DNA of 56,786 nt from a virus (lineage: Duplodnaviria; Caudoviricetes): positions 1-56,786 of IMG/VR virus record IMGVR_UViG_3300010396_000050; one strand, 5' to 3'. Of this stretch, positions 1 through 56,786 are shown piece by piece. Numbering within the stretch: the stretch's first letter is position 1; each line of letters begins with the position of its first letter. The translations under genes and the position numbers were made by a program. The notes beneath the pieces were generated by a model that made no database searches, was not told the DNA's origin, and was given only the letters and a program-made list of their open reading frames with translations.

Positions 1-473
1 GTCTCGTCTTCCCATCGCCGCACCGCGAGGTCGATCGTGTTGGGGCGTTCGTCGTCCCAATGGACGCGGATCAGCTTCGGGTTCTGCGACCAGTACTGGA
101 CCTCTCCCGTGGTCGGATTCACGTCAACGAGCACGTAGGAGTCGCCATCGCCGAACTGGTCGGCGTAGACGTGCCCCTCATGCACGCTCATTCGGTTCGC
201 TTCCCAGAGTTCCTGCGCTTCCTCGGCGATTGTCGGGTCGGTGGCGTCGAACCCCGAGACCTGAAGCCGGTCGGCGTGGGCGTCAACGACTGCAGCAGAC
301 CGGTTGTACGCGAACGCGCGGAAGCGTTGGCCGAACGTGGTGAGGAACTTCTGTGTCGCGAACGCGAGCTGCTGATTGCCCGCGATGTAGTCCTCGTACC
401 GGGCGTAGTGATCGTTGCGGCCGTCCGTGAAGGCGTCGATGGCCCACGCGAGGGGGTTGGCTGGTAGGGTCAT
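1..473 (-). CDS. Portal protein, N-terminal part (SPP1 gp6-like); runs off the window edge
   Basis: ATG at 473 directly follows the terL stop. Reads MTLPANPLAWAIDAF...YEDYIAGNQQLAFATQKF...VVDAHADRLQVSGF...AVRRWEDE and stays open to base 1. The C-terminal part is at 55881-56786. Confidence 0.85.
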   Translation of the reverse strand, partial: MTLPANPLAWAIDAFTDGRNDHYARYEDYIAGNQQLAFATQKFLTTFGQRFRAFAYNRSAAVVDAHADRLQVSGFDATDPTIAEEAQELWEANRMSVHEGHVYADQFGDGDSYVLVDVNPTTGEVQYWSQNPKLIRVHWDDERPNTIDLAVRRWEDE

Positions 474-1949
474 CTAGGCACTCCAGAGTTTGCGTGATGC
501 TGCGAGCGCGAGCCGCGTCAACGCCATGCTTGTCGTATCGACCTGGTCATCGTGGTCACCGTGAGGGAAGGCCTGATGCTCCAGAAGCCAGTCTTCTCGC
601 CAGTCTGCGTTCTCAGGGATATGCGCCCGGCCACCTTCTACGATAGCGGTCACCCCATCTGCTCGAGCCGTCTTCGATTGCGTTCCGTCGATCTTGAAGG
701 CCACGACCGGGAGGGCAGGAAGCTTCTCGTCCTTGGTGTAATAGGGGAGTTTCCACGTCTGGATCGCCGATTGCCCGCTCGCCTTGTCTTCGACGACGAG
801 CGCGATCTTGAGCCCCGGAAACAATCGAGACGCCCACGCATAGGCCGTATGTCCAAGTCGGATCAAATCGGGGAAGGACACACGTTCACGCCAGACGCGA
901 ACGAGATACAGGTTCCCGTCTCCGTCTGCGCCCCAGAGCGCGAAGACGGAATAGTCGTTCTCCACGCCCTCTTTGAAGGCTGAGTCGACGTAGAGCTCCG
1001 CCTTGACGATCTTGGGCAAATCGCGGTACGACTGCCACCACGAACGCTTGAACATCCCGCCTTCTTGGCGAACGGGCTTCTGCTGATACTGTGCCGAATA
1101 TGCCTGTGATCCCAGTTCAACTTTCTTCTCGGTGATTTCCTTGGCGCCGTACCGCTCGGGGTCGAGGAGTTCACCTGGAATGTTCCGGGGGTCCGTCCAT
1201 CCGATACCGGTGACCTGTGTCGTGGGCTCGTACTCCATCGGCAAGTTGAGGTGCTCATAGCCTTGCTCGATGACATTGCCGGCAAGATCGTTAACGTGGA
1301 GACGCTGCTGAATCACGATTTTGGGACTGGTCTTCGGATCGTTGAGGCGAGATGGCATCGTCTCATTCCACCAGCGCACCGTTTCCGCAAGAGCCTTCGG
1401 GCTATGCGCGTCTTTCGCGTCGTGGGGGTCGTCCACGATCAGCAAATCGCCCCGCTTCCCCGTCACGCCTGATCCCGTCCCGAGCGAGATGCGATGTCCC
1501 GTCTGATCGTTCTCGTAACGTGTCTTTACATTTTGATCTGTTGTCATAGCAAACCGATCGCCCCACCGCTCTTGATACCAATCCGACGCGATGACTCGCC
1601 GGGAACGTACGGCGTCCCGCATGGCGAGATCGCTATCGTGTGAGGTCGTCAGGAAGCGGAAAGACGGGTGGTCGATCCAGAGCCACGCCGGGAAAAGAAC
1701 AGATACCAAGGTGGACTTAAGAAAACCCGGCGGAAGCGTAATAACAAGACGCTTGATGTCCCCCTCGGCAACCGCTTGCAGATGGTCGCAGATCGCATCA
1801 ACGTAGAAGCCGGGGATGAGATCGCGTCCTGGCTCAACCTCTGGCCATGCCTGGCGAACAAAATTGCGAAGCTGGCGTTCCGCCTTGAGGGTGCGAATCA
1901 CGTCGAGATCGAGCAACTCGCCGTATGTCGGCTGGACAGCGGCGAGCAT
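474..1949 (-). CDS. terL: Terminase large subunit
   Basis: Walker A-like ITLPPGFLKS, Walker B LLIVDDP, nuclease motifs YVDSA, VEDKASG and FPHGDHDDQVD. Confidence 0.95.
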   Translation of the reverse strand: MLAAVQPTYGELLDLDVIRTLKAERQLRNFVRQAWPEVEPGRDLIPGFYVDAICDHLQAVAEGDIKRLVITLPPGFLKSTLVSVLFPAWLWIDHPSFRFLTTSHDSDLAMRDAVRSRRVIASDWYQERWGDRFAMTTDQNVKTRYENDQTGHRISLGTGSGVTGKRGDLLIVDDPHDAKDAHSPKALAETVRWWNETMPSRLNDPKTSPKIVIQQRLHVNDLAGNVIEQGYEHLNLPMEYEPTTQVTGIGWTDPRNIPGELLDPERYGAKEITEKKVELGSQAYSAQYQQKPVRQEGGMFKRSWWQSYRDLPKIVKAELYVDSAFKEGVENDYSVFALWGADGDGNLYLVRVWRERVSFPDLIRLGHTAYAWASRLFPGLKIALVVEDKASGQSAIQTWKLPYYTKDEKLPALPVVAFKIDGTQSKTARADGVTAIVEGGRAHIPENADWREDWLLEHQAFPHGDHDDQVDTTSMALTRLALAASRKLWSA

Positions 1950-2575
1950 CAGACGGCCACCTGATGCTCAGAGGAGGTGGCTTTGAGCGCAATCCGTTCG
2001 AGCGCGTCAAGCTCATCGTTGGAGAGATTGCGAAGGCCATCCGGAATCCGGTGAACGTGATCGATTCTGCCGGAGTGGCGAACGTTGACGCTCGTATCCC
2101 ACTGACCGAGTTCCTTGGCAATCTGTTCCTGAATCGAACGGAGTTCCTTGAGCGTGGCGACGTCAACGGCTGCTTCGCGACTGATACTCTCGAGACCGAT
2201 CGTCTCTTTCGTCGCGATTAGCCCGGTGTGCTCACCCGGCGCCCATTGTCGTTCGGACTCCTGTGCGTAACTTCGGGCCTCAATGACCTGGAGAATCTTA
2301 TTGTGGAGATCGGCGAGAACCCGAATCCGTCCGGCCTTGGTGGCGACCGCTTCGTGGCGGATTGCTTCTGACGCCTCACCGATCAGTCCTTGAACGAGAG
2401 AGGCGAACGTCGGGTCTTTCTTCCAACGGTCAAGTTGACGTTGGGTGACACCGGCAATCTGCGCAATTTCACGGTCGGGGATCGTCCCATCGGCAAGCTG
2501 GGACGCCGCTCGATACTTACGTGCATCGACGGTAATCCTACTGACATTTGCTGACGTTTTGGGAGCGTCCGCCAT
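1949..2575 (-). CDS. terS: Terminase small subunit (N-terminal HTH)
   Basis: HTH DREIAQIAGVTQRQLDRWKKDPTF; lies directly upstream of terL and overlaps it by one base. Confidence 0.8.
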   Translation of the reverse strand: MADAPKTSANVSRITVDARKYRAASQLADGTIPDREIAQIAGVTQRQLDRWKKDPTFASLVQGLIGEASEAIRHEAVATKAGRIRVLADLHNKILQVIEARSYAQESERQWAPGEHTGLIATKETIGLESISREAAVDVATLKELRSIQEQIAKELGQWDTSVNVRHSGRIDHVHRIPDGLRNLSNDELDALERIALKATSSEHQVAV

Positions 2576-2631
2576 CCGGGAATCCGAGCACGATAAGCCG
2601 CGTCTCCCCCGAGTCGTAAGTAAAGTATAGC

Positions 2632-2877
2632 CTATCGGTCACCGTCGGACGATTGGCTGAGGTCATCAAGTTCCGCTTTCCCGCGCAAGACATCGGTGAC
2701 GGTGCGCAGATCAGCCATCGCCCGGTAGAGCATGTCGCTGACGGCGATCTCCTGACCCGCTGGCAGGTCCAGAGCGCGCAGCAGGTCACGCGCCTGACCG
2801 TTGAGCCGTTCGGCCTCCTCCACGAGCGCCTTGGCCATCCTGCGACGTTCTACTGGGTCACGGCTGCTCCCTCGCAT
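2632..2877 (-). CDS. Hypothetical protein
   Basis: ORF in a tightly packed leftward gene string. Confidence 0.5.
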   Translation of the reverse strand: MRGSSRDPVERRRMAKALVEEAERLNGQARDLLRALDLPAGQEIAVSDMLYRAMADLRTVTDVLRGKAELDDLSQSSDGDR

Positions 2878-3160
2878 CCCGGATGATCTGCTCGGCGGCG
2901 CTGACGTGTCCGGTTACCTGCCTGTCGAGGTAGCTATCGACCTCACGCCAGATTGATCGGATCACCTCGTTTTGGTCAGCGTGTGGGGAGTCGGCCCACT
3001 GGTACAGCACGCTCTCAATACCGACAAGCATGTCGTCCTCTTCTTGATCGTCGGTCGCATCAATGCAGTTCTGAAAGAACCAGGTACTGAATCGGGCAAT
3101 GTCGTCATGAGTTCCGCCGCGATAGGGGAGATGCTTGTTGAGTTCAGCAGTCAGTCCCAT
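2858..3160 (-). CDS. Small acidic helical protein, paralog of 27149-27424
   Basis: Shares FSTWFF and GIESVLYQWAD-like motifs with the ORF at 27149; start overlaps the upstream stop. Confidence 0.7.
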   Translation of the reverse strand: MGLTAELNKHLPYRGGTHDDIARFSTWFFQNCIDATDDQEEDDMLVGIESVLYQWADSPHADQNEVIRSIWREVDSYLDRQVTGHVSAAEQIIRDAREQP

Positions 3161-3498
3161 CACCCCGCCTCCCCGCTTCCAATTGTGGCGAATCTGCCAC
3201 AATTAGCATGCTCACGCAACCACGCGGCCAGCTCTTTCGCCCGGAGCTCGTCGTAGTTGTCGCATAAGGCATCAACGTGTTCCTCCGCCTCCCGCGCCAG
3301 CTCCTCGATCACGCGTCGCCGTTCGTCGGCCCGTTCTGCCGCCACCTGCTCCCGGTACGCCGGGTTGCTCTGCCAGAGATTCATCATTGGTGCTGCCTCA
3401 CGTTGCTGCTGAAGCCAGACATCGGACGGCAGACCATCGGTCATATCCGGCGCGATACCGACAAGCTCAGATGGATGGATTCGTTTCTTGTTGCTCAT
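3160..3498 (-). CDS. Hypothetical protein
   Basis: MSNKKRIHPSEL...; overlapping stop/start coupling with neighbours. Confidence 0.6.
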   Translation of the reverse strand: MSNKKRIHPSELVGIAPDMTDGLPSDVWLQQQREAAPMMNLWQSNPAYREQVAAERADERRRVIEELAREAEEHVDALCDNYDELRAKELAAWLREHANCGRFATIGSGEAG

Positions 3499-3734
3499 CA
3501 CCACTCCAACCTTCCGCCGCGTTCCTGATGCTGGCGCGGTACACGTTTGCCGTCGATCAGGGCATGGTACCGCTCCAGCATATCGAGGATGCGGCCCACG
3601 CTCACCGATTCGGACACACCGTATTCCTTGCGCAACTCGATCCCGATCCACATCGCCGCGTTGTGAGCACCCTCACGCTTCACGTCGGCCATGGCCTGGG
3701 TGCAGGCGTCGTGGGAGGGGCATGTGTCAGTCAC
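3498..3734 (-). CDS. Hypothetical protein
   Basis: Coupled ORF with a GTG start after a GA-rich SD. Confidence 0.5.
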   Translation of the reverse strand: MTDTCPSHDACTQAMADVKREGAHNAAMWIGIELRKEYGVSESVSVGRILDMLERYHALIDGKRVPRQHQERGGRLEW

Positions 3735-4000
3735 CGCATCCCCCTCACCGCCTCTCGTGACCATCCCAAGTCCACCAGCGTGATCCGTGCGCCCATCCGT
3801 GGCCCGCTGTGGTGGATGCCAAGGTCCGGGTTGGTGGACAGGTCAGTGAACCAGATCGTCTTTTGGCCACGATCGTTCGGCTCGACACGGATGCCGCGCA
3901 ACGGTGGACCGTTGGGACTGGTAGCGGCAAACTCGTCCATCCATCTCTCGTACCACGAAAGCGGTTGATCTTGGATCAGCGGGTCGTCGTGCTGGGTCAT
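3731..4000 (-). CDS. Hypothetical protein
   Basis: ATGA-type overlap with neighbours. Confidence 0.55.
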   Translation of the reverse strand: MTQHDDPLIQDQPLSWYERWMDEFAATSPNGPPLRGIRVEPNDRGQKTIWFTDLSTNPDLGIHHSGPRMGARITLVDLGWSREAVRGMR

Positions 4001-4344
4001 GCGGCCCGCCTTTCTGCTTCGTCGGCCAGTACGGCATTCATCAGCGTGTAGAACGAACTGTCTCGCAGGGACGGCGTGTTGGCCCGGAAGACCCGCCAGC
4101 CGAGTGCCTGTGCGAGATTGATCTTCTCACTGTCTCGCAGCATACCGTTCAGACTGTTGTGCCCCGGCCCGGTGATCCCATCGTATTCGATCGCGATCTT
4201 TGGGACAGTCCAGCAAAAATCGAATCTGAACCGGCGCACCGGGTGAAAGCGCACCTCAGTGGTCAGCTCCCAGTCAAGCCCGAACGACTGCGGGGCGTAG
4301 GCGAGATACGTGTGCAGGTCGGCCTTGTAGTCCTGCTTACTCAC
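3997..4344 (-). CDS. PD-(D/E)xK-type endonuclease (DUF559/Vsr-like)
   Basis: EVRFHPVRRFRFDF...IAIEYDG...D.EKINLAQALGWRVFR, typical of small phage nucleases. Confidence 0.75.
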   Translation of the reverse strand: MSKQDYKADLHTYLAYAPQSFGLDWELTTEVRFHPVRRFRFDFCWTVPKIAIEYDGITGPGHNSLNGMLRDSEKINLAQALGWRVFRANTPSLRDSSFYTLMNAVLADEAERRAA

Positions 4345-4567
4345 CGGTCGCCTCCAGCCATGCGGTCATCCAGTCCCGCATCGCCGTCACTTGCGCACGA
4401 TCCAGCGTCGTAAAGATCGACTCATAGTCTGCCAGCCGCCGGTACGGGCTGAACCAGACCTTGACCTGATCGGTGTGCCCCTCCAGCGACAGGTCATCGT
4501 GGACCGTGCGTGGAGTCTGGATCAGCAGCTCGTGGACGGGCGGGAACGTCAGTTTCTTGTCGGTCAT
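4337..4567 (-). CDS. Hypothetical protein
   Basis: Coupled ORF. Confidence 0.55.
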   Translation of the reverse strand: MTDKKLTFPPVHELLIQTPRTVHDDLSLEGHTDQVKVWFSPYRRLADYESIFTTLDRAQVTAMRDWMTAWLEATGE

Positions 4568-4965
4568 CCCTGCCCCTCTTTCATCGCTCGCAACTTCGCG
4601 ATCGCCTCTTCTTCGCTGTCGGCGTGAATGAAGTGCTCATCATTGTGACCCGGCGGGATGAGGCGCGAGAGATCACATGGCTCAAAGGGATCGTCCCATT
4701 CCACCCATGCGTCAGGGGGCCGTGCAGTGTGCTTCCCGTCACCGTCGAAGTCTGCGATGACTCGGTAGAGTGGCTGTGTGTGGGTCGGAATCTCGGGATT
4801 CCGTTCGACATCATGGAACTCGCAGTAGTTGCCGCCAAGCGCGGTGTTGATGCTCGCCGTAGCAGCGCTGGCGTCCGCCTCGTTATCGAATACGGCGGCA
4901 GGAAACCATGTGGCGTAGTCAAAATCGGGATTAGTGCTGTACACCATCACAACGAAAGCCTTCAT
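4564..4965 (-). CDS. Hypothetical protein
   Basis: Coupled ORF with SD. Confidence 0.6.
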   Translation of the reverse strand: MKAFVVMVYSTNPDFDYATWFPAAVFDNEADASAATASINTALGGNYCEFHDVERNPEIPTHTQPLYRVIADFDGDGKHTARPPDAWVEWDDPFEPCDLSRLIPPGHNDEHFIHADSEEEAIAKLRAMKEGQG

Positions 4966-5177
4966 CCCTGCCCCTCCTGCCGTGACCGGTCAGGTTTTCG
5001 TCCCGGTGTGATTACCCAGTCAGGGACAAGAGCGTGACGCATCTCGTCACACCAACAACAGATGATGCGTGGGCTGTCACCATCCCATCGCCACGTATGC
5101 TTTTGGCCGTCCACCCGCTGCGAGAATGGGCAATACTCCGGGTCCAGCGCCGTGATGCGGTCCTCGTGGTCGGTCAT
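4962..5177 (-). CDS. Small Cys/His-containing hypothetical protein
   Basis: MTDHEDRI...YCPF...HTW...CCWC. Confidence 0.5.
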   Translation of the reverse strand: MTDHEDRITALDPEYCPFSQRVDGQKHTWRWDGDSPRIICCWCDEMRHALVPDWVITPGRKPDRSRQEGQG

Positions 5178-5314
5178 GATGCGGCCTCGTTTTTTGGGTT
5201 GATGTCGAGGAGCGCACACCAGATGACGAAGCAGATGAACGACGCGATGAAGATGGTGACAGCCACGCCAACCCACGCGAAAAACGCATTGGTGAGAAAG
5301 TCACTGCTCGGCAT
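5174..5314 (-). CDS. Small membrane protein (46 aa, absent from ORF track)
   Basis: MPSSDFLTNAFFAWVGVAVTIFIASFICFVIWCALL...; coupled at both ends. Confidence 0.5.
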   Translation of the reverse strand: MPSSDFLTNAFFAWVGVAVTIFIASFICFVIWCALLDINPKNEAAS

Positions 5315-6624
5315 CACTTGCCCTCCCGGTCCCGGAGCGCGCTGACGGCGTCGTCGTAGTCCTTGATCAATGAGCGCAATACCGTTTTCGACATCGAATC
5401 GAGTCCAGCGCCTGGATCGTCGGCAATATCCACAATCTCATCTCGTAAAGCAGCCGCCGCCTCCAGCACCCGCGTCACCGCGTCGTCGGCGCTCGGGGTC
5501 GGCTGCGGCTGCCGGGAGAATTCGCCATGAAAGTGCGTCATGTGATCGCGCTCCCACTCCTCGATCATGACCAACCCTTGATCGATGTAAGCCTTTTGCC
5601 CATCCATCCGCGCGGCCAGTTCGTCAAGGCGCTTGTCGAATGTGGCATCGGCTTCATGGAGCGCGTAAACCTCGCAACCAAGCTCGTCATCCAGCATGCC
5701 CAAATCCACATGCAACCCGTTGATCCGCTTCTCGTGCTGCTCGATGCGTTCGTGGTGCGCGTACTCGGTGGACGAGTCGGCGTCTATAGAGGTGCTATGA
5801 ACGCTATGAACGTCTTTAGCCGCGTTCTTAGCGTTCATAGCCTCATCTTCCGCAACTCTCCGGGATTCCCGGAGAGTTGGATCGGCGTCCGGCTGAAGCG
5901 GTATCGTCCACCGCATGCCGTTCGGACCACGGCGGTACACCCATCCGTCTTCCGTGATCTCGGCGTCCGCTGGCATCTTTCCGCAGTGGGGGCAACCACC
6001 GTCTTCGTTGGCGTCAGGAACAGGGTAGTCGCAGACACCCGTAGCATGGCAGTACGGACACGTAGATATCGGCTCTTCGATATCCGCCTCGGACTCCCCA
6101 CCCCGAATCTTGCGAAGCAGTGCTGCCTGATCGCGTTTGATCGCGTACTTCAGCGGACCGACTTCCGACTCCTCGGCGTCTGTTGGAGGGGTGGCGGCAT
6201 CGAATCTCCTGATTGCCCCATGAATCTCTGTCGCTTCATCACTGCTTTCCGGTAGCGCGTGTAGGAGGTACGCCATATCACGGCGCAGCTCCCTCCCCGC
6301 CGCCACCTGTGCCGTCAGCCGCGCGTTCTCGGCCCGAAGATCGCCGCATTTGGTGTCGCTGTTGTGCGAAAGGTTGTAGTAGGCATCGCGTTCGACACGA
6401 ATGGCGGCGAGGTCGCTGGTCAGCCGCGCGTTCTTGTCGATCTCTTCTTTGCGCCAGGTAAGCAGGTTGGCGCGATCCTCTTTCAGCCGCGCGATTTCGG
6501 CGTCCTTCGGGGCTAGCAGTTCGGCTTCGATCAGATCAAGGTTATTCCCGCCGACGGAGTAGATCGATAGCGGGTTGTGATTGTTCATTCGGTACGGGGT
6601 CATCAAGTCTCGCAGCTTGCTCAT
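5314..6624 (-). CDS. Mosaic coiled-coil protein with Zn-ribbon
   Basis: Heptad-rich segments and CPYC...CPHC. Confidence 0.65.
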   Translation of the reverse strand: MSKLRDLMTPYRMNNHNPLSIYSVGGNNLDLIEAELLAPKDAEIARLKEDRANLLTWRKEEIDKNARLTSDLAAIRVERDAYYNLSHNSDTKCGDLRAENARLTAQVAAGRELRRDMAYLLHALPESSDEATEIHGAIRRFDAATPPTDAEESEVGPLKYAIKRDQAALLRKIRGGESEADIEEPISTCPYCHATGVCDYPVPDANEDGGCPHCGKMPADAEITEDGWVYRRGPNGMRWTIPLQPDADPTLRESRRVAEDEAMNAKNAAKDVHSVHSTSIDADSSTEYAHHERIEQHEKRINGLHVDLGMLDDELGCEVYALHEADATFDKRLDELAARMDGQKAYIDQGLVMIEEWERDHMTHFHGEFSRQPQPTPSADDAVTRVLEAAAALRDEIVDIADDPGAGLDSMSKTVLRSLIKDYDDAVSALRDREGK

Positions 6625-6917
6625 TCGGTCTCAGCTCCTTCGCTGGCGGTCGGGGCGGGCAGGTACGTGCGGATGAATGCCTGTACGTCAGACGGGTAGC
6701 AGGTCCATTCGCTGTCACGGTCGATCAGCCGGGCAGGCAGTTCAAACGGGGCCTCGTCGATCATGCGTTGCAGCACATCGGTCACGACGGCGCGTTTCGC
6801 GGCTTCGATGTAGGGATCGGCGATCTCAAGAACAGTCTCTACGTCGCCATAACCAACATAGCTGGAAACCCGAGGATTCCAGGAGATTGCAGCGATCTCA
6901 CTCTCAGCGAACTTCAT
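6621..6917 (-). CDS. Hypothetical protein
   Basis: MKFAESE...; SD present. Confidence 0.55.
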   Translation of the reverse strand: MKFAESEIAAISWNPRVSSYVGYGDVETVLEIADPYIEAAKRAVVTDVLQRMIDEAPFELPARLIDRDSEWTCYPSDVQAFIRTYLPAPTASEGAETE

Positions 6918-7224
6918 CGTCGCCCCTTTCCGTTCCGGCGAGTGCGGATACGATCCAGTTACTGAGACTCCCCCCTTCGCCGTGGTACTGGCCTGTGTTG
7001 TCATCCCAGAATGCAAGGATGTTCTCGTGCGGATCGTTACCCGCCTTCTCCATCAACTGCGCCAGGAGGTCCGCCGTGATGACGGGGATCAGATGGGGCA
7101 GGGCGGCTTCGAGTGCCACAAACGGGAGCTCCGAAACGTCATGTCCCCTCGTATCTGCCCACCAGGCGTCGCATGCGTCCCGTGCGGCATCCTGTGCCGC
7201 GTCCGGTATCTCGATGGTCATCAC
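6904..7224 (-). CDS. Hypothetical protein
   Basis: Coupled ORF. Confidence 0.55.
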   Translation of the reverse strand: MMTIEIPDAAQDAARDACDAWWADTRGHDVSELPFVALEAALPHLIPVITADLLAQLMEKAGNDPHENILAFWDDNTGQYHGEGGSLSNWIVSALAGTERGDDEVR

Positions 7225-7661
7225 GCGCCCCCTTCGCCCATGTAGTCGATTTCATCCGCTCCGAGATGACGGGCGAGCTCTTCGCCGTACAGCGGCGATT
7301 CCGCGCCCCCTTCGCCCAGATCTCCCGGATATCGCGCCTCTGATGCCAGCACGCCATACGCGATACACAATGGCGTCAAGTGATCCCGGTCCTCTTGGGA
7401 GACGTCTGGCAGCATCACGTCCAGCCACGTATGGATGTCGTCAGCCACACTCAGCGCAGCTTCCAGCCGCTCGATCTGCGCCACCAGTGCCGCGCGATCC
7501 GGGTCGAGGGCTGCATCAATGACGACACGAGCATGGCTGATATAGCTACTCTGGTCGCCTTCTCGAACGTTGTCCCATCCGACGATGATCTTGGGATTGT
7601 GATAGCGATGCACGTACGCATACAGCGCCTGTGCCCCTCGAATTTCCGCGTCTGTTGCCAT
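7221..7661 (-). CDS. Hypothetical protein
   Basis: MATDAEIRG...; coupled ORF. Confidence 0.55.
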   Translation of the reverse strand: MATDAEIRGAQALYAYVHRYHNPKIIVGWDNVREGDQSSYISHARVVIDAALDPDRAALVAQIERLEAALSVADDIHTWLDVMLPDVSQEDRDHLTPLCIAYGVLASEARYPGDLGEGGAESPLYGEELARHLGADEIDYMGEGGA

Positions 7662-7825
7662 CACCACACCATCCATCCGTACACGTAACCCAGAATCATC
7701 CACACGCCCCACAGCGTCACGCCGACGATCAGCGCCACGGCGGCGGCGATCAGGACGTACATACTCGTCAGCAGCGCCATCTCCAGCCGGGTCAGCGGCA
7801 CATCGGGGTCAAGGTCATCGTTCAC
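7661..7825 (-). CDS. Small membrane protein
   Basis: Long hydrophobic stretch MALLTSMYVLIAAAVALIVGVTLWGVWMILG. Confidence 0.5.
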   Translation of the reverse strand: MNDDLDPDVPLTRLEMALLTSMYVLIAAAVALIVGVTLWGVWMILGYVYGWMVW

Positions 7826-8121
7826 GCGGCGTTCCTTTCCTGCGCCTTGCACGGACGACCGGTGCGCCTTGGCAGTGGCGGGTATCCCCACTGCCGTCCC
7901 CGCGCGATCTCCTTCACGGCATTGCGATGCACCCCGAACCGGGCGGCGATCGCGACAACGGTCATTTCTCCTTCCGCGTACAGCTCCCGAATTTCTTCGA
8001 CCTGCCCGCGGTGCAACTTGCCGCCGCGGGTTTCGGCGCGGGTGGCCTCGTACCGGATGTGCGCAACACGTTCGGCGTCGGTCCACGGGGTCAGCGGTGC
8101 GCTCGGGTCGATCGTGCTCAT
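7822..8121 (-). CDS. HTH DNA-binding protein (resembles HNH C-terminal HTH)
   Basis: KLHRGQVEEIRELY...TVVAIAARFGVHRNAVKEIARGRQW. Confidence 0.7.
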   Translation of the reverse strand: MSTIDPSAPLTPWTDAERVAHIRYEATRAETRGGKLHRGQVEEIRELYAEGEMTVVAIAARFGVHRNAVKEIARGRQWGYPPLPRRTGRPCKAQERNAA

Positions 8122-8498
8122 GCGGCTTGCTCCTCTTCCCTCATCAATGCTTCGATGCGTTCGACCGTGACGCCGTAGCGTTCGGCCAGTGCCAGACGGG
8201 TTGCGCCCCGTGGCGTCGACTCGCCGGATCGCCAGCGGCCTACCGCGCTCATGCCGACGTCGAGCGTGGCGGCAAGGGACGCGATCGTGTCGCCGCGCGT
8301 CTCCATCACCCGGCGCAACCAGTCGGCAAAGCGCCCGTGGGTAACGCGTTGCGGCATCGGCTTGACCTTGTCGGAGCGGGTGCGTTTGGCCATGATCGCC
8401 TTGACGCGGGCGACCGCTGCGGCCGCTTCCGGCGACCCCTCGGGCAAGCCGCCCGCGTTGGTCCCGTACATCGCCGGGACGAATCGGATGGTGGTCAT
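8118..8498 (-). CDS. XRE-family HTH regulator
   Basis: FADWLRRVMETRGDTIASLAATLDVGMSAVGRWRSGESTP. Confidence 0.75.
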   Translation of the reverse strand: MTTIRFVPAMYGTNAGGLPEGSPEAAAAVARVKAIMAKRTRSDKVKPMPQRVTHGRFADWLRRVMETRGDTIASLAATLDVGMSAVGRWRSGESTPRGATRLALAERYGVTVERIEALMREEEQAA

Positions 8499-8713
8499 GC
8501 CGCCCGCCTTTCCTGCTGTGCCTGCGCCCACGCGCGGGCGTGCCGCTCGAACTCGAACTCCGCGAGCGGGCGACCATCGGGATCGCGCGGGTCCTTGACG
8601 GCGTAGACCGTGACCGGGATGCCGAGAAAGGCGTCGTGGCGGTCCGTGCGGTGGATCGGGAATCCGGCTTCCCATGTGAGGTTCTTTCGGTGGAAGTAGT
8701 GACGGTCGATCAT
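8495..8713 (-). CDS. Hypothetical protein
   Basis: Coupled ORF. Confidence 0.5.
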   Translation of the reverse strand: MIDRHYFHRKNLTWEAGFPIHRTDRHDAFLGIPVTVYAVKDPRDPDGRPLAEFEFERHARAWAQAQQERRAA

Positions 8714-9084
8714 CGGCCAGCCTCCCAGTCGATTTGACTTGCAGGAACGTAGGTCGGCTTCACGTGTGCGATACGCAGCCGGATCGGAGACGGCATCCCC
8801 TGCTCCTTCAGCTTGCCGCGGACCATCTGAATCGACCGTTCGCGAAGAAGGCGCATGACGTTGTCGTATTTGTCCGGCGGGCAGTCAGGAAGCGGCACGA
8901 TGAGAAAAACAGTCCGTCCCCCTTTTGCTTTTCCGCCGTTCGCCTCGAGCATCCACTCTTCGCAGGCCACGATGTCGCCGCGAAGGAGTTGGTATCTGTT
9001 GCGCTCGTTGAGCACCTGGTATTTCGTCTTGGCTGTGTTCGGGGGAACCTCGCCGTTTTCGGCGGGTTTATGTCGTGTCTGCAT
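8710..9084 (-). CDS. Hypothetical protein
   Basis: AGGAG SD and coupled stop. Confidence 0.6.
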   Translation of the reverse strand: MQTRHKPAENGEVPPNTAKTKYQVLNERNRYQLLRGDIVACEEWMLEANGGKAKGGRTVFLIVPLPDCPPDKYDNVMRLLRERSIQMVRGKLKEQGMPSPIRLRIAHVKPTYVPASQIDWEAGR

Positions 9085-9098
9085 GTGTGCTCCTGGGT

Positions 9099-9644
9099 CT
9101 AGGCGACGCTGGTGAACGGCACCACCTGGTCGATAAGCGGCGCCTGAACGAAGGTCTCACGAGCATCCTTGAGTTCGGATGTCCACGCGCCATAGCGAGC
9201 GATCTCGGCGGTGAACGCCACGACCTCCGGCGATCGAAGCGCCGGCTTCGCGGTTTCGGGATCGATATCCGCGCGCATCAATTGCGAGAACATGAGCGCT
9301 TCGAACTGCATCGCGTTCAGCGCGAGGTCACGGCTGTTGTCGGCGGCGACCCAGATCACGAACTGGTACCCATCGAAGAAGGTCAGAAGTGCCGGCGCGA
9401 GCACGGTGCGTCCCAACGTGAGCCGACCGCTTGCCTTGCCGCCGGCGCGCTTCCAGAGATAGGCGATTGACGCGGTGGTCAGATGTGCGAGTTCCGGGCA
9501 TTCGGCGATCAGATGCTGCCCGATGCGATCTATCTCCGGCGCCGGAAGGAACGGAATCGGTTCGTCGTTTTCGTTGACGAACGCGTTGTCTACGGGCGGG
9601 ACGATGCGGAACGAGCGGGTGATGTCGTGGATATTGCTGGTCAT
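9099..9644 (-). CDS. Phage metallopeptidase-like protein lacking HExxH
   Basis: IAYLWK...GRT...FVIWV...ALMFSQLMR; the family normally has HELxH at this position. Confidence 0.6.
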   Translation of the reverse strand: MTSNIHDITRSFRIVPPVDNAFVNENDEPIPFLPAPEIDRIGQHLIAECPELAHLTTASIAYLWKRAGGKASGRLTLGRTVLAPALLTFFDGYQFVIWVAADNSRDLALNAMQFEALMFSQLMRADIDPETAKPALRSPEVVAFTAEIARYGAWTSELKDARETFVQAPLIDQVVPFTSVA

Positions 9645-9850
9645 GCGGACATCCTTCCTGGGTGAAGTCGCTCGAGGATCCGGTTGATCCATGAGGCATG
9701 GCGGTCGTCACGAAAGATGTGCTGCTCAACGGCGGTCAACGCCTCACGCATCGCCTTCGCTTCGGACGCAAGTCCGCACGATTGCGCATACTCGAGACGC
9801 GCCGTCAGAACATCGACGACGGTGCTGAGTGATGGCGTATGGTCCGTCAT
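9641..9850 (-). CDS. Hypothetical protein
   Basis: Coupled ORF. Confidence 0.5.
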   Translation of the reverse strand: MTDHTPSLSTVVDVLTARLEYAQSCGLASEAKAMREALTAVEQHIFRDDRHASWINRILERLHPGRMSA

Positions 9851-11532
9851 GAGACGACTCCCACTTCCCGCAGCCGCTTCGAGATCGGGTCAAACTGAAA
9901 TCTCACCCGCCCCAGCTTTGCCGCGTCGATCCGTCGCGTCTTGGTCACGACGATGTCGACTGGATTATCCGGAGCCTTGAGGTCGCGCCAGACGGAGAGG
10001 CCGAAGTCGGCCTTGTTCCGGAAGTTGTTTGACCCGGAGATATTGCCAAGGCCCGGCACTTGCTCCTCGCCGGCATCCGACATCGGCATCTTGGTCGGAT
10101 GGGCCACGAGCCACAGATGGAGATTGTGATTCCGCGCGAAGCTCCGTAGTTTCCGCAGGACCACGCTGACGTATTCGGTCTCCGAGAGGTTCGCCGGACG
10201 TGCGTGTTCGAGTTCGTTCCACGGGTCGATGACAATCCCCTGTGCCCCCGTCCGATAGACCTGGATCTTCGCGAGTTCGATGATCGAGTCGATCGACGGT
10301 TCTTCCGGGAGGATGAACGCGAAGTGATCGCGCACCCACCGGTTCGCCGTGAGCATCTCGTCCTCACTCATACGGGGACTCGGCCCATCCCAGAACGGGA
10401 AACCCATGTACTGCTCGATAAGCTGCGCCTGATGCCACGCCAGTGGTTGTTGCTCCGGCGAGAAGATCGAGAATTTCCAGTCGTGCCGCTCGGCGAGGAG
10501 GATCAGCAATTGATCCAGCGCCGTTGACTTGCCGTGTCCGGCGTGACCCGTGACGATCGTCATGTACCCCGGTAGCACGCTGTAGAAGCGGTCGAAGACG
10601 GGATATCCGAACGTGTAGCCCTTGTCGCGTCCCTGCCGGTAGAGCCGAACGAGGTCATCCTCGAACGCGTCGCCGTCGTAGATGCCAACGATCGGTTCCG
10701 GCCGCGCCTGGTCGATCAGATCGCAAACGGCCGTAATGCCATTCGCCATCAGGACATCGTTGGCATCCTTCGTCCCGGAAGGGAAGCGCACCCGCCAGCA
10801 CTTCTCCGGACCGATGCGGCGCTTCAGTTCTTCCGCCAACGTCTCGCCGGCCGGGTCGGCGTCAGTCGCGATGACGACCCGCTTTGCCCCCGCGATAATC
10901 TGCTCGGCGGAGTGGAGGCAGTCGAGCTTGGCACCGGGATTCGCGCCCGGCTGGATTGCTCCGTTTGGCACGGACATCACCGTCGTGATCCCCGCCGTCA
11001 TCAACGCGAGGCGATCCATCTCGCCTTCGCAAATAACGACCGTGTCGGCATCCCGGCATTCGTCCAGCCCGTACATTACGAGTTCGGTGTTCTGGGTTGA
11101 CCAGAACGCCTTCTCCCGCAGCCGCCGGTACTTCACATGGACGACCTCGCCGTCCCGCTGGTACGGGAACGCGATCGCCGTATCTTCGGGATTCGAGTAG
11201 ACGCCGAGTTCGATCGCGAGATCAGGATCGATCGCCCGATCTGCGAGAAAGGCGCGCGCCCGATCGCCAAGTCGTCGTTCGGCCGCAATCTGTGGACGAT
11301 CGTAGTGGCGCTCCGACTTGATCGGGGTCTGCCAGTCCTCCGGCTTGAGGCTGCCCGTGAATCCGCAGTTGTGGCAGAGCCACACGCCATCGTCGATGTT
11401 GACGGAGAGCGGGCGGTCGTTGCGGTGCGCCGGCTTGCGGTCGTGATCGCATCGCGGGCATTTGGTCTTGACCTGACCGCTCGCACGACCCTTCGTGTCG
11501 ATGCCGAGGTCGGCAAAGGTTGTTGTCACCAT
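9847..11532 (-). CDS. Bifunctional primase-helicase (T7 gp4/Twinkle-like)
   Basis: Zn-finger CPRC...CHNC, TOPRIM ICEGEMD and ATDAD, Walker A GHAGHGKS, VIDP, VAHPTK, ISGS. Confidence 0.92.
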   Translation of the reverse strand: MVTTTFADLGIDTKGRASGQVKTKCPRCDHDRKPAHRNDRPLSVNIDDGVWLCHNCGFTGSLKPEDWQTPIKSERHYDRPQIAAERRLGDRARAFLADRAIDPDLAIELGVYSNPEDTAIAFPYQRDGEVVHVKYRRLREKAFWSTQNTELVMYGLDECRDADTVVICEGEMDRLALMTAGITTVMSVPNGAIQPGANPGAKLDCLHSAEQIIAGAKRVVIATDADPAGETLAEELKRRIGPEKCWRVRFPSGTKDANDVLMANGITAVCDLIDQARPEPIVGIYDGDAFEDDLVRLYRQGRDKGYTFGYPVFDRFYSVLPGYMTIVTGHAGHGKSTALDQLLILLAERHDWKFSIFSPEQQPLAWHQAQLIEQYMGFPFWDGPSPRMSEDEMLTANRWVRDHFAFILPEEPSIDSIIELAKIQVYRTGAQGIVIDPWNELEHARPANLSETEYVSVVLRKLRSFARNHNLHLWLVAHPTKMPMSDAGEEQVPGLGNISGSNNFRNKADFGLSVWRDLKAPDNPVDIVVTKTRRIDAAKLGRVRFQFDPISKRLREVGVVS

Positions 11533-12395
11533 GACGCCAACCCCAGCGGTCCCTTGCCGGATTTCGTCTCTGGCTCAACTTCGTCCTGCCAGTTCTGATC
11601 GCGAAGCCAGCGGTGCGGTGCCTTGACGTAGCCCTCTTGCCACTTCCGCGACGACTTCTGTGACGCGATCGCCGCGAGGATCGTTGCCTGGAGTTCGGCT
11701 GATGGCTTCAACCGGCGCCATTGGTCGACCGCTTGTTTTTTCTCGGCGTGTTTCGGGTATGCCAACCAGAACGCATCGAAGCCGTTCGGTGGTGCCAACG
11801 CGGTAGATAGATCTTGTTCTTTTGGTTTTAGTTCTACTGGTTCTTGTTCAACCCGCTGTGGACGGGTACTCAACCCGCTGTCAGCGGGTACCTGACCCGC
11901 TGACAGCGGGTACGTTACCGTTGGTGCCGGGTGCGTACCCGCTGTGGACGGTATGCGTTCGTTCGCACTATTCCGCTCGGGAAACTCAACGATACCGTTG
12001 TCAGCGGGATGCTTTTTCCCGGAATAGTGATGAACGAGTACGTATTGGTTGGAACGCTTGAATCCGTTCGATTCGCGTTGGTCGATGCGGATAATTTCGA
12101 GCATAGCGAGTGCCTTTACCGCTCGGGTCACGTGGTCCTCGGACCACCCGGTATCGTCTGCGATCTTCTTGAGAGATGGGTAGGCGACGGCTCGATGATC
12201 GGCATAGGAAGCGATCGCCTGGTAGACGGCGACAAGCACCCCCTTGGCAATCGGCTTCCGTCCGTCGCCCACATCGATCGGCCCGGTGATCGTCCGGAAG
12301 ACGGCCGGGATCAAGACGAACCCGGTATCAAATCCGACAGGTGGAGCGTCATATGCCGCTGGCTCTTCGTCGTGGACCATCCGTAATGCGCTCAT
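11526..12395 (-). CDS. Replication initiator / replisome organizer (wHTH)
   Basis: AYPSLKKIADDTGWSEDHVTRAVKAL HTH; C-terminal FDAFWLAYPK...WL..QNWQDE; internal iterons. Confidence 0.85.
   Translation of the reverse strand: MSALRMVHDEEPAAYDAPPVGFDTGFVLIPAVFRTITGPIDVGDGRKPIAKGVLVAVYQAIASYADHRAVAYPSLKKIADDTGWSEDHVTRAVKALAMLEIIRIDQRESNGFKRSNQYVLVHHYSGKKHPADNGIVEFPERNSANERIPSTAGTHPAPTVTYPLSAGQVPADSGLSTRPQRVEQEPVELKPKEQDLSTALAPPNGFDAFWLAYPKHAEKKQAVDQWRRLKPSAELQATILAAIASQKSSRKWQEGYVKAPHRWLRDQNWQDEVEPETKSGKGPLGLASW
11807..12010. repeat. Putative replication origin: ~22-bp iterons next to an AT-rich tract
   Basis: ACCCGCTG-N-CAGCGGGT-like units at 11851, 11873, 11895, 11917 (degenerate), 11937 and 11994 (degenerate); AT-rich tract at 11807-11850. 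Confidence 0.8.
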
Positions 12396-12889
12396 GCTGC
12401 CTGCTCCCCACTGTTCGGGAAGTTCAGCCGTGCATACTCGCCGAAGTGTTTTCGGGCGGCATTGTCTCGCGCAATTGCCGCCTCTTCGGGTGTGTCAAAC
12501 GTCCCGAAGTAGTGGCAGATTCCGTCCGTCTTTAGGCGAGCGGCCCAACGACCAGATCTCGTCTGGACAACACCACGGTATCCCGACCTGCTCGGCGTGG
12601 ACCTGATGATGTTCTGTTGGTTTTGCTGATGCGTGCAGATGCGAAGGTTGCTTCGGCAATTGTTGAGTGTGTTTCCATCGATGTGGTCGACATCGAATCC
12701 AGGATCGGCACCCATGACGAAACGATGTAGGTAGCTGTGAGATTCCCGCCCGGTGGCGACGTAGAAGCTTCCTCGAATAAGGACGGGATGCCAACGTTTT
12801 GCGAGGACTCGGTCGGCGTCTTCTTCGTCAACGAGGGCAAAGAGGTCCGGATATTTCCGGGAGTGGAGGGGTACGCGTATACTACGCAT
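12392..12889 (-). CDS. HNH-AP2 endonuclease
   Basis: LHRFVM...VDHIDGNTLNNCRSNLR; AP2 domain SGYRGV...W.A...FGTFDTPEEAAIARD. Confidence 0.9.
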   Translation of the reverse strand: MRSIRVPLHSRKYPDLFALVDEEDADRVLAKRWHPVLIRGSFYVATGRESHSYLHRFVMGADPGFDVDHIDGNTLNNCRSNLRICTHQQNQQNIIRSTPSRSGYRGVVQTRSGRWAARLKTDGICHYFGTFDTPEEAAIARDNAARKHFGEYARLNFPNSGEQAA

Positions 12890-12968
12890 GGCGGTCATCC
12901 TTCCGTGATGATCGTCCGCGCTCCGGGGTGTTGCAAGCACCGCCGGAGCACTTCTATTCGTTGGATGA

Positions 12969-12977
12969 ATTATACCA
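12969..12977 (-). promoter_or_regulatory. Extended -10 promoter upstream of the HNH gene
   Basis: TGgTATAAT on the minus strand in the intergenic gap. Confidence 0.55.
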
Positions 12978-13031
12978 CGGAACATCGCCGAAACCCCCAT
13001 ACGTACGAGGTAAATCAACCCACAGAGGTTG

Positions 13032-13409
13032 CTAAAACGGAGCCTCTTCCTTTGATGCGGACTGATCCCCACCGCCGACGAACTGGAAGTCCGTCATCGT
13101 GACGTCGTAGGAAATCCGCGTCGACCCATCGTTGCCGGAGAACTCACGCGGCTCGAACGACCCCTCCACATAGAGATGCCGGCCCTTGGCGATGTACTGC
13201 TGCTGGGCAAGACGATCGACGCGCTCGGCCAACTTGTCCCAAGCGCTCACCCGATACCAGACTGGCTTCGCATCGCTCCCATCGGCACCCTTGCGGCGCG
13301 GGTTGACGGCGAGACTGAACGAAACGACCATCGCCCCGTTTGGTGTGTACTTGGTCTCCGGGTCACTTCCGAGATTCCCGAAGACGACGATCCTGGCGAA
13401 ACTTGCCAT
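13032..13409 (-). CDS. ssb: Single-stranded DNA-binding protein
   Basis: GNLGSDPETKYTPNG, WYRV, KG..LYVEG and an acidic ...APF tail. Confidence 0.95.
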   Translation of the reverse strand: MASFARIVVFGNLGSDPETKYTPNGAMVVSFSLAVNPRRKGADGSDAKPVWYRVSAWDKLAERVDRLAQQQYIAKGRHLYVEGSFEPREFSGNDGSTRISYDVTMTDFQFVGGGDQSASKEEAPF

Positions 13410-13422
13410 TGGTGTTGTGCTC

Positions 13423-13755
13423 CTAATCCGCGGCGATCGCATCGTCTGATGCGCGAATTCGTGCGGCGTTCATGGCGATTGCGATACGTTCCCAAACTTG
13501 TTGTTCGCGGCGTGTCTTATCTCTCCATGCCTTGACGCCGTAGGCACCCTCCATGCGTCGCTCAAAGACGTCCTGCGGCGACGTGGCGCCCTTGTCGACC
13601 ACGTAGCGCCACCAGATGCGGTCGAGTTCGTCCGCCTCTTCCCATGACCGACTGTGGCGCAGCCCGCCCCTCATGTGAGCGCGGTATTCGAGTTCGACCT
13701 CTGCGGCCTCGAAGCCGGCGCGCGCCACGGCTTCGGTGACAGGTGAGCGGCTCAT
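13423..13755 (-). CDS. Hypothetical protein
   Basis: Coupled ORF. Confidence 0.55.
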   Translation of the reverse strand: MSRSPVTEAVARAGFEAAEVELEYRAHMRGGLRHSRSWEEADELDRIWWRYVVDKGATSPQDVFERRMEGAYGVKAWRDKTRREQQVWERIAIAMNAARIRASDDAIAAD

Positions 13756-14432
13756 GCGTTCATGAGCCGGGTGGCATGCGCAATGTTGGCGTCCAGATCA
13801 GCCACCGGAGCCGGACCCTTGGCTTTTGGGAGTTCGGCGACCTTCTTCTTCATCCGATCAATTGCTTCCTTTGCTTGTGGCACCGAGAGGTCGGCCAGCG
13901 GCGTGCCAACTGCTGCGGTCAATGCCTGGTCGAGCTTTGCTCCGTCGTGATGTCCGTTGTCCTTCACCATCCCCAATTGCTTGCCGAGACCGATGATGAA
14001 ATTCCGCTGCTGGTCGGTGGCCCTCGGCGCCGGCGTTTCGGAGCGCGGTCGTGCTTGGGGTGTTTGCGGTCGCGCCACCGGTGAATCGACGATCCGCTCT
14101 CCCTCATCGAGTTCAGGTGCGAATTGCGTCCCGAAGCCGAGTGCAGCGAGGGCACGACCAATCGCCTTGGTTTCGGCCTTCTCGATGAAGTCACCGAAGT
14201 CCTTCACCGACTCCGACCCGATCCCCGACCCGATCCCGCCGACGCCGTCGTCCACCTGGGCGGTGACGATCGCGTGCGTGTCCGTGATGTGGTGGATCGC
14301 CGTGGTGATCCGCCCATGTGGGTATTGATCGCGGAACCACACGAGGCGCCACTTGACCTCCAAATAGTCTTTCCCCTTGAGCTTTATCAGGTGCTCGTTG
14401 GGGTCGAATGCGTTCCGTGTCAGCTCAGCCAT
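13752..14432 (-). CDS. Rad52/Sak-like single-strand annealing protein
   Basis: KGKDYLEVKWRLVWFR...IEKAETKAIGRALAALGFG; located next to ssb. Confidence 0.75.
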   Translation of the reverse strand: MAELTRNAFDPNEHLIKLKGKDYLEVKWRLVWFRDQYPHGRITTAIHHITDTHAIVTAQVDDGVGGIGSGIGSESVKDFGDFIEKAETKAIGRALAALGFGTQFAPELDEGERIVDSPVARPQTPQARPRSETPAPRATDQQRNFIIGLGKQLGMVKDNGHHDGAKLDQALTAAVGTPLADLSVPQAKEAIDRMKKKVAELPKAKGPAPVADLDANIAHATRLMNA

Positions 14433-14486
14433 TGCCGTTTCCTCAACAGGAACGGGCGGTCGCACTGCCGCCCGTCATCCCCTCAG

Positions 14487-14780
14487 CTATGCCGCTACCC
14501 GCTCGTTACCAGCCATCGCCTGGAGGTCGGCTTGCAGCTCGTAACTCCGCTCTTGCAGCGCAAACGCGCGCTCAAGAAGTCGCGCACCCGTCTTCCGCTG
14601 TCCCAACAGCACGGCCTCCGACAGCATGTCCCAGACGTACGTGCCTTCCTCGTTGACCTTGCGCAGTTCCTCGCCAACGGCCAGTTGGCGCGCCGAGCGG
14701 ATCGGCTTGACGACCGGGTGCGCGGTGCGGCGCTTCGGGGCTTGGGTTGTCCACTTGTGGGCATTGATTGCGGTGTTCAT
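14487..14780 (-). CDS. Hypothetical protein
   Basis: AAGGA SD before MNTAIN. Confidence 0.5.
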   Translation of the reverse strand: MNTAINAHKWTTQAPKRRTAHPVVKPIRSARQLAVGEELRKVNEEGTYVWDMLSEAVLLGQRKTGARLLERAFALQERSYELQADLQAMAGNERVAA

Positions 14781-14849
14781 GAGGTATACTGTCCTTGCAT
14801 TTGATTCGTCTGGCGCTTTCACCCTTGCCCGGTGAAGGCGCTTTGTCGT

Positions 14850-15212
14850 TCAGGCCGCTCGCTGCGGCTCATTTCCGTCCGGGAAGTCGACGATGTTTGC
14901 CGGTCGCTGGACCAGCCGGAGATAGTCCTGCGCTCGTGTCCGCGTCTGGCGTTCGACCCAGGGCGTCACGGCCCCGGCGTTGAGCACGGTCTGCGCGAGC
15001 GTGTGTGCGTCCGAGATGACCGAGAGTTCGGCCTTGATCCCCTCTTCCTCGATCTCGATGTCGCGTTGCCGTGCGCGATAGCCCTCCCACTCCTCGGCGG
15101 TCACGATGTGATCGGCCACCATCTCTGCGACGTAGGCGTCGCGCTCCTCGACACGCTCGATGAAGTCATCGAACCGGTTCTGCAATCGAATGATTCGGGT
15201 CGTTGCGGACAC
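14850..15212 (-). CDS. Hypothetical helical protein (start uncertain; frame open to 15611)
   Basis: Ordered helical part begins at GTG 15212 after a purine-rich SD. Confidence 0.55.
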   Translation of the reverse strand: MSATTRIIRLQNRFDDFIERVEERDAYVAEMVADHIVTAEEWEGYRARQRDIEIEEEGIKAELSVISDAHTLAQTVLNAGAVTPWVERQTRTRAQDYLRLVQRPANIVDFPDGNEPQRAA

Positions 15213-15613
15213 TGCGGGGGTCTTTCTTTCTGCGTATGTACGCTTGTCGGATCGGCGGGATACAGTAAAGAGACGGACGGGGACGGGGACTCCGTACGGT
15301 TCTACAGAGGCGTTCGCCCCGGTCCGTGTCGTGGCGTGGGCAACTCCTTTCGTGTGCAGCAAGGTCGGCGTGTTCGGCGTGTTCGGCGTCGAGTCGGATC
15401 GATGACCCGAGAGCCTGTTCCGAAGCTGGGTGGGGAAGGTCGATGCGAGGGGAGAGGTCGCAACGACAGGGACATACCAGCTTCGGAACAGGCCCCCCGG
15501 CAAGCGGAGGACGTGCACGGTCGCGACGGAAGACGCCGGGCGATCGACCGTGGAGGAGAGTGGGGACGGTGCCGCCGTGCGCGTGCGGGCGGGGAAGAGA
15601 GGGAAAATCATGG

Positions 15614-15976
15614 CTACGCGGCCTCGGCCAGTGTGGCGGCGGGACGATTCGTATGCTTGATGTAGGTTGGGTATCCCGTGTGCTTAGAGGAGTCGAGATA
15701 GGTGAAGGTGACGTTGCCCGCGACATCGATCGTCGCGACTTCCTGGCGGAAAACTCCATCCGTCTCCCAGTCGACGTATACGCGAATCGAGTTGACGTCC
15801 GTGTCTCCAGAGTTGAGCACGTGGTCAAGCGCCTTCCGGGCCATCGCGAAGTCGGTCCCGCATCGGTACGTCGGCCGGTACTGCTTGTCGAGCTTCTTGA
15901 GCGTGGCGACCCAGATATTGCCGTTGGTGATCGTGTCCGGGGCATGAAGGAAAGGATCGGCGGTGAGTGTTGGCAT
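15614..15976 (-). CDS. Hypothetical protein
   Basis: GGGGAG SD before MPTLTAD. Confidence 0.6.
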   Translation of the reverse strand: MPTLTADPFLHAPDTITNGNIWVATLKKLDKQYRPTYRCGTDFAMARKALDHVLNSGDTDVNSIRVYVDWETDGVFRQEVATIDVAGNVTFTYLDSSKHTGYPTYIKHTNRPAATLAEAA

Positions 15977-15986
15977 CGGAACTCCC

Positions 15987-16313
15987 CTATGCAACATCGG
16001 CCAGCAGCGCGTTGATCTGCTCGGCGACCTGAATGCGACGGATCGACTGCACCGTGTCATCGGTGGTCTGGCGGGCCGTGACGGCGCGACCGCACCACCA
16101 GTTGAGGAAGGGCTTGAGTGCTACGAGGTAGGTGCCCTCGTCTGCGTTCGTGTCGCTCGGGATGAAGAGGATGCCCTTGTCTTCGAACTTCCCCGCTTTG
16201 GCGCCCCGGCGAAGGAGCGGCGCCGGAATCCCGGTCATCTCGCTTAACTGGTCGACGGTGACGCGGCGAATCTCCGGGTCCGTGAAGGTCAGCGGCTTGG
16301 TCTCTTCGCTCAT
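15987..16313 (-). CDS. Putative excisionase-like HTH protein
   Basis: VTVDQLSEMTGIP..LLRR; second gene of the early lytic operon. Confidence 0.5.
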   Translation of the reverse strand: MSEETKPLTFTDPEIRRVTVDQLSEMTGIPAPLLRRGAKAGKFEDKGILFIPSDTNADEGTYLVALKPFLNWWCGRAVTARQTTDDTVQSIRRIQVAEQINALLADVA

Positions 16314-16540
16314 GCCGCCCGGCTTTCGATCGGCTCGTCGGCCTCCGCGATGGCAGCTGCGATTGCCTTCCAGTTCAGTCCGTACCGATGCTCCAACCCG
16401 ATGACCACCATCTCCCCGAGGAATTCGGATCGCTTCCCAACACCGCGTGAAAGGGCATCTGCCAGGCGAATCGTCTCGGTGGTCAGAGAAACGCCAACAC
16501 CCTTCTTCTTGAGTTCCTTTGGCACTTCCGGGTAGGACAT
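16310..16540 (-). CDS. Cro-equivalent small regulator (possibly ribbon-helix-helix)
   Basis: First gene divergent from the repressor; KGVGVSLT.ETIRLAD.L...KRSEFL pattern. Confidence 0.6.
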   Translation of the reverse strand: MSYPEVPKELKKKGVGVSLTTETIRLADALSRGVGKRSEFLGEMVVIGLEHRYGLNWKAIAAAIAEADEPIESRAA

Positions 16541-16587
16541 CGGCACGTCTCCATATCACTTGTCACGTTTCGTGTTTCGTTACACGC

Positions 16588-16616
16588 ATTATGACACAGA
16601 GGTTTTTGAGTGTCAA
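16588..16616 (-). promoter_or_regulatory. Early lytic promoter
   Basis: TTGACA-17 bp-CATAAT. Confidence 0.8.
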
Positions 16617-16619
16617 GCA

Positions 16620-16648
16620 TTGCAACGACTTTTTCAGAGACTGAAAAT
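16620..16648 (+). promoter_or_regulatory. Repressor promoter, likely leaderless mRNA
   Basis: TTGCAA-17 bp-GAAAAT, with the ATG 6 nt downstream and no strong SD. Confidence 0.55.
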
Positions 16649-16654
16649 GCTGGG

Positions 16655-17035
16655 ATGAGCACAGTAGGAAGTCTTGGTGAATTGATATTTGCCGCGAGAA
16701 CGGCCAGGGGGTGGACGATCGAGGAAGCCGCATCCCGGATCGGTCGTACTCATACGTGGCTTTGGAGAATCGAGAAGGGCAAGAATGCAAATCCGCCCAG
16801 CCCTGGGGAGCTTCGAGACATAGGGAAAGTCTTAGGTCTCTCCTCATTGGAGATGCTGGAGGCGCTCGGGTATCTCGATCCGCCCCAAGCAGGTCACCAC
16901 CCGAACAGTCACGAGTATCCCGACACAGACATCGGGCAGCTTCAGAGCTTTATTGATACTGGAGAACTGACGGAGCGGGAGGCCGGAGAACTGCTTAGCT
17001 ATCTCGATTTCATTCGAACAAAGCCTGCGCGGTAG
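16655..17035 (+). CDS. Immunity repressor (XRE HTH, no S24 peptidase domain)
   Basis: LGELIFAARTARGWTIEEAASRIGRTHTWLWRIEKG; divergent switch geometry near the integrase. Confidence 0.85.
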   Translation: MSTVGSLGELIFAARTARGWTIEEAASRIGRTHTWLWRIEKGKNANPPSPGELRDIGKVLGLSSLEMLEALGYLDPPQAGHHPNSHEYPDTDIGQLQSFIDTGELTEREAGELLSYLDFIRTKPAR

Positions 17036-17046
17036 GGAGGGGGCAA

Positions 17047-17520
17047 GTGGCGGGTGAAATGACTGATAAGGAAGACGGACGTGATCCCGAAGGCGACCAC
17101 GCGATGGTCGAGCCCATCACGATGCTTCACTACCCAATCGGGACTCAGTGGCATCAATCGGTTGATACGAGCGACCCGGCCTTCGTCTGTTGGGATCCTC
17201 TCCATCGCGAGATCGTCCTCACGACATTTCAATGGGAGTCTCATATCGAAGCGACCCATCCCGCACTATCCGGTATGATGAATCATGTCGAGATGACGAT
17301 CCGGTACCCTGAACTGATTACGACCGATCAAAAAGTCTCCGAGCGGCGAGGGTATTATCTGGATCATGTCTTCTCGAATGGACAACGCTACTGGATCAAG
17401 GTCGTTGTTCACTTTGACGAGACTGTCAAACTCAACTACGACGTCGATGGATTTGTTGTCACCAGCTTCATGCCCGTCCAGCCTCACCGAAAGGAGAAAC
17501 GCGAATGGATACGACATTAG
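17047..17520 (+). CDS. Putative PBECR/RelE-like RNase toxin
   Basis: IVLT..QW..HI...HP...TIRYPELI...WIKVVV...GFVVTSF pattern. Confidence 0.6.
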   Translation: MAGEMTDKEDGRDPEGDHAMVEPITMLHYPIGTQWHQSVDTSDPAFVCWDPLHREIVLTTFQWESHIEATHPALSGMMNHVEMTIRYPELITTDQKVSERRGYYLDHVFSNGQRYWIKVVVHFDETVKLNYDVDGFVVTSFMPVQPHRKEKREWIRH

Positions 17521-17945
17521 ACAATGTTTCTCTTCAAACGCTCGACGGGCCATCTCCGGCCGGCACGGTCGGCGTATTTGTCGATGCGGTCGCCGATAAT
17601 CTCACCTTCTGGACCACAGAGAAACCAGTTCCCAGTTTCAGCGCGCAAATCAATGACTACTCTTCAGTGCTTTTCAATCTTGATGACCAACGAGCCGTTG
17701 GCGTGCAGATCGAAAACTTCCTTACCTATGCCGTCCACGAGCACCCTTCGCTGATGCCCCTTGTCCGGGTGCTCAACCTGATACCGCGCCCATATGGCGA
17801 TACGAGACTTGTCACGAATCGCCTGCTCGCCGAGTTGCGCCCTACAGATCCAGATGATCTGAAGCAGATCGACTTCATTCTCCGCCACATTATTGATCTC
17901 ACTGGCGGTGTGGATCCGGACCTCGCCGTCATTACGCCGCGATAA
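17505..17945 (+). CDS. Putative DUF2283-like antitoxin
   Basis: VFVDAVADNLTF...AVGVQIENF; overlaps the putative toxin gene. Confidence 0.55.
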   Translation: MDTTLDNVSLQTLDGPSPAGTVGVFVDAVADNLTFWTTEKPVPSFSAQINDYSSVLFNLDDQRAVGVQIENFLTYAVHEHPSLMPLVRVLNLIPRPYGDTRLVTNRLLAELRPTDPDDLKQIDFILRHIIDLTGGVDPDLAVITPR

Positions 17946-17952
17946 TCTGCGA

Positions 17953-17995
17953 GAAGGAGGATTACTATCAGAAAACCCGATAGTAATCCTCCTTC
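17953..17995. terminator. Hairpin between convergent genes
   Basis: 17-bp perfect inverted repeat GAAGGAGGATTACTATC / GATAGTAATCCTCCTTC. Confidence 0.7.
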
Positions 17996-17998
17996 GAT

Positions 17999-18409
17999 TT
18001 AGATGGTCCACCCCTTGCCTTTGCACTCCGGGCAAGCGAACTTGTCATCCATCACCTGGACCCGCCCCCTTTCACAGAACGGATTTGTGCATGGTTTGCG
18101 AGACCGCTTTCGCCGCTCCGCTCGCCGATGCCGGCGCCGTTCGTTTTCAGGGAGATTCGGCGTGCTGCGGGCCACTTCGTCAACGCCGTATTTCTGCTTC
18201 AGCTCCCAGATCGCGACAATCTTGTTCTTCGACGTGATGACTTTCTTCCCGCCTGGCGCTTCTGCGCTCGTCAGTTCCGCCGTTGTCGTGCCGTTTTCCA
18301 CACGTACCGTTCGATCGATCTCGACAACATCATCGGGGTTGCCATCGCGAAGGGCGCGGATACGGGCGCGCAACTCCTGAAAAGACGGTGTATAGGGCGG
18401 GGTATGCAT
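17999..18409 (-). CDS. Protein with C-terminal Zn-finger, in LexA-box operon
   Basis: CTNPFC...CPECKGKG. Confidence 0.65.
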   Translation of the reverse strand: MHTPPYTPSFQELRARIRALRDGNPDDVVEIDRTVRVENGTTTAELTSAEAPGGKKVITSKNKIVAIWELKQKYGVDEVARSTPNLPENERRRHRRAERRKRSRKPCTNPFCERGRVQVMDDKFACPECKGKGWTI

Positions 18410-18667
18410 TTACTCGATCTCCCCCGGTCCAGTGCCAGCGAACTCGCCAAGCTCCGCACGAATCAGCGTTTCACAGATCAACGCGACCGCATATCTCGAC
18501 TCGGGATCGTCCGGGATGGCAATCGCAACGGCGGAACCGTCACTCGCGCGTGCCCACCATTGATGCGTGCGCACATTTACCCATCCGTATGCGGGATGCT
18601 TATCCTGCTCATGCTCGCGAAGCACCACCGGCCGCACTGCCGGATCGCGAGGATCAAAGGCCAACAT
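18410..18667 (-). CDS. Candidate SOS-induced antirepressor
   Basis: GAGGAG SD; first gene behind a LexA-box promoter. Function is inferred. Confidence 0.5.
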   Translation of the reverse strand: MLAFDPRDPAVRPVVLREHEQDKHPAYGWVNVRTHQWWARASDGSAVAIAIPDDPESRYAVALICETLIRAELGEFAGTGPGEIE

Positions 18668-18708
18668 CGTCCGCTCCTCTCGTACGGGATCGCTCCCTCG
18701 GGTCTGTC

Positions 18709-18740
18709 TAGATCATATGTTCTAAAATGAAGTCTGACAA
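18709..18740 (-). promoter_or_regulatory. Promoter with overlapping LexA-type box
   Basis: TTGTCA-17-TATGAT; AGAACATATGATCT overlaps the -10. Confidence 0.7.
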
Positions 18741-18783
18741 GTCGTTTTCCTTATTGACATCATGTCACCGAAGGGAAGTCGGA

Positions 18784-20013
18784 ATGGCCAAGCAGACGAA
18801 ACTCACGCCGGGACGCTATCAGGACCGCGACCCGCTGACCGGGAGACCGATCGAGTCCGGGATCACAGCGATCGTCTCCGATGCGTTGGGCGTGACGTAT
18901 CAGGCGCGCTGGTCGTGGACGGGACCGGACGGCAAGCGGCACCAGGAAGCGGAGACCTTCAAAACGCTGGACGCGGCGGAAGAGACGTTGTTGGAGAACA
19001 AGCTGAAGATCAAACGCGGCATCTACGTCCCGAACAACAAGATCACGATGCAGGAATACTACGACCAGTGGTACAAGCGGCTCTCGATCTCCAAGTGGCG
19101 AACGTCGACGGCGTTTCGCGTCCGGTCGACGTGGGAGCATCACTTCAAGGATTCCGTCGGCGGTGTCCCGTTGACGAAGATGAACCGGTCACTCTGCCAG
19201 CGCGAAGCAGACCGACTCATGAACCTGAAGAATCCTCGTGACGCGGCTAAGCCGCTCGCCGAGCAACGCCCGCTCTACGCGCCGGGAACGATCCGGCTCT
19301 TCCTCACGGTGCTCACAGGCGTGCTGGAGGGTGCGTTCCGTGAGGGGATCATCGACCGCAACCCAGCGCTCCGATTAGAGATCCCGAAGGACCGGACGAA
19401 GACGAAAGCCGTCTGGACGGTGGCGCAGGCGAAGACGTTCCTGGCGAAGACGGCGGACGATCCGTTTCACGTCCTCTGGTGGTTCATGCTCACGACGGGA
19501 TGCAGGGTCGGGGAAGCCGCGGCACTGAGTTGGTCTGCCGTCGACCTCGACGCCGGACGCGTGACGTTCCGCGCCACCCGTCGCCGGAAAGCGGATGGCG
19601 GCTGGGAGATCGCCGCCGGCACGAAGACGTCAGACGAGGATCAGACAATCCCGCTCGTACCCGAGATGGTGACGCTCTTCGCCGAATTGCGGCGTGACCA
19701 ACGATCAAAGCCCGTCGTCGATCTTGATGGACTCGTGTTTCCTACCAAGACGGGCGCGCCGATGGGAGAGCGTGTCGTCGCGCACGCGTTGGACCGCTGC
19801 ATCCTGACTGCTGGCGTCCCCCGAATCACGCCACACGGGATGCGACACACGACGTCGATGTTGCTCCGGGCGCTCAAGGTGCCCGATAGCGTGATCAAGG
19901 ATGTGCTGCGGCACAAGTCGATCGAGACGACCGTCGACATCTATATGCAGTCGGACGAGGAACTGCTCCGCGAAGCCGTCACCCGGCTGGAGCAGGCGTA
20001 CGGGAGTCGGTAG
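18784..20013 (+). CDS. int: Tyrosine integrase
   Basis: TGCRVGEA, HGMRHT and LRHKSIETTVDIY catalytic motifs. Confidence 0.95.
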   Translation: MAKQTKLTPGRYQDRDPLTGRPIESGITAIVSDALGVTYQARWSWTGPDGKRHQEAETFKTLDAAEETLLENKLKIKRGIYVPNNKITMQEYYDQWYKRLSISKWRTSTAFRVRSTWEHHFKDSVGGVPLTKMNRSLCQREADRLMNLKNPRDAAKPLAEQRPLYAPGTIRLFLTVLTGVLEGAFREGIIDRNPALRLEIPKDRTKTKAVWTVAQAKTFLAKTADDPFHVLWWFMLTTGCRVGEAAALSWSAVDLDAGRVTFRATRRRKADGGWEIAAGTKTSDEDQTIPLVPEMVTLFAELRRDQRSKPVVDLDGLVFPTKTGAPMGERVVAHALDRCILTAGVPRITPHGMRHTTSMLLRALKVPDSVIKDVLRHKSIETTVDIYMQSDEELLREAVTRLEQAYGSR

Positions 20014-20039
20014 CTTGCGACTACATCTGAGGGCGAATC

Positions 20040-20255
20040 CGGGCGGGTGTGTAGACTCTGTGTAGGAGTCGAGGAGAAAGGTACCGGAAACCCCGATGGA
20101 TCAAGGAAAATCGGGGAAGAGCGTACTACAGCCGGTAGACGAATACCGGTTTTCTCCCTCGCTGTTTCCTTGATATGGCGGGAAAATCCGAACCAAGAAC
20201 GATCGTCGGCGATTGTCGACGATCGTTCTGTGTGTAGGAATTGTGTAGGAAATCC
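20040..20255. other. Putative attP region with arm-type repeats
   Basis: TGTGTAG direct repeats in two pairs, 11 bp apart (20048/20059 and 20231/20242), in non-coding DNA just after int. Core not identified. Confidence 0.65.
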
Positions 20256-20285
20256 GTTCAAACCCGTGCGCCCCGTAGGCCAGTC

Positions 20286-20317
20286 TTGACGCGCTCCTAT
20301 ACAGAACATATGATCTA
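20286..20317 (+). promoter_or_regulatory. Promoter with overlapping LexA-type box
   Basis: TTGACG-17-TATGAT; AGAACATATGATCTA is the exact reverse complement of 18709-18723. Confidence 0.7.
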
Positions 20318-20320
20318 TTC

Positions 20321-20396
20321 GTCAGGGCGGACGTGTCGCAACGTGTTCCTACCGCCCTGATCCCTGCGAGCCCCGGCGAAGGGATGCCGGGGCTTT
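20321..20396 (+). ncRNA. Putative ~75-nt SOS-regulated small RNA
   Basis: Follows the promoter; hairpin TCAGGGCGG/CCGCCCTGA, then terminator-like AGCCCCGGC/GCCGGGGCT-TT; no ORF. Confidence 0.55.
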
Positions 20397-20484
20397 GCTC
20401 CCTTCATCCCACTGAGCCCCAGACCCGCATCCGGGGCTCAGGACCAGAGCGATCCATACCCTAACGAGATCAACGGCGACCAAC

Positions 20485-20523
20485 ACACAAAGGCCGGTGG
20501 ATGTTCTCCACCGGCCTTTGTGT
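20485..20523 (-). terminator. Intrinsic terminator ending the Ro60-Y RNA transcript
   Basis: Perfect inverted repeat ACACAAAGGCCGGTGG / CCACCGGCCTTTGTGT. Confidence 0.8.
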
Positions 20524-20637
20524 CTGCGAGATATGGAGCGAGACGAGCGGCATCACGTTGCCGTGATGTGGCGGTTTGCGCGCCGCCGTTGGGGTGTGAC
20601 CCCTGGAGCAGGAACTCGAACTCATCAACCCGGCAGA
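20523..20637 (-). ncRNA. Y RNA #3 (three-hairpin, non-tRNA distal domain)
   Basis: 5' GGGUUGAUGAGUUCGAGUU is shared with the neighbours; ends pair; internal hairpins GGGGU/ACCCC, GGCGG/CCGCC and CAUCACG-GCAA-CGUGAUG. Confidence 0.7.
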
Positions 20638-20652
20638 AGAAGTCTCGTGTGA

Positions 20653-20782
20653 CGCTGGATACGGAAGTGAGACGGGGGTTTACGCGCTCTGCCATTGAGC
20701 TACATCCACCGAAGCGGATGACGGGATTCGAACCCGCAACCACGTGCTTAGCAGGCAATAACCCGAACTCGTCAACCCAGCG
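20653..20782 (-). ncRNA. yrlA: Y RNA #2, YrlA-type (tRNA-like domain)
   Basis: CGCUGG/CCAGCG terminal stem; T arm GCGGG-UUCGAAU-CCCGU, closed acceptor CAUCCGC-UUCG-GUGGAUG, then D arm UAGCUCAAUGGCAGAGC; lies downstream of Ro60. Confidence 0.9.
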
Positions 20783-20796
20783 ATTGATTCGCGAGT

Positions 20797-20864
20797 ATGT
20801 CGGATGCGTGTGTGGCACGGGGGGATTTGTGTCAAGCAATAACCCCAAGCCTTCAACCCGACAC
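20797..20864 (-). ncRNA. Y RNA #1 (minimal, ~68 nt)
   Basis: GUCGG/CCGAC terminal stem; 5' GGGUUGAAGGCUUGGGGUUAUUG resembles Y RNA #2; starts a few nt after the Ro60 stop. Confidence 0.65.
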
Positions 20865-20869
20865 GTCCA

Positions 20870-22438
20870 TTATACCTGACCGCTCAGGAAAAGGGCGAGC
20901 GTGCGCGGGACCGACGCGTCCATGCCTACAAGGTCCATCTGGCGCGGGTCGCTCGGATCCGCAATTGAAATCTCGTTCGTGGCCATCGCGAGCACCGCGT
21001 GCCGGAACGCCGGGCGCGTCGCCTGAATCTCCGTGATCCGGTGCAACCCGTAGCGACTTGGCCACGTCTCGCTGTCGGTGATACTCACGACCGCCGAAAC
21101 CTCAGGATCGCTCATCGCCGCCGTGAGCGGCAGCGAACAGTCGGTGCCGCCTCCCTGAATGCGGCCAAGTGCTTGTCGAAGCTCGTCATAGCCCTCACCG
21201 CGAACCTCCAGGTGGTACGCGCGGTTCTCGTACGCCATGAACGTCGCATTCGGAAACTGGTACGCGAACACGAGCGCTAGGGAGGTTTCTGCGTCGACAC
21301 AGGTCAGATGCGTGCCGGATGCGTTGCCGTATGTCATGCTCCCCGATACGTCAAGCGCGATGAGGGGCGTCTGGTCCGGATAGATTTCCAGCCCTGTGAA
21401 CGCCTCCCCGAATCCTTCCGCCAACGCGGTCGAGATGCGACTGTTCGGCGTCCACGTCAACGAACCCTTGATGCCACGCCCGGCATCGTAGACCGAGCGA
21501 GCGAGCAGAAATTCGAACGGATGACAGACTTTCGTCGCCCCGTGAATCTTGCGAACGATGAGGTCTACCGAATGCTCGTCATCCATCCCGAGGGATGATA
21601 GCTTGCCAAGATTGCGCAGGAGCGCGCGACCCGGCATGTCCGGCAGCAAGGCGCGCCAGACGGCTTCGTGCCCGAGGAGTGGCCCCGGTACCATCTCGCG
21701 CGGGAGTCGCGCCGACGTGATCGCTTCTGCCGCTTGCTCCGGGGTGATGTCATCGCGTCGCAGTGCGGAATAGCCGACGAACAACCGGGACGCGTGGCTG
21801 TCGGTGAGCAAATCCGCCTCGAACGTCGTCCGCTTGTCCGGATGAGCGATCCAGTCGAAGATCAACGCATGGTCCGAGGATGGCGCCGTCGGACGTGCAA
21901 GGCGCAGCGCATCCCGGAGGGACCACCCGTCGCGCTGATCGTACTTGACTGCCTGGAGCGCGAGAACGTCCGGTGTGCGCATGGTGAACCATCGACTCAC
22001 GGCACGGCGGAACGTCCGATTGCTCTTGCGATCCGCGAAGCGATACCCAAGCCAGTGCAGCAGGTCAGTCCCGATCCGGCACACCTCCGCGACCGCCTCC
22101 ACCGCCTCCCGCTTGACCGCGAGATCAGCACTGCGCGTGAGTGCCGCGAGGACGTAGATTGCCGGGTCAATGCGGAGCGCGAGATTGCCACGCGAGACCT
22201 CGATCACCATATCGAGCGCCGCCCGTGGTTGCTCGTGAATGACGCGCTGAATGGTCTCGTCAGCCCCCTTTGTCACGTCGTAGCCGGTGGCGTAGAACGT
22301 GCCGGTCGATCCCAGGATTAGGAATCGGCGCAGGTGCGTGAGCGGATCAACGCGATAGACGTCGCCTCCCTCATTGCTGAGGACCGTTCCGTTCGCGCGT
22401 GCATTGGCCTGTCGAAGAAGAATAGCGTTCTGGCTCAT
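20870..22438 (-). CDS. rsr: Ro60/Rsr ribonucleoprotein (TROVE + vWA)
   Basis: LRRFLILGS, KYDQRDGWSLRDALRLARP, ALLRNLGKL, MIDAS ALDVSGSM, GGTDCSLP, ITDSETW. Confidence 0.95.
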   Translation of the reverse strand: MSQNAILLRQANARANGTVLSNEGGDVYRVDPLTHLRRFLILGSTGTFYATGYDVTKGADETIQRVIHEQPRAALDMVIEVSRGNLALRIDPAIYVLAALTRSADLAVKREAVEAVAEVCRIGTDLLHWLGYRFADRKSNRTFRRAVSRWFTMRTPDVLALQAVKYDQRDGWSLRDALRLARPTAPSSDHALIFDWIAHPDKRTTFEADLLTDSHASRLFVGYSALRRDDITPEQAAEAITSARLPREMVPGPLLGHEAVWRALLPDMPGRALLRNLGKLSSLGMDDEHSVDLIVRKIHGATKVCHPFEFLLARSVYDAGRGIKGSLTWTPNSRISTALAEGFGEAFTGLEIYPDQTPLIALDVSGSMTYGNASGTHLTCVDAETSLALVFAYQFPNATFMAYENRAYHLEVRGEGYDELRQALGRIQGGGTDCSLPLTAAMSDPEVSAVVSITDSETWPSRYGLHRITEIQATRPAFRHAVLAMATNEISIADPSDPRQMDLVGMDASVPRTLALFLSGQV

Positions 22439-22500
22439 TCATCGCTCCATTCATAAAGGACGTGAAGTCTACCTGCCGGGCGCTTGTTATGTCGAATGAT

Positions 22501-22821
22501 TCACGCCGCCTCCCCTTCCTGCCGCATGCCGCGACGCTTGAGCGCAAACCTGCCAAGGTCCGTCATCGCGTAATACCGCACCGTGATCGTCTTGCCGTCG
22601 TAGGACGGTGTGGAGATCGAGCGGTGGACCTCGATCATGCCGGTATCCCGCAGTCGCCAGAGGGCGTGCTGGACGGTCGGAATGTCGAGCGTGAGGCCGA
22701 ACAGCAGATCGTGCTCCGCGTGCGCCTGGTAGATGCTGAACGCCGTCGCCTCGCCAAGGGAGTTGATCGTGGCGAGGACGATGACGGCGATGTCGTCCGG
22801 GTGTCCGATGTCGGCGATCAT
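22501..22821 (-). CDS. Possible winged-helix protein
   Basis: IPTVQHALWRLRDTGMIEV...VRYYAMTDLGR is PadR-like. Confidence 0.55.
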   Translation of the reverse strand: MIADIGHPDDIAVIVLATINSLGEATAFSIYQAHAEHDLLFGLTLDIPTVQHALWRLRDTGMIEVHRSISTPSYDGKTITVRYYAMTDLGRFALKRRGMRQEGEAA

Positions 22822-23180
22822 TTCAGACGCACCCCATTACGGCGAGCATGAAGCATGATGGCGGAAAACGACGCGAACTCAGCGAAGATCATCGTTCGTT
22901 TCGCCTGCCAATTGGACTCGGTTCGCTCGTTGATTCGCTCCTCGACCTGTCCGTCCGGGAGCACGATGACGGTGACAAGGGCATCCGGCGGAACTGACCC
23001 CAAAGAGGCTGATCCAAGCACCATCCATGTCCCATCATGATCTGGCGTTGCAACGCTGCCGAAATATGGGTAAGTGGAGACGATCTGAGCCATGGCGTCA
23101 TACGACTCAATGGACACATCCTTCCTCACGATAAGGAATGCCCAATCATCGTGGCGCGAAATCACGTAGTCTTCGCTCAT
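22818..23180 (-). CDS. Hypothetical protein
   Basis: Coupled ORF. Confidence 0.55.
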   Translation of the reverse strand: MSEDYVISRHDDWAFLIVRKDVSIESYDAMAQIVSTYPYFGSVATPDHDGTWMVLGSASLGSVPPDALVTVIVLPDGQVEERINERTESNWQAKRTMIFAEFASFSAIMLHARRNGVRLK

Positions 23181-23278
23181 GCCGCTTCGTCCTCCCACGT
23201 CTCGGCGATTGCATCCGCCAGCCAGTCGAGCCAGTCCGGATCGTCGGAGGGCTTGGGCGGGGCGTGCTCGTCAGTCAT
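23177..23278 (-). CDS. Small acidic peptide (33 aa)
   Basis: MTDEHAPPKPSDDPDWLDWLADAIAETWEDEAA; AAGGAG SD; coupled. Confidence 0.45.
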   Translation of the reverse strand: MTDEHAPPKPSDDPDWLDWLADAIAETWEDEAA

Positions 23279-23501
23279 CGACGTACTCCTTCAGGACGAT
23301 CGTTGCGAGGTAGAGGAACTTGTCTCCATCGTGGGCCAGTGATTCGCTGACGATGCAGAACTCTCCTTGCGGATATTCTTTGGCGATCTCACTGAAGCGC
23401 TCGATCTTCTTGTCGTATAGAGCGTTGGCATTTTGCCCCTGCAACATCACTTGGAGAACGATCTGCTTGACGCGCTGGGTGACAGGTTCGGTCCACATCA
23501 C
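23271..23501 (-). CDS. Hypothetical protein
   Basis: Coupled ORF. Confidence 0.5.
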   Translation of the reverse strand: MMWTEPVTQRVKQIVLQVMLQGQNANALYDKKIERFSEIAKEYPQGEFCIVSESLAHDGDKFLYLATIVLKEYVDD

Positions 23502-23839
23502 TGGTCCTCGTGTGGTGGCGGGGCGGCGGGAAGATGATCGCGAATCACGGCGAGGACCGCGGGCAGTTCGACGAATCGCTTGTTCCCGACATGTTCGGCG
23601 CGCATCGCGAACTCACCCTTGAATACTTTCTCCAGCGCGACGATTAGGTCCCGCTGGGCCGCGAGCGCGACGGGCGTTGACATCTCCTCGTACTGGTGAC
23701 GGTCGATTGGTACGAGCTCGTCCCATATATCGTTGTCACGATCAGGCATGGGGTGACGATCCCACCATTCCCAATTCACGCGGTGCATGATCCGTGCGTA
23801 CTTCTCGCGCTGCTCCGGGGTGAGCGTCATGGTCATCAC
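23498..23839 (-). CDS. Hypothetical protein
   Basis: Coupled ORF. Confidence 0.55.
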   Translation of the reverse strand: MMTMTLTPEQREKYARIMHRVNWEWWDRHPMPDRDNDIWDELVPIDRHQYEEMSTPVALAAQRDLIVALEKVFKGEFAMRAEHVGNKRFVELPAVLAVIRDHLPAAPPPHEDQ

Positions 23840-24265
23840 CTACCAGTCCCCTTCCGCATACCGGCGCTCTGATCCTAAGTCATCGCCGATCGGGTTGGGG
23901 AACCCATACTTGACCGCGGTTGCTTTGAAAAGCGGAAGTCCATACAGAGCGTAGTCCTCGAAATCCTCGAGCCCGTCTTCAAGTATCCAGTTCCACATCG
24001 CCACTACGTCATACATCATTCCGGCTGAAAGCCCTCGCTGATTCAGTGCCTTGCTAAAGCCGAACGCAACATCCTTCTTGAGTTGTCCCAGGATGTTTTC
24101 GCGGGTGAACGGGACGCAGCTATGCTTGCCGACGAACTCTTCCTTGAGCGTTGCGCCAATCCGGTGTAGGTCAACCTCGGGAACAAAATCCACGAGCCGT
24201 AAAATATCCCGACCGTCCAACGTCTTCGATGTATAGCCCGCGTAAACCTGCTCGAGTGTCTTCAT
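23840..24265 (-). CDS. Phage hypothetical protein
   Basis: GAGGAG SD; visibly more AT-rich than the flanks. Confidence 0.65.
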   Translation of the reverse strand: MKTLEQVYAGYTSKTLDGRDILRLVDFVPEVDLHRIGATLKEEFVGKHSCVPFTRENILGQLKKDVAFGFSKALNQRGLSAGMMYDVVAMWNWILEDGLEDFEDYALYGLPLFKATAVKYGFPNPIGDDLGSERRYAEGDW

Positions 24266-24320
24266 CTCTACTCCTCAGTGGTGCGGCCACGAGCCGTGAG
24301 CCCGTGGCGCTGGTGGGTGG

Positions 24321-25523
24321 TTAGTCGTCTTTCGCGCGGCTGTCGCCCTTGACCGTGCGGAGCGGTCGGAGCGTGTGCACGATGTCGATCAGGTCTCTCT
24401 GGCGACCGATCACGGTCGCGATGTCCTTGTAAGCCCCAGGTGCCTCGTCAAGCTGGCCCTTCGTGATCGTCGTGAACGTGGCAGCGTCTTCCAGCTCGAT
24501 GTTCACCAGATCGACGTCGAACGTCTTCTTGGCGACATTGCGCCCCATCTTGCGACCGGCACCATGCGAGCACGATGCGTAGCTGTCGAGGTTCCCCTTG
24601 CCATGCACGATGTAGCTCGTCGATCCCATGCTGCCGGGGATGATGCCGATGCTCGACGCTCCGGCATCCGTCGCACCCTTGCGATGCAACACGATGCCGT
24701 GATCCTCCGGCCCATCGAACTCGGCATAGTTGTGCATGCAATCGAACGTATCGATCCGGTCCACCGGAATCCCGATCGCCGCCTCCAATGCGCGGACCAA
24801 TTGTTCGATCATCCACATCCGGCTCTCACGTGCGAACGCCATCCCCCAGTTCATGTCATGCATGTAGTCATGGGCGGCCTGTTCATCGAAGCTCAGTGAG
24901 GCGAGGTCCTTCGCCACTTTGACGCCCCGCTTCTCGGTCTCTGCAACGGCGAGCGTGTGGTAATAGCGCGCGAGCTGGTTTCCGGTCCCACGCGATCCCG
25001 AGTGCACCATGAGCCAGATAGCGTCTTCCTCGTCCACTTGTGCTTCGAGGAAGTGATTGCCGCCGCCAAGGGTGCCGAGTTGCGCGGGCCCCTTGCGGAG
25101 CATCGTGTCTTGGAGGGCATCCGCGCGGAGCGACATCTCGAAGAGCCAGTGATGCTCCCGCGCCGGATCCGCTGTACGGTGTGCCTCGAATCCGGTCGGG
25201 ATGCGTTCATTCACTTCGCTTGCCCATGCGTCCCAGAAGTGCTGACCCATCCCCGGATCGAAGTCGATGCTCGTGCGAACGGCTTGCATTCCACATCCAA
25301 TGTCAACGCCCACCGCGTTCGGGATGACGACGCCTTCGGTGGGAAAGACGCAGCCGATCGGGACACCGAAGCCGCCGTGTGCGTCGGGCATCAATGCGAC
25401 GTGGTCACTGACTTCTGGGTGGTTCGCGACGTTGATGACTTGTTCGACCGCCATCGCGTCAAGCTCGTAGTCGGGTACCCACATCTTCACAGGGACACGG
25501 GTCTTCGCGCTGAACTCAATCAT
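24321..25523 (-). CDS. rtcB: RtcB RNA 2',3'-cyclic/3'-phosphate-5'-OH ligase
   Basis: MPDAH, VGVDIGCG, GTLGGGNHFLE, HSGSRG, HNY, HRKGAT, IPGSMG, SCSHGAGR, DEAPGAYKDI. Confidence 0.97.
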   Translation of the reverse strand: MIEFSAKTRVPVKMWVPDYELDAMAVEQVINVANHPEVSDHVALMPDAHGGFGVPIGCVFPTEGVVIPNAVGVDIGCGMQAVRTSIDFDPGMGQHFWDAWASEVNERIPTGFEAHRTADPAREHHWLFEMSLRADALQDTMLRKGPAQLGTLGGGNHFLEAQVDEEDAIWLMVHSGSRGTGNQLARYYHTLAVAETEKRGVKVAKDLASLSFDEQAAHDYMHDMNWGMAFARESRMWMIEQLVRALEAAIGIPVDRIDTFDCMHNYAEFDGPEDHGIVLHRKGATDAGASSIGIIPGSMGSTSYIVHGKGNLDSYASCSHGAGRKMGRNVAKKTFDVDLVNIELEDAATFTTITKGQLDEAPGAYKDIATVIGRQRDLIDIVHTLRPLRTVKGDSRAKDD

Positions 25524-25578
25524 TGGTATGTCTCCTTGTGGGCCGCCCGTGTGAGCGGCCCGTGCTGAATACCAGGCG

Positions 25579-25827
25579 TCAGAACGGAAAACCGTCGTGC
25601 GTCGCGGCAATCTCCGTCGTGAAGATCCCCATCCCTGCGAAGACCTGCTCGCGCGCGTCCTCGGCGCCGCATCGTTGGCAGCGGTCCGGCGTGTCCATCT
25701 CGCTCCAGCAGAGGGCTTCGCGACCGCACCGCTCGCAGCGGTAGTCCGCGCACTCCAGCCAGTCCATATCCACGTCGTCCGCGTAGCCCTGCGTGTCGTC
25801 GTCGTCCATCCATGCGTTCATGCTCAT
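25579..25827 (-). CDS. Small acidic Zn-ribbon protein
   Basis: CERC...CQRC. Confidence 0.55.
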   Translation of the reverse strand: MSMNAWMDDDDTQGYADDVDMDWLECADYRCERCGREALCWSEMDTPDRCQRCGAEDAREQVFAGMGIFTTEIAATHDGFPF

Positions 25828-25828
25828 G

Positions 25829-26422
25829 TCAGCTCCATCCCATCTCAACGGCGTGCTCGTAGCCCTTGCGCAGTTGCGTTTCGTCACTCAAGTCCTCGTT
25901 GCGCGTGCTGCACCGATACCTGGTGTGGCCGGGCTGGTAGAAATCGTTCTGGATCAGCCACTCTTCTTCTGCGGGGGTGACGTACGGGTGCTGACCGTGG
26001 CTCGTGCGTTCCGCGATCCGGGCAAGCAACCCGTCCCACGTCATCCGGGTTCCGGGCATATCGCCGTCAACGAACGTCAGGGCGCCTCGCATCGCGTAGA
26101 GCGCCGCCTCGCGGATCGTGGCGTGGTCAGGGACACCGTTGGCGACCATGTGGGTGTCCATGTCGTCTACCTCAAAATGGATCGAGTAGGTGAAGGTCCG
26201 CTCGGTCCCGCGGTACGGGATGGGGTAGCCGTCGAACCGGAAATGCGTCTGAAGCTCGAACGATCCGACCAGCCGTGCCAACTCTGCGAAAACCGCCTCG
26301 GTGTCCCACGTCTCCACCTCCTCCATACGGGATTCCAGCGCGTGCACGCCGTCTGCGTATTGACGGGCGAGGGATGGCTTTCCACTCGCCCGCTTCGTGG
26401 TCGCCGCCTTGCTCACGACCAT
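25829..26422 (-). CDS. Hypothetical protein
   Basis: Long ORF in the operon. Confidence 0.6.
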   Translation of the reverse strand: MVVSKAATTKRASGKPSLARQYADGVHALESRMEEVETWDTEAVFAELARLVGSFELQTHFRFDGYPIPYRGTERTFTYSIHFEVDDMDTHMVANGVPDHATIREAALYAMRGALTFVDGDMPGTRMTWDGLLARIAERTSHGQHPYVTPAEEEWLIQNDFYQPGHTRYRCSTRNEDLSDETQLRKGYEHAVEMGWS

Positions 26423-26703
26423 GCACTCCACGCCAGTCGCTCCCGGTCGTGCGCGTCCTGCGGCTCCCGGATGCCCGCCTTCATTTCCCAGATCATCGGC
26501 GCCCGCTTGGCGGCGGGCTTGGCGACCGGGGCGACCGGCTTCGTGTCGTTGAGACGCGCGACCAGTTCGGCCTCCGCCTCCGTGATCCAGACCCGCATCC
26601 GCTCCTTCGTGACCGGGGTAACGCGCGGGTTGGACAATCCGGCGATGAGGGAAACCCTCGCGGCTCGGATGGCTTCGGTGGACTTCTCGGCGTATCGGTA
26701 CAT
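26413..26703 (-). CDS. Hypothetical protein, first gene of the rtcB/rsr gene string
   Basis: AGGAG SD before MYRYAEK. Confidence 0.6.
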   Translation of the reverse strand: MYRYAEKSTEAIRAARVSLIAGLSNPRVTPVTKERMRVWITEAEAELVARLNDTKPVAPVAKPAAKRAPMIWEMKAGIREPQDAHDRERLAWSAWS

Positions 26704-26788
26704 CGGTGTTCTCCTGCGTGTGGTCCGTCCGGCTGCAACCGGTCGGGACTTCGGTTCGGGTGAAAGCCTTGCGTCTTTCAATACACTT

Positions 26789-26848
26789 ATATTAGCACGC
26801 TTAGTGCGGAGAGTCAATAGTACACGCAGAGTAGTTCACTGCTATAAT
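26789..26848. promoter_or_regulatory. Divergent promoters
   Basis: Minus strand TTGACT-17-TAATAT (26817-26789); plus strand extended -10 TGcTATAAT (26840-26848). Confidence 0.7.
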
Positions 26849-26869
26849 CATGCACAGAGAGGAGGGACG

Positions 26870-27085
26870 GTGAAGACGATCAAGGAACTTCGCGAAGAGC
26901 ACAACGAAACCCAGCTCGAACTAGCCAGGGTGCTCAACGTCACGCCGGTCACGGTGTACAACTGGGAACGTGGGAAGTTTGAGCCGAAGGCATCACAGGT
27001 ACGCGCCATTGCTCGGCACTATGAGGTGTCTATGGATGACATCGCGTTTGAGGTGGAGAGCGCAAAGAACCACCGCCAGGACTGA
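26870..27085 (+). CDS. XRE-family HTH regulator
   Basis: GGAGG SD, GTG start; IKELREEHNETQLELARVLNVTPVTVYNWERGKFEP. Confidence 0.85.
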   Translation: MKTIKELREEHNETQLELARVLNVTPVTVYNWERGKFEPKASQVRAIARHYEVSMDDIAFEVESAKNHRQD

Positions 27086-27148
27086 CCCAGCGGTGGCCGC
27101 AAGACTCTCACCCTTGCAGGGGTAAGAACAGTGTGCAGTGTACCGGAT

Positions 27149-27424
27149 ATGCCTCTTCCAACCACAATCGAAACCGAACGGGATCTTCTCGTGGCTCACC
27201 TCAACGCGGTAGCGGCTGGCACGGAGAGCTTGAACGACTTTTCGTCGTGGTTCTTTATGTCGTCGCGTCCGGAAGAGTTCGACGATGGCGTAGAATTGGT
27301 ATGGGGAGTCGAGTCGATCTTGTATCAGTGGGGAGATTTCCATGACCTTGTGGGCGCCGAAGAAATTGTCACGAGCATTCGGCAGGAACTAGCTGCGCAT
27401 GGATGTAATGACGATCCTCATTAG
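27149..27424 (+). CDS. Small acidic helical protein, paralog of 2858-3160
   Basis: FSSWFF...GVESILYQWGD...EIVTSIRQEL. Confidence 0.7.
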   Translation: MPLPTTIETERDLLVAHLNAVAAGTESLNDFSSWFFMSSRPEEFDDGVELVWGVESILYQWGDFHDLVGAEEIVTSIRQELAAHGCNDDPH

Positions 27425-28025
27425 TATTCCGCTTGCGATCCTCGCCAATGTGGTGTGGGCTGGACTTCTGATCGCGCGGGACCACTGGCAACACGGCAAG
27501 CTCAAGATTCAAGGGCACTGGGCAGAATGGGCCCCTGACTCCAAGGGACGCGAGTTCAGTATTGGGACGATTGAATACCGGTGGCTCAAGCGCCGGATCG
27601 AATTCAACGGAACGAACTACCACAGCAACGGCATGCCATTTTGCCACTGGACCACAACGGCAAGTACGCTCAATCTTCCGGCGGGGAAGCTGTATTACAT
27701 CTTCGATTCGACGAACGTCGGCGCGCTCCAGTCGTCATCGACGGGGTTCGGCGTGCTGAATCTTCGTCGACGGGCAGACAAGACGATCGTCCCTGAGGAC
27801 GGCTATTTCATGTACCGCGACACGCGAGCCTTCTCCGTCAGCCACAGCATGGTCCGTATTGACGAAGTTCCAATGTCTCGGGGAGATAGCGCGGCCGCGA
27901 TCCTGGCTCGTGTCTTTCCGCATGAGTGGGCCGCGTTGAACGGTGACGACGCCATCGAACCCCGAAGCCCGTTCCGCGTTGTGGCGCGCGATGTCCATGC
28001 ACACCCGGAGGATGTTGCGTCATAG
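27399..28025 (+). CDS. Membrane-anchored beta-rich protein
   Basis: One N-terminal TM helix, then IQGHW and a series of beta strands. Confidence 0.65.
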   Translation: MDVMTILISIPLAILANVVWAGLLIARDHWQHGKLKIQGHWAEWAPDSKGREFSIGTIEYRWLKRRIEFNGTNYHSNGMPFCHWTTTASTLNLPAGKLYYIFDSTNVGALQSSSTGFGVLNLRRRADKTIVPEDGYFMYRDTRAFSVSHSMVRIDEVPMSRGDSAAAILARVFPHEWAALNGDDAIEPRSPFRVVARDVHAHPEDVAS

Positions 28026-28090
28026 CACGCATGTTCTGACCGGCAGACCGGCGACGGCGTGCCCCTTGCCGAACAGTATTTCGCACATTC

Positions 28091-28131
28091 GCACGAGAGA
28101 CCGGACGTTGATAGCGTCCGGTCTCTCGTGC
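28091..28131. terminator. Hairpin between convergent transcripts
   Basis: 17-bp perfect stem GCACGAGAGACCGGACG / CGTCCGGTCTCTCGTGC. Confidence 0.75.
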
Positions 28132-28132
28132 A

Positions 28133-28261
28133 GTTGATGGCAACAGGATTCGAACCTGCGGCGATTCGACCATTGGGTATCTGGCCCCCGTCGAAACGCT
28201 AGCCAGTAAGAGACGGGCTCATCCGTCATTCAGCGTTAAACCACTCCGCCAAACCATCAAC
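28133..28261 (-). ncRNA. tRNA-like RNA with hairpin + pseudoknot replacing the anticodon/variable arms
   Basis: Acceptor GUUGAUGG/CCAUCAAC, D arm UGGCGGAGUGGUUUAACGC, T arm GCAGG-UUCGAAU-CCUGU, and a 72-nt non-canonical insert. Confidence 0.75.
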
Positions 28262-28415
28262 CACGTTGCCTGAGAACCCAAGGCCTAGCCGGACTGGATA
28301 CCGGCCCGCCGGGAATGCACCCAACGCCTACAACCACGGGAAAGACGTGGACTTCCGTCTTGGTGGTCTCATGTCTGCCGGCGTAGAGACCAACCGCCGC
28401 GTGCCTCGGGCACGG

Positions 28416-28487
28416 AGCCCCTCACAGGAGTCGAACCTGTACCCGGCTGTTTACAAAACAGCTGCTCTGCCTTCGAGCTAGAGGGGC
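28416..28487 (-). tRNA. tRNA-Thr(UGU), CCA not encoded
   Basis: GCCCCUC/GAGGGGC acceptor, GCUC/GAGC D stem, GCUGU-UUUGUAA-ACAGC anticodon arm, ACAGG-UUCGACU-CCUGU T arm. Confidence 0.92.
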
Positions 28488-28488
28488 A

Positions 28489-28560
28489 AAGCGGACGGCT
28501 TGCCATTCGCCTACATGGCCCAAGGGCCACGCCCGGATTCGAACCGGGAATCTTCCGCCT
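28489..28560 (-). ncRNA. Circularly permuted tRNA mimic B
   Basis: GCGGA, variable loop, T arm CCCGG-UUCGAAU-CCGGG, closed acceptor CGUGGCC-CUUG-GGCCAUG, D arm UAGGCGAAUGGCAAGCC, then UCCGC pairing with the 5' GCGGA. Confidence 0.8.
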
Positions 28561-28626
28561 GACGGCGCCTGACCGATCGGCCATCCCGCTTTCGCCAGAC
28601 CGGGAGTCGAACCCGGCTACTCCGTC
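28561..28626 (-). ncRNA. Circularly permuted tRNA mimic A
   Basis: GACGG, T arm CCGGG-UUCGACU-CCCGG, acceptor UCUGGC-GAAA-GCGGGA, D arm UGGCCGAUCGGUCAGGC, then CCGUC pairing with the 5' GACGG. Confidence 0.75.
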
Positions 28627-28634
28627 CTGTGACG

Positions 28635-28640
28635 ATTATA
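28635..28640 (-). promoter_or_regulatory. -10 box of the ncRNA operon
   Basis: Perfect TATAAT 8 nt upstream of mimic A; no clear -35. Confidence 0.55.
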
Positions 28641-28643
28641 CCG

Positions 28644-29051
28644 CTACGGCGTCGCCACGTCCGGCGTGACGGGTGCTGCCGGCGTCTCTGGCGTCGCCAC
28701 AGGCACGACAGGCGCGACAGGCACCACGACCGGCGTCACGGCCTCCATGCTCGCCTTGGCCTCTTCCAGCAGCTTGACGACGGTCGCAGGAGAGAAGACG
28801 GCGCTCCGCGTGTCCTGCGCCTGGTGCCAGCGCGACCACAGTCCCCACGCGATCAGGGCGACGGGCCACGCGACGTTGACCCACTCGTAGGCGTTGTCGA
28901 GGACGTGCTGCGTGACGGTAAAGCCGAGCGAGGTCGCGACGACGGCCAGCACGTCGATGATCCGGTAAACCTTGGCGATGGTCAGGACGGGCTCATCTGC
29001 GTAGATGGACGACGTGGGCGCAACGACGGCGGGCTTGGGGATAGTGCTCAT
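28644..29051 (-). CDS. Holin-like membrane protein
   Basis: Two hydrophobic segments; downstream of the endolysin. Confidence 0.6.
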   Translation of the reverse strand: MSTIPKPAVVAPTSSIYADEPVLTIAKVYRIIDVLAVVATSLGFTVTQHVLDNAYEWVNVAWPVALIAWGLWSRWHQAQDTRSAVFSPATVVKLLEEAKASMEAVTPVVVPVAPVVPVATPETPAAPVTPDVATP

Positions 29052-29143
29052 ACCGCAACCTTTCCGAGGAGAATGAGAATCAGCACGAAGATGAGTAGGA
29101 CGCCGACGACGCTCCATAGGGTGTTGTTGGTGTTGGGGTTCAT
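29048..29143 (-). CDS. 31-aa single-TM peptide in the lysis cassette
   Basis: GGAGG SD; MNPNTNNTLWSVVGVLLIFVLILILLGKVAV; stop overlaps the next ATG. Confidence 0.55.
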   Translation of the reverse strand: MNPNTNNTLWSVVGVLLIFVLILILLGKVAV

Positions 29144-29224
29144 CCGGTCCTCCGTTAGCTAAGCAAATGGCCGTTTCCTTAGCTAACGGGCCACGTTCGG
29201 CGGCGTTAGCTAAGGCGGCTTGGG

Positions 29225-30835
29225 TTAGGCGAGTTTTGCCGGGTCACCGCCGAGCGAGGTGATGATCCGGTCGAGCGGAAAGGTTGGGGAGGGGCAGTAC
29301 TCACGGGTGAGTGCATTCACGTCCGAGTGGCGCCACTGGTGCGAGCGATCGGTGTTGAGGCCGTACACGGCGGGGTGTGCGAAGTAGCGGGCAAGCCGGA
29401 TCGAGGCGTCAATCTGCACCTGGGGGAAGGCCATATTCGGCTTGCCAACGTGCTCGATCGTGATCGTGTAGTCGTTCAGGTTCGGCCCGGCATTGATGGA
29501 ATTGACCAACGCCGGGATGTCCGTCCGGTAGCCAAGCTGCCCGTTCAGCTCGAAGTCGCCGTTCGTCCACGCACCGTCCGTGCTGCTGACGAACTGGTAC
29601 ACCGTGCCATCCGTGTCGATCACGAAGTGGGACGATGCTTGCGAACTCGAGTTCTGGAACCAACTGATCGTGTTGTTCAGCACGAGGTCGTCCGTGACGT
29701 GGTAGCACATCGCGATCGGCTTCTTGCCCGCGCGGTTCGCGAAGAAGTTCGGTGACCCCTTCCAGACGATCGGTGGCAGCAGAATCGACGGGTCTTTCAC
29801 CGTCTTGTAGTTCGCCGCGGTGACCTGCGAATAGTCCGTGATCGCGGCACTTCCGCCGCCGGTGATGACGCCGCCGGGGTTCGTGTCCGGGATGGTAAAG
29901 AGACCGTCCCAGAACTTGCCGACGAGCCGTTCACCCTTCGTGTCATAGAGCCAGACGTCGCCTTTGGTGTCCGTCCACGACCACGAGGCGACGCGGGTCT
30001 CCCCCTTCTTGACGTCCGCCGTCTTTGGCGCGCCCTTGGGATCGGCCCACTGATACGCGGCGGTATCCTCGGTCGCCGTCACCGTCGTGTCCGGGATGTT
30101 GAAGTACACGCCGTTCTTGTCGCGGGTCATCGGCGCCTTGACCGCGTCCGCATCGGTGAACAGTTTCAGCAGCTTCGGCGGTGCGTACGTCGTTGGTGTT
30201 GGTGTTGTGGGCACGGTGGTTCCTCCTGATGCTTGTATCGGTGGTGTGGATAATTGATCGGGGATATTGGGAAAGAACTTGTTTCCTCGAATCGCGAGGT
30301 TGGCGGCCCCCTGTGTTTCTGACCACCACTTGCCACCGAGATCGTTCACCGTCTTCACGGTGCCACGATTCGCTACCGGAACGGCGCTGTATCGGGGATC
30401 GAGTGAGATGTAGGGCAGGAGGGCTGTCCACGCGGCCGAGTCCGACACGGGGATCTCGTATCGTGCGTGATGAACCACGTGCGCCTGTGCCGCTTCCTTT
30501 CCACCGGCGAAGCGATAACCGAGGTCTTGAACATCCGTAATCCCGATGCCAGCGGGGTTGTAGCGATTCCGCGTGTCCCGGTACGCCTCCACGGTTGCCC
30601 ATGCGGGAGAAGAGAAGGGGCGAATCCCGTCAGTGCCACCGCCGGTCTCCACGCAGACGTGAGCGATCAAGAGCACGGCATCGAGCGTGAGGAGACCGCA
30701 GAGCCGATAGACCTCATCAACGAAGTCGTCGACGTCCTTGCCCGCAATGACTCCCGCCGCATGCAATGCCGCCTTGATCTGGTCAGGCGTCCCGCGCGAT
30801 GGGGATCGCCATGTGTCGGTGATCTTTATGGCCAC
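29225..30835 (-). CDS. Endolysin (N-terminal lysozyme/glucosaminidase-like + C-terminal Amidase_2)
   Basis: IAHVCVETG...YNPAGIG; AMCYHVT, ASSHFVID, AWTNG, TITIEH, RHSD...CP. Confidence 0.88.
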   Translation of the reverse strand: MAIKITDTWRSPSRGTPDQIKAALHAAGVIAGKDVDDFVDEVYRLCGLLTLDAVLLIAHVCVETGGGTDGIRPFSSPAWATVEAYRDTRNRYNPAGIGITDVQDLGYRFAGGKEAAQAHVVHHARYEIPVSDSAAWTALLPYISLDPRYSAVPVANRGTVKTVNDLGGKWWSETQGAANLAIRGNKFFPNIPDQLSTPPIQASGGTTVPTTPTPTTYAPPKLLKLFTDADAVKAPMTRDKNGVYFNIPDTTVTATEDTAAYQWADPKGAPKTADVKKGETRVASWSWTDTKGDVWLYDTKGERLVGKFWDGLFTIPDTNPGGVITGGGSAAITDYSQVTAANYKTVKDPSILLPPIVWKGSPNFFANRAGKKPIAMCYHVTDDLVLNNTISWFQNSSSQASSHFVIDTDGTVYQFVSSTDGAWTNGDFELNGQLGYRTDIPALVNSINAGPNLNDYTITIEHVGKPNMAFPQVQIDASIRLARYFAHPAVYGLNTDRSHQWRHSDVNALTREYCPSPTFPLDRIITSLGGDPAKLA

Positions 30836-31182
30836 AATCGATTCCTTTCCTCGACCAGCACCTTGCAGAGGTGCGTCCCGCAGAGGCAGACGGCGACGAC
30901 CGCGAACGTCGCCAGCATGTAGAGGCCGAGGCGCAAGTGGAACTCGAGCGTGAAGAACGCCGCCTTCTTCGTGCCGAAGTAGAGAAACACGATGCTCAGG
31001 AGCATCCCTTGAATCCAGAGCGCCCGGAAGAGCGCGCGGCAGGCCGGCCCGACCTTGGTCTTCGATTCCTGTGCGCCCATCACCCAGTCGAGGTAGGCGC
31101 AGATGATGGACTTGATGAAAAACGCACCGCTCATGATCCAGAGCATGTACGTAATCACCTCAACTTCCGTGGCACCCATCAT
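30826..31182 (-). CDS. Three-TM membrane protein (lysis region)
   Basis: Three hydrophobic segments. Confidence 0.6.
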   Translation of the reverse strand: MMGATEVEVITYMLWIMSGAFFIKSIICAYLDWVMGAQESKTKVGPACRALFRALWIQGMLLSIVFLYFGTKKAAFFTLEFHLRLGLYMLATFAVVAVCLCGTHLCKVLVEERNRLWP

Positions 31183-31358
31183 GATCGTTGTCCCTGATCT
31201 CCGAGCAGCTCGCGCTCCAGGAAGTTCTGCTCACGTTTGATCTCGTCCTCGACCACCGCCTGCACGCGCTTTTGCCGGCGGTACTCGTCAAGACTGAAGA
31301 ATGGAAAGAGATTGAAGAAGTGGAGCAGGGCGTCCCGCATCCGTTCCAGTCCATTCAT
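31179..31358 (-). CDS. Hypothetical protein
   Basis: MNGLERMRDALLHFF...; coupled at both ends. Confidence 0.45.
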   Translation of the reverse strand: MNGLERMRDALLHFFNLFPFFSLDEYRRQKRVQAVVEDEIKREQNFLERELLGDQGQRS

Positions 31359-31597
31359 GACGTCGTCCCCGCCGATGAGCGCGCCCGCAGGCGGTCGTTG
31401 TCGTCTTGAAGGGAGCGAATAGTTTGCTGCGAAATCATGTCCTTGGTTTGCAACTGCGAGATGCGGTCTTCGAGCGTTTTGACGGTCTGCGCGCTTTGAC
31501 GCTGGACGATTTTGACGAGGACGCCGAGCGCCGTGGTGAACCCGCCGAGCGCCACCAGGACGGCCGCGGTCATCGATCCGACTGCTACGTAGTCCAT
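31355..31597 (-). CDS. TM + coiled-coil protein (holin-like)
   Basis: N-terminal TM helix followed by heptads. Confidence 0.6.
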   Translation of the reverse strand: MDYVAVGSMTAAVLVALGGFTTALGVLVKIVQRQSAQTVKTLEDRISQLQTKDMISQQTIRSLQDDNDRLRARSSAGTTS

Positions 31598-31655
31598 CTG
31601 GTCGCCCCCGGATATCGTGAAGTGGCGTGTCCATCGTTCATCCTCCGTGTCATCA

Positions 31656-33497
31656 CTAGGCCGTCTTGAGTGACATCAGCGGGACGACCTGCTGATCCGT
31701 GTAGCTATAGGTCGGCGTGGTCGCGAACCCGGTCGAATACGTGACCCCGGTCGTGCGTCCCGCCGTGACGTTGAGGAGCATGTTTCCGGATCGATACATG
31801 TTCCGCCCCCCGCTCGTCACATCCAGCGCCGTGAGCGTGACCGTCCCGTCGAAGACCACTGCGAGGTTGTATTCGTTTGGCAGTCCCGCCCCGAGCGCGA
31901 TTGCCGGGGAGATTGACCCAACCTTGAGTCCGGTTCCGCTGAGCGCGATCGTGCCGGTCGCCAGCGGTGCGCCCGTCGCGTTGCCGGATGAGCTCCGCGC
32001 GTAGATCGCCCATTTGGCATTCGCCGCTGTGCCGGTGGCGCTGACGTTGAACGAGATGTTGGTGAGCGATCCGCTGCTGTAATCCAGCTCGATCGGGACG
32101 AAATACCCGTTATTTGCCGTACAGGCGAGCGTCGAAATCTTGCCGTAGCAGCCGTTGTTGGCGTTGCTGTAGTACTGGCCGGACGGGATCGCGGTGCGTG
32201 GCACGAGGAGCGCCTCCGACGTTGCCCGGTTGGCAATTTCCGTCGAGAGCGCGGAGGCCGTGGCGAAGTTGGCCGTCACCGCAGACGAGAGGTCCGCGAG
32301 GGAGATCGTGCCGTCGAGGATCATCGCGCTCGTGATGTAGCCCGTGCCGATGGAGGTCAGGAGCGGCACGCCGTCGATGGTGAGCACGCCCGTGCCCGTG
32401 TTGACGCCGAGCGTGTGGACCGTGCCGTCGGACGCGTGGAGCTTGAGGACGGTGGGATCGTTCGTCTGGAGGACGTTGGAGACCGTGCGAGACGGCGTGA
32501 CCTCTAGCGAGTTGTTTTTCCAGAGACCAACGTCCGGCGTGCTGGCAGGAATGGAGACCGATGCGCCGACTCCATTCGATCGCGGGGAATTCGCCCCGAT
32601 ACTGGACTTCGCCCCAAGCAGACTGCCACTGTCAGAGCCGGAGTTGATTGTCGCGCCGGTCCCGACACCGGTAGTGAACGCGCCGTGAACCTGCGCGTTC
32701 ACCGCGACTGCGCCCGCACCGTCAGCAATCGCGGTAGGGACGCCAAACAAAGAGACATACCGGCCGATGGCCAGCGTATCATCGCCGAGTGCCTGAGCGC
32801 CGTTCCCGAGAGCGGACGCACTGTCGCCATCGGCAAGGGAGTCAATCCCAAACGCGGCGCTATGAGCACCGTTGGCGACAGACCCGTCGCCGAAGTGCGT
32901 GCCCTGCACGTCGGATTGCGCGACGACCGGTCCCGCGGGCGGCTCCCCGACAGAGTTCTGGCCGAACACGGTCACCGACGCTGGACCGTTGAACGCATCC
33001 CAATCCGTCGAGGAAATGTTGGACCCGCTCGCCAGCCGCACGACCTGGATTTCGCCTGTCTGCGCGCCCGTGCCATCGACCACGGTCGTGACGCTCTGGG
33101 CGTCGTTGCCTTTGTCGGTGAGATACTGGCTGATCTGGTCGACGCGGATGTTGTCCCCCGCCGTCCAGCCGAGCACGGTATCGGCAAGATCGAGCGTGTA
33201 CGTCACCGTATCCGGCGTCGCGTTCGGCGTGAAATCCTCTTCGATGGTTGGCGGCGTCGGCAACGGGTCGCCGATCTGCCACGACACGTTGTTCCAGTAG
33301 AGCGGCCACGAGTCCTGCAAGTCCGGCTCGGCGCTGGCATCGACGTGGATCAGCGACGGGTCAGCAGGATCGACCGTGAGCGACGTCACGGTGATGCCAC
33401 CGCTGACGAGCCACGCGTTCAGCAGGTCCAAATTGGCGGGTTCCCCGGCAACGTAGCCGCCTTTTGTATCAGCGAGCGAAAGATCGTACGTGGACAT
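31656..33497 (-). CDS. Tail fiber / receptor-binding-like protein
   Basis: YadA-head-like repeats (SAAFG, ASALG, TLAIG); last gene of the tail module. Confidence 0.65.
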   Translation of the reverse strand: MSTYDLSLADTKGGYVAGEPANLDLLNAWLVSGGITVTSLTVDPADPSLIHVDASAEPDLQDSWPLYWNNVSWQIGDPLPTPPTIEEDFTPNATPDTVTYTLDLADTVLGWTAGDNIRVDQISQYLTDKGNDAQSVTTVVDGTGAQTGEIQVVRLASGSNISSTDWDAFNGPASVTVFGQNSVGEPPAGPVVAQSDVQGTHFGDGSVANGAHSAAFGIDSLADGDSASALGNGAQALGDDTLAIGRYVSLFGVPTAIADGAGAVAVNAQVHGAFTTGVGTGATINSGSDSGSLLGAKSSIGANSPRSNGVGASVSIPASTPDVGLWKNNSLEVTPSRTVSNVLQTNDPTVLKLHASDGTVHTLGVNTGTGVLTIDGVPLLTSIGTGYITSAMILDGTISLADLSSAVTANFATASALSTEIANRATSEALLVPRTAIPSGQYYSNANNGCYGKISTLACTANNGYFVPIELDYSSGSLTNISFNVSATGTAANAKWAIYARSSSGNATGAPLATGTIALSGTGLKVGSISPAIALGAGLPNEYNLAVVFDGTVTLTALDVTSGGRNMYRSGNMLLNVTAGRTTGVTYSTGFATTPTYSYTDQQVVPLMSLKTA

Positions 33498-34285
33498 TAC
33501 TTCACCACCTTTATCCCAAACATCATTGCTGATCGAATGTCGGAGTTGCCGGAGCCGCCGAAGCAGCTCCAGCGGAGATTGATGTTCTGGTCGCTGTAGG
33601 CATCGGTGGTGCTGGCGACGTTGAACGTGCGCGCGTGGACGGTGAACAGCGATTGGACGGACGTGTCCTTGCCGGCGGAACTTGGCGGGCCGACAGCGCC
33701 ATTGAGGTTGGCAAATGACGGGTCGGCAATCGTGGTGTTGCCGCCGATCCGGATGCGCATATCGACCTGGGTCGCGGCCGTTGCCGGGCGAATCTGGGCG
33801 TACGCGAGCATCGCGACGGTGACGTTCTTGTTCGTGGGGATGCGGACGGTCGTGGCGACGTTGCCCGGCACGCCGATCTTGTCGTCGATGGTGACGGACT
33901 GCGATGTCTGGACCGGCAGCGCGCGTGTCGCGAACGCCTTCCGGGCGAAGATCAGTTCGGGCGCGTCGTACGGTCCGGCAATGCGCCCGAGCACGACCGG
34001 GACGCCGGAACTGCTGGCATCCCCGAACGCCTGCGTCATCGCGATCAGGACGTCGCCAACGGCCATCGGGTCGACCGAGGCCACCCGGTCCATCGCTTCG
34101 ACGCCGGAGCCGTAGACATTGACCGCCGTCTTGGTGAGGGTCTGCGGATCGTCGCCGTAGCCGTCGTCATCGGTGATCGTGCGGCCGAGCATCTGCCCAA
34201 GGACGAGGCCGGTGAAGACGCGGGCGATGTCGCCTTCGTCAGACGCGATGTTGTTGAGGATCGTGGCGATACTGGTCGTCGTCAT
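33497..34285 (-). CDS. Minor tail protein
   Basis: Position; VGDV...VVLGRI OB-like motif. Confidence 0.6.
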   Translation of the reverse strand: MTTTSIATILNNIASDEGDIARVFTGLVLGQMLGRTITDDDGYGDDPQTLTKTAVNVYGSGVEAMDRVASVDPMAVGDVLIAMTQAFGDASSSGVPVVLGRIAGPYDAPELIFARKAFATRALPVQTSQSVTIDDKIGVPGNVATTVRIPTNKNVTVAMLAYAQIRPATAATQVDMRIRIGGNTTIADPSFANLNGAVGPPSSAGKDTSVQSLFTVHARTFNVASTTDAYSDQNINLRWSCFGGSGNSDIRSAMMFGIKVVK

Positions 34286-34287
34286 GG

Positions 34288-35460
34288 CTACCCCTGCCCC
34301 ACGTTGACGAGCCGCGCCGTCTTGGCGAGCGTGGCCGTCTGCGTCGCCGGGGAGTTGGCGTCACTGCCCCACGAGAACGTTGTCGAGATGAGCCGCCAGT
34401 TCGCGGGCTGGATCACCGACGCGGCGTCATCCGTCTTGATATCGAGCCACCACGCCTCATTCGGTTCGACGCGGGGATCGGGGACGACGGAAAGCGTCAC
34501 CCGCGTTGGGATGCCGGTCTTCTGTTGCAGCATCTGCCGGGCACGAACCTTGGCGGTATCGGAGATCGTGTCGTTGGAGTCGACGATCAGCTTGGGGAAC
34601 GGGCCAATGCTGGGCACCGACCACGGGTCGTCTTGGTCAGCGGAATCGACGATGAAGCCGATCTTCGTCGCGTTGTCGGCGTCCGGGTTCGAGGATTTGA
34701 GCAGGATGCGATTGGCAAACGCGGTGCTGTCCGGTTCGATCGCGATCGAGTCATAGAGGTCGTTGCGCCAGTCGTAGATCGCACGATGCGGTTCCGCCTG
34801 GGCCACTTCGTAGGCGCGTTCAGTCGTGACGACGCCCGTCGAGGTCGCATAGAGTTTGAAGTAGCCCGCCGCCTGCAAGACTTCGTTCGCCGCGGCAAGG
34901 AGGTTATCGCCGGGACGAATCGTCCGAATCTTGCCGGTCTTGACGCCCGTCTTCGGAATGCGAATGTCGAGGCCGGTCGGCGAGTTGTTGAGGATCGTCT
35001 GGGCGACGCTACCGCAGTCGATCCCGAACCCGAAGACCATCCGCTTCGAGGCGATCTGCTGGCTGAGTTGCCAGATCATGTCGCGCCCGTCGATGGTGGT
35101 CGTCTGCTGGTTGCGGCTGAAGTCGCGGCGCGGCGGCACGAAGGCGAAAAGGCCGAGCTGACGCCGTACGATCGTCTGTTCGCCCGCCGCGTTGAGCCAC
35201 CACGTACACCAGTAGGGCGCGAGCAACTGCTGGTACGCCTTGATCCCGTTCGGCCCGTCCAGCGTGGCGTTCATCGTCCACGGGACATCGTTGTCGGTGT
35301 TGAGCGTGACGTTGCACGAGATGACCTGATCGGTGATATCGATCTGGCCGTCCGGGCTATTGCGATCCTCGCGAACGTACATCTCGCCCCACGACTCAAC
35401 CACGCTGTTGACGGGAAGGATCGGCTGATCGACGGGCAAGCTGTGGGAGAGGTTGACCAT
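34288..35460 (-). CDS. Minor tail / baseplate hub-like protein
   Basis: Position and size; QLGLF, TIDGRD, VPDPRVEP motifs. Confidence 0.65.
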   Translation of the reverse strand: MVNLSHSLPVDQPILPVNSVVESWGEMYVREDRNSPDGQIDITDQVISCNVTLNTDNDVPWTMNATLDGPNGIKAYQQLLAPYWCTWWLNAAGEQTIVRRQLGLFAFVPPRRDFSRNQQTTTIDGRDMIWQLSQQIASKRMVFGFGIDCGSVAQTILNNSPTGLDIRIPKTGVKTGKIRTIRPGDNLLAAANEVLQAAGYFKLYATSTGVVTTERAYEVAQAEPHRAIYDWRNDLYDSIAIEPDSTAFANRILLKSSNPDADNATKIGFIVDSADQDDPWSVPSIGPFPKLIVDSNDTISDTAKVRARQMLQQKTGIPTRVTLSVVPDPRVEPNEAWWLDIKTDDAASVIQPANWRLISTTFSWGSDANSPATQTATLAKTARLVNVGQG

Positions 35461-35464
35461 CGCC

Positions 35465-37246
35465 CTACCCCAATCCCACGGGCGGATCGACCTGGAGCCC
35501 GGTCAGCGCGACGTGCGTGATCCGGTAATCCACGTCATCCGTCGGGACGAACGAGGTCAGGACGCAGTAGAAGCGCTCACCGAGCCCGTCGCGATAGAGC
35601 AGCACTTGCCGCGTCTGGCAGAGGATGTCGAGCGCGGCAAGCTGGTCCTGCACGGTCGTGCCGAAGACGGGATCGTCCCAGAGGATGTGGTAGGTCGCGG
35701 TGAAGCTCTTGCCGTACGCCTTGTCGCGGTAGATGACCGGAAGTTGCGCGCCCCACGGTGTCCGGGCGGTTCGGTTGAAGATGCGAGGGATCGAGCGCGT
35801 ATCGCGTCCCGGCAGGACCACGTACGTCCGGCCCGACCCGGTGGTCTGCGAGAGCACCGTGCCGGAGATGCCACGGTTCAGGATTTTGCCGCCCGGCGGT
35901 GTCCACTCTTTCGCGACGCTGTAGAGGTCAGAGCCGGAGACGACGGTATGGACGAAGATGCCGACAACAATCGGGGTGTTGAGCGGCAGTTCGAGCGAGC
36001 GGTAGCCCACGACGGTGGAGTCACTGAACGTGATGAAGGTCGTCTCTGAACCGTCCCACGCCGCATCCGCAAGCCGGTACGCGAGCCGGTATTCGGCGAA
36101 TCCGGTGGCCGTTGACGCGGTCCACGCAAGATCGGCGTACGCCCCGTCGGCACTGACCGATCCGGTGAACGTCGCCGGAGCGGACGGCGGCGTGAACGTG
36201 ATCGAAAAGTCGCGATCGACAAACGACTCCTGCCCCGCCTCGTTGTAGACGCGGAATCCGGCCCGGTACGCTTTCGGATTCTTCAGGATGTTGTGGGGGA
36301 GCCGGTACTGGACGTCGGTCGTCTTCAACGTCGTATCAGTGACCGGCGGCACCGATCCGTCCGGGCGCGCCGGTGAGGTCGCGACGAACCAGACCGACTG
36401 GTTGGTCACATCATCGACGTAGTTGATCTCCTGATACGCAATCGGGGTGGACGCGTCGGTGGCGATCGCCCATTGGAAGAGCGGCGCCGTGCCGTCGAAG
36501 GCGGGATCGGTCGCGTCCGGGCGACTCACCGTCAGCGTGGCGGGCTGGGAGTACCACCACGGCCATTTGCCGGCCTGCCCTGCCTGCCGGAAGGTCGTCG
36601 AGCCGCCGGAGTAGATCAGGTCGCCGTCGCGGTAGGAGACGACGTACCAGTACCAGCGGCCACGTCCACTGTAGGCACCTGCGGTGATATGGCCGGTCCC
36701 CTGTGTCACGATCGTCCTCGTGATCGTCAGCGTCGTGCCGCTGCTGTTGCGATAGCCCGCCGTCATCCACCAGCCGAGCTGGCTGTGCATGAGGTAGGAG
36801 ACGCCCGCCCGGTTGTTGCGCATCTGGATCGTGATCCCGCCCGGATCGACCGGGCGACCGGTGACGAGGGCGTCGCCGGGGTTGATGTCGGGCAGGGCGT
36901 CAACGATCGCCTGAATCTGGGCGGTCGTGGCGTTCCACGGGACCGGATCGCCGAGGGCGCCGAAGAGCGAGATCGTCGAGGAGCCGGACGTCGGGGTCCC
37001 GCTGAACGTGAAGTTGAGCTTGTGGGAGGTGCCGGGCGGCTGGACGGCGAACGAGTAGTTCGACCCGGAGCGCGTCATCTCCTGCACGGTGACGATGCGT
37101 CCGGCGTCGGTGACGATCGCCATGAAGACGCGCGTGTCCGCCTGGTCGCTATCGACGCACGTCGCCGTAAACGTCGTCGGCAGGGACGCGACGATGTCGT
37201 TGTAGAGCGGATACGTTCGACTGGGGACGACGGGGGCAATGGCCAT
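35465..37246 (-). CDS. Minor tail protein (Ig/FN3-like, possible distal-tail domain)
   Basis: TPPSAPATF...ADLAW FN3-like segment; C-terminal LLYRDGLGERFYC. Confidence 0.65.
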   Translation of the reverse strand: MAIAPVVPSRTYPLYNDIVASLPTTFTATCVDSDQADTRVFMAIVTDAGRIVTVQEMTRSGSNYSFAVQPPGTSHKLNFTFSGTPTSGSSTISLFGALGDPVPWNATTAQIQAIVDALPDINPGDALVTGRPVDPGGITIQMRNNRAGVSYLMHSQLGWWMTAGYRNSSGTTLTITRTIVTQGTGHITAGAYSGRGRWYWYVVSYRDGDLIYSGGSTTFRQAGQAGKWPWWYSQPATLTVSRPDATDPAFDGTAPLFQWAIATDASTPIAYQEINYVDDVTNQSVWFVATSPARPDGSVPPVTDTTLKTTDVQYRLPHNILKNPKAYRAGFRVYNEAGQESFVDRDFSITFTPPSAPATFTGSVSADGAYADLAWTASTATGFAEYRLAYRLADAAWDGSETTFITFSDSTVVGYRSLELPLNTPIVVGIFVHTVVSGSDLYSVAKEWTPPGGKILNRGISGTVLSQTTGSGRTYVVLPGRDTRSIPRIFNRTARTPWGAQLPVIYRDKAYGKSFTATYHILWDDPVFGTTVQDQLAALDILCQTRQVLLYRDGLGERFYCVLTSFVPTDDVDYRITHVALTGLQVDPPVGLG

Positions 37247-37332
37247 GGCGAACAGCAGTTCCCTTGTTCAGGGGCACTGCGCACCACGGCGACGGGCCTT
37301 CGGAGTTACGTCATTTTAGCATGTGGAGAGGG

Positions 37333-37803
37333 CTAGGACGGGACGTTATCGAACTCAAACTTCAACTTGTCGTCTAGATCGTTTAACAACTTCAGTATCT
37401 CTGCCCGCTGCTCCTCGGTCATTGCGCGAAACGCGTACACCAAGGCAGCAGCGAGCACTCCATACGGACTCCCTTGGACCCGATGCAGTCCTGGGATGTA
37501 GGTCGAGATTCGTTCTTCCCGTTGGGCAATCGGTTCCTGTGTTGGCGTTCGCTCAGGAACCCACTCATTCCCATTCTGATCCTGTGCCAATAACTCCAGG
37601 TCTACGAGTTCATCATCTGAACTACCAAGGACACTATGAATCTTGGCGCGCGTTGCGAACTGTGGAAGCTTGATTCGACCATTCTCTATAGCATTGATGT
37701 ATGTTCGCCCAAGCCCTGATTCCTCGGCAAGCTTTTCCTGAGTGAGCTTCTGCTCACGTCTCTTTGCTTTGAGCCAGTCTGAGTACGTTTCTAATCCTGC
37801 CAT
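37333..37803 (-). CDS. XRE-family HTH repressor-like protein
   Basis: WLKAKRREQKLTQEKLAEESGLGRTYINAIENGRIKLP; probably leaderless (TTGCGT-17-TAATAA just upstream). Confidence 0.85.
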   Translation of the reverse strand: MAGLETYSDWLKAKRREQKLTQEKLAEESGLGRTYINAIENGRIKLPQFATRAKIHSVLGSSDDELVDLELLAQDQNGNEWVPERTPTQEPIAQREERISTYIPGLHRVQGSPYGVLAAALVYAFRAMTEEQRAEILKLLNDLDDKLKFEFDNVPS

Positions 37804-37831
37804 GGGACGCATTATTACAGCGCTAGCGGTA

Positions 37832-37860
37832 TTGACGCAAGGAACTACTACTGTCATACT
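37832..37860 (+). promoter_or_regulatory. Rightward promoter of the XRE-ParB cassette
   Basis: TTGACG-17-CATACT. Confidence 0.65.
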
Positions 37861-37925
37861 CACTGTGTTACTTGGAGTGACGCAGCGTCAGATGCGAACT
37901 ATAGCATCGCAAGTGAGGAGGAACC

Positions 37926-38171
37926 GTGAACACGCAAGGGCTCGGAGTATTCGTTCGCCAGCGACGGGGAGAGCTTGGATTGACCCAGAATGAATTGGGG
38001 GCAAAGACGGGGCTGACACAGGCATACATTAGCCAGATTGAGCGCGGGGTTCGTCGTTGGCCGCAGCCTTATGTGAGAGCTATCGCTGATGTGCTCGGCG
38101 TCTCCGAGATTCAGTTGGCACAGGAAGCCGGACTCATCTCGCGCCAACCGGAAGGAAAGGATGGAGAGTGA
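37926..38171 (+). CDS. XRE-family HTH (Cro-like)
   Basis: GLTQNELGAKTGLTQAYISQIERG; GAGGAGG SD. Confidence 0.85.
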   Translation: MNTQGLGVFVRQRRGELGLTQNELGAKTGLTQAYISQIERGVRRWPQPYVRAIADVLGVSEIQLAQEAGLISRQPEGKDGE

Positions 38172-39109
38172 ACCGGACCACCGAACTCGTGTCCACCAAC
38201 AGCATTGTTGTCGCTGACCGCCTCCGTGAGGACTTCGGCGACATTTCGGGACTCGCCGAGTCTATCCGCGAGCATGGTCTTCTCCACCCGCTCACGATCG
38301 ATCAGGACAACAAGCTCATCGCTGGCGAGCGCCGACTTCGTGCGATGAAGGAGTTGGGCTTCCTTGAGGTTGAAGTTCGCCGGTGGTCACTTCTTGACGA
38401 GAATGAGCGGCGCGAGATCGAACTCGAAGAGAACATTCGCCGCAAGGATCTGACATCGTTCGAGCGTTCAAAGAATTTGGTCGAGTTGGCGCAGGTCGCC
38501 AAAGAAGTTGCGGCGCAAGAGGTTTTCACGGATTCCGTGAAAACTCCCAAAGGAGGACGACCACCAAAGAGTCTGGTTCCCGAAGCGAAGGTAGCCGAAC
38601 GTATCGGCGTTCCCGCCCAGACGATTCGTGATGCAAAAAAACACGTCGCCGCCGCCGAGACCTATCCCGTGCTTCAGAAGCCGGGATGGAAGGCATATCA
38701 GGCAATGGAGGCAGCCGAGGTCATCGAAAAGCTCCCCGAAGAGGATCGTCAGCCCGTCGCCCGACTCATTGATCAGCCCGGAATCCCACCAGACAAGGCA
38801 ATTTCGATGCTACGCAACGTCGCCAGCCAGACACAGGAGGAACGAAAGGAGGTCGTCAAACTTGCCCAGAGTACGGACTCACGAGACCGGACCCTCGCCA
38901 TCACGAAGGCCGCGAAGGTCCCGCCGATGCCAGACGAACGAATCGCGATGCTCGGGCAAGCGGAGCGACACCTTCAAAAGGCGATCAGCACCCGGCCAAC
39001 AGATCCAGAGGCATCGGAACTCAAGGAGATGGTAAGCACGATTCGGCGACTAATCCGCTCAATGGAAGGAAACACGCATGGTGTTCGAACTCAAGATTCA
39101 GCAGCCTGA
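38168..39109 (+). CDS. ParB/Srx N-terminal domain protein with HTH
   Basis: LAESIREHGLLHPL, LIAGERRLRA, ENIRRKDLT. Confidence 0.88.
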   Translation: MNRTTELVSTNSIVVADRLREDFGDISGLAESIREHGLLHPLTIDQDNKLIAGERRLRAMKELGFLEVEVRRWSLLDENERREIELEENIRRKDLTSFERSKNLVELAQVAKEVAAQEVFTDSVKTPKGGRPPKSLVPEAKVAERIGVPAQTIRDAKKHVAAAETYPVLQKPGWKAYQAMEAAEVIEKLPEEDRQPVARLIDQPGIPPDKAISMLRNVASQTQEERKEVVKLAQSTDSRDRTLAITKAAKVPPMPDERIAMLGQAERHLQKAISTRPTDPEASELKEMVSTIRRLIRSMEGNTHGVRTQDSAA

Positions 39110-39512
39110 CGGACCGCGAGACCAGAGAATTCGGGATGAATTCGCCAACAACCAGATGAGTCTGTCAGCGTTCACCCATCACTGCGCTGCGCGGGGATTC
39201 TGGACACCGGAAGAGGTCGACGCGTACGCATTCCGCGCACAGCAGAACGAGATTCGACGCGCGTTGAAGATTCGAACAGAGAATGGACTTCCGTTTGCCG
39301 GACCAACGACAAAAATGGACGAGTCCGGTGCTCCCATCTGGTCTCAACGCGCATTCTGGGACCTGGACGATTATGTCGGCAACATCCGCGAACTGAAGGA
39401 TCAGGCCGAAACAATGATCGCGATTGCGGAGGAGATGATTCGAGAGGCTATCTATCGTTACGGCCTTGAGGCAGTGAATGACGCCTTGAGCCGGATTCCG
39501 CTCGCAGCCTAA
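39078..39512 (+). CDS. Hypothetical protein
   Basis: Overlaps the ParB-like gene; SD present. Confidence 0.6.
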   Translation: MVFELKIQQPDGPRDQRIRDEFANNQMSLSAFTHHCAARGFWTPEEVDAYAFRAQQNEIRRALKIRTENGLPFAGPTTKMDESGAPIWSQRAFWDLDDYVGNIRELKDQAETMIAIAEEMIREAIYRYGLEAVNDALSRIPLAA

Positions 39513-39597
39513 ATAAAGCGAAGCGGTGACGACTGCAATTCGTCACCGCTTCCCGAACTACTTGTAGCAACAGTTCACCCACAAGGATAGCACACCG

Positions 39598-40089
39598 ATG
39601 TCTCCCACACGACGTGACATTCTCGCCGCCATAGTCGCCGCTCCCGTGGCGGCGATTCTTCCCGCCGCAACGTGGATACCGGATGCCTCAGCGGCTCCGG
39701 TCGTCCCTCCCCAGGCCAACCCGTTTGAGCATGGGGTTCACTTTACCGGCTTCTCAACGTGGCAGGATGTGGGGACCGAGACATTGCTTAGCGGTCGCGT
39801 TGAGCTATACGCCGATCACAAGAAGGCGATCGTTCACGTGGCGAACTGGGACCGCACCGACAAAGGCACGAATCTCGTCTTTCGGCATCCGGTGGTGGTC
39901 AGCGCGCTCCAGATCGTCATGTCCGCGATGAATGAAGCCTTTGACGGGAAACGCGACATGGAGTTGATCCGTGAGGATTATGTGATGTGCGGCGACTGTC
40001 TCGGGGTCGGATGGTTCAAGGACGTGGAAGGCGAATCCGACTGCGCATTGTGCAGCGGAAAAGGGTATGGAATGCGCTCGTCTCGGTAG
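39598..40089 (+). CDS. Protein with Tat-like N-terminus and C-terminal Zn-finger
   Basis: TRRDILAA followed by a hydrophobic stretch; CGDC...CALCSGKG. Confidence 0.55.
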   Translation: MSPTRRDILAAIVAAPVAAILPAATWIPDASAAPVVPPQANPFEHGVHFTGFSTWQDVGTETLLSGRVELYADHKKAIVHVANWDRTDKGTNLVFRHPVVVSALQIVMSAMNEAFDGKRDMELIREDYVMCGDCLGVGWFKDVEGESDCALCSGKGYGMRSSR

Positions 40090-40092
40090 CCG

Positions 40093-40144
40093 CACGCAGC
40101 AGGAAGGCCCGGAGGTTCATGCCTCCGGGCCTTCCTGCTGCGTG
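40093..40144. terminator. Long hairpin between convergent genes
   Basis: 23-bp perfect inverted repeat. Confidence 0.75.
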
Positions 40145-40154
40145 GCATATCGGT

Positions 40155-40871
40155 CTATCCGGCCGCATTCACGCTATCAGTGATATCTGCTTGGAATGCG
40201 AGCGAGAAGTCGACAGGGAAATCCGCGAGGACGGGGATTGCGTCCCAAAGACCTCCGACCATCTCGCCGTCCGACTGTGACTTCACAGCCGCTTTCGAGG
40301 GCCATCGCTTATCGATCGCCTCGTACATCTTGATAAGTTGCGATGTTAGCCCGGCTCCTTGTGCCAGCCCGATCGCCAGAGCGATAGTGCCATCCTTGGC
40401 GACAGTCAAGACGGTTCCCGAAACAACAAGATTCACACCTCCGGCACTTCGCGTGATATTAACAATTGACGCCCGAGCGCTTCGTAGCTTCGTTGTACCC
40501 ACACTGATCGGTGCGGCGGGGTCAGAGGACACGAAGGGAAGTGACGAATCGTTCTGGTAACGAGCGACGATCGCGTTCTCAGCAGCCTTATGGACAGCGT
40601 CAACACTCCCAGACGCGTCCAGCGTGATGGCGAACGCCACAAGTGCGGCCAACGTTCCGAGATTAGCAGGGTCATTGAAGTTTTTGGTTGATGAGAAGTT
40701 CCGCACGAGTGCTTGCTTGCATCCGGCGAACCTGAGGTATCCGGCTGTTGCGCCGTCCGGGACAACATCGGAAATCTCGCCATCCTGCGCGTTGGCCGCG
40801 TTGCCTAATGAGATCCCCGCGATCGATGCCGCGGCACCAACAACGAACGATCGTCGAGAGATGTGCACCAC
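40155..40871 (-). CDS. Putative Tat-exported protein (moron)
   Basis: SRRSFVV twin-arginine motif, hydrophobic core, ANA-Q cleavage site; AAGGAG SD. Confidence 0.65.
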   Translation of the reverse strand: MVHISRRSFVVGAAASIAGISLGNAANAQDGEISDVVPDGATAGYLRFAGCKQALVRNFSSTKNFNDPANLGTLAALVAFAITLDASGSVDAVHKAAENAIVARYQNDSSLPFVSSDPAAPISVGTTKLRSARASIVNITRSAGGVNLVVSGTVLTVAKDGTIALAIGLAQGAGLTSQLIKMYEAIDKRWPSKAAVKSQSDGEMVGGLWDAIPVLADFPVDFSLAFQADITDSVNAAG

Positions 40872-40937
40872 CACAGAACTCCTTTGCAAACACTTGACCA
40901 GACCGGTCATTTCATGAGCAAGAGGATTCTCGCACCA

Positions 40938-41153
40938 TCATGCCGCTTGTGCGAATTTCTCGCCCTTGTCTGGCAGTTTAGCGCCTGTCACGACGTTCCA
41001 TGCATGGGTGATTAGCTGTCCTTGACGCTTACTGCATCGCGGACACTCAAATTCGATCGTGCGTTCGATCGCCGGATAGGGGTACTCATCGTCGAGCACC
41101 AGCACGCCATGCAGTCGCCAGCGGCACCTAAGCTCGACACGTCGAAGCGTCAT
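40938..41153 (-). CDS. Small Zn-ribbon protein (Mu Com-like)
   Basis: ELRC...LHG...IEFECPRC. Confidence 0.5.
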   Translation of the reverse strand: MTLRRVELRCRWRLHGVLVLDDEYPYPAIERTIEFECPRCSKRQGQLITHAWNVVTGAKLPDKGEKFAQAA

Positions 41154-41155
41154 CG

Positions 41156-44100
41156 CTAGCGCCTCCCCACGGTTGGGGTCGACGCCGTCTGCCGTATCTG
41201 TGTGAGTGCCGGGCCGAGGTTCGTTGCGAGATCGCTTCCAGCCTCGGCTTGCTCCATCAAATGCTGGAGTTCGTCGCTCTTGAGCGCCTGTACTACTGTG
41301 GTGCGATAGATGATGGTCTGGCTCGGTCGTGACGCGCTTTGTGTCGGCACCGAGGTCGGCACGGCCGCCCGCCATGGTCGCACGTAGCCGCCACGAGCGT
41401 AAGCAGGGATCGGACCTGCGCCGTCCATTCCCGCCAGCATGTTCTTCGTGCGCGGTGCGGTGAAAACATAGGTGTGTGCCGGAACAGCGTAGTATGCCTT
41501 CTCGCGTGCAAGTCCCATGCTCCCGTCCGGGTAGCGCAAAAGCTCTGGCCCCTCTTCTGCCATCAGCGTGAGCACGCCGTCGGTGTAGCCGCCTCGTGCT
41601 TGCGGCTTGCCGACAGCATTAAGGCCGCCTGTCGTAACTACATTGACGTAGGCCGTCACACTATGAACCGCGTCAATTGCATTGGCAAGGGCCAAGACGT
41701 CACCAATGCCACTCACAGATGCATCGACGGTCGAGAAGCGCGAATCCGGAATACTGAAGAGCGCGCTTGCTGCATCGTACGCCTTGTCGCGGACGGTCTC
41801 GGCGCCTTGTTGCGTAACCGAGGTGAACCACGAGACTGGGATGCTTCGCAGCGCTCCTTCCGTAATACCCGCCGCACCCGTCACGGCTTCCGCGCCCGAC
41901 TGACTCAAAAACGACTTCCACGCGGTTGGGATTGATTCGAGCGCCCCTTCGGTCAAGCCGGCCGATTTGGTGACGTCTTCCGCGCCCACCTGGGAAATCT
42001 TCGGCACTGCATGCACGCGGCCGAGGACGTCAAGCGCGCTCTGCGTCAGGCCGGTTGCGGCGGTCGCGCCGACCAGTGCGGCGGTCGCGTGTTGCACACC
42101 CGCTTCCGCGAAGTCGGCGAGCGACTTGCGCGCACTCCCGCTCGTGGCTGTCAAATTTTGAAGGTTCTTCTGCATCGCGGCGATCGCGGCGGCGTTTTCA
42201 CCGAATCCGCCCATCGCGCCGACACCACCTGCCCCCGTTGGACCCGGCATGGTCGGCTGGCGTTGGTCGGGCCCCTTCGGGTAAACGTTGTCCTTTGATT
42301 TGTCCCTGATCTGCTTGAGCTTGTCATCGTTCGCCTGCATCGCGTCGACAAGTTTTTTCATCGCAGCCGCGGCGGCATGCGCATCTTCCGGCGTGAAGTA
42401 GTCACCCGGGTTTGGGACGGTGTAGTTCCCTTGCGCATCCTTTGTGTAGTCTGTGTACCGCCCATTCTTGCTCGGGCCATTGAGCGTTCCGGTAGGCGAC
42501 TGCTGAACTATTCGTGGAATCCTGGGATCAGTTACCGCTGACTGGGCCACGTCACTGATCCCGCCCACAGCGTGTTGTCCAAGCTTTTCGCGAACAACCT
42601 TCGGCGTGTCGATTGTGCCGATCGAAACCCCCGGCAGTTTGTTGAGATAGCCGATCAGGGTGTTGATCGTATCTCCCCACTTCTGCTTGATGTCGGCCAG
42701 TACCTTGTCGAGGCTCGTCTCGATTGGATCCCAGAATCCGTCGAAGATCCCCGTTGCGAGCGCGGCAATGTCCTTGAATGCGGCGGTGACGCCGTCACTG
42801 AAGCCGTTCCAGAGATCGGCATAGGTGCTCGCCTGTGACGCTTTCTTCACCATTTCGGAAACGAAGCCGACGATGATCGACGCCGCCATAACGGGAAGTA
42901 CAAACGGCGAGATCGCAATAAGCAGCAGCCCATGTCCGATCGCCACGCCAATCGAATGGTAGTCAGCCGTGCTGAATTTCTTGGCGATGTCAGCAATGAA
43001 TCCGGGGATGCCGATAATCGCGTCGGCGAGACCCTTCCCGATATCAAACGGTGCCTTGATTATTCCGAAGGAGATTGCCGCCCCGAGGGGACTGTAGTCC
43101 GCGTCAGCGAGCTTCTTGCCGATCGCTCCCACAACCGAGTCTGTGCCGTCGACAACCCAGTTGGCGACGGTGACGGTGATCGATTCAATCGTGGTCAAGC
43201 TGGTTCCCGAGATGACACTGCCAGTCGAGGTGATGACTTTCCCAATGGCATCACCGAGTGGAGCGCCAGCACTCACGAGCCAATTCACGATAGATACAGC
43301 AACATTGGGGATGTTGGTGGCTACGCTACTGACTGCTGGCCACGCCGTTCCTGTGATCCACGAACCAACCGATGCGCCGATATCCTTTAGCGCATCAACG
43401 GCCCAGTCCCCGATGGAAACCAGAACCTTGCCGATATCCGTGGCCGCACCGCTCACGGCTGGCCACGCTGTGTCCTTGATCCATGAACCAACGGACGTGC
43501 CGATATCCGTGAGTGCATCAACGGCCCAATCAGAGATGCTGACGAGCACTTTTCCAATATCGACAGCCGCACCCGCAACAGCCGGAAGCGCGGTATCTTT
43601 GACCCACGATCCGATGGACTTGCCAAGGTCAACGATCGCGTCAACGCCCCAGTCGGTGATCGACACGAGCACCTTGCCGATGTCAACGGCAGCCCCGGCG
43701 ACCGCTGGCAAGGCCGTGTCCTTGACCCACGAGGCGATGGACTTTCCGATGTCGACCGCTTTGCCAATCGCATCAACCGCCCAATCCGAGATCGAGACGA
43801 GGACCTTGCCGATATCCGTTGCCGCGCCAGCGACGGCAGGGAGCGCGGTGTCGGTGATCCATTTCTTGATCGCGCTCCCGAGATCGAGCGCGTCACCTGC
43901 AAGGCCGACAAGCCAGCCGCCGATGTTCAGGGCAATTTGTCCGAGGTCGACGATGCCGTTCCAGACCCAGCCCGCAATGCCCGTGATCCCGTTCCAGACG
44001 TTCCCGGCGTTGTCGGCAATCCAGCCGGTAATCGTCGGTGCAACGGTGTTGAGCACCCAACTGCCGAGCGAGATGCCTGCGGTGCCGAGCCCGGTCAGCG

Positions 44101-46498
44101 TCGCGCCAATCGTGACGAATTGATCTCTGACGAGCGAGCCGAAGTCCGTAACGGCGTGCTCGCCCCACTTCATCGCGGTCGAGAAGTCGCCCTTCAGGAC
44201 GTAGCCTGCCGCCTTGCCGACGTCCTGGATGATCCGCCCGAGGTCGTCGAACTGACTGCCGATACCGCGTACGGCGCCCGCGAACGGTCCGGCGTACTGC
44301 GCGCCCAATCGGAAGAGATCGCCGACCCCGGTGAAGAAGCGCCGTGCTGCCGTCCCGGCGTTGCCGAGGGCACGCGGCACTTCCTGCGCGACGCCGAGCA
44401 ATCCGTTCCGGTCGTACGCCCGTTTGAAGTCGCCCATCGTGTCGAGCAGCGTGCCGACGCCATGGGCGACGCCTTGCAACGGTCCCGGCAAGGTCTTGAG
44501 CAGCTTTTCGGCATTGCCGCCGAACGCGGCCTTGAAGTAGTTCTGGAAGAGTTGCGTGTACCGCGCCGCCTTGAGCAGTCCCGCCGAGATGTCGTTCGCC
44601 CACGTGAACTTGCCACCGCCGATCTGGCCGAACGCGTAGGAGAGGGCGAGCAGGACGCGCGCAAGCCCCGTCGCCGTGCCGTAGAGCGCCTGAATGTGCT
44701 TCGTGGCACTGCCGACCCCGACATTGAACGGGTTCACCGCGTCCGTGACCCCGTTGACGCCCTTGGCAAGACCGTTCACCGCGTCACCGACCGACTTCGC
44801 GGGACCGGTGACGCCGTCGAGGCTCTTCTTCGTCGAGTCCGCCGCGCCGTTGAAGCCCTTGAGGAACCCGGCAACCTTGCCGACAGCGCCGCCGACGGCA
44901 TCGACCGTTTGCTTCATCGTCTTGAAGCCAGCCGATATCCCTTCTGCGACCCCCTTCACCGGCGCCATCGCGTCGTAGGCGAGGCCGAAGTTGTCGATGA
45001 AGTTGGAGATACCGCCGGTCAAGCCGTTCCAGGTGTCCGTGAGGTCAGACCCGATCGACCGCACCCCGTCAGCAAAGCCGAGGAAGTTCGTCTTGTAGGC
45101 GATGCCGAGGCCGATGATTGCCGCGGTGACGAGCAGAATCGGCGGGCTGAGCAGGCTGAACGAGGATGCCGCGCCTTCGGCTGCACTCGCACCACGAATC
45201 AGGGTCAACACCTCGCCGAACGCCTGCTTCATCTCGAGGATCTTCGGCAAGGCGAGACCAATGCTGCCAGCTACGAGCGCGACAACGCCAACGACGCCAC
45301 CAATCGCGGCAATCGCGGCAAGGACCGGCGTCGGCAAGCCGCTGATGACGTTGAAGAGCTTCGTCAGTCCTTCGGCGACGGTGTTGATCACGGGTTCGAG
45401 CTGCTGCCCGATCTTGATCTGGAGGACGGAGAACGCCGCGGCGAGCTGCTTGAGCTTGAACGCCGTCGTCTCCTGCTGCTTGTTCAGCGCGGTCTGCGTC
45501 GCGCCGAGGCCGTCGCTGGCGTGGTTCATCTTGTCGAGCTCGTCGGTGTACTGCTTGCCGTTGTCCTTCATGAGCAGCATCGCTGCCGCTGACGCGTTCT
45601 GCGTGCCGAGCAGATCCGTCAGCGCCGTCGCCGATCCCCCGGACGCGGTGGTCAGGAAGTCGAGGAAGCCGGGAAGGCCCTTCGATTTGATCAGCGATTC
45701 GGCGTTTGCGTACCCGTATTTCTGCACAGCCGTCGTCAGGGCGCTGGTAGGGTTGAGCGCCGAGGTCAGCAGGGCGTTGATGTCGGTCTGCGTTTCCGCG
45801 ACCGGCAGCCCGTTCTTGGTCATCAGGGCGTAAGAGGCGCCCAACTGTTCGATCGGGACGTTGAGCGCCGAGGCAATCGGGAGCGTCTGCCCCATGTACT
45901 GCGAGAGTTGCCCGAACGTGACCACGCCGTCGTTCACCGTCTGGAAGAGGACGTCCGAGGCGTGCCCGGCTTGATCGGCGCCGAGCGAATACGAGTTGAG
46001 GACGGCGGTGATGACCGCGGCAGACGTGCCGGTGTCGGAGAGCCCGGCATTCGCCGCGTTGGCGGCGGCGGTGAGGATCTTCAGCGCGTCCGCGCCGGCA
46101 AAGCCGGACGATTCGATGTCGTACAACCCGTCGGCCAACGTCGTCGGTGCCTGCCCGGTCGCTTTGGAGAGGTCAAGCACCTGGTTCGTCAGATCGGCAA
46201 GTTGGCCCTTCGTGAGTTGAGCAATCGAATTGACGTTGCCCATCGCGCCGTCGAACCCGATCGCGCCCTTCGCGGCGATCGCGAACGCGCCGGTGACCGC
46301 GAGCCCGAACCCGGCGGTGACGGCGCTGACCTTCTGGATCGACGCGCCGAACGTATTCACCTTGCCGGTCAGCGTGTCGAGGTTCTTTCCGCCGCCGGCA
46401 CCGATCCCGTTGATCGTAGTGTTGGCCTTGTTCGCCTTGCTCGTGAGGTCGGAGATGTCGAGGGTGATCTTCGCCGCAGCGGTCCCGAGGTTCAGCAT
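41156..46498 (-). CDS. Tape measure protein (TP901-like core)
   Basis: 1780 aa, Ala/Gly-rich; TP901 core motifs; Trp-periodic ~40-aa repeats. Confidence 0.95.
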   Translation of the reverse strand: MLNLGTAAAKITLDISDLTSKANKANTTINGIGAGGGKNLDTLTGKVNTFGASIQKVSAVTAGFGLAVTGAFAIAAKGAIGFDGAMGNVNSIAQLTKGQLADLTNQVLDLSKATGQAPTTLADGLYDIESSGFAGADALKILTAAANAANAGLSDTGTSAAVITAVLNSYSLGADQAGHASDVLFQTVNDGVVTFGQLSQYMGQTLPIASALNVPIEQLGASYALMTKNGLPVAETQTDINALLTSALNPTSALTTAVQKYGYANAESLIKSKGLPGFLDFLTTASGGSATALTDLLGTQNASAAAMLLMKDNGKQYTDELDKMNHASDGLGATQTALNKQQETTAFKLKQLAAAFSVLQIKIGQQLEPVINTVAEGLTKLFNVISGLPTPVLAAIAAIGGVVGVVALVAGSIGLALPKILEMKQAFGEVLTLIRGASAAEGAASSFSLLSPPILLVTAAIIGLGIAYKTNFLGFADGVRSIGSDLTDTWNGLTGGISNFIDNFGLAYDAMAPVKGVAEGISAGFKTMKQTVDAVGGAVGKVAGFLKGFNGAADSTKKSLDGVTGPAKSVGDAVNGLAKGVNGVTDAVNPFNVGVGSATKHIQALYGTATGLARVLLALSYAFGQIGGGKFTWANDISAGLLKAARYTQLFQNYFKAAFGGNAEKLLKTLPGPLQGVAHGVGTLLDTMGDFKRAYDRNGLLGVAQEVPRALGNAGTAARRFFTGVGDLFRLGAQYAGPFAGAVRGIGSQFDDLGRIIQDVGKAAGYVLKGDFSTAMKWGEHAVTDFGSLVRDQFVTIGATLTGLGTAGISLGSWVLNTVAPTITGWIADNAGNVWNGITGIAGWVWNGIVDLGQIALNIGGWLVGLAGDALDLGSAIKKWITDTALPAVAGAATDIGKVLVSISDWAVDAIGKAVDIGKSIASWVKDTALPAVAGAAVDIGKVLVSITDWGVDAIVDLGKSIGSWVKDTALPAVAGAAVDIGKVLVSISDWAVDALTDIGTSVGSWIKDTAWPAVSGAATDIGKVLVSIGDWAVDALKDIGASVGSWITGTAWPAVSSVATNIPNVAVSIVNWLVSAGAPLGDAIGKVITSTGSVISGTSLTTIESITVTVANWVVDGTDSVVGAIGKKLADADYSPLGAAISFGIIKAPFDIGKGLADAIIGIPGFIADIAKKFSTADYHSIGVAIGHGLLLIAISPFVLPVMAASIIVGFVSEMVKKASQASTYADLWNGFSDGVTAAFKDIAALATGIFDGFWDPIETSLDKVLADIKQKWGDTINTLIGYLNKLPGVSIGTIDTPKVVREKLGQHAVGGISDVAQSAVTDPRIPRIVQQSPTGTLNGPSKNGRYTDYTKDAQGNYTVPNPGDYFTPEDAHAAAAAMKKLVDAMQANDDKLKQIRDKSKDNVYPKGPDQRQPTMPGPTGAGGVGAMGGFGENAAAIAAMQKNLQNLTATSGSARKSLADFAEAGVQHATAALVGATAATGLTQSALDVLGRVHAVPKISQVGAEDVTKSAGLTEGALESIPTAWKSFLSQSGAEAVTGAAGITEGALRSIPVSWFTSVTQQGAETVRDKAYDAASALFSIPDSRFSTVDASVSGIGDVLALANAIDAVHSVTAYVNVVTTGGLNAVGKPQARGGYTDGVLTLMAEEGPELLRYPDGSMGLAREKAYYAVPAHTYVFTAPRTKNMLAGMDGAGPIPAYARGGYVRPWRAAVPTSVPTQSASRPSQTIIYRTTVVQALKSDELQHLMEQAEAGSDLATNLGPALTQIRQTASTPTVGRR

Positions 46499-46553
46499 GG
46501 CCGCTCACTCCGTTCGTTGGGTATGTCGTCATGCCAGACCATCGAGAGCTCCT

Positions 46554-46598
46554 AAACAACATGCGCGGTCCGACCGGTCTCCCGGCGGTACCGCGCAT
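46554..46598 (-). terminator. Terminator-like hairpin upstream of the tape measure gene
   Basis: AUGCGCGGU...ACCGCGCAU followed by GUUGUUU. Confidence 0.5.
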
Positions 46599-46628
46599 CA
46601 CGCGCGACATCTTCACTTCACGTTCGTC

Positions 46629-46994
46629 CTAGAACAGGACGGGCAAGTCGTCTTCCAGTGCCGCGACGGCGATGGCCATCTCTGCGGCGGTCAGTGGCGG
46701 CGGGTCGGGTGTCACGTCGGGCTGGTAGAGGGCGAGGATGTCGTCGGGACTCGCGTACTTCGGCACCCAGTCCTCGCCCTCTTTGAGCTTATCGGAGGCC
46801 GGAATCTTCCCCTTCATACGTGCTTCGCTCATCCGCTCGAACCACTGCATGAAGTCCTTCAGACTCTCGTCGAGGCTGAAGCGCATCGTTGCGGAATACC
46901 GCAGCTCCCGCATGTCCAGCAGGTCCGACGGGCGCACGCCCCAGTACTTCGCGGTCGTCCCGATCCGCCACATCGTCAGCGGGTCCTGGACGAA
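46629..46994 (-). CDS. Tail assembly chaperone, C-terminal (T) frame
   Basis: Overlapping frame FVQDPLTMWRIG...WGVRPSDLL just upstream of the tape measure gene. Confidence 0.65.
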   Translation of the reverse strand, partial: FVQDPLTMWRIGTTAKYWGVRPSDLLDMRELRYSATMRFSLDESLKDFMQWFERMSEARMKGKIPASDKLKEGEDWVPKYASPDDILALYQPDVTPDPPPLTAAEMAIAVAALEDDLPVLF

Positions 46995-47493
46995 ACGTCT
47001 CGAAGAGCCGGGCCTGCGCACTTTCCGCGTCATTGCATGCGAACAAGAACGCGATGCGATCCTCGGGCTTGATCCGTTCAACATGGAGGATGCCGTTCGC
47101 CACATCTTCATCCCGCTGATCGAGGACGATCTTGGGATAGATGAACGCCGCCAGGCAGTAGTAGTTTGCGGACTTCAGCGTGGCCTCGTTGTTCGCAAAA
47201 ACCTGGTTGATATCCCGCGCTTCTACCCCATCCTCCTGCATCTTCTGGATTGCCTTGTTGTTATCGCGAAGACTCTTCCAGACAAATTCCTGAATGTCGC
47301 TGGGAAGCACACCGAGTGACGCGCGGTCCATGAAGTTCAGGCGACGCACCAGTGCTTTCCAAACGGTCTTCTTGCCGACGGATGACGCGTGGAGCGGGAA
47401 GAGGAATTCCCGCTCGTTCTGGTGTTCGATGAAGTCATCAAGGTTGAAGTCAACGGCCTTGCGAAAGCTTTCAATGTGGGTGCTACTGACCAT
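46789..47493 (-). CDS. Tail assembly chaperone (G)
   Basis: Between the major tail and tape measure genes; AGGAG SD. Confidence 0.75.
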   Translation of the reverse strand: MVSSTHIESFRKAVDFNLDDFIEHQNEREFLFPLHASSVGKKTVWKALVRRLNFMDRASLGVLPSDIQEFVWKSLRDNNKAIQKMQEDGVEARDINQVFANNEATLKSANYYCLAAFIYPKIVLDQRDEDVANGILHVERIKPEDRIAFLFACNDAESAQARLFETFRPGPADDVADRDDREVLGRAPVGPAGHAGAAVFRNDALQPRRESEGLHAVVRADERSTYEGEDSGLR

Positions 47494-47555
47494 GGGTGTC
47501 GTCTCCTGTCGCGCATCACGCGCATGTCGAGTCGATGAAGGGTGTCAGGCTAGGA

Positions 47556-48128
47556 TCAGGACGCCGGCGCCGTCAGGTTGACCGGCATCACGCCTGCGGT
47601 GAAGACGGGTGCGGTCGCCATCCATTCGTAGATGATCAGCGGGTCATCCCCGACCGGCGTCGCGTTGGTGCTCGCCGTCCACATGCCGGTCGACTCCTGA
47701 CCGCCCGACTTGGAAGCCGGAGAAGCGGAGGTGTGCGGCGTGGTCGTGCGGAGTCCGGCGACGTCCGGGTTGTGGCCACGGTCGACGTTCGGCTCCCACT
47801 TCGAGATGATGAAGTCGGTCGGGACAAAGACGCCCGGCTGTTCGTAGCGATCGATCACGGTTCCCGCCGTGCCACTGGACGAAACGGTACCGCCGTTGAT
47901 GATCCCGAGGACGGCGGAATTGCCGTCGATCCACGTCAGGTCGCCGCTCAGGTCAGGCGAGGCGTAGGCGGTGTAGTAGGTCGTGCCGTCGGCCTTGACC
48001 GGGGTCGGGGACGCCGAGATCGTCGGCTCCCAGTCCACAGAGCCGGGGACATCGACGAATGTCGGCGTGGCGCCAACGAGCCCCACCTGGACGTGTTGTG
48101 TGTTGTAACTCACGGTTCCGCTGGTCAT
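47556..48128 (-). CDS. Major tail protein
   Basis: Position, size, T/S/G-rich beta composition, AAGGAG SD. Confidence 0.75.
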   Translation of the reverse strand: MTSGTVSYNTQHVQVGLVGATPTFVDVPGSVDWEPTISASPTPVKADGTTYYTAYASPDLSGDLTWIDGNSAVLGIINGGTVSSSGTAGTVIDRYEQPGVFVPTDFIISKWEPNVDRGHNPDVAGLRTTTPHTSASPASKSGGQESTGMWTASTNATPVGDDPLIIYEWMATAPVFTAGVMPVNLTAPAS

Positions 48129-48131
48129 CGG

Positions 48132-48332
48132 TTACTCCTTGTTCGGTGTGGACTCGTATTCGGTCCACTGCATGTGCGAATGAAGATCGGCGACGTGATA
48201 GGCCGCTTGGTGATTGGCCTTGGCGAGGGCAGCGTCGGGGCAATTGCGATCCCGGCACCGCCAGCGAATAAAGCGGTCATCGACGATAACGAACGAGGTG
48301 CGACCGCCGCACCCTACCGGGACCCAACCGAT
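48132..48332 (-). CDS. Small Cys-rich protein (start uncertain)
   Basis: VGCGG...IRWRCRDRNCPD...YHV. Confidence 0.4.
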   Translation of the reverse strand: MGWVPVGCGGRTSFVIVDDRFIRWRCRDRNCPDAALAKANHQAAYHVADLHSHMQWTEYESTPNKE

Positions 48333-48901
48333 CCCCCGCGAACGTAGTGCTTGCGTGTCAGGTCTTTCCGATACCGCAACGCCTCGTCCGGGTTGGTAAA
48401 GGTCAGGCGTTCCGTCACCGGCAAGTCCCACGCCCGTTTCACCGTCCACGGGCCGTAGACATCGGCATTCTGGAACCAGAGCCGCGCCTTCGGATGACGC
48501 CGGATGACCTCGACATCGGCATCGCTCACCGTTTGTGTCCATCCGTTCGCCAACCTCCAGACGTATGTCGTCTCCAGTGGGAGCGTGACATCCATCATCT
48601 GCAACCGGTCCGTGACCGGACGAATCTGATCGCGCTGTGCGTCGTACGCCTTGCCCCGTTCGGTCTTGGAGAACCACTGCCACGCCGGGATCGTGCGCGG
48701 GTCTTCCGAAAGGATGTCGCGCCCGATGAAGTGGACGATGTAGCCCTCCCAGCGGGGCGCGACGGCGCCGAGTTCGGCCTTCGCCATCTCCTGGATGCCG
48801 GTGATCGAGACGTGCGGGTAGAGACGTCGCAGGTGCTCCACGAACAGATCCATGTTGCGCCGTTGAATGTCCTTGCCCAGAAACTCAAGGTTCACCGGCA
48901 T
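48314..48901 (-). CDS. Hypothetical protein in the head-tail region
   Basis: 195-aa ORF in the late operon. Confidence 0.6.
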   Translation of the reverse strand: MPVNLEFLGKDIQRRNMDLFVEHLRRLYPHVSITGIQEMAKAELGAVAPRWEGYIVHFIGRDILSEDPRTIPAWQWFSKTERGKAYDAQRDQIRPVTDRLQMMDVTLPLETTYVWRLANGWTQTVSDADVEVIRRHPKARLWFQNADVYGPWTVKRAWDLPVTERLTFTNPDEALRYRKDLTRKHYVRGGSVGSR

Positions 48902-48905
48902 TGCG

Positions 48906-49130
48906 TTACCCTTCCGCTCGTTTGGACATCACGCCCCGCGAGTAGACCCATCCCGCCGGGACGTGCCCGGTCTCGTGGAAGGTCGCCAGCGCCTTGTCTG
49001 CGGCAGCCGTTTCGGCCTTGGTCGGATCCTTGGCGGCAGGCGTTGCCCGCTTCGCCTTGGTGGCCGTCTTCGGCGTCGTGGTGACGGTCGTTGTCTCTGC
49101 TGATGTCGTCGCGTCGTCCGTATTGGGCAT
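48906..49130 (-). CDS. Small T/K/A-rich protein
   Basis: AAGGAGG SD. Confidence 0.55.
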   Translation of the reverse strand: MPNTDDATTSAETTTVTTTPKTATKAKRATPAAKDPTKAETAAADKALATFHETGHVPAGWVYSRGVMSKRAEG

Positions 49131-49141
49131 TGCTGCCTCCT

Positions 49142-49579
49142 TTACCACCGGCTCACCGCGAGGATGGACCCCGCGCTAAAGGTCAGCCGGTCAAAGACCA
49201 TGTCCTTGACGATGGTTTTGCCGACACGCCCGGCGTGGAACGCCTGCGCGCCCGTGACGGGGTCCTGCCAGCCATGCAGGACGTCCGTCACCCGTCCGAT
49301 CAGGGTGTCCACCGCCGCGTAGCCCGCATCCGAGAGCGGCGCGAAGGCGTAGATGTGGATCACCTCCCGTGTCATCGCCGGGCCGTCAAGCGATGAGCGC
49401 AGACTCCCCCGATCGAGGATCGAGAGAGCCGGTATGACCATGCCGTCCGCGTCGAAAGCGGCAGGGGACGCAAGTCGTCCCGCCGCCCGGATGTCGTAGG
49501 GATAGAGCCCTCCTGTCGCGGTCGCCGCGATCACGCTATCGGCGCTCAGTGCGGCGATGATGGACGTCGAGGGGATCAC
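49142..49579 (-). CDS. Tail terminator-like protein
   Basis: Position; ...IHIYA...I.RV.DVLHG pattern. Confidence 0.6.
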   Translation of the reverse strand: MIPSTSIIAALSADSVIAATATGGLYPYDIRAAGRLASPAAFDADGMVIPALSILDRGSLRSSLDGPAMTREVIHIYAFAPLSDAGYAAVDTLIGRVTDVLHGWQDPVTGAQAFHAGRVGKTIVKDMVFDRLTFSAGSILAVSRW

Positions 49580-49950
49580 GAGTGACCGCCCAGCAGTCCG
49601 TCGACCACCTTGACCGCATCGTCGAAGTACTCGGTCGCCGTCACCTGTGCCGCGGGCTCCAGAAACGGGCGCGCGGCCATGTGTTTCGTTCCGAGTTCAA
49701 CATCCGGCGCGTACTCCATCGTCGCGCCGATCTCGATCGTCGTGCCCTCCGCAACGCCGTACGTCGACTGGCGGAGGTTACCCGTCCGGTCGGTGTAGGC
49801 CGTTGTCGCCTTGGCGAGGGTTTCGCCGCGGCTAGCGTGGTACTGCGCCAGTTCATCGCACGCGGCTTCCGCCTTGCCCGAGAGCGCCGTGAGATGAGCA
49901 CCGATCTGCTGCGAGGGCTTGATCACCCAGCGGAACTCCGTGTTCGCCAT
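49576..49950 (-). CDS. HK97 gp10-like tail completion protein
   Basis: DRTGNLRQS, YAPDVELGT, ARPFLEPA. Confidence 0.85.
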   Translation of the reverse strand: MANTEFRWVIKPSQQIGAHLTALSGKAEAACDELAQYHASRGETLAKATTAYTDRTGNLRQSTYGVAEGTTIEIGATMEYAPDVELGTKHMAARPFLEPAAQVTATEYFDDAVKVVDGLLGGHS

Positions 49951-50333
49951 CAGACGTTGCCTTCCGCGAGTTCAAACCCGGCGTCAACCACGCCGAAGCG
50001 CGCTGGCATGACCGAGGTGATGCGGAAATGCCGCCCTTGCCACGTGAACCGGTCGTCGAGCTGGATCGGCAACGGTGCGAATCCCAGCAGCGATCCGAGC
50101 TTGTCCGTCTGGTCCATGCCCATGTTCTCCCCGCTCGCGATCGGGAAACGGTTGACAAACGCGATCCGGATCAGGTTGACCGTGAGCACATCCGCCATCG
50201 CGCCGGCGACAATCCGCCGGAAGGTGACGACCGGTTGCGGGTCCTGCACCTCCTGGATCGAGTGGAAGCCCTTGTCGAAGGCGTTCGCGATCTCCGCGAG
50301 GTTGCGGGCGGTGAGGAAGCTCTGCGTGCTCAT
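49950..50333 (-). CDS. Head-tail stopper-like protein
   Basis: Position; IQLDDRFTWQGRHFRITSV. Confidence 0.6.
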   Translation of the reverse strand: MSTQSFLTARNLAEIANAFDKGFHSIQEVQDPQPVVTFRRIVAGAMADVLTVNLIRIAFVNRFPIASGENMGMDQTDKLGSLLGFAPLPIQLDDRFTWQGRHFRITSVMPARFGVVDAGFELAEGNV

Positions 50334-50722
50334 CAGAAGTCCTGCCCGTCCACGACCATCTGGCCGACCGTCGAAATCGTGAACAGTCGTCGCCGGATGA
50401 CCGGGTCCATCAGGTCGGCACGGTCACGCAACCATGTGGCGTTCGCCCGGAGCGTCTTTGCGCGGTCGCCCCACCCGATCGTCATGTCGTTGGTTGCGCC
50501 AAAGTTGACGATGTTCTGGTCGAGGATCTCCGCAACCTGCACCGACATGTCCGCCGTCGCCCGCAGCCCCTGGTACGAGAAGGCGGAGTCGGCGCCGTAC
50601 ATGGCGATCACGGCGTCGTACGTCGCATCGGGCACAAGCTCCGTTGCGGCATCGTTCGATGTGTCCGTGGTCGCTTTTCGGATGTAGTCGCGCAGTGTTG
50701 GCAACGTTGGATCGTACGACAT
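50333..50722 (-). CDS. Head-tail adaptor-like protein
   Basis: SYDP...DYIR...TDT; position. Confidence 0.6.
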   Translation of the reverse strand: MSYDPTLPTLRDYIRKATTDTSNDAATELVPDATYDAVIAMYGADSAFSYQGLRATADMSVQVAEILDQNIVNFGATNDMTIGWGDRAKTLRANATWLRDRADLMDPVIRRRLFTISTVGQMVVDGQDF

Positions 50723-50732
50723 GTCGCGCCCC

Positions 50733-50948
50733 TCAGTCCGGCGTCCAGCGGATGCGGTCGTGGAACTCAGGCGGCAGCGGATCGACCTGATAGCGCTCGT
50801 GCTCCCAGTCAACGACCGGTTGCCATGCCGCTTTCAGGGCGACGTGCGCATCCACCGAGCCGCGCAGCCGGATCGCGTTGTCACGCTCCCACTGGATGCG
50901 AGCCCGGTTGTTGCTGCGCCAGAGTTCCGCCCGTGCTTCCTCGTCCAT
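50733..50948 (-). CDS. Hypothetical protein
   Basis: Small ORF in the late operon. Confidence 0.45.
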   Translation of the reverse strand: MDEEARAELWRSNNRARIQWERDNAIRLRGSVDAHVALKAAWQPVVDWEHERYQVDPLPPEFHDRIRWTPD

Positions 50949-50950
50949 GA

Positions 50951-51355
50951 CTAGGCCCGCGAGAGCGTAATCGTGACAAGCCCACCGGGATCGGCGAGCC
51001 CGGTGCCCACGCTGTCCGACTGCCACGCCAGCACGTCACCCGCGGCGACGGCAAGATTCGCGGCGGTGCCGGAGAGCGTGATCGCGGTCTCGTCGTAAGC
51101 GGCGGCATTAGTGCCGCTGTTGAACTGGAGCGTGGCGACCACGGTCGTACCGGTGCCGTCCTGCTTGCGGTTGTAGAGCGTCAGCTTGCGCGTATTGGTC
51201 GCGGCGCCAGTAATGGCGACACTCGCGGCGTAGGTGACGCCGGTTACGGTGCCATCGAACGGCGCGACGGCGACGGCGATACCTGCGCTGGACGCCTGCG
51301 CGACGGCCGCGCCGGGGTAGGAATAGACTTTGATGAACGGTGCTGCAAGACTCAT
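50951..51355 (-). CDS. Putative capsid decoration protein
   Basis: Beta-rich; directly after the capsid gene; AAGGAGG SD. Confidence 0.55.
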   Translation of the reverse strand: MSLAAPFIKVYSYPGAAVAQASSAGIAVAVAPFDGTVTGVTYAASVAITGAATNTRKLTLYNRKQDGTGTTVVATLQFNSGTNAAAYDETAITLSGTAANLAVAAGDVLAWQSDSVGTGLADPGGLVTITLSRA

Positions 51356-51382
51356 AAGATCGCCTCCTTCAGGCACGACCGG

Positions 51383-52324
51383 TTAGGACGCCGGGCTGGT
51401 CATCACGGCGAACGGATAGCGCAAGCTCTTGTCTTCCTGCTGGTAGTTGATCGTGTTCGCCACCGCAAAGGCGCAGCGGAAGACCATGCGAAGACCGATC
51501 ATGTCCTGTTGGGCGAAGTTATAGATCGTCGATCCGTCCGCCCCCTGGATGGTGGCTTCTGTCAGGATCTTCCAAGTGAAGTCCTGGCGGATACCAAGGA
51601 TGCCCTGCCGGAAGTCGCCGGTGATCATCTCTGGCGCGCTCAGGCCGGCGGGCCAGAGTCCTTCAAGCGGATACGTGACGGGGATGCCGTAGACCTCAGT
51701 CGGCGAAAGCTCGTCGAGGCGCTCACCCTGCACGTCACGGGCGTTCCGGAGATTGCCCTTGTACGTGACGTTGGCGATCACGCCGGATGGGTTGTAGCCT
51801 TCGGCCTCGACGGTCTTGAAGAGGTCCGAAATATCGCCGGCCAGCGATCCGTGCGCAGCGTCATGCGTCCCGCGGACGACCACGTTGCTGGCTGCCGTGG
51901 CGCCGCTCACGATAGAGGGGTCCCACGTGCCGGGCTTGCCGACGCCAAAGAAGATGGCGTTGTCGATCGCGCGAATCGCCGAGTTGACGGCGAGCGGCTT
52001 GACCGCGCCCCAGATGTCGTACTCGCTGTCGTCGAGGACGGCCTCCGGGATCGGGATGATGGTCGCCAACTCTTCGACGTTGAGGTATTTGTTCGACCAG
52101 CTCATGTCGGTCGTCTGCTTGAGACCGGTTTCCCCGTTGACAAAGTAGGACATCGGCAGGGTCTCGATAACCGGCAGTCGGGTCTGGTTCCGTGCCATCT
52201 GGACGGTGCGGAACAGCGACATCGCAGCACTGTTGGTGGTGATATTGGTCAGGAGGTCGCGCGAGACGTCCTCGGTGTTCAGCGCCGAGACAAGTGCGCG
52301 CTCCATGTTGGCGTCAAATGCCAT
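51383..52324 (-). CDS. Major capsid protein (HK97 fold)
   Basis: YFVNGE, EELATIIPIPEAVLDDS, ITGDF, NFAQQDMIGLR. Confidence 0.92.
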   Translation of the reverse strand: MAFDANMERALVSALNTEDVSRDLLTNITTNSAAMSLFRTVQMARNQTRLPVIETLPMSYFVNGETGLKQTTDMSWSNKYLNVEELATIIPIPEAVLDDSEYDIWGAVKPLAVNSAIRAIDNAIFFGVGKPGTWDPSIVSGATAASNVVVRGTHDAAHGSLAGDISDLFKTVEAEGYNPSGVIANVTYKGNLRNARDVQGERLDELSPTEVYGIPVTYPLEGLWPAGLSAPEMITGDFRQGILGIRQDFTWKILTEATIQGADGSTIYNFAQQDMIGLRMVFRCAFAVANTINYQQEDKSLRYPFAVMTSPAS

Positions 52325-52371
52325 GCGTCATCTCTTTCGTTGGCACGTCGGGACAGCATGGTCACCGACGT

Positions 52372-52929
52372 CTAGGATGTTCGCCCCGCCAAATGGCGAA
52401 GAGCTGCGTTGATATCGGTCTTGGGGGCTTTGTCCTGCCCCTTGCCGCCGTCCCCTGATCCCTGCGCGGCGCGGAACAAGGACGGCTCGTCCTTCTTGGC
52501 CTGAGCAATCAGGGCGTTGATATTGGTGGGTTCGCCGTTGTCGTCGTATTCGAGATCGGGGGTAATCAGCGCCATCACCAGCCGGGTTGACGTCGCGTTA
52601 GCCTTCTGTGCGGCCTCGGTGATCGCCACTCTGGCATTGGCTGCGCGTAGACGGTTTTCGGCTGCGGTTGCCCGCTCCTCTGCCGCCTTCTGCGCTGCCT
52701 GACTCCGCTCCGTCTCGGTCTTGTCCTTGTTCTCGAATTCGGCGACCTTGGCCTGAAGCGCCTTCAGGTCCCGTTCGGCCTTGCGGCGGGCATCGCGCTC
52801 CGCCTTGATCGCTGCCGCGCCCTTGTCGCCGAGGTCGCTGCTGGTCGTGGTCGTCTGGTCTGTGCTCTGATCGTCGACGCCGGCATCGCGCTCGTCCGTC
52901 TGATCGGTTGTGGTCTGGTCGTCAGACAT
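52372..52929 (-). CDS. Capsid scaffolding protein
   Basis: Acidic N-terminus, LGDKGAAAIKAERDARR coiled coil; precedes the capsid gene. Confidence 0.85.
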   Translation of the reverse strand: MSDDQTTTDQTDERDAGVDDQSTDQTTTTSSDLGDKGAAAIKAERDARRKAERDLKALQAKVAEFENKDKTETERSQAAQKAAEERATAAENRLRAANARVAITEAAQKANATSTRLVMALITPDLEYDDNGEPTNINALIAQAKKDEPSLFRAAQGSGDGGKGQDKAPKTDINAALRHLAGRTS

Positions 52930-52967
52930 CGCGTCTGTGCTCCCGTGGTATCCGGCATCGCGCCGAA

Positions 52968-53090
52968 CGCAAAAATGCCCGCTCCCGGTGAGAGCAGGCG
53001 GTGCGCTTTCGCGGCGGCGTGCACTTCCAAGAGCGGGCGATGCCAACGGTGTCGTTGGGTGGCCCTATGGGCTATACGTTCATTATGACA
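52968..53090 (-). promoter_or_regulatory. Late promoter with structured leader and intrinsic terminator
   Basis: TGtCATAAT at 53090-53082; GCCUGCUCUC...GGGAGCGGGC-AUUUUU before the scaffold gene. Confidence 0.6.
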
Positions 53091-53110
53091 TATCGACGGT
53101 GCAAACGGAA

Positions 53111-53299
53111 CTACGCGGCCCGTTCCTCCAGCCGCTCCTCAATCTTGGCCATTTCCTCAGCAACACGCGTCGCTCCCGTGAGATGACGACGTAGCGCCTC
53201 ACGCAATTTTCGCAAGCGTTCGATGTCGCTATCTGTCGTCTCCGGCGACGCGGGTTTCGGCTTCGGTGCGAGGCCGACGGGTTGGGATCGGGCGATCAT
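53111..53299 (-). CDS. Hypothetical protein
   Basis: Coupled ORF with GGAGG SD. Confidence 0.5.
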   Translation of the reverse strand: MIARSQPVGLAPKPKPASPETTDSDIERLRKLREALRRHLTGATRVAEEMAKIEERLEERAA

Positions 53300-53592
53300 C
53301 AGACGTCCTCCGCACGCATGCCGAATGACGGGTCAAAGCAAAAATCAGCACGAATACGACTCGCAATTGCGCCTGGATGATGCCGAGCGAGTTCGATTGC
53401 CCGTGCGGGATCGTTGAAGCACCCGATGATTCGCTCGGAGTCCAAAGCAAGGACCACAAAGACATCGCGCGAACCACCAAGTTGCACCTTTGGCCTGAAA
53501 CTCCAATCCTGAACTTCCATCCCTTCAATCTGAGCGAGAACGGCAGGGTTGTAGTGGATCATCGCGCTCGGCGTGTAAAGGTCGTAGAACAT
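53299..53592 (-). CDS. Hypothetical protein
   Basis: Coupled ORF. Confidence 0.5.
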   Translation of the reverse strand: MFYDLYTPSAMIHYNPAVLAQIEGMEVQDWSFRPKVQLGGSRDVFVVLALDSERIIGCFNDPARAIELARHHPGAIASRIRADFCFDPSFGMRAEDV

Positions 53593-54096
53593 CTACGCCG
53601 CCTCCTCTGCCGGGACATCGTCGCGGATCGGGAGCGGCAGAAGACGCGCCCATGCGGTCGAGATACCGTCGATGTGCAGTTCCATCTGGTCCGTAAAGCC
53701 GCTGTCGAACATCTCCCATTCCCGCTGCGTCATGCACTTCGCGGCATCGTTCACATGCCACTGCACCGGGGCGAAGTGGCAGTGGCAAAGTTCGTGGCAA
53801 ATAATCTCGCGCAACTCCCATCCTTCGAACGTTGCCCATTCTTCCGCGAGCTGAATCACGGCGTACTTGCGACCGTAGACCACATCGCAAAAGCCGCCCG
53901 GTCGCATGTCGCCGCCTGGGTGAGCCGGTGGCGGATCATCTGCGAGTTTGATGCGCCAATCGTGCATGCCCATGAGTTGCGCAAGCGACCAGATGTAGTC
54001 GGCGAGCTTTTCTCGGTCGCCGTTCAGCAACATCGGCGTCTTCTCCGCAGTCTCGGCCATCTCGCCGACGGTGTAGGGCACTTCGGTCTCGGTCAT
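53593..54096 (-). CDS. Zincin-like metalloprotein
   Basis: EIICHELCHCH (HExxH) plus a downstream E. Confidence 0.65.
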   Translation of the reverse strand: MTETEVPYTVGEMAETAEKTPMLLNGDREKLADYIWSLAQLMGMHDWRIKLADDPPPAHPGGDMRPGGFCDVVYGRKYAVIQLAEEWATFEGWELREIICHELCHCHFAPVQWHVNDAAKCMTQREWEMFDSGFTDQMELHIDGISTAWARLLPLPIRDDVPAEEAA

Positions 54097-54356
54097 GACG
54101 CTGGCTCCATCGCATCGAACTTCGCTCGGTTGTCGGCGTAGATCGTCGTGTATTCGAGTTGCATGAGCGACCGCTCTTCCTCGCATATGGGGCACACGAT
54201 CCTGACCGACATGCCCTCAAACTGGCTGTCATTCGACTCTTTGACGTATTCGGCGTCCCGCTCTTCGAGCCTGAACACGGAATTGCAGTAGACGCAGGCG
54301 TACCGCCCTTCCCACTGATACCGCTTCGGTCGCTTGCCTTGCACAAGGACTTTCAT
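54093..54356 (-). CDS. Zn-ribbon protein
   Basis: CVYC...CPIC. Confidence 0.55.
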   Translation of the reverse strand: MKVLVQGKRPKRYQWEGRYACVYCNSVFRLEERDAEYVKESNDSQFEGMSVRIVCPICEEERSLMQLEYTTIYADNRAKFDAMEPAS

Positions 54357-54691
54357 AACGCACCCCTCCGCTCGACCGCGATCCGCTTCTGGTCTCCGGC
54401 GCCGTGCAGCGCCGCGCGCTGATGTTTGCGACTGGACGCTTGCCGGCGTTCGTGGCGGTTGGCGGGCGTGGTGTCGACGGGAACACTCGGTTCGTCATCG
54501 CGGACGTATCGGATCGAATACGTGTACGAGCCGTCGCCGTTGGATCGGGGAGGATCAACTACCCGGCGCCCCGGTACTTCTTCTGGTGCCCACGGGATAA
54601 TCGTGCTGAACTGGGTGGGCTCAGTCATGGGCCACTTGTGATCAACGTAGATGGTCTGCGGCGTTTGCATCGTGCGCGTTATGTCGCCCAT
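54353..54691 (-). CDS. Hypothetical protein
   Basis: GGAGG SD; coupled. Confidence 0.5.
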   Translation of the reverse strand: MGDITRTMQTPQTIYVDHKWPMTEPTQFSTIIPWAPEEVPGRRVVDPPRSNGDGSYTYSIRYVRDDEPSVPVDTTPANRHERRQASSRKHQRAALHGAGDQKRIAVERRGAL

Positions 54692-54852
54692 CACCGCCTC
54701 CCCTCGTACTCGCCGCTCGCGATCAACGTCAGCACGCCCAGCACCATCAGCGATGCGATGGCCACCGATCCGCCGTAGACGCATTCCAGCCAGACGCTCG
54801 CAATGAGCATGGCGGTGCCACAGAGGGCGAACGTGGGCTTCTTGAGGGGCAT
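54691..54852 (-). CDS. Small two-TM protein
   Basis: MPLKKPTFALCGTAMLIASVW...VAIASLMVLGVLTL. Confidence 0.45.
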   Translation of the reverse strand: MPLKKPTFALCGTAMLIASVWLECVYGGSVAIASLMVLGVLTLIASGEYEGRR

Positions 54853-55878
54853 CTAGTCTCCTCCGTACTTGGCAATGAGGTCATCGATCATCTGTTCACG
54901 GGGTTTCGTCGCCGGTGTCAGCGTGCAGGTGCAATTAGGATGCTCGGGGTACGGCGGCACGTCGCCCGTCTTGTAGACGCCAGCGCCAAACCCGTCATCA
55001 CGGCTTGCATTGTCATTGCATCCGTCTTGTCCCTCGTGGCTCGCACTCAGGACCCAGCGCACACCGATGACGCCGGGCGTGACCTTCGCGGCCTCGATAA
55101 CTGCGGCGCCATGCACCCTGGTAGTTTCGGTCCGTGCCAGACGACGGGCGCTTACGTTGCCCCAGTCGCCGCGACCTGGCGCCAATGTCTGGTTCCGGCG
55201 AATCAGCTTGCCGTTCTTGGTCACGTCCTCCGATTTGAATGCGGGGTTTAGATGGGATTCCAAGGAACGCGCAATGGAAAGCGCATCTTCCCCGTTTGCT
55301 ATCCCCTCACGGAGACGCTGGTCGATTGCTTGCCGCACGTCACGACCGTTCTTCCAGAGCCGTTGACTGAGCCGGTATCCGGATCGGGTGTTCCACCGTT
55401 CTCGCTTGACCCAAGCCCGGTCAGCGTCGAGCGCCTTCGACCGCAGCAGCCGTTGCCGTTGCGTCTCAGGCCCGTTCAAATCGCCGAGGACGCGCAAAAA
55501 CGGGTCAGCACTCTTCGATGACGCCTTACTTGCGATGTTGCGCCCCCAGAACGTCGGGTCGCTTTTGTCGATCACGTTCTTCACCCGCTCGATGCTGCGT
55601 TGGAACGGCAGCGCGGCGGCGCTATCGGTGCTGGCCAGCATTTCCTTAAAGAGGGTGGATGACAGCGCGCCTTCGACGGTACTCCCATAGTACCGACTGA
55701 TGATTACATTTATGTCACGCAAGATAAGTTTCCGCCGGAATGAGGTTAGCGGTCCGGGCGGCTCTCGGAGAAACACGGCGTTCACCTCCTGCCAGAACTT
55801 CGCGAAGACCCGATCGTTCCGCGCCAACGCCTGCCTTATCAGATCGACAAGATCCTTCTGTTCGACCGATAGCGCCAT
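54853..55878 (-). CDS. Minor capsid / head morphogenesis protein (MuF, SPP1 gp7-like)
   Basis: LSQRLW, ARRLARTET, PPYPEHPNCTC. Confidence 0.85.
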   Translation of the reverse strand: MALSVEQKDLVDLIRQALARNDRVFAKFWQEVNAVFLREPPGPLTSFRRKLILRDINVIISRYYGSTVEGALSSTLFKEMLASTDSAAALPFQRSIERVKNVIDKSDPTFWGRNIASKASSKSADPFLRVLGDLNGPETQRQRLLRSKALDADRAWVKRERWNTRSGYRLSQRLWKNGRDVRQAIDQRLREGIANGEDALSIARSLESHLNPAFKSEDVTKNGKLIRRNQTLAPGRGDWGNVSARRLARTETTRVHGAAVIEAAKVTPGVIGVRWVLSASHEGQDGCNDNASRDDGFGAGVYKTGDVPPYPEHPNCTCTLTPATKPREQMIDDLIAKYGGD

Positions 55879-55880
55879 GA

Positions 55881-56786
55881 CTACGCGGCCTGTGCGTCAG
55901 GGGCAGCTTGCTCCGGGTTGATCTCGGCGCTCAGGGGCAGCGGGGCGCTGCTGTAGGTGGCGCTGTTGTCCCCGTACTTGGCGAGGTCTGCCTCGAACTG
56001 CGTGATCTGATCCTCCGTATAGCCGTTCCACCGCAGCGCCGTAATCAGCGGCACGCCGTCGTTGACTTGCTGCGTGATCAGGTCCCAGACGTCATCCTCG
56101 GACGTGTCCTCGACGCTCTCCCACTTGACGCGGATATCGCCAGCCTTGACGTCGTAGCCCTTGAGCCGGAGGCCGTAGCGCTGCACGTCGCCCCAGACGG
56201 AGCCCGCGGCCTTTGCCCGGTCGAGCATTTTCTTGATAAACGGAATCGACGCGAGCGACTGCGCGCGGCCAGACGGGAAGTTGCCGCTCATCTCCAGGTA
56301 ATGCACCGGGATCTTCGAGACGCGGCAGATCGCCTTGTCGAGGTACTCCGTGATCGTCGTGTACTGGGCGATGTTGACGGCGGTGAACTCGGCAATCTTC
56401 GACTCGGGGCTTTCCAGCGTGACGATCTTGCTGACGCCAGTCACGAAGTTGTCGTAGAGCTTCTGCTCGTCGGCGTCCCGTGGTGATTCGACGCCGATCA
56501 GGACGCGCTGAGGAAACGCCATCAGCTCCATTGCAACGAAGAGGTCCATCAGGCTCTTGTTGATCGCGTCCTGCAACGAGAGGATCGAGCGGAGTTCGCT
56601 GACGCCGTAGGCGTTGGTGCGGGCGTTGTTCGCGAAGTGGAAGACCGGCACCGTGTCGTTGATGGGGAGCATCACGGGCCACGATTCGCCGTCCACCAGA
56701 TACGGGACCATGTCGTCGGCGGAGGCCGATGTGCCGGGACTACTGGCCTTGGCGCTGACGTACTTTTCGATCCGGTCGGTGAAGTA
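55881..56786 (-). CDS. Portal protein, C-terminal part
   Basis: Frame open to the window end (YFTDRIEKY...); VPVFHFAN, YGVSEL, LQDAINK, AFPQR, SGRAQ. Confidence 0.9.
   Translation of the reverse strand, partial: YFTDRIEKYVSAKASSPGTSASADDMVPYLVDGESWPVMLPINDTVPVFHFANNARTNAYGVSELRSILSLQDAINKSLMDLFVAMELMAFPQRVLIGVESPRDADEQKLYDNFVTGVSKIVTLESPESKIAEFTAVNIAQYTTITEYLDKAICRVSKIPVHYLEMSGNFPSGRAQSLASIPFIKKMLDRAKAAGSVWGDVQRYGLRLKGYDVKAGDIRVKWESVEDTSEDDVWDLITQQVNDGVPLITALRWNGYTEDQITQFEADLAKYGDNSATYSSAPLPLSAEINPEQAAPDAQAA

What the first reader, a model, noticed from the sequence alone, without database searches (positions are those of the whole stretch)
28091..28640. Stand-alone ~540-nt non-coding operon built from tRNA-shaped modules
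Seen: a TATAAT box, then on the minus strand four T-loop modules (two permuted mimics, a canonical tRNA-Thr, and a tRNA with a pseudoknot insert) plus a structured spacer, closed by a 17-bp hairpin. There is no credible ORF. Only one of the four modules can decode; the other three keep the D/T elbow but lack an anticodon loop. Inference: this is an array of tRNA-elbow decoys or one large multi-domain ncRNA, for example titrating host tRNA-sensing or tRNA-cleaving defence proteins. A tRNA scanner would probably report only the Thr tRNA. I know of no described phage element with this architecture.
Basis: partly seen in the sequence, partly recalled or inferred. Interest (0 to 1): 0.9.

Follow-up and report, generated by a model that had tools for sequence, protein, structure and literature searches.

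The report
Phage operon of anticodon-less tRNA mimics
A soil phage carries a small non-coding operon with one real threonine tRNA flanked by tRNA-shaped RNAs that cannot decode; these are relatives of bacterial Y RNAs and probably occupy tRNA-binding proteins during infection.

Summary
On the minus strand of 28091-28642 lie, in order:
- a GGTATAAT box;
- two circularly permuted, anticodon-less tRNA bodies (M1 28626-28561, M2 28558-28491) joined by 2 nt;
- tRNA-Thr(UGU);
- a weakly structured spacer;
- a tRNA-shaped RNA with a 63-nt insert in place of the anticodon arm (M4);
- a 17-bp hairpin.

A covariance model built only from other permuted modules finds M2 (58.9 bits) and M1 (36.3 bits) at exactly these borders.

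The same phage encodes a Ro60 (TROVE) ortholog followed by three Y-RNA candidates, and RtcB, 3-7 kb away on the same strand. M1 and M2 are therefore YrlA-type tRNA mimics, a known kind. They lack the Ro60-binding stem and motif, and they form a tail-to-tail twin. I found the same twin layout in three unrelated phage contigs.

Contigs from other soil samples keep M1-M2 and M4 but swap the middle part.

Function is inferred. The most likely reading is that stable tRNA-body RNAs titrate tRNA-binding proteins in the conflict over tRNA damage and repair. Direct Ro60 binding is the main rival. I had no true homologue sequences and no RNA data. I rate it a new variant of a known kind, interest 0.6.

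The parts
28635..28642 (-). -10-like box GGTATAAT. It would start transcription about 7 nt downstream, at the first base of M1's closing stem (inferred).
   Evidence: This is one of 3 exact copies in the window, and another copy precedes the Y-RNA locus at 20876-20869. The consensus promoter scan did not call it.
28561..28626 (-). M1, a circularly permuted tRNA body without an anticodon loop. It has a 5-bp closing stem, a 5-nt variable loop, a T arm, a 6-bp acceptor-like hairpin (one G-G mismatch) with a GAAA loop, and a D arm.
   Evidence: R1 gives 36.3 bits, E 8e-9, full model. Parsed by eye. No Rfam match.
28491..28558 (-). M2, a second permuted tRNA body, joined to M1 by 2 nt (AG, 28560-28559). 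It has a 5-bp closing stem, a T arm, a 7-bp acceptor-like hairpin with a CUUG loop, and a D arm. An A15-U48 pair is possible.
   Evidence: R1 gives 58.9 bits, E 2e-15. Rfam YrlA gives 22 bits, E 0.047, model positions 23-85 only.
28414..28487 (-). tRNA-Thr, anticodon UGU, the only decoding member. It starts 3 nt (UUU) after M2, and no CCA is encoded.
   Evidence: ARAGORN; Rfam tRNA 61.5 bits.
28263..28413 (-). Spacer S, with several possible hairpins. Its 3' half is replaced or diverged in related contigs.
   Evidence: Fold z -1.5. In X3 a joint spans 28261 to 28366 with 107 other letters between, and in X2 the sequence runs on unlike the window beyond 28272.
28133..28261 (-). M4, a tRNA-shaped RNA in normal order. 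[quoted passage not shown] The anticodon arm is replaced by about 63 nt: a hairpin with a 6-nt loop plus a putative pseudoknot.
   Evidence: Rfam tRNA gives 29.5 bits (cut-off 29) at 28135-28258. Contigs of three other soil runs keep it, with a 5' border at 28261 in two of them (28272 in the third).
28091..28131 (-). 17-bp hairpin with a 7-nt loop and no U tract. It is the likely end of the unit and faces the end of the convergent ORF 27399-28025.
   Evidence: The consensus terminator scan did not call it because there is no T run.
20870..22438 (-). Ro60 (Rsr) ortholog, 522 aa, on the same strand, 5.65 kb downstream of the locus.
   Evidence: TROVE 80.9 bits and vWA_Ro60 82 bits. It is 31-33% identical to 'Ro-like' proteins of cultured phages.
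20540..20876 (-). A GGTATAAT box overlapping the rsr stop codon, then three Y-RNA candidates: Ya about 20868-20790; Yb about 20782-20652, with its tRNA-like core at 20747-20680; Yc about 20631-20545. The three share a 25-nt 5' motif.
   Evidence: Rfam YrlA 38.7 bits, E 4.9e-6. R1 gives 65.1 bits, but Yb was a training sequence. Motif copies; folds.
24321..25610 (-). RtcB RNA ligase, between the locus and rsr.
   Evidence: Pfam RtcB 328 bits; phrog_1075, E 3.5e-117.

Best explanation
The locus is a stand-alone non-coding operon of a temperate soil phage.

Shown:
- It encodes a tail-to-tail twin of circularly permuted, anticodon-less tRNA bodies of the YrlA (bacterial Y RNA) kind.
- These are followed by a decoding tRNA-Thr(UGU) and a poorly conserved spacer.
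- Last comes a normal-order tRNA-shaped RNA whose anticodon arm is replaced by other structure.
- The twin lacks the stem and motif through which YrlA RNAs are thought to bind Ro60.
- The phage also carries rtcB, rsr (Ro60) and three Y-RNA candidates on the same strand.

Inferred:
- Transcription starts at the first base of M1.
- RNase P cutting at the 5' end of tRNA-Thr releases a twin of about 140 nt.
- M4 is released as a tRNA-like RNA of about 125 nt.
- These RNAs keep the tRNA elbow and body, so tRNA-recognising proteins bind them. They have no anticodon loop, so they cannot decode or be cut there.
- They therefore act as free 'effector-binding modules', competitors or decoys for proteins that grip the tRNA body. 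Candidates are host tRNA-cleaving or tRNA-sensing defence proteins, PNPase and tRNA-processing enzymes.
- This would happen in the same conflict over tRNA damage and repair that the phage's RtcB and Ro60 serve.
For: - Module identity: R1, trained without this locus, hits M2 at 58.9 bits and M1 at 36.3 bits, full length. There is a weak Rfam YrlA hit on M2. Accepted phage YrlAs also score below Rfam's cut-off: ET08 37.4 and Cashline 42.2 bits.
- M1 and M2 are not tRNA-tRNA junctions: no tRNA is called over them, the promoter-like box lies 8 nt upstream of M1, and only 18 nt separate M1's D arm from M2's T arm.
- No Ro60 site: there is no 5' flank to form a stem. A matrix built from the 25-nt motif shared by Ya, Yb and Yc gives no hit in M1-M2. 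The spacer copy ranks 14th, and M4 is not in the top 15.
- Context: TROVE plus vWA_Ro60, and RtcB; a YrlA-like RNA behind rsr.
- Conservation: contigs of other soil runs keep 28490-28695 (25 other letters in 206) and 28023-28261 (13 in 239) while replacing the 228 nt between them with 443 nt. M4 is kept in three runs.
- Recurrence: twins of the same layout, with 2-3-nt linkers and all closing stems different in sequence, occur free of ARAGORN tRNAs in L131, L012 and L126.
- Independence from Ro60 elsewhere: 7 of 8 module-bearing phage records that are at least 90% complete have no TROVE match.
- Literature: YrlA tRNA-like domains are modified by tRNA enzymes, and a 7-bp acceptor version is cut by RNase P (PMC4201824 section 6; bioRxiv 10.1101/312249 passages).
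Against: - No RNA evidence of any kind. The start, ends and processing are all inferred.
- No homologue sequences could be fetched, so no covariation test on this locus was possible. The difference table was cut before this region.
- Free-energy folding does not give the two cloverleaf-like bodies. The predicted minimum pairs the two T arms with each other, and z-scores of the parts are modest: -2.1 to -2.2 for the twin and -1.3 to -1.8 for M4.
- R1 also scores tRNA-tRNA junctions at 30-50 bits, so M1's 36 bits alone would not be decisive.
- TROVE is much commoner among module-bearing records (5 of 28) than among cultured phages (353 of 50,697 records). In a second phage (G020) the twin again lies about 5 kb upstream of a Ro60 gene on the same strand, with no other YrlA-like hit nearby. 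This favours a Ro60 link.
- No protein partner is known.
Confidence: 0.45

Rival explanations
1. The twin, M4, or both are true Y RNAs of the phage Ro60. They would bind it through a site that differs from the one in Ya, Yb and Yc, and would gate it or tether it to a partner such as PNPase or RtcB. One candidate site is the nicked helix with a 2-nt bulge and a 3' UUU tail formed by the two stacked closing stems. Another is M4's extended terminal helix, which begins with GGUUGAUGG.
For: - The locus is on the same strand as rsr and uses the same GGTATAAT box and the same 17-bp U-less hairpin design as the rsr Y-RNA locus.
- GGTTG[AT]NG occurs at the start of M4 and in the spacer, as in Ya, Yb and Yc: 5 of the 13 window matches lie in the two RNA loci.
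- In G020 the twin lies about 5 kb upstream of a Ro60 gene on the same strand, and no other R1 hit at E up to 0.001 lies outside the tRNA array within the 10 kb read.
- TROVE is found in 5 of 28 module-bearing records, against 353 of 50,697 cultured phage records.
Against: - M1-M2 have no flank that could form a Ro-binding stem.
- The 25-nt motif matrix does not find the locus.
- The short motif count is not above chance for the window: 13 found against 7.1 expected, and 3 of 100 shuffles reach 13.
- The locus lies 5.65 kb from rsr, outside the 4-kb criterion of Chen et al. 2014.
- Twins in L131 and L012 lie in records without TROVE, though those records are only 50% and 41% complete.
- 7 of 8 near-complete module-bearing records lack TROVE.
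Confidence: 0.25
2. M1-M2 and M4 are conserved 'bookends' of a tRNA expression cassette. As compact, nuclease-resistant tRNA-like folds at the 5' and 3' ends, they would protect the precursor and guide RNase P, RNase Z or RNase E, while the cargo between them (here tRNA-Thr plus spacer) is exchangeable.
For: - In X4 a single contig keeps both ends and carries 443 nt in place of the 228 nt between 28261 and 28490.
- In X3 the 104 nt upstream of M4 are replaced by 107 others.
- The conservation borders fall at the module borders, 28261 and 28490.
- M1 starts where transcription is predicted to start, and M4 ends 4 nt before the hairpin.
Against: In L131 and L126 the twins lie inside long tRNA arrays, between two tRNAs, not at an end. 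Nothing shows that such folds are needed for processing. The closed acceptor stems are poor RNase P substrates according to the passages read.
Confidence: 0.12
3. The modules are decaying remains of tandem tRNA genes. Only tRNA-Thr would be functional, and the rest would be neutral sequence in an accessory region.
For: - A permuted module arises automatically from the junction of two tandem copies of one tRNA gene. This is the origin discussed in bioRxiv 10.1101/312249.
- The spacer is not better folded than shuffles.
- ACA, the codon read by the tRNA, makes up only 78 of 890 Thr codons in the 32 ORFs I counted, so even the tRNA's role is unclear.
Against: - The anticodon loops are removed cleanly, and the acceptor ends are capped by GAAA and CUUG tetraloops.
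- The T loops, G18-G19 and U8 are intact in both modules.
- M4 differs at 5% of positions from its X4 relative, against 15% in a contig lying on the neighbouring endolysin gene. It is not proven that both contigs come from one genome.
- The twin layout with a 2-3-nt linker recurs in three unrelated phage contigs.
Confidence: 0.08

Closest known systems
YrlA, the tRNA-like bacterial and phage Y RNA (Rfam RF02553; Chen et al. 2014, PMC4201824)
   Same: - Same order of parts: variable region, T arm, closed acceptor-like stem, D arm.
- Same conserved T-loop and D-loop letters.
- The closing helix sits in the position of the anticodon stem.
- It occurs in a genome with a Ro60 ortholog and RtcB, on the same strand.
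- Several copies per genome are known.
   Different: - No 5'/3' stem and no GNCGAA-like motif for Ro60.
- Two bodies are joined tail to tail by 2 nt.
- The locus has its own promoter-like box and is co-transcribed with a decoding tRNA.
- It lies 5.65 kb from rsr, where the published criterion is 4 kb.
- Rfam score is 22 bits (M2) or none (M1) against a cut-off of 69.
Yrn1 of Deinococcus radiodurans, a Y RNA with partial tRNA features (as described in PMC4201824, sections read)
   Same: This comparison concerns M4. It has the normal order with the T arm last. The helix formed by the two ends takes the place of the acceptor stem, and other stem-loops stand where the anticodon arm would be, including a hairpin with a 6-nt loop.
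   Different: M4 has a full D arm and scores as a tRNA at Rfam's cut-off. No model of Yrn1 was available, so the likeness is architectural only and untested.
Circularly permuted tRNA genes of red algae and an archaeon (cited in bioRxiv 10.1101/312249)
   Same: The acceptor stem is made as a closed loop, and the 5' and 3' ends meet at the anticodon stem.
   Different: Those precursors carry an anticodon loop and are processed to real tRNAs through a circular intermediate. M1 and M2 have no sequence that could form an anticodon loop.
Two-piece (permuted) tmRNA
   Same: The T arm and 3' acceptor strand precede the 5' acceptor strand.
   Different: There is no CCA, no processing loop, no tag reading frame and no tmRNA call. 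ARAGORN finds none, and Rfam tmRNA has no match in the locus at E up to 10.
Phage tRNA arrays and phage tRNAs that replace host tRNAs cut by defence nucleases (recalled; only a search listing was seen)
   Same: A phage-encoded tRNA sits in an accessory operon of a phage that also carries an RNA ligase.
   Different: Three of the four modules cannot decode. No link to a particular nuclease is shown.

Membership tests
YrlA (RF02553) | tRNA-like domain in the order V, T arm, closed acceptor-like stem, D arm | tested here: met
   R1 gives M2 58.9 bits and M1 36.3 bits, full length. Rfam YrlA positions 23-85 align to M2.
YrlA (RF02553) | Score at or above Rfam's gathering cut-off (69 bits) | tested here: not met
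   M2 scores 22 bits and M1 gives no match. The cut-off also fails accepted phage YrlAs (ET08 37.4, Cashline 42.2) and the rsr-adjacent Yb (38.7).
YrlA (RF02553) | Stem formed by the 5' and 3' ends carrying the GNCGAA(N)G-type motif thought to bind Ro60 | tested here: not met
   M1 starts about 8 nt after the -10 box, and M2 ends 3 nt before tRNA-Thr. The matrix of the phage's own 25-nt motif gives no hit in M1-M2. For M4 the result is inconclusive: it has GGUUGAUGG in a terminal helix but no matrix hit.
YrlA (RF02553) | Encoded within 4 kb of the Ro60 gene on the same strand (criterion of Chen et al. 2014) | tested here: not met
   The strand is the same, but 5.65 kb separate 28091 from 22438.
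YrlA (RF02553) | Bound and stabilised by Ro60 (Rsr) | not testable with these tools
   This needs immunoprecipitation or a binding assay.
tRNA (RF00005) | Cloverleaf with a 7-nt anticodon loop; called by tRNA finders | tested here: met
   This row concerns the Thr gene only: ARAGORN finds the UGU anticodon, and Rfam gives 61.5 bits.
tRNA (RF00005) | The same, applied to M4 | tested here: inconclusive
   M4 scores 29.5 bits against a cut-off of 29, through its acceptor, D and T arms only. 63 nt stand in place of 18, there is no 7-nt anticodon loop with U33, and ARAGORN does not call it.
tmRNA (standard or permuted) | tRNA-like domain plus tag reading frame and pseudoknots; called by ARAGORN or Rfam | tested here: not met
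   ARAGORN makes no call. There is no Rfam tmRNA match in 27950-28750 at E up to 10.
Twin of stemless permuted tRNA bodies (provisional class defined here) | Two R1-type modules, each with its own 4-5-bp closing stem, joined by 2-3 nt and not overlapping any called tRNA | tested here: met
   The window has linker AG. L131 has AA and L012 has GC. L126, identical to L132 and L148, has a 3-nt linker.

The most novel reading that the evidence does not exclude
Tail-to-tail twins of anticodon-less, acceptor-capped tRNA bodies are a distinct RNA class that recurs in phages; here I saw them in four unrelated phage lineages. On this reading they work without being tethered to Ro60. They would be uncleavable tRNA-body decoys, or dimeric scaffolds, that neutralise host proteins which recognise tRNAs, such as anticodon nucleases or tRNA-fragment sensors. 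That would make them an RNA-based counter-defence carried next to swappable tRNA cargo.
Probability: 0.25. Interest if true: 0.8.

Novelty: new variant of a known kind. Interest (0 to 1): 0.6.

Why it matters
Nobody knows what the tRNA-like half of bacterial Y RNAs does. Here that half occurs on its own, doubled, under its own promoter-like box, in a phage that also carries Ro60, canonical Y-RNA candidates and RtcB. This gives a natural 'separation of function' construct: the same genome holds the tethered form and the free form.

If the free twin binds a defined protein, that protein is a strong candidate for the long-sought effector of YrlA RNAs. If the protein is a tRNA-cleaving defence enzyme, the twin would be an RNA decoy, a kind of phage counter-defence for which my searches found no description.

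The recurrence of the twin in unrelated phage tRNA arrays also means that tRNA scanners overlook a whole class of array members.

Tried and rejected
Homologue hunts that gave nothing usable:
- blastn of the locus against cultured phages gave no match.
- tblastn of the upstream 157-aa ORF gave no match.
- The search for related loci with Ro60 and with the endolysin in viral contigs gave no relative.
- Ro60 in genome contigs gave one hit at 36% identity, in an alphaproteobacterial MAG, L122.
- A 22-mer of M4 found nothing in viral contigs or metagenome contigs (0 and 0).
- The endolysin in metagenome contigs matched patterns in 93 stretches, none a relative.
- A 19-mer of M4 gave one chance match inside a coding region, L154, with no tRNA and no module there.
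- A 21-mer of M2 found nothing.

Because of this, no covariation test on true homologues was possible. Read laying printed only the best-supported differences, which lay in the endolysin gene ('93 more are not shown'), and its cap is one call.

Sequencing runs: no RNA holder was listed.

Other points:
- T-loop spacing patterns brought in about 150 loci. None is homologous to this locus (blastn gave only T-arm-sized matches). I used them only to study the class.
- The pair counts on alignment A3 look strong: 88.6% of cells paired, and 0 of 500 shuffles reach the observed score. They are not evidence, because I had picked most of those sequences with a script that demanded these helices.
- R1 hits in dense arrays are often tRNA-tRNA junctions. 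Three of the 22 strict script hits are junctions. Of the first 9 adjacent R1 pairs, 5 are junctions and 2 more have a first hit that overlaps an upstream tRNA. Of 4 further pairs, 3 are junctions.

Readings I considered and dropped:
- Permuted tmRNA: no call and no tag frame.
- An attP tRNA fragment: the integrase lies 8 kb away.
- A normal-order tRNA using the ORF's 3' end as acceptor strand for M1: only a 16-bit mascRNA-type match at E 3.
- Codon supply as the reason for the tRNA: ACA makes up 8.8% of Thr codons.
- A shared Ro60 motif between the two RNA loci: the matrix test was negative.
- In G020, the two weak tRNA-Sec-type matches near Ro60 look by eye like ordinary tRNA-Cys-like and tRNA-Ser-like genes, not Y RNAs.

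Papers: supplementary tables S1 and S2 of Chen et al. 2014 list every phage YrlA and cases with several per locus. The 2020 review by Sim et al. is not held. My statement that twins without a Ro60 stem are not in print rests only on the search listings, and on the passages read.
Full report
**The window.** It is an IMG/VR virus record of 56,786 bases, about 61% G+C, rated about 61% complete.
- It looks like a temperate tailed phage. It has a large terminase, a major head protein and a primase/helicase, an integrase, a large protein with a C-terminal HTH domain and an amidase endolysin. A 1,780-aa ORF is, by its size alone, probably the tape measure.
- Public runs that hold the locus are soil metagenomes. 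One of them is probably its source.

**What is at 28091-28642 (minus strand).**
- The stop codon of a 157-aa ORF (28646-28644) is followed at once by GGTATAAT (28642-28635).
- M1 lies at 28626-28561, then two bases (AG), then M2 at 28558-28491.
- Three U follow, then tRNA-Thr(UGU) at 28487-28414.
- A spacer of about 150 nt follows.
- A tRNA-shaped element, M4, lies at 28258-28135. Its acceptor helix can extend by 3 bp, to 28261 and 28133.
- Four bases later comes a 17-bp hairpin without a U run (28131-28091).
- ARAGORN reports only the Thr tRNA. Rfam at its own cut-offs reports that tRNA (61.5 bits) and M4 (29.5 bits; cut-off 29), with 63 nt where the anticodon arm should be.
- The whole unit folds better than all 100 shuffles (z -4.07). 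Its parts do so only modestly: twin z -2.1, M4 -1.8, spacer -1.5.
- The three small ORFs that overlap the locus have no PHROG match, and the two of them that my gene-call script listed have low GC3.

**M1 and M2 are permuted tRNA bodies.**
- Each reads: 5-bp closing stem, 5-nt 'variable loop', T arm with a standard T loop, acceptor-like stem closed by a tetraloop (GAAA in M1, CUUG in M2), two bases at the place of U8 and N9, D arm with GG, one base, then the other strand of the closing stem. This is a complete tRNA body with the acceptor end capped and the anticodon loop missing.
- Rfam's YrlA model aligns to M2 over its tRNA-like core only (22 bits, E 0.047).
- For an independent test I built covariance model R1 from 17 permuted modules taken from other places: the module behind the Ro60 gene of this window, phage ET08, and 15 modules from 13 IMG/VR loci.
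- With filters off, R1's three best matches in the window are its own training sequence Yb (65.1 bits), M2 (58.9 bits, E 2e-15) and M1 (36.3 bits, E 8e-9). Both M1 and M2 match full length, at the borders I had drawn by eye. The next matches are T arms only.
- Caveat: R1, like the models of Chen et al. 2014, also scores the junction of two adjacent tRNA genes at 30-50 bits.
- That does not apply here. No tRNA is called over M1 or M2. The -10 box lies 8 nt before M1. Only 18 nt lie between M1's D arm and M2's T arm, where a tRNA needs at least 23.

- The window encodes a Ro60 ortholog at 20870-22438 (TROVE 80.9 bits, Ro60 vWA 82 bits) and RtcB at 24321-25610 (328 bits). Both are on the same strand as the locus.
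- A second exact GGTATAAT overlaps the rsr stop codon.
- Behind it lie three Y-RNA candidates that share a 25-nt 5' motif.
- The middle one, Yb, holds a YrlA-type core: Rfam 38.7 bits, E 4.9e-6. That is the same range as accepted phage YrlAs: ET08 37.4 and Cashline 42.2 bits, all below Rfam's cut-off of 69.
- The rsr RNA locus also ends in a 17-bp hairpin without a U run.
- The phage therefore has the rsr, Y RNA and rtcB association known from bacteria (passages), plus the locus under study 5.65 kb upstream of rsr.

**Does the locus carry a Ro60 site?**
- YrlA RNAs are defined by the tRNA-like domain plus a stem made by the two ends that carries a GNCGAA-type motif.
- M1-M2 have no flank that could make such a stem.
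- A matrix built from the motif of Ya, Yb and Yc finds nothing in M1-M2. The best copy in the locus, in the spacer, ranks only 14th in the window, and M4 is not among the top 15.
- The short pattern GGTTG[AT]NG does occur at the start of M4 and in the spacer. Its count in the window (13, against 7.1 expected) is reached by 3 of 100 shuffles.
- So a Ro60 site is not shown for the twin and is open for M4.

**Relatives in other samples.** Homologue searches in the collections failed (see Tried and rejected). Contigs of three other soil runs do lie on the locus:
- X4: one contig of 1,250 nt lies on 28023-28261 (13 other letters, 1 gap) and on 28490-28695 (25 other letters, 2 gaps). It carries 443 letters in place of the 228 between them.
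- X3: one contig lies on 28119-28261 (4 other letters) with 27 letters inserted in M4's D loop. By my reading the insert can form a 6-bp hairpin. The same contig also lies on 28366-28439, with 107 letters in place of the 104 between.
- X2: one contig lies on 28135-28272 with 6 other letters, then runs on unlike the window.

The conserved blocks thus end at the module borders (28261, 28490). M1-M2 and M4 are kept, while the tRNA and the 3' half of the spacer are exchanged or diverged. For comparison, a contig on the endolysin gene differs at 77 of 501 positions, though it is not proven to come from the same genome. The per-base differences inside the locus were not printed, so I cannot say whether the changes are compensatory.

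**The twin layout recurs.** Among IMG/VR loci brought in by T-loop spacing patterns (a biased sample), I found adjacent R1 modules that overlap no ARAGORN tRNA in three places:
- L131: linker AA, between two tRNA-Pro genes; 141 nt in all, the same as here.
- L012: linker GC.
- L126, identical to L132 and L148: 3-nt linker, between tRNA-Val and tRNA-Leu.

L012 and L126 were not in R1's training set. The eight closing stems of the four twins all differ in sequence and all pair. In G020, the record of L126, the twin lies about 5 kb upstream of a Ro60 gene on the same strand, as in the window. No other R1 match at E up to 0.001 lies outside the tRNA array in the 10 kb read.

**How often do modules go with Ro60?**
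- TROVE was found in 0 of 5, 3 of 13, 0 of 1 and 2 of 9 records that hold candidate modules, 5 of 28 in all. One of the 28, L028, later proved to be a tRNA junction.
- Among records rated at least 90% complete it was found in 1 of 8.
- RtcB was found in 0 of 9 records tested.
- Among cultured phages, 353 of 50,697 records have a Ro-like match.
- Permuted modules are therefore enriched with Ro60 but mostly occur without it. Incomplete records limit both statements.

**Interpretation.**
- Identity is well supported. This is an operon of tRNA-shaped RNAs of the YrlA lineage, with a single decoding member.
- The mechanism is inferred. My leading reading (0.45): the twin and M4 are released by tRNA-processing enzymes as stable RNAs that show the tRNA elbow and body but have no anticodon loop. 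They would then occupy proteins that grip tRNA bodies, in the conflict over tRNA cleavage and repair that RtcB and Ro60 point to.
- Main rival (0.25): they are Y RNAs of the phage Ro60 with an unrecognised binding site.
- Further rivals: protective or processing bookends for a swappable tRNA cargo (0.12), and decaying tRNA genes (0.08).
- M2's 7-bp acceptor-like stem predicts RNase P cleavage, by analogy with the Mycobacterium smegmatis YrlA (passage). This is untested.

**Novelty.**
- YrlA RNAs in phages are in print (PMC4201824).
- Across four searches and the passages read I found no description of stemless twins, of their placement in tRNA operons, or of an M4-type partner.
- I could not see the supplementary tables of Chen et al. 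2014 or the 2020 review.
- I file it as a new variant of a known kind.

Noticed in passing
window 20540-20876 (-): Three Y-RNA candidates lie behind the Ro60 gene and share a 25-nt 5' motif that begins GGGTTGA. In a whole-window scan the three copies score 39-40 bits and the next best site scores 12.5. Only the middle candidate has a tRNA-like core. The unit starts at a GGTATAAT box overlapping the rsr stop codon and ends in a 17-bp hairpin without a U run.
   Followed up: partly
window 22501-24265 (-): Five small ORFs (76-141 aa) lie between rtcB and rsr. None has a Pfam match, apart from one sub-threshold TFIIE_alpha hit. Of the two I scanned against PHROGs (22501-22821 and 22818-23198), neither matched. 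By position they may be unknown partners of the RtcB-Ro60 module.
   Followed up: partly
window 12969-12976 (-): The third exact copy of GGTATAAT in the window, again on the minus strand, lies inside or between replication-region ORFs. I did not examine it.
   Followed up: no
L136 10440-10580 (-): By my reading of the sequence this is a 'tRNA within a tRNA'. A normal-order tRNA-like RNA (acceptor, D arm, T arm) has its anticodon stem capped by a complete permuted module (R1 60.6 bits) instead of an anticodon loop. It is a nested version of the tail-to-tail twin.
   Followed up: partly
L122 3870-3955 (+): In the alphaproteobacterial MAG, R1 finds a permuted module (42.9 bits) 164 nt upstream of its Ro60 gene on the same strand. 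Rfam found nothing there at E up to 0.01. It is probably an unannotated YrlA.
   Followed up: partly
window 28242-28243, in run X3: A relative carries a 27-nt insertion in the D loop of M4 that can form a 6-bp hairpin. This is unlike a working tRNA, but it is what one expects of a peripheral expansion in a structured RNA.
   Followed up: partly
L155 2898-2969 (-) and 4229-4310 (-): ARAGORN misses two tRNA-like genes near the Ro60 gene of record G020, and Rfam flags them only as weak tRNA-Sec matches. By eye they look like a tRNA-Cys(GCA)-like gene and a tRNA-Ser(GGA)-like gene.
   Followed up: partly
window 25793-27085 (+): A 430-aa protein has an HTH_3 domain only in its last 70 residues. The 350-residue N-terminal part matches no family. 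It is transcribed divergently from rtcB and may regulate the module.
   Followed up: no
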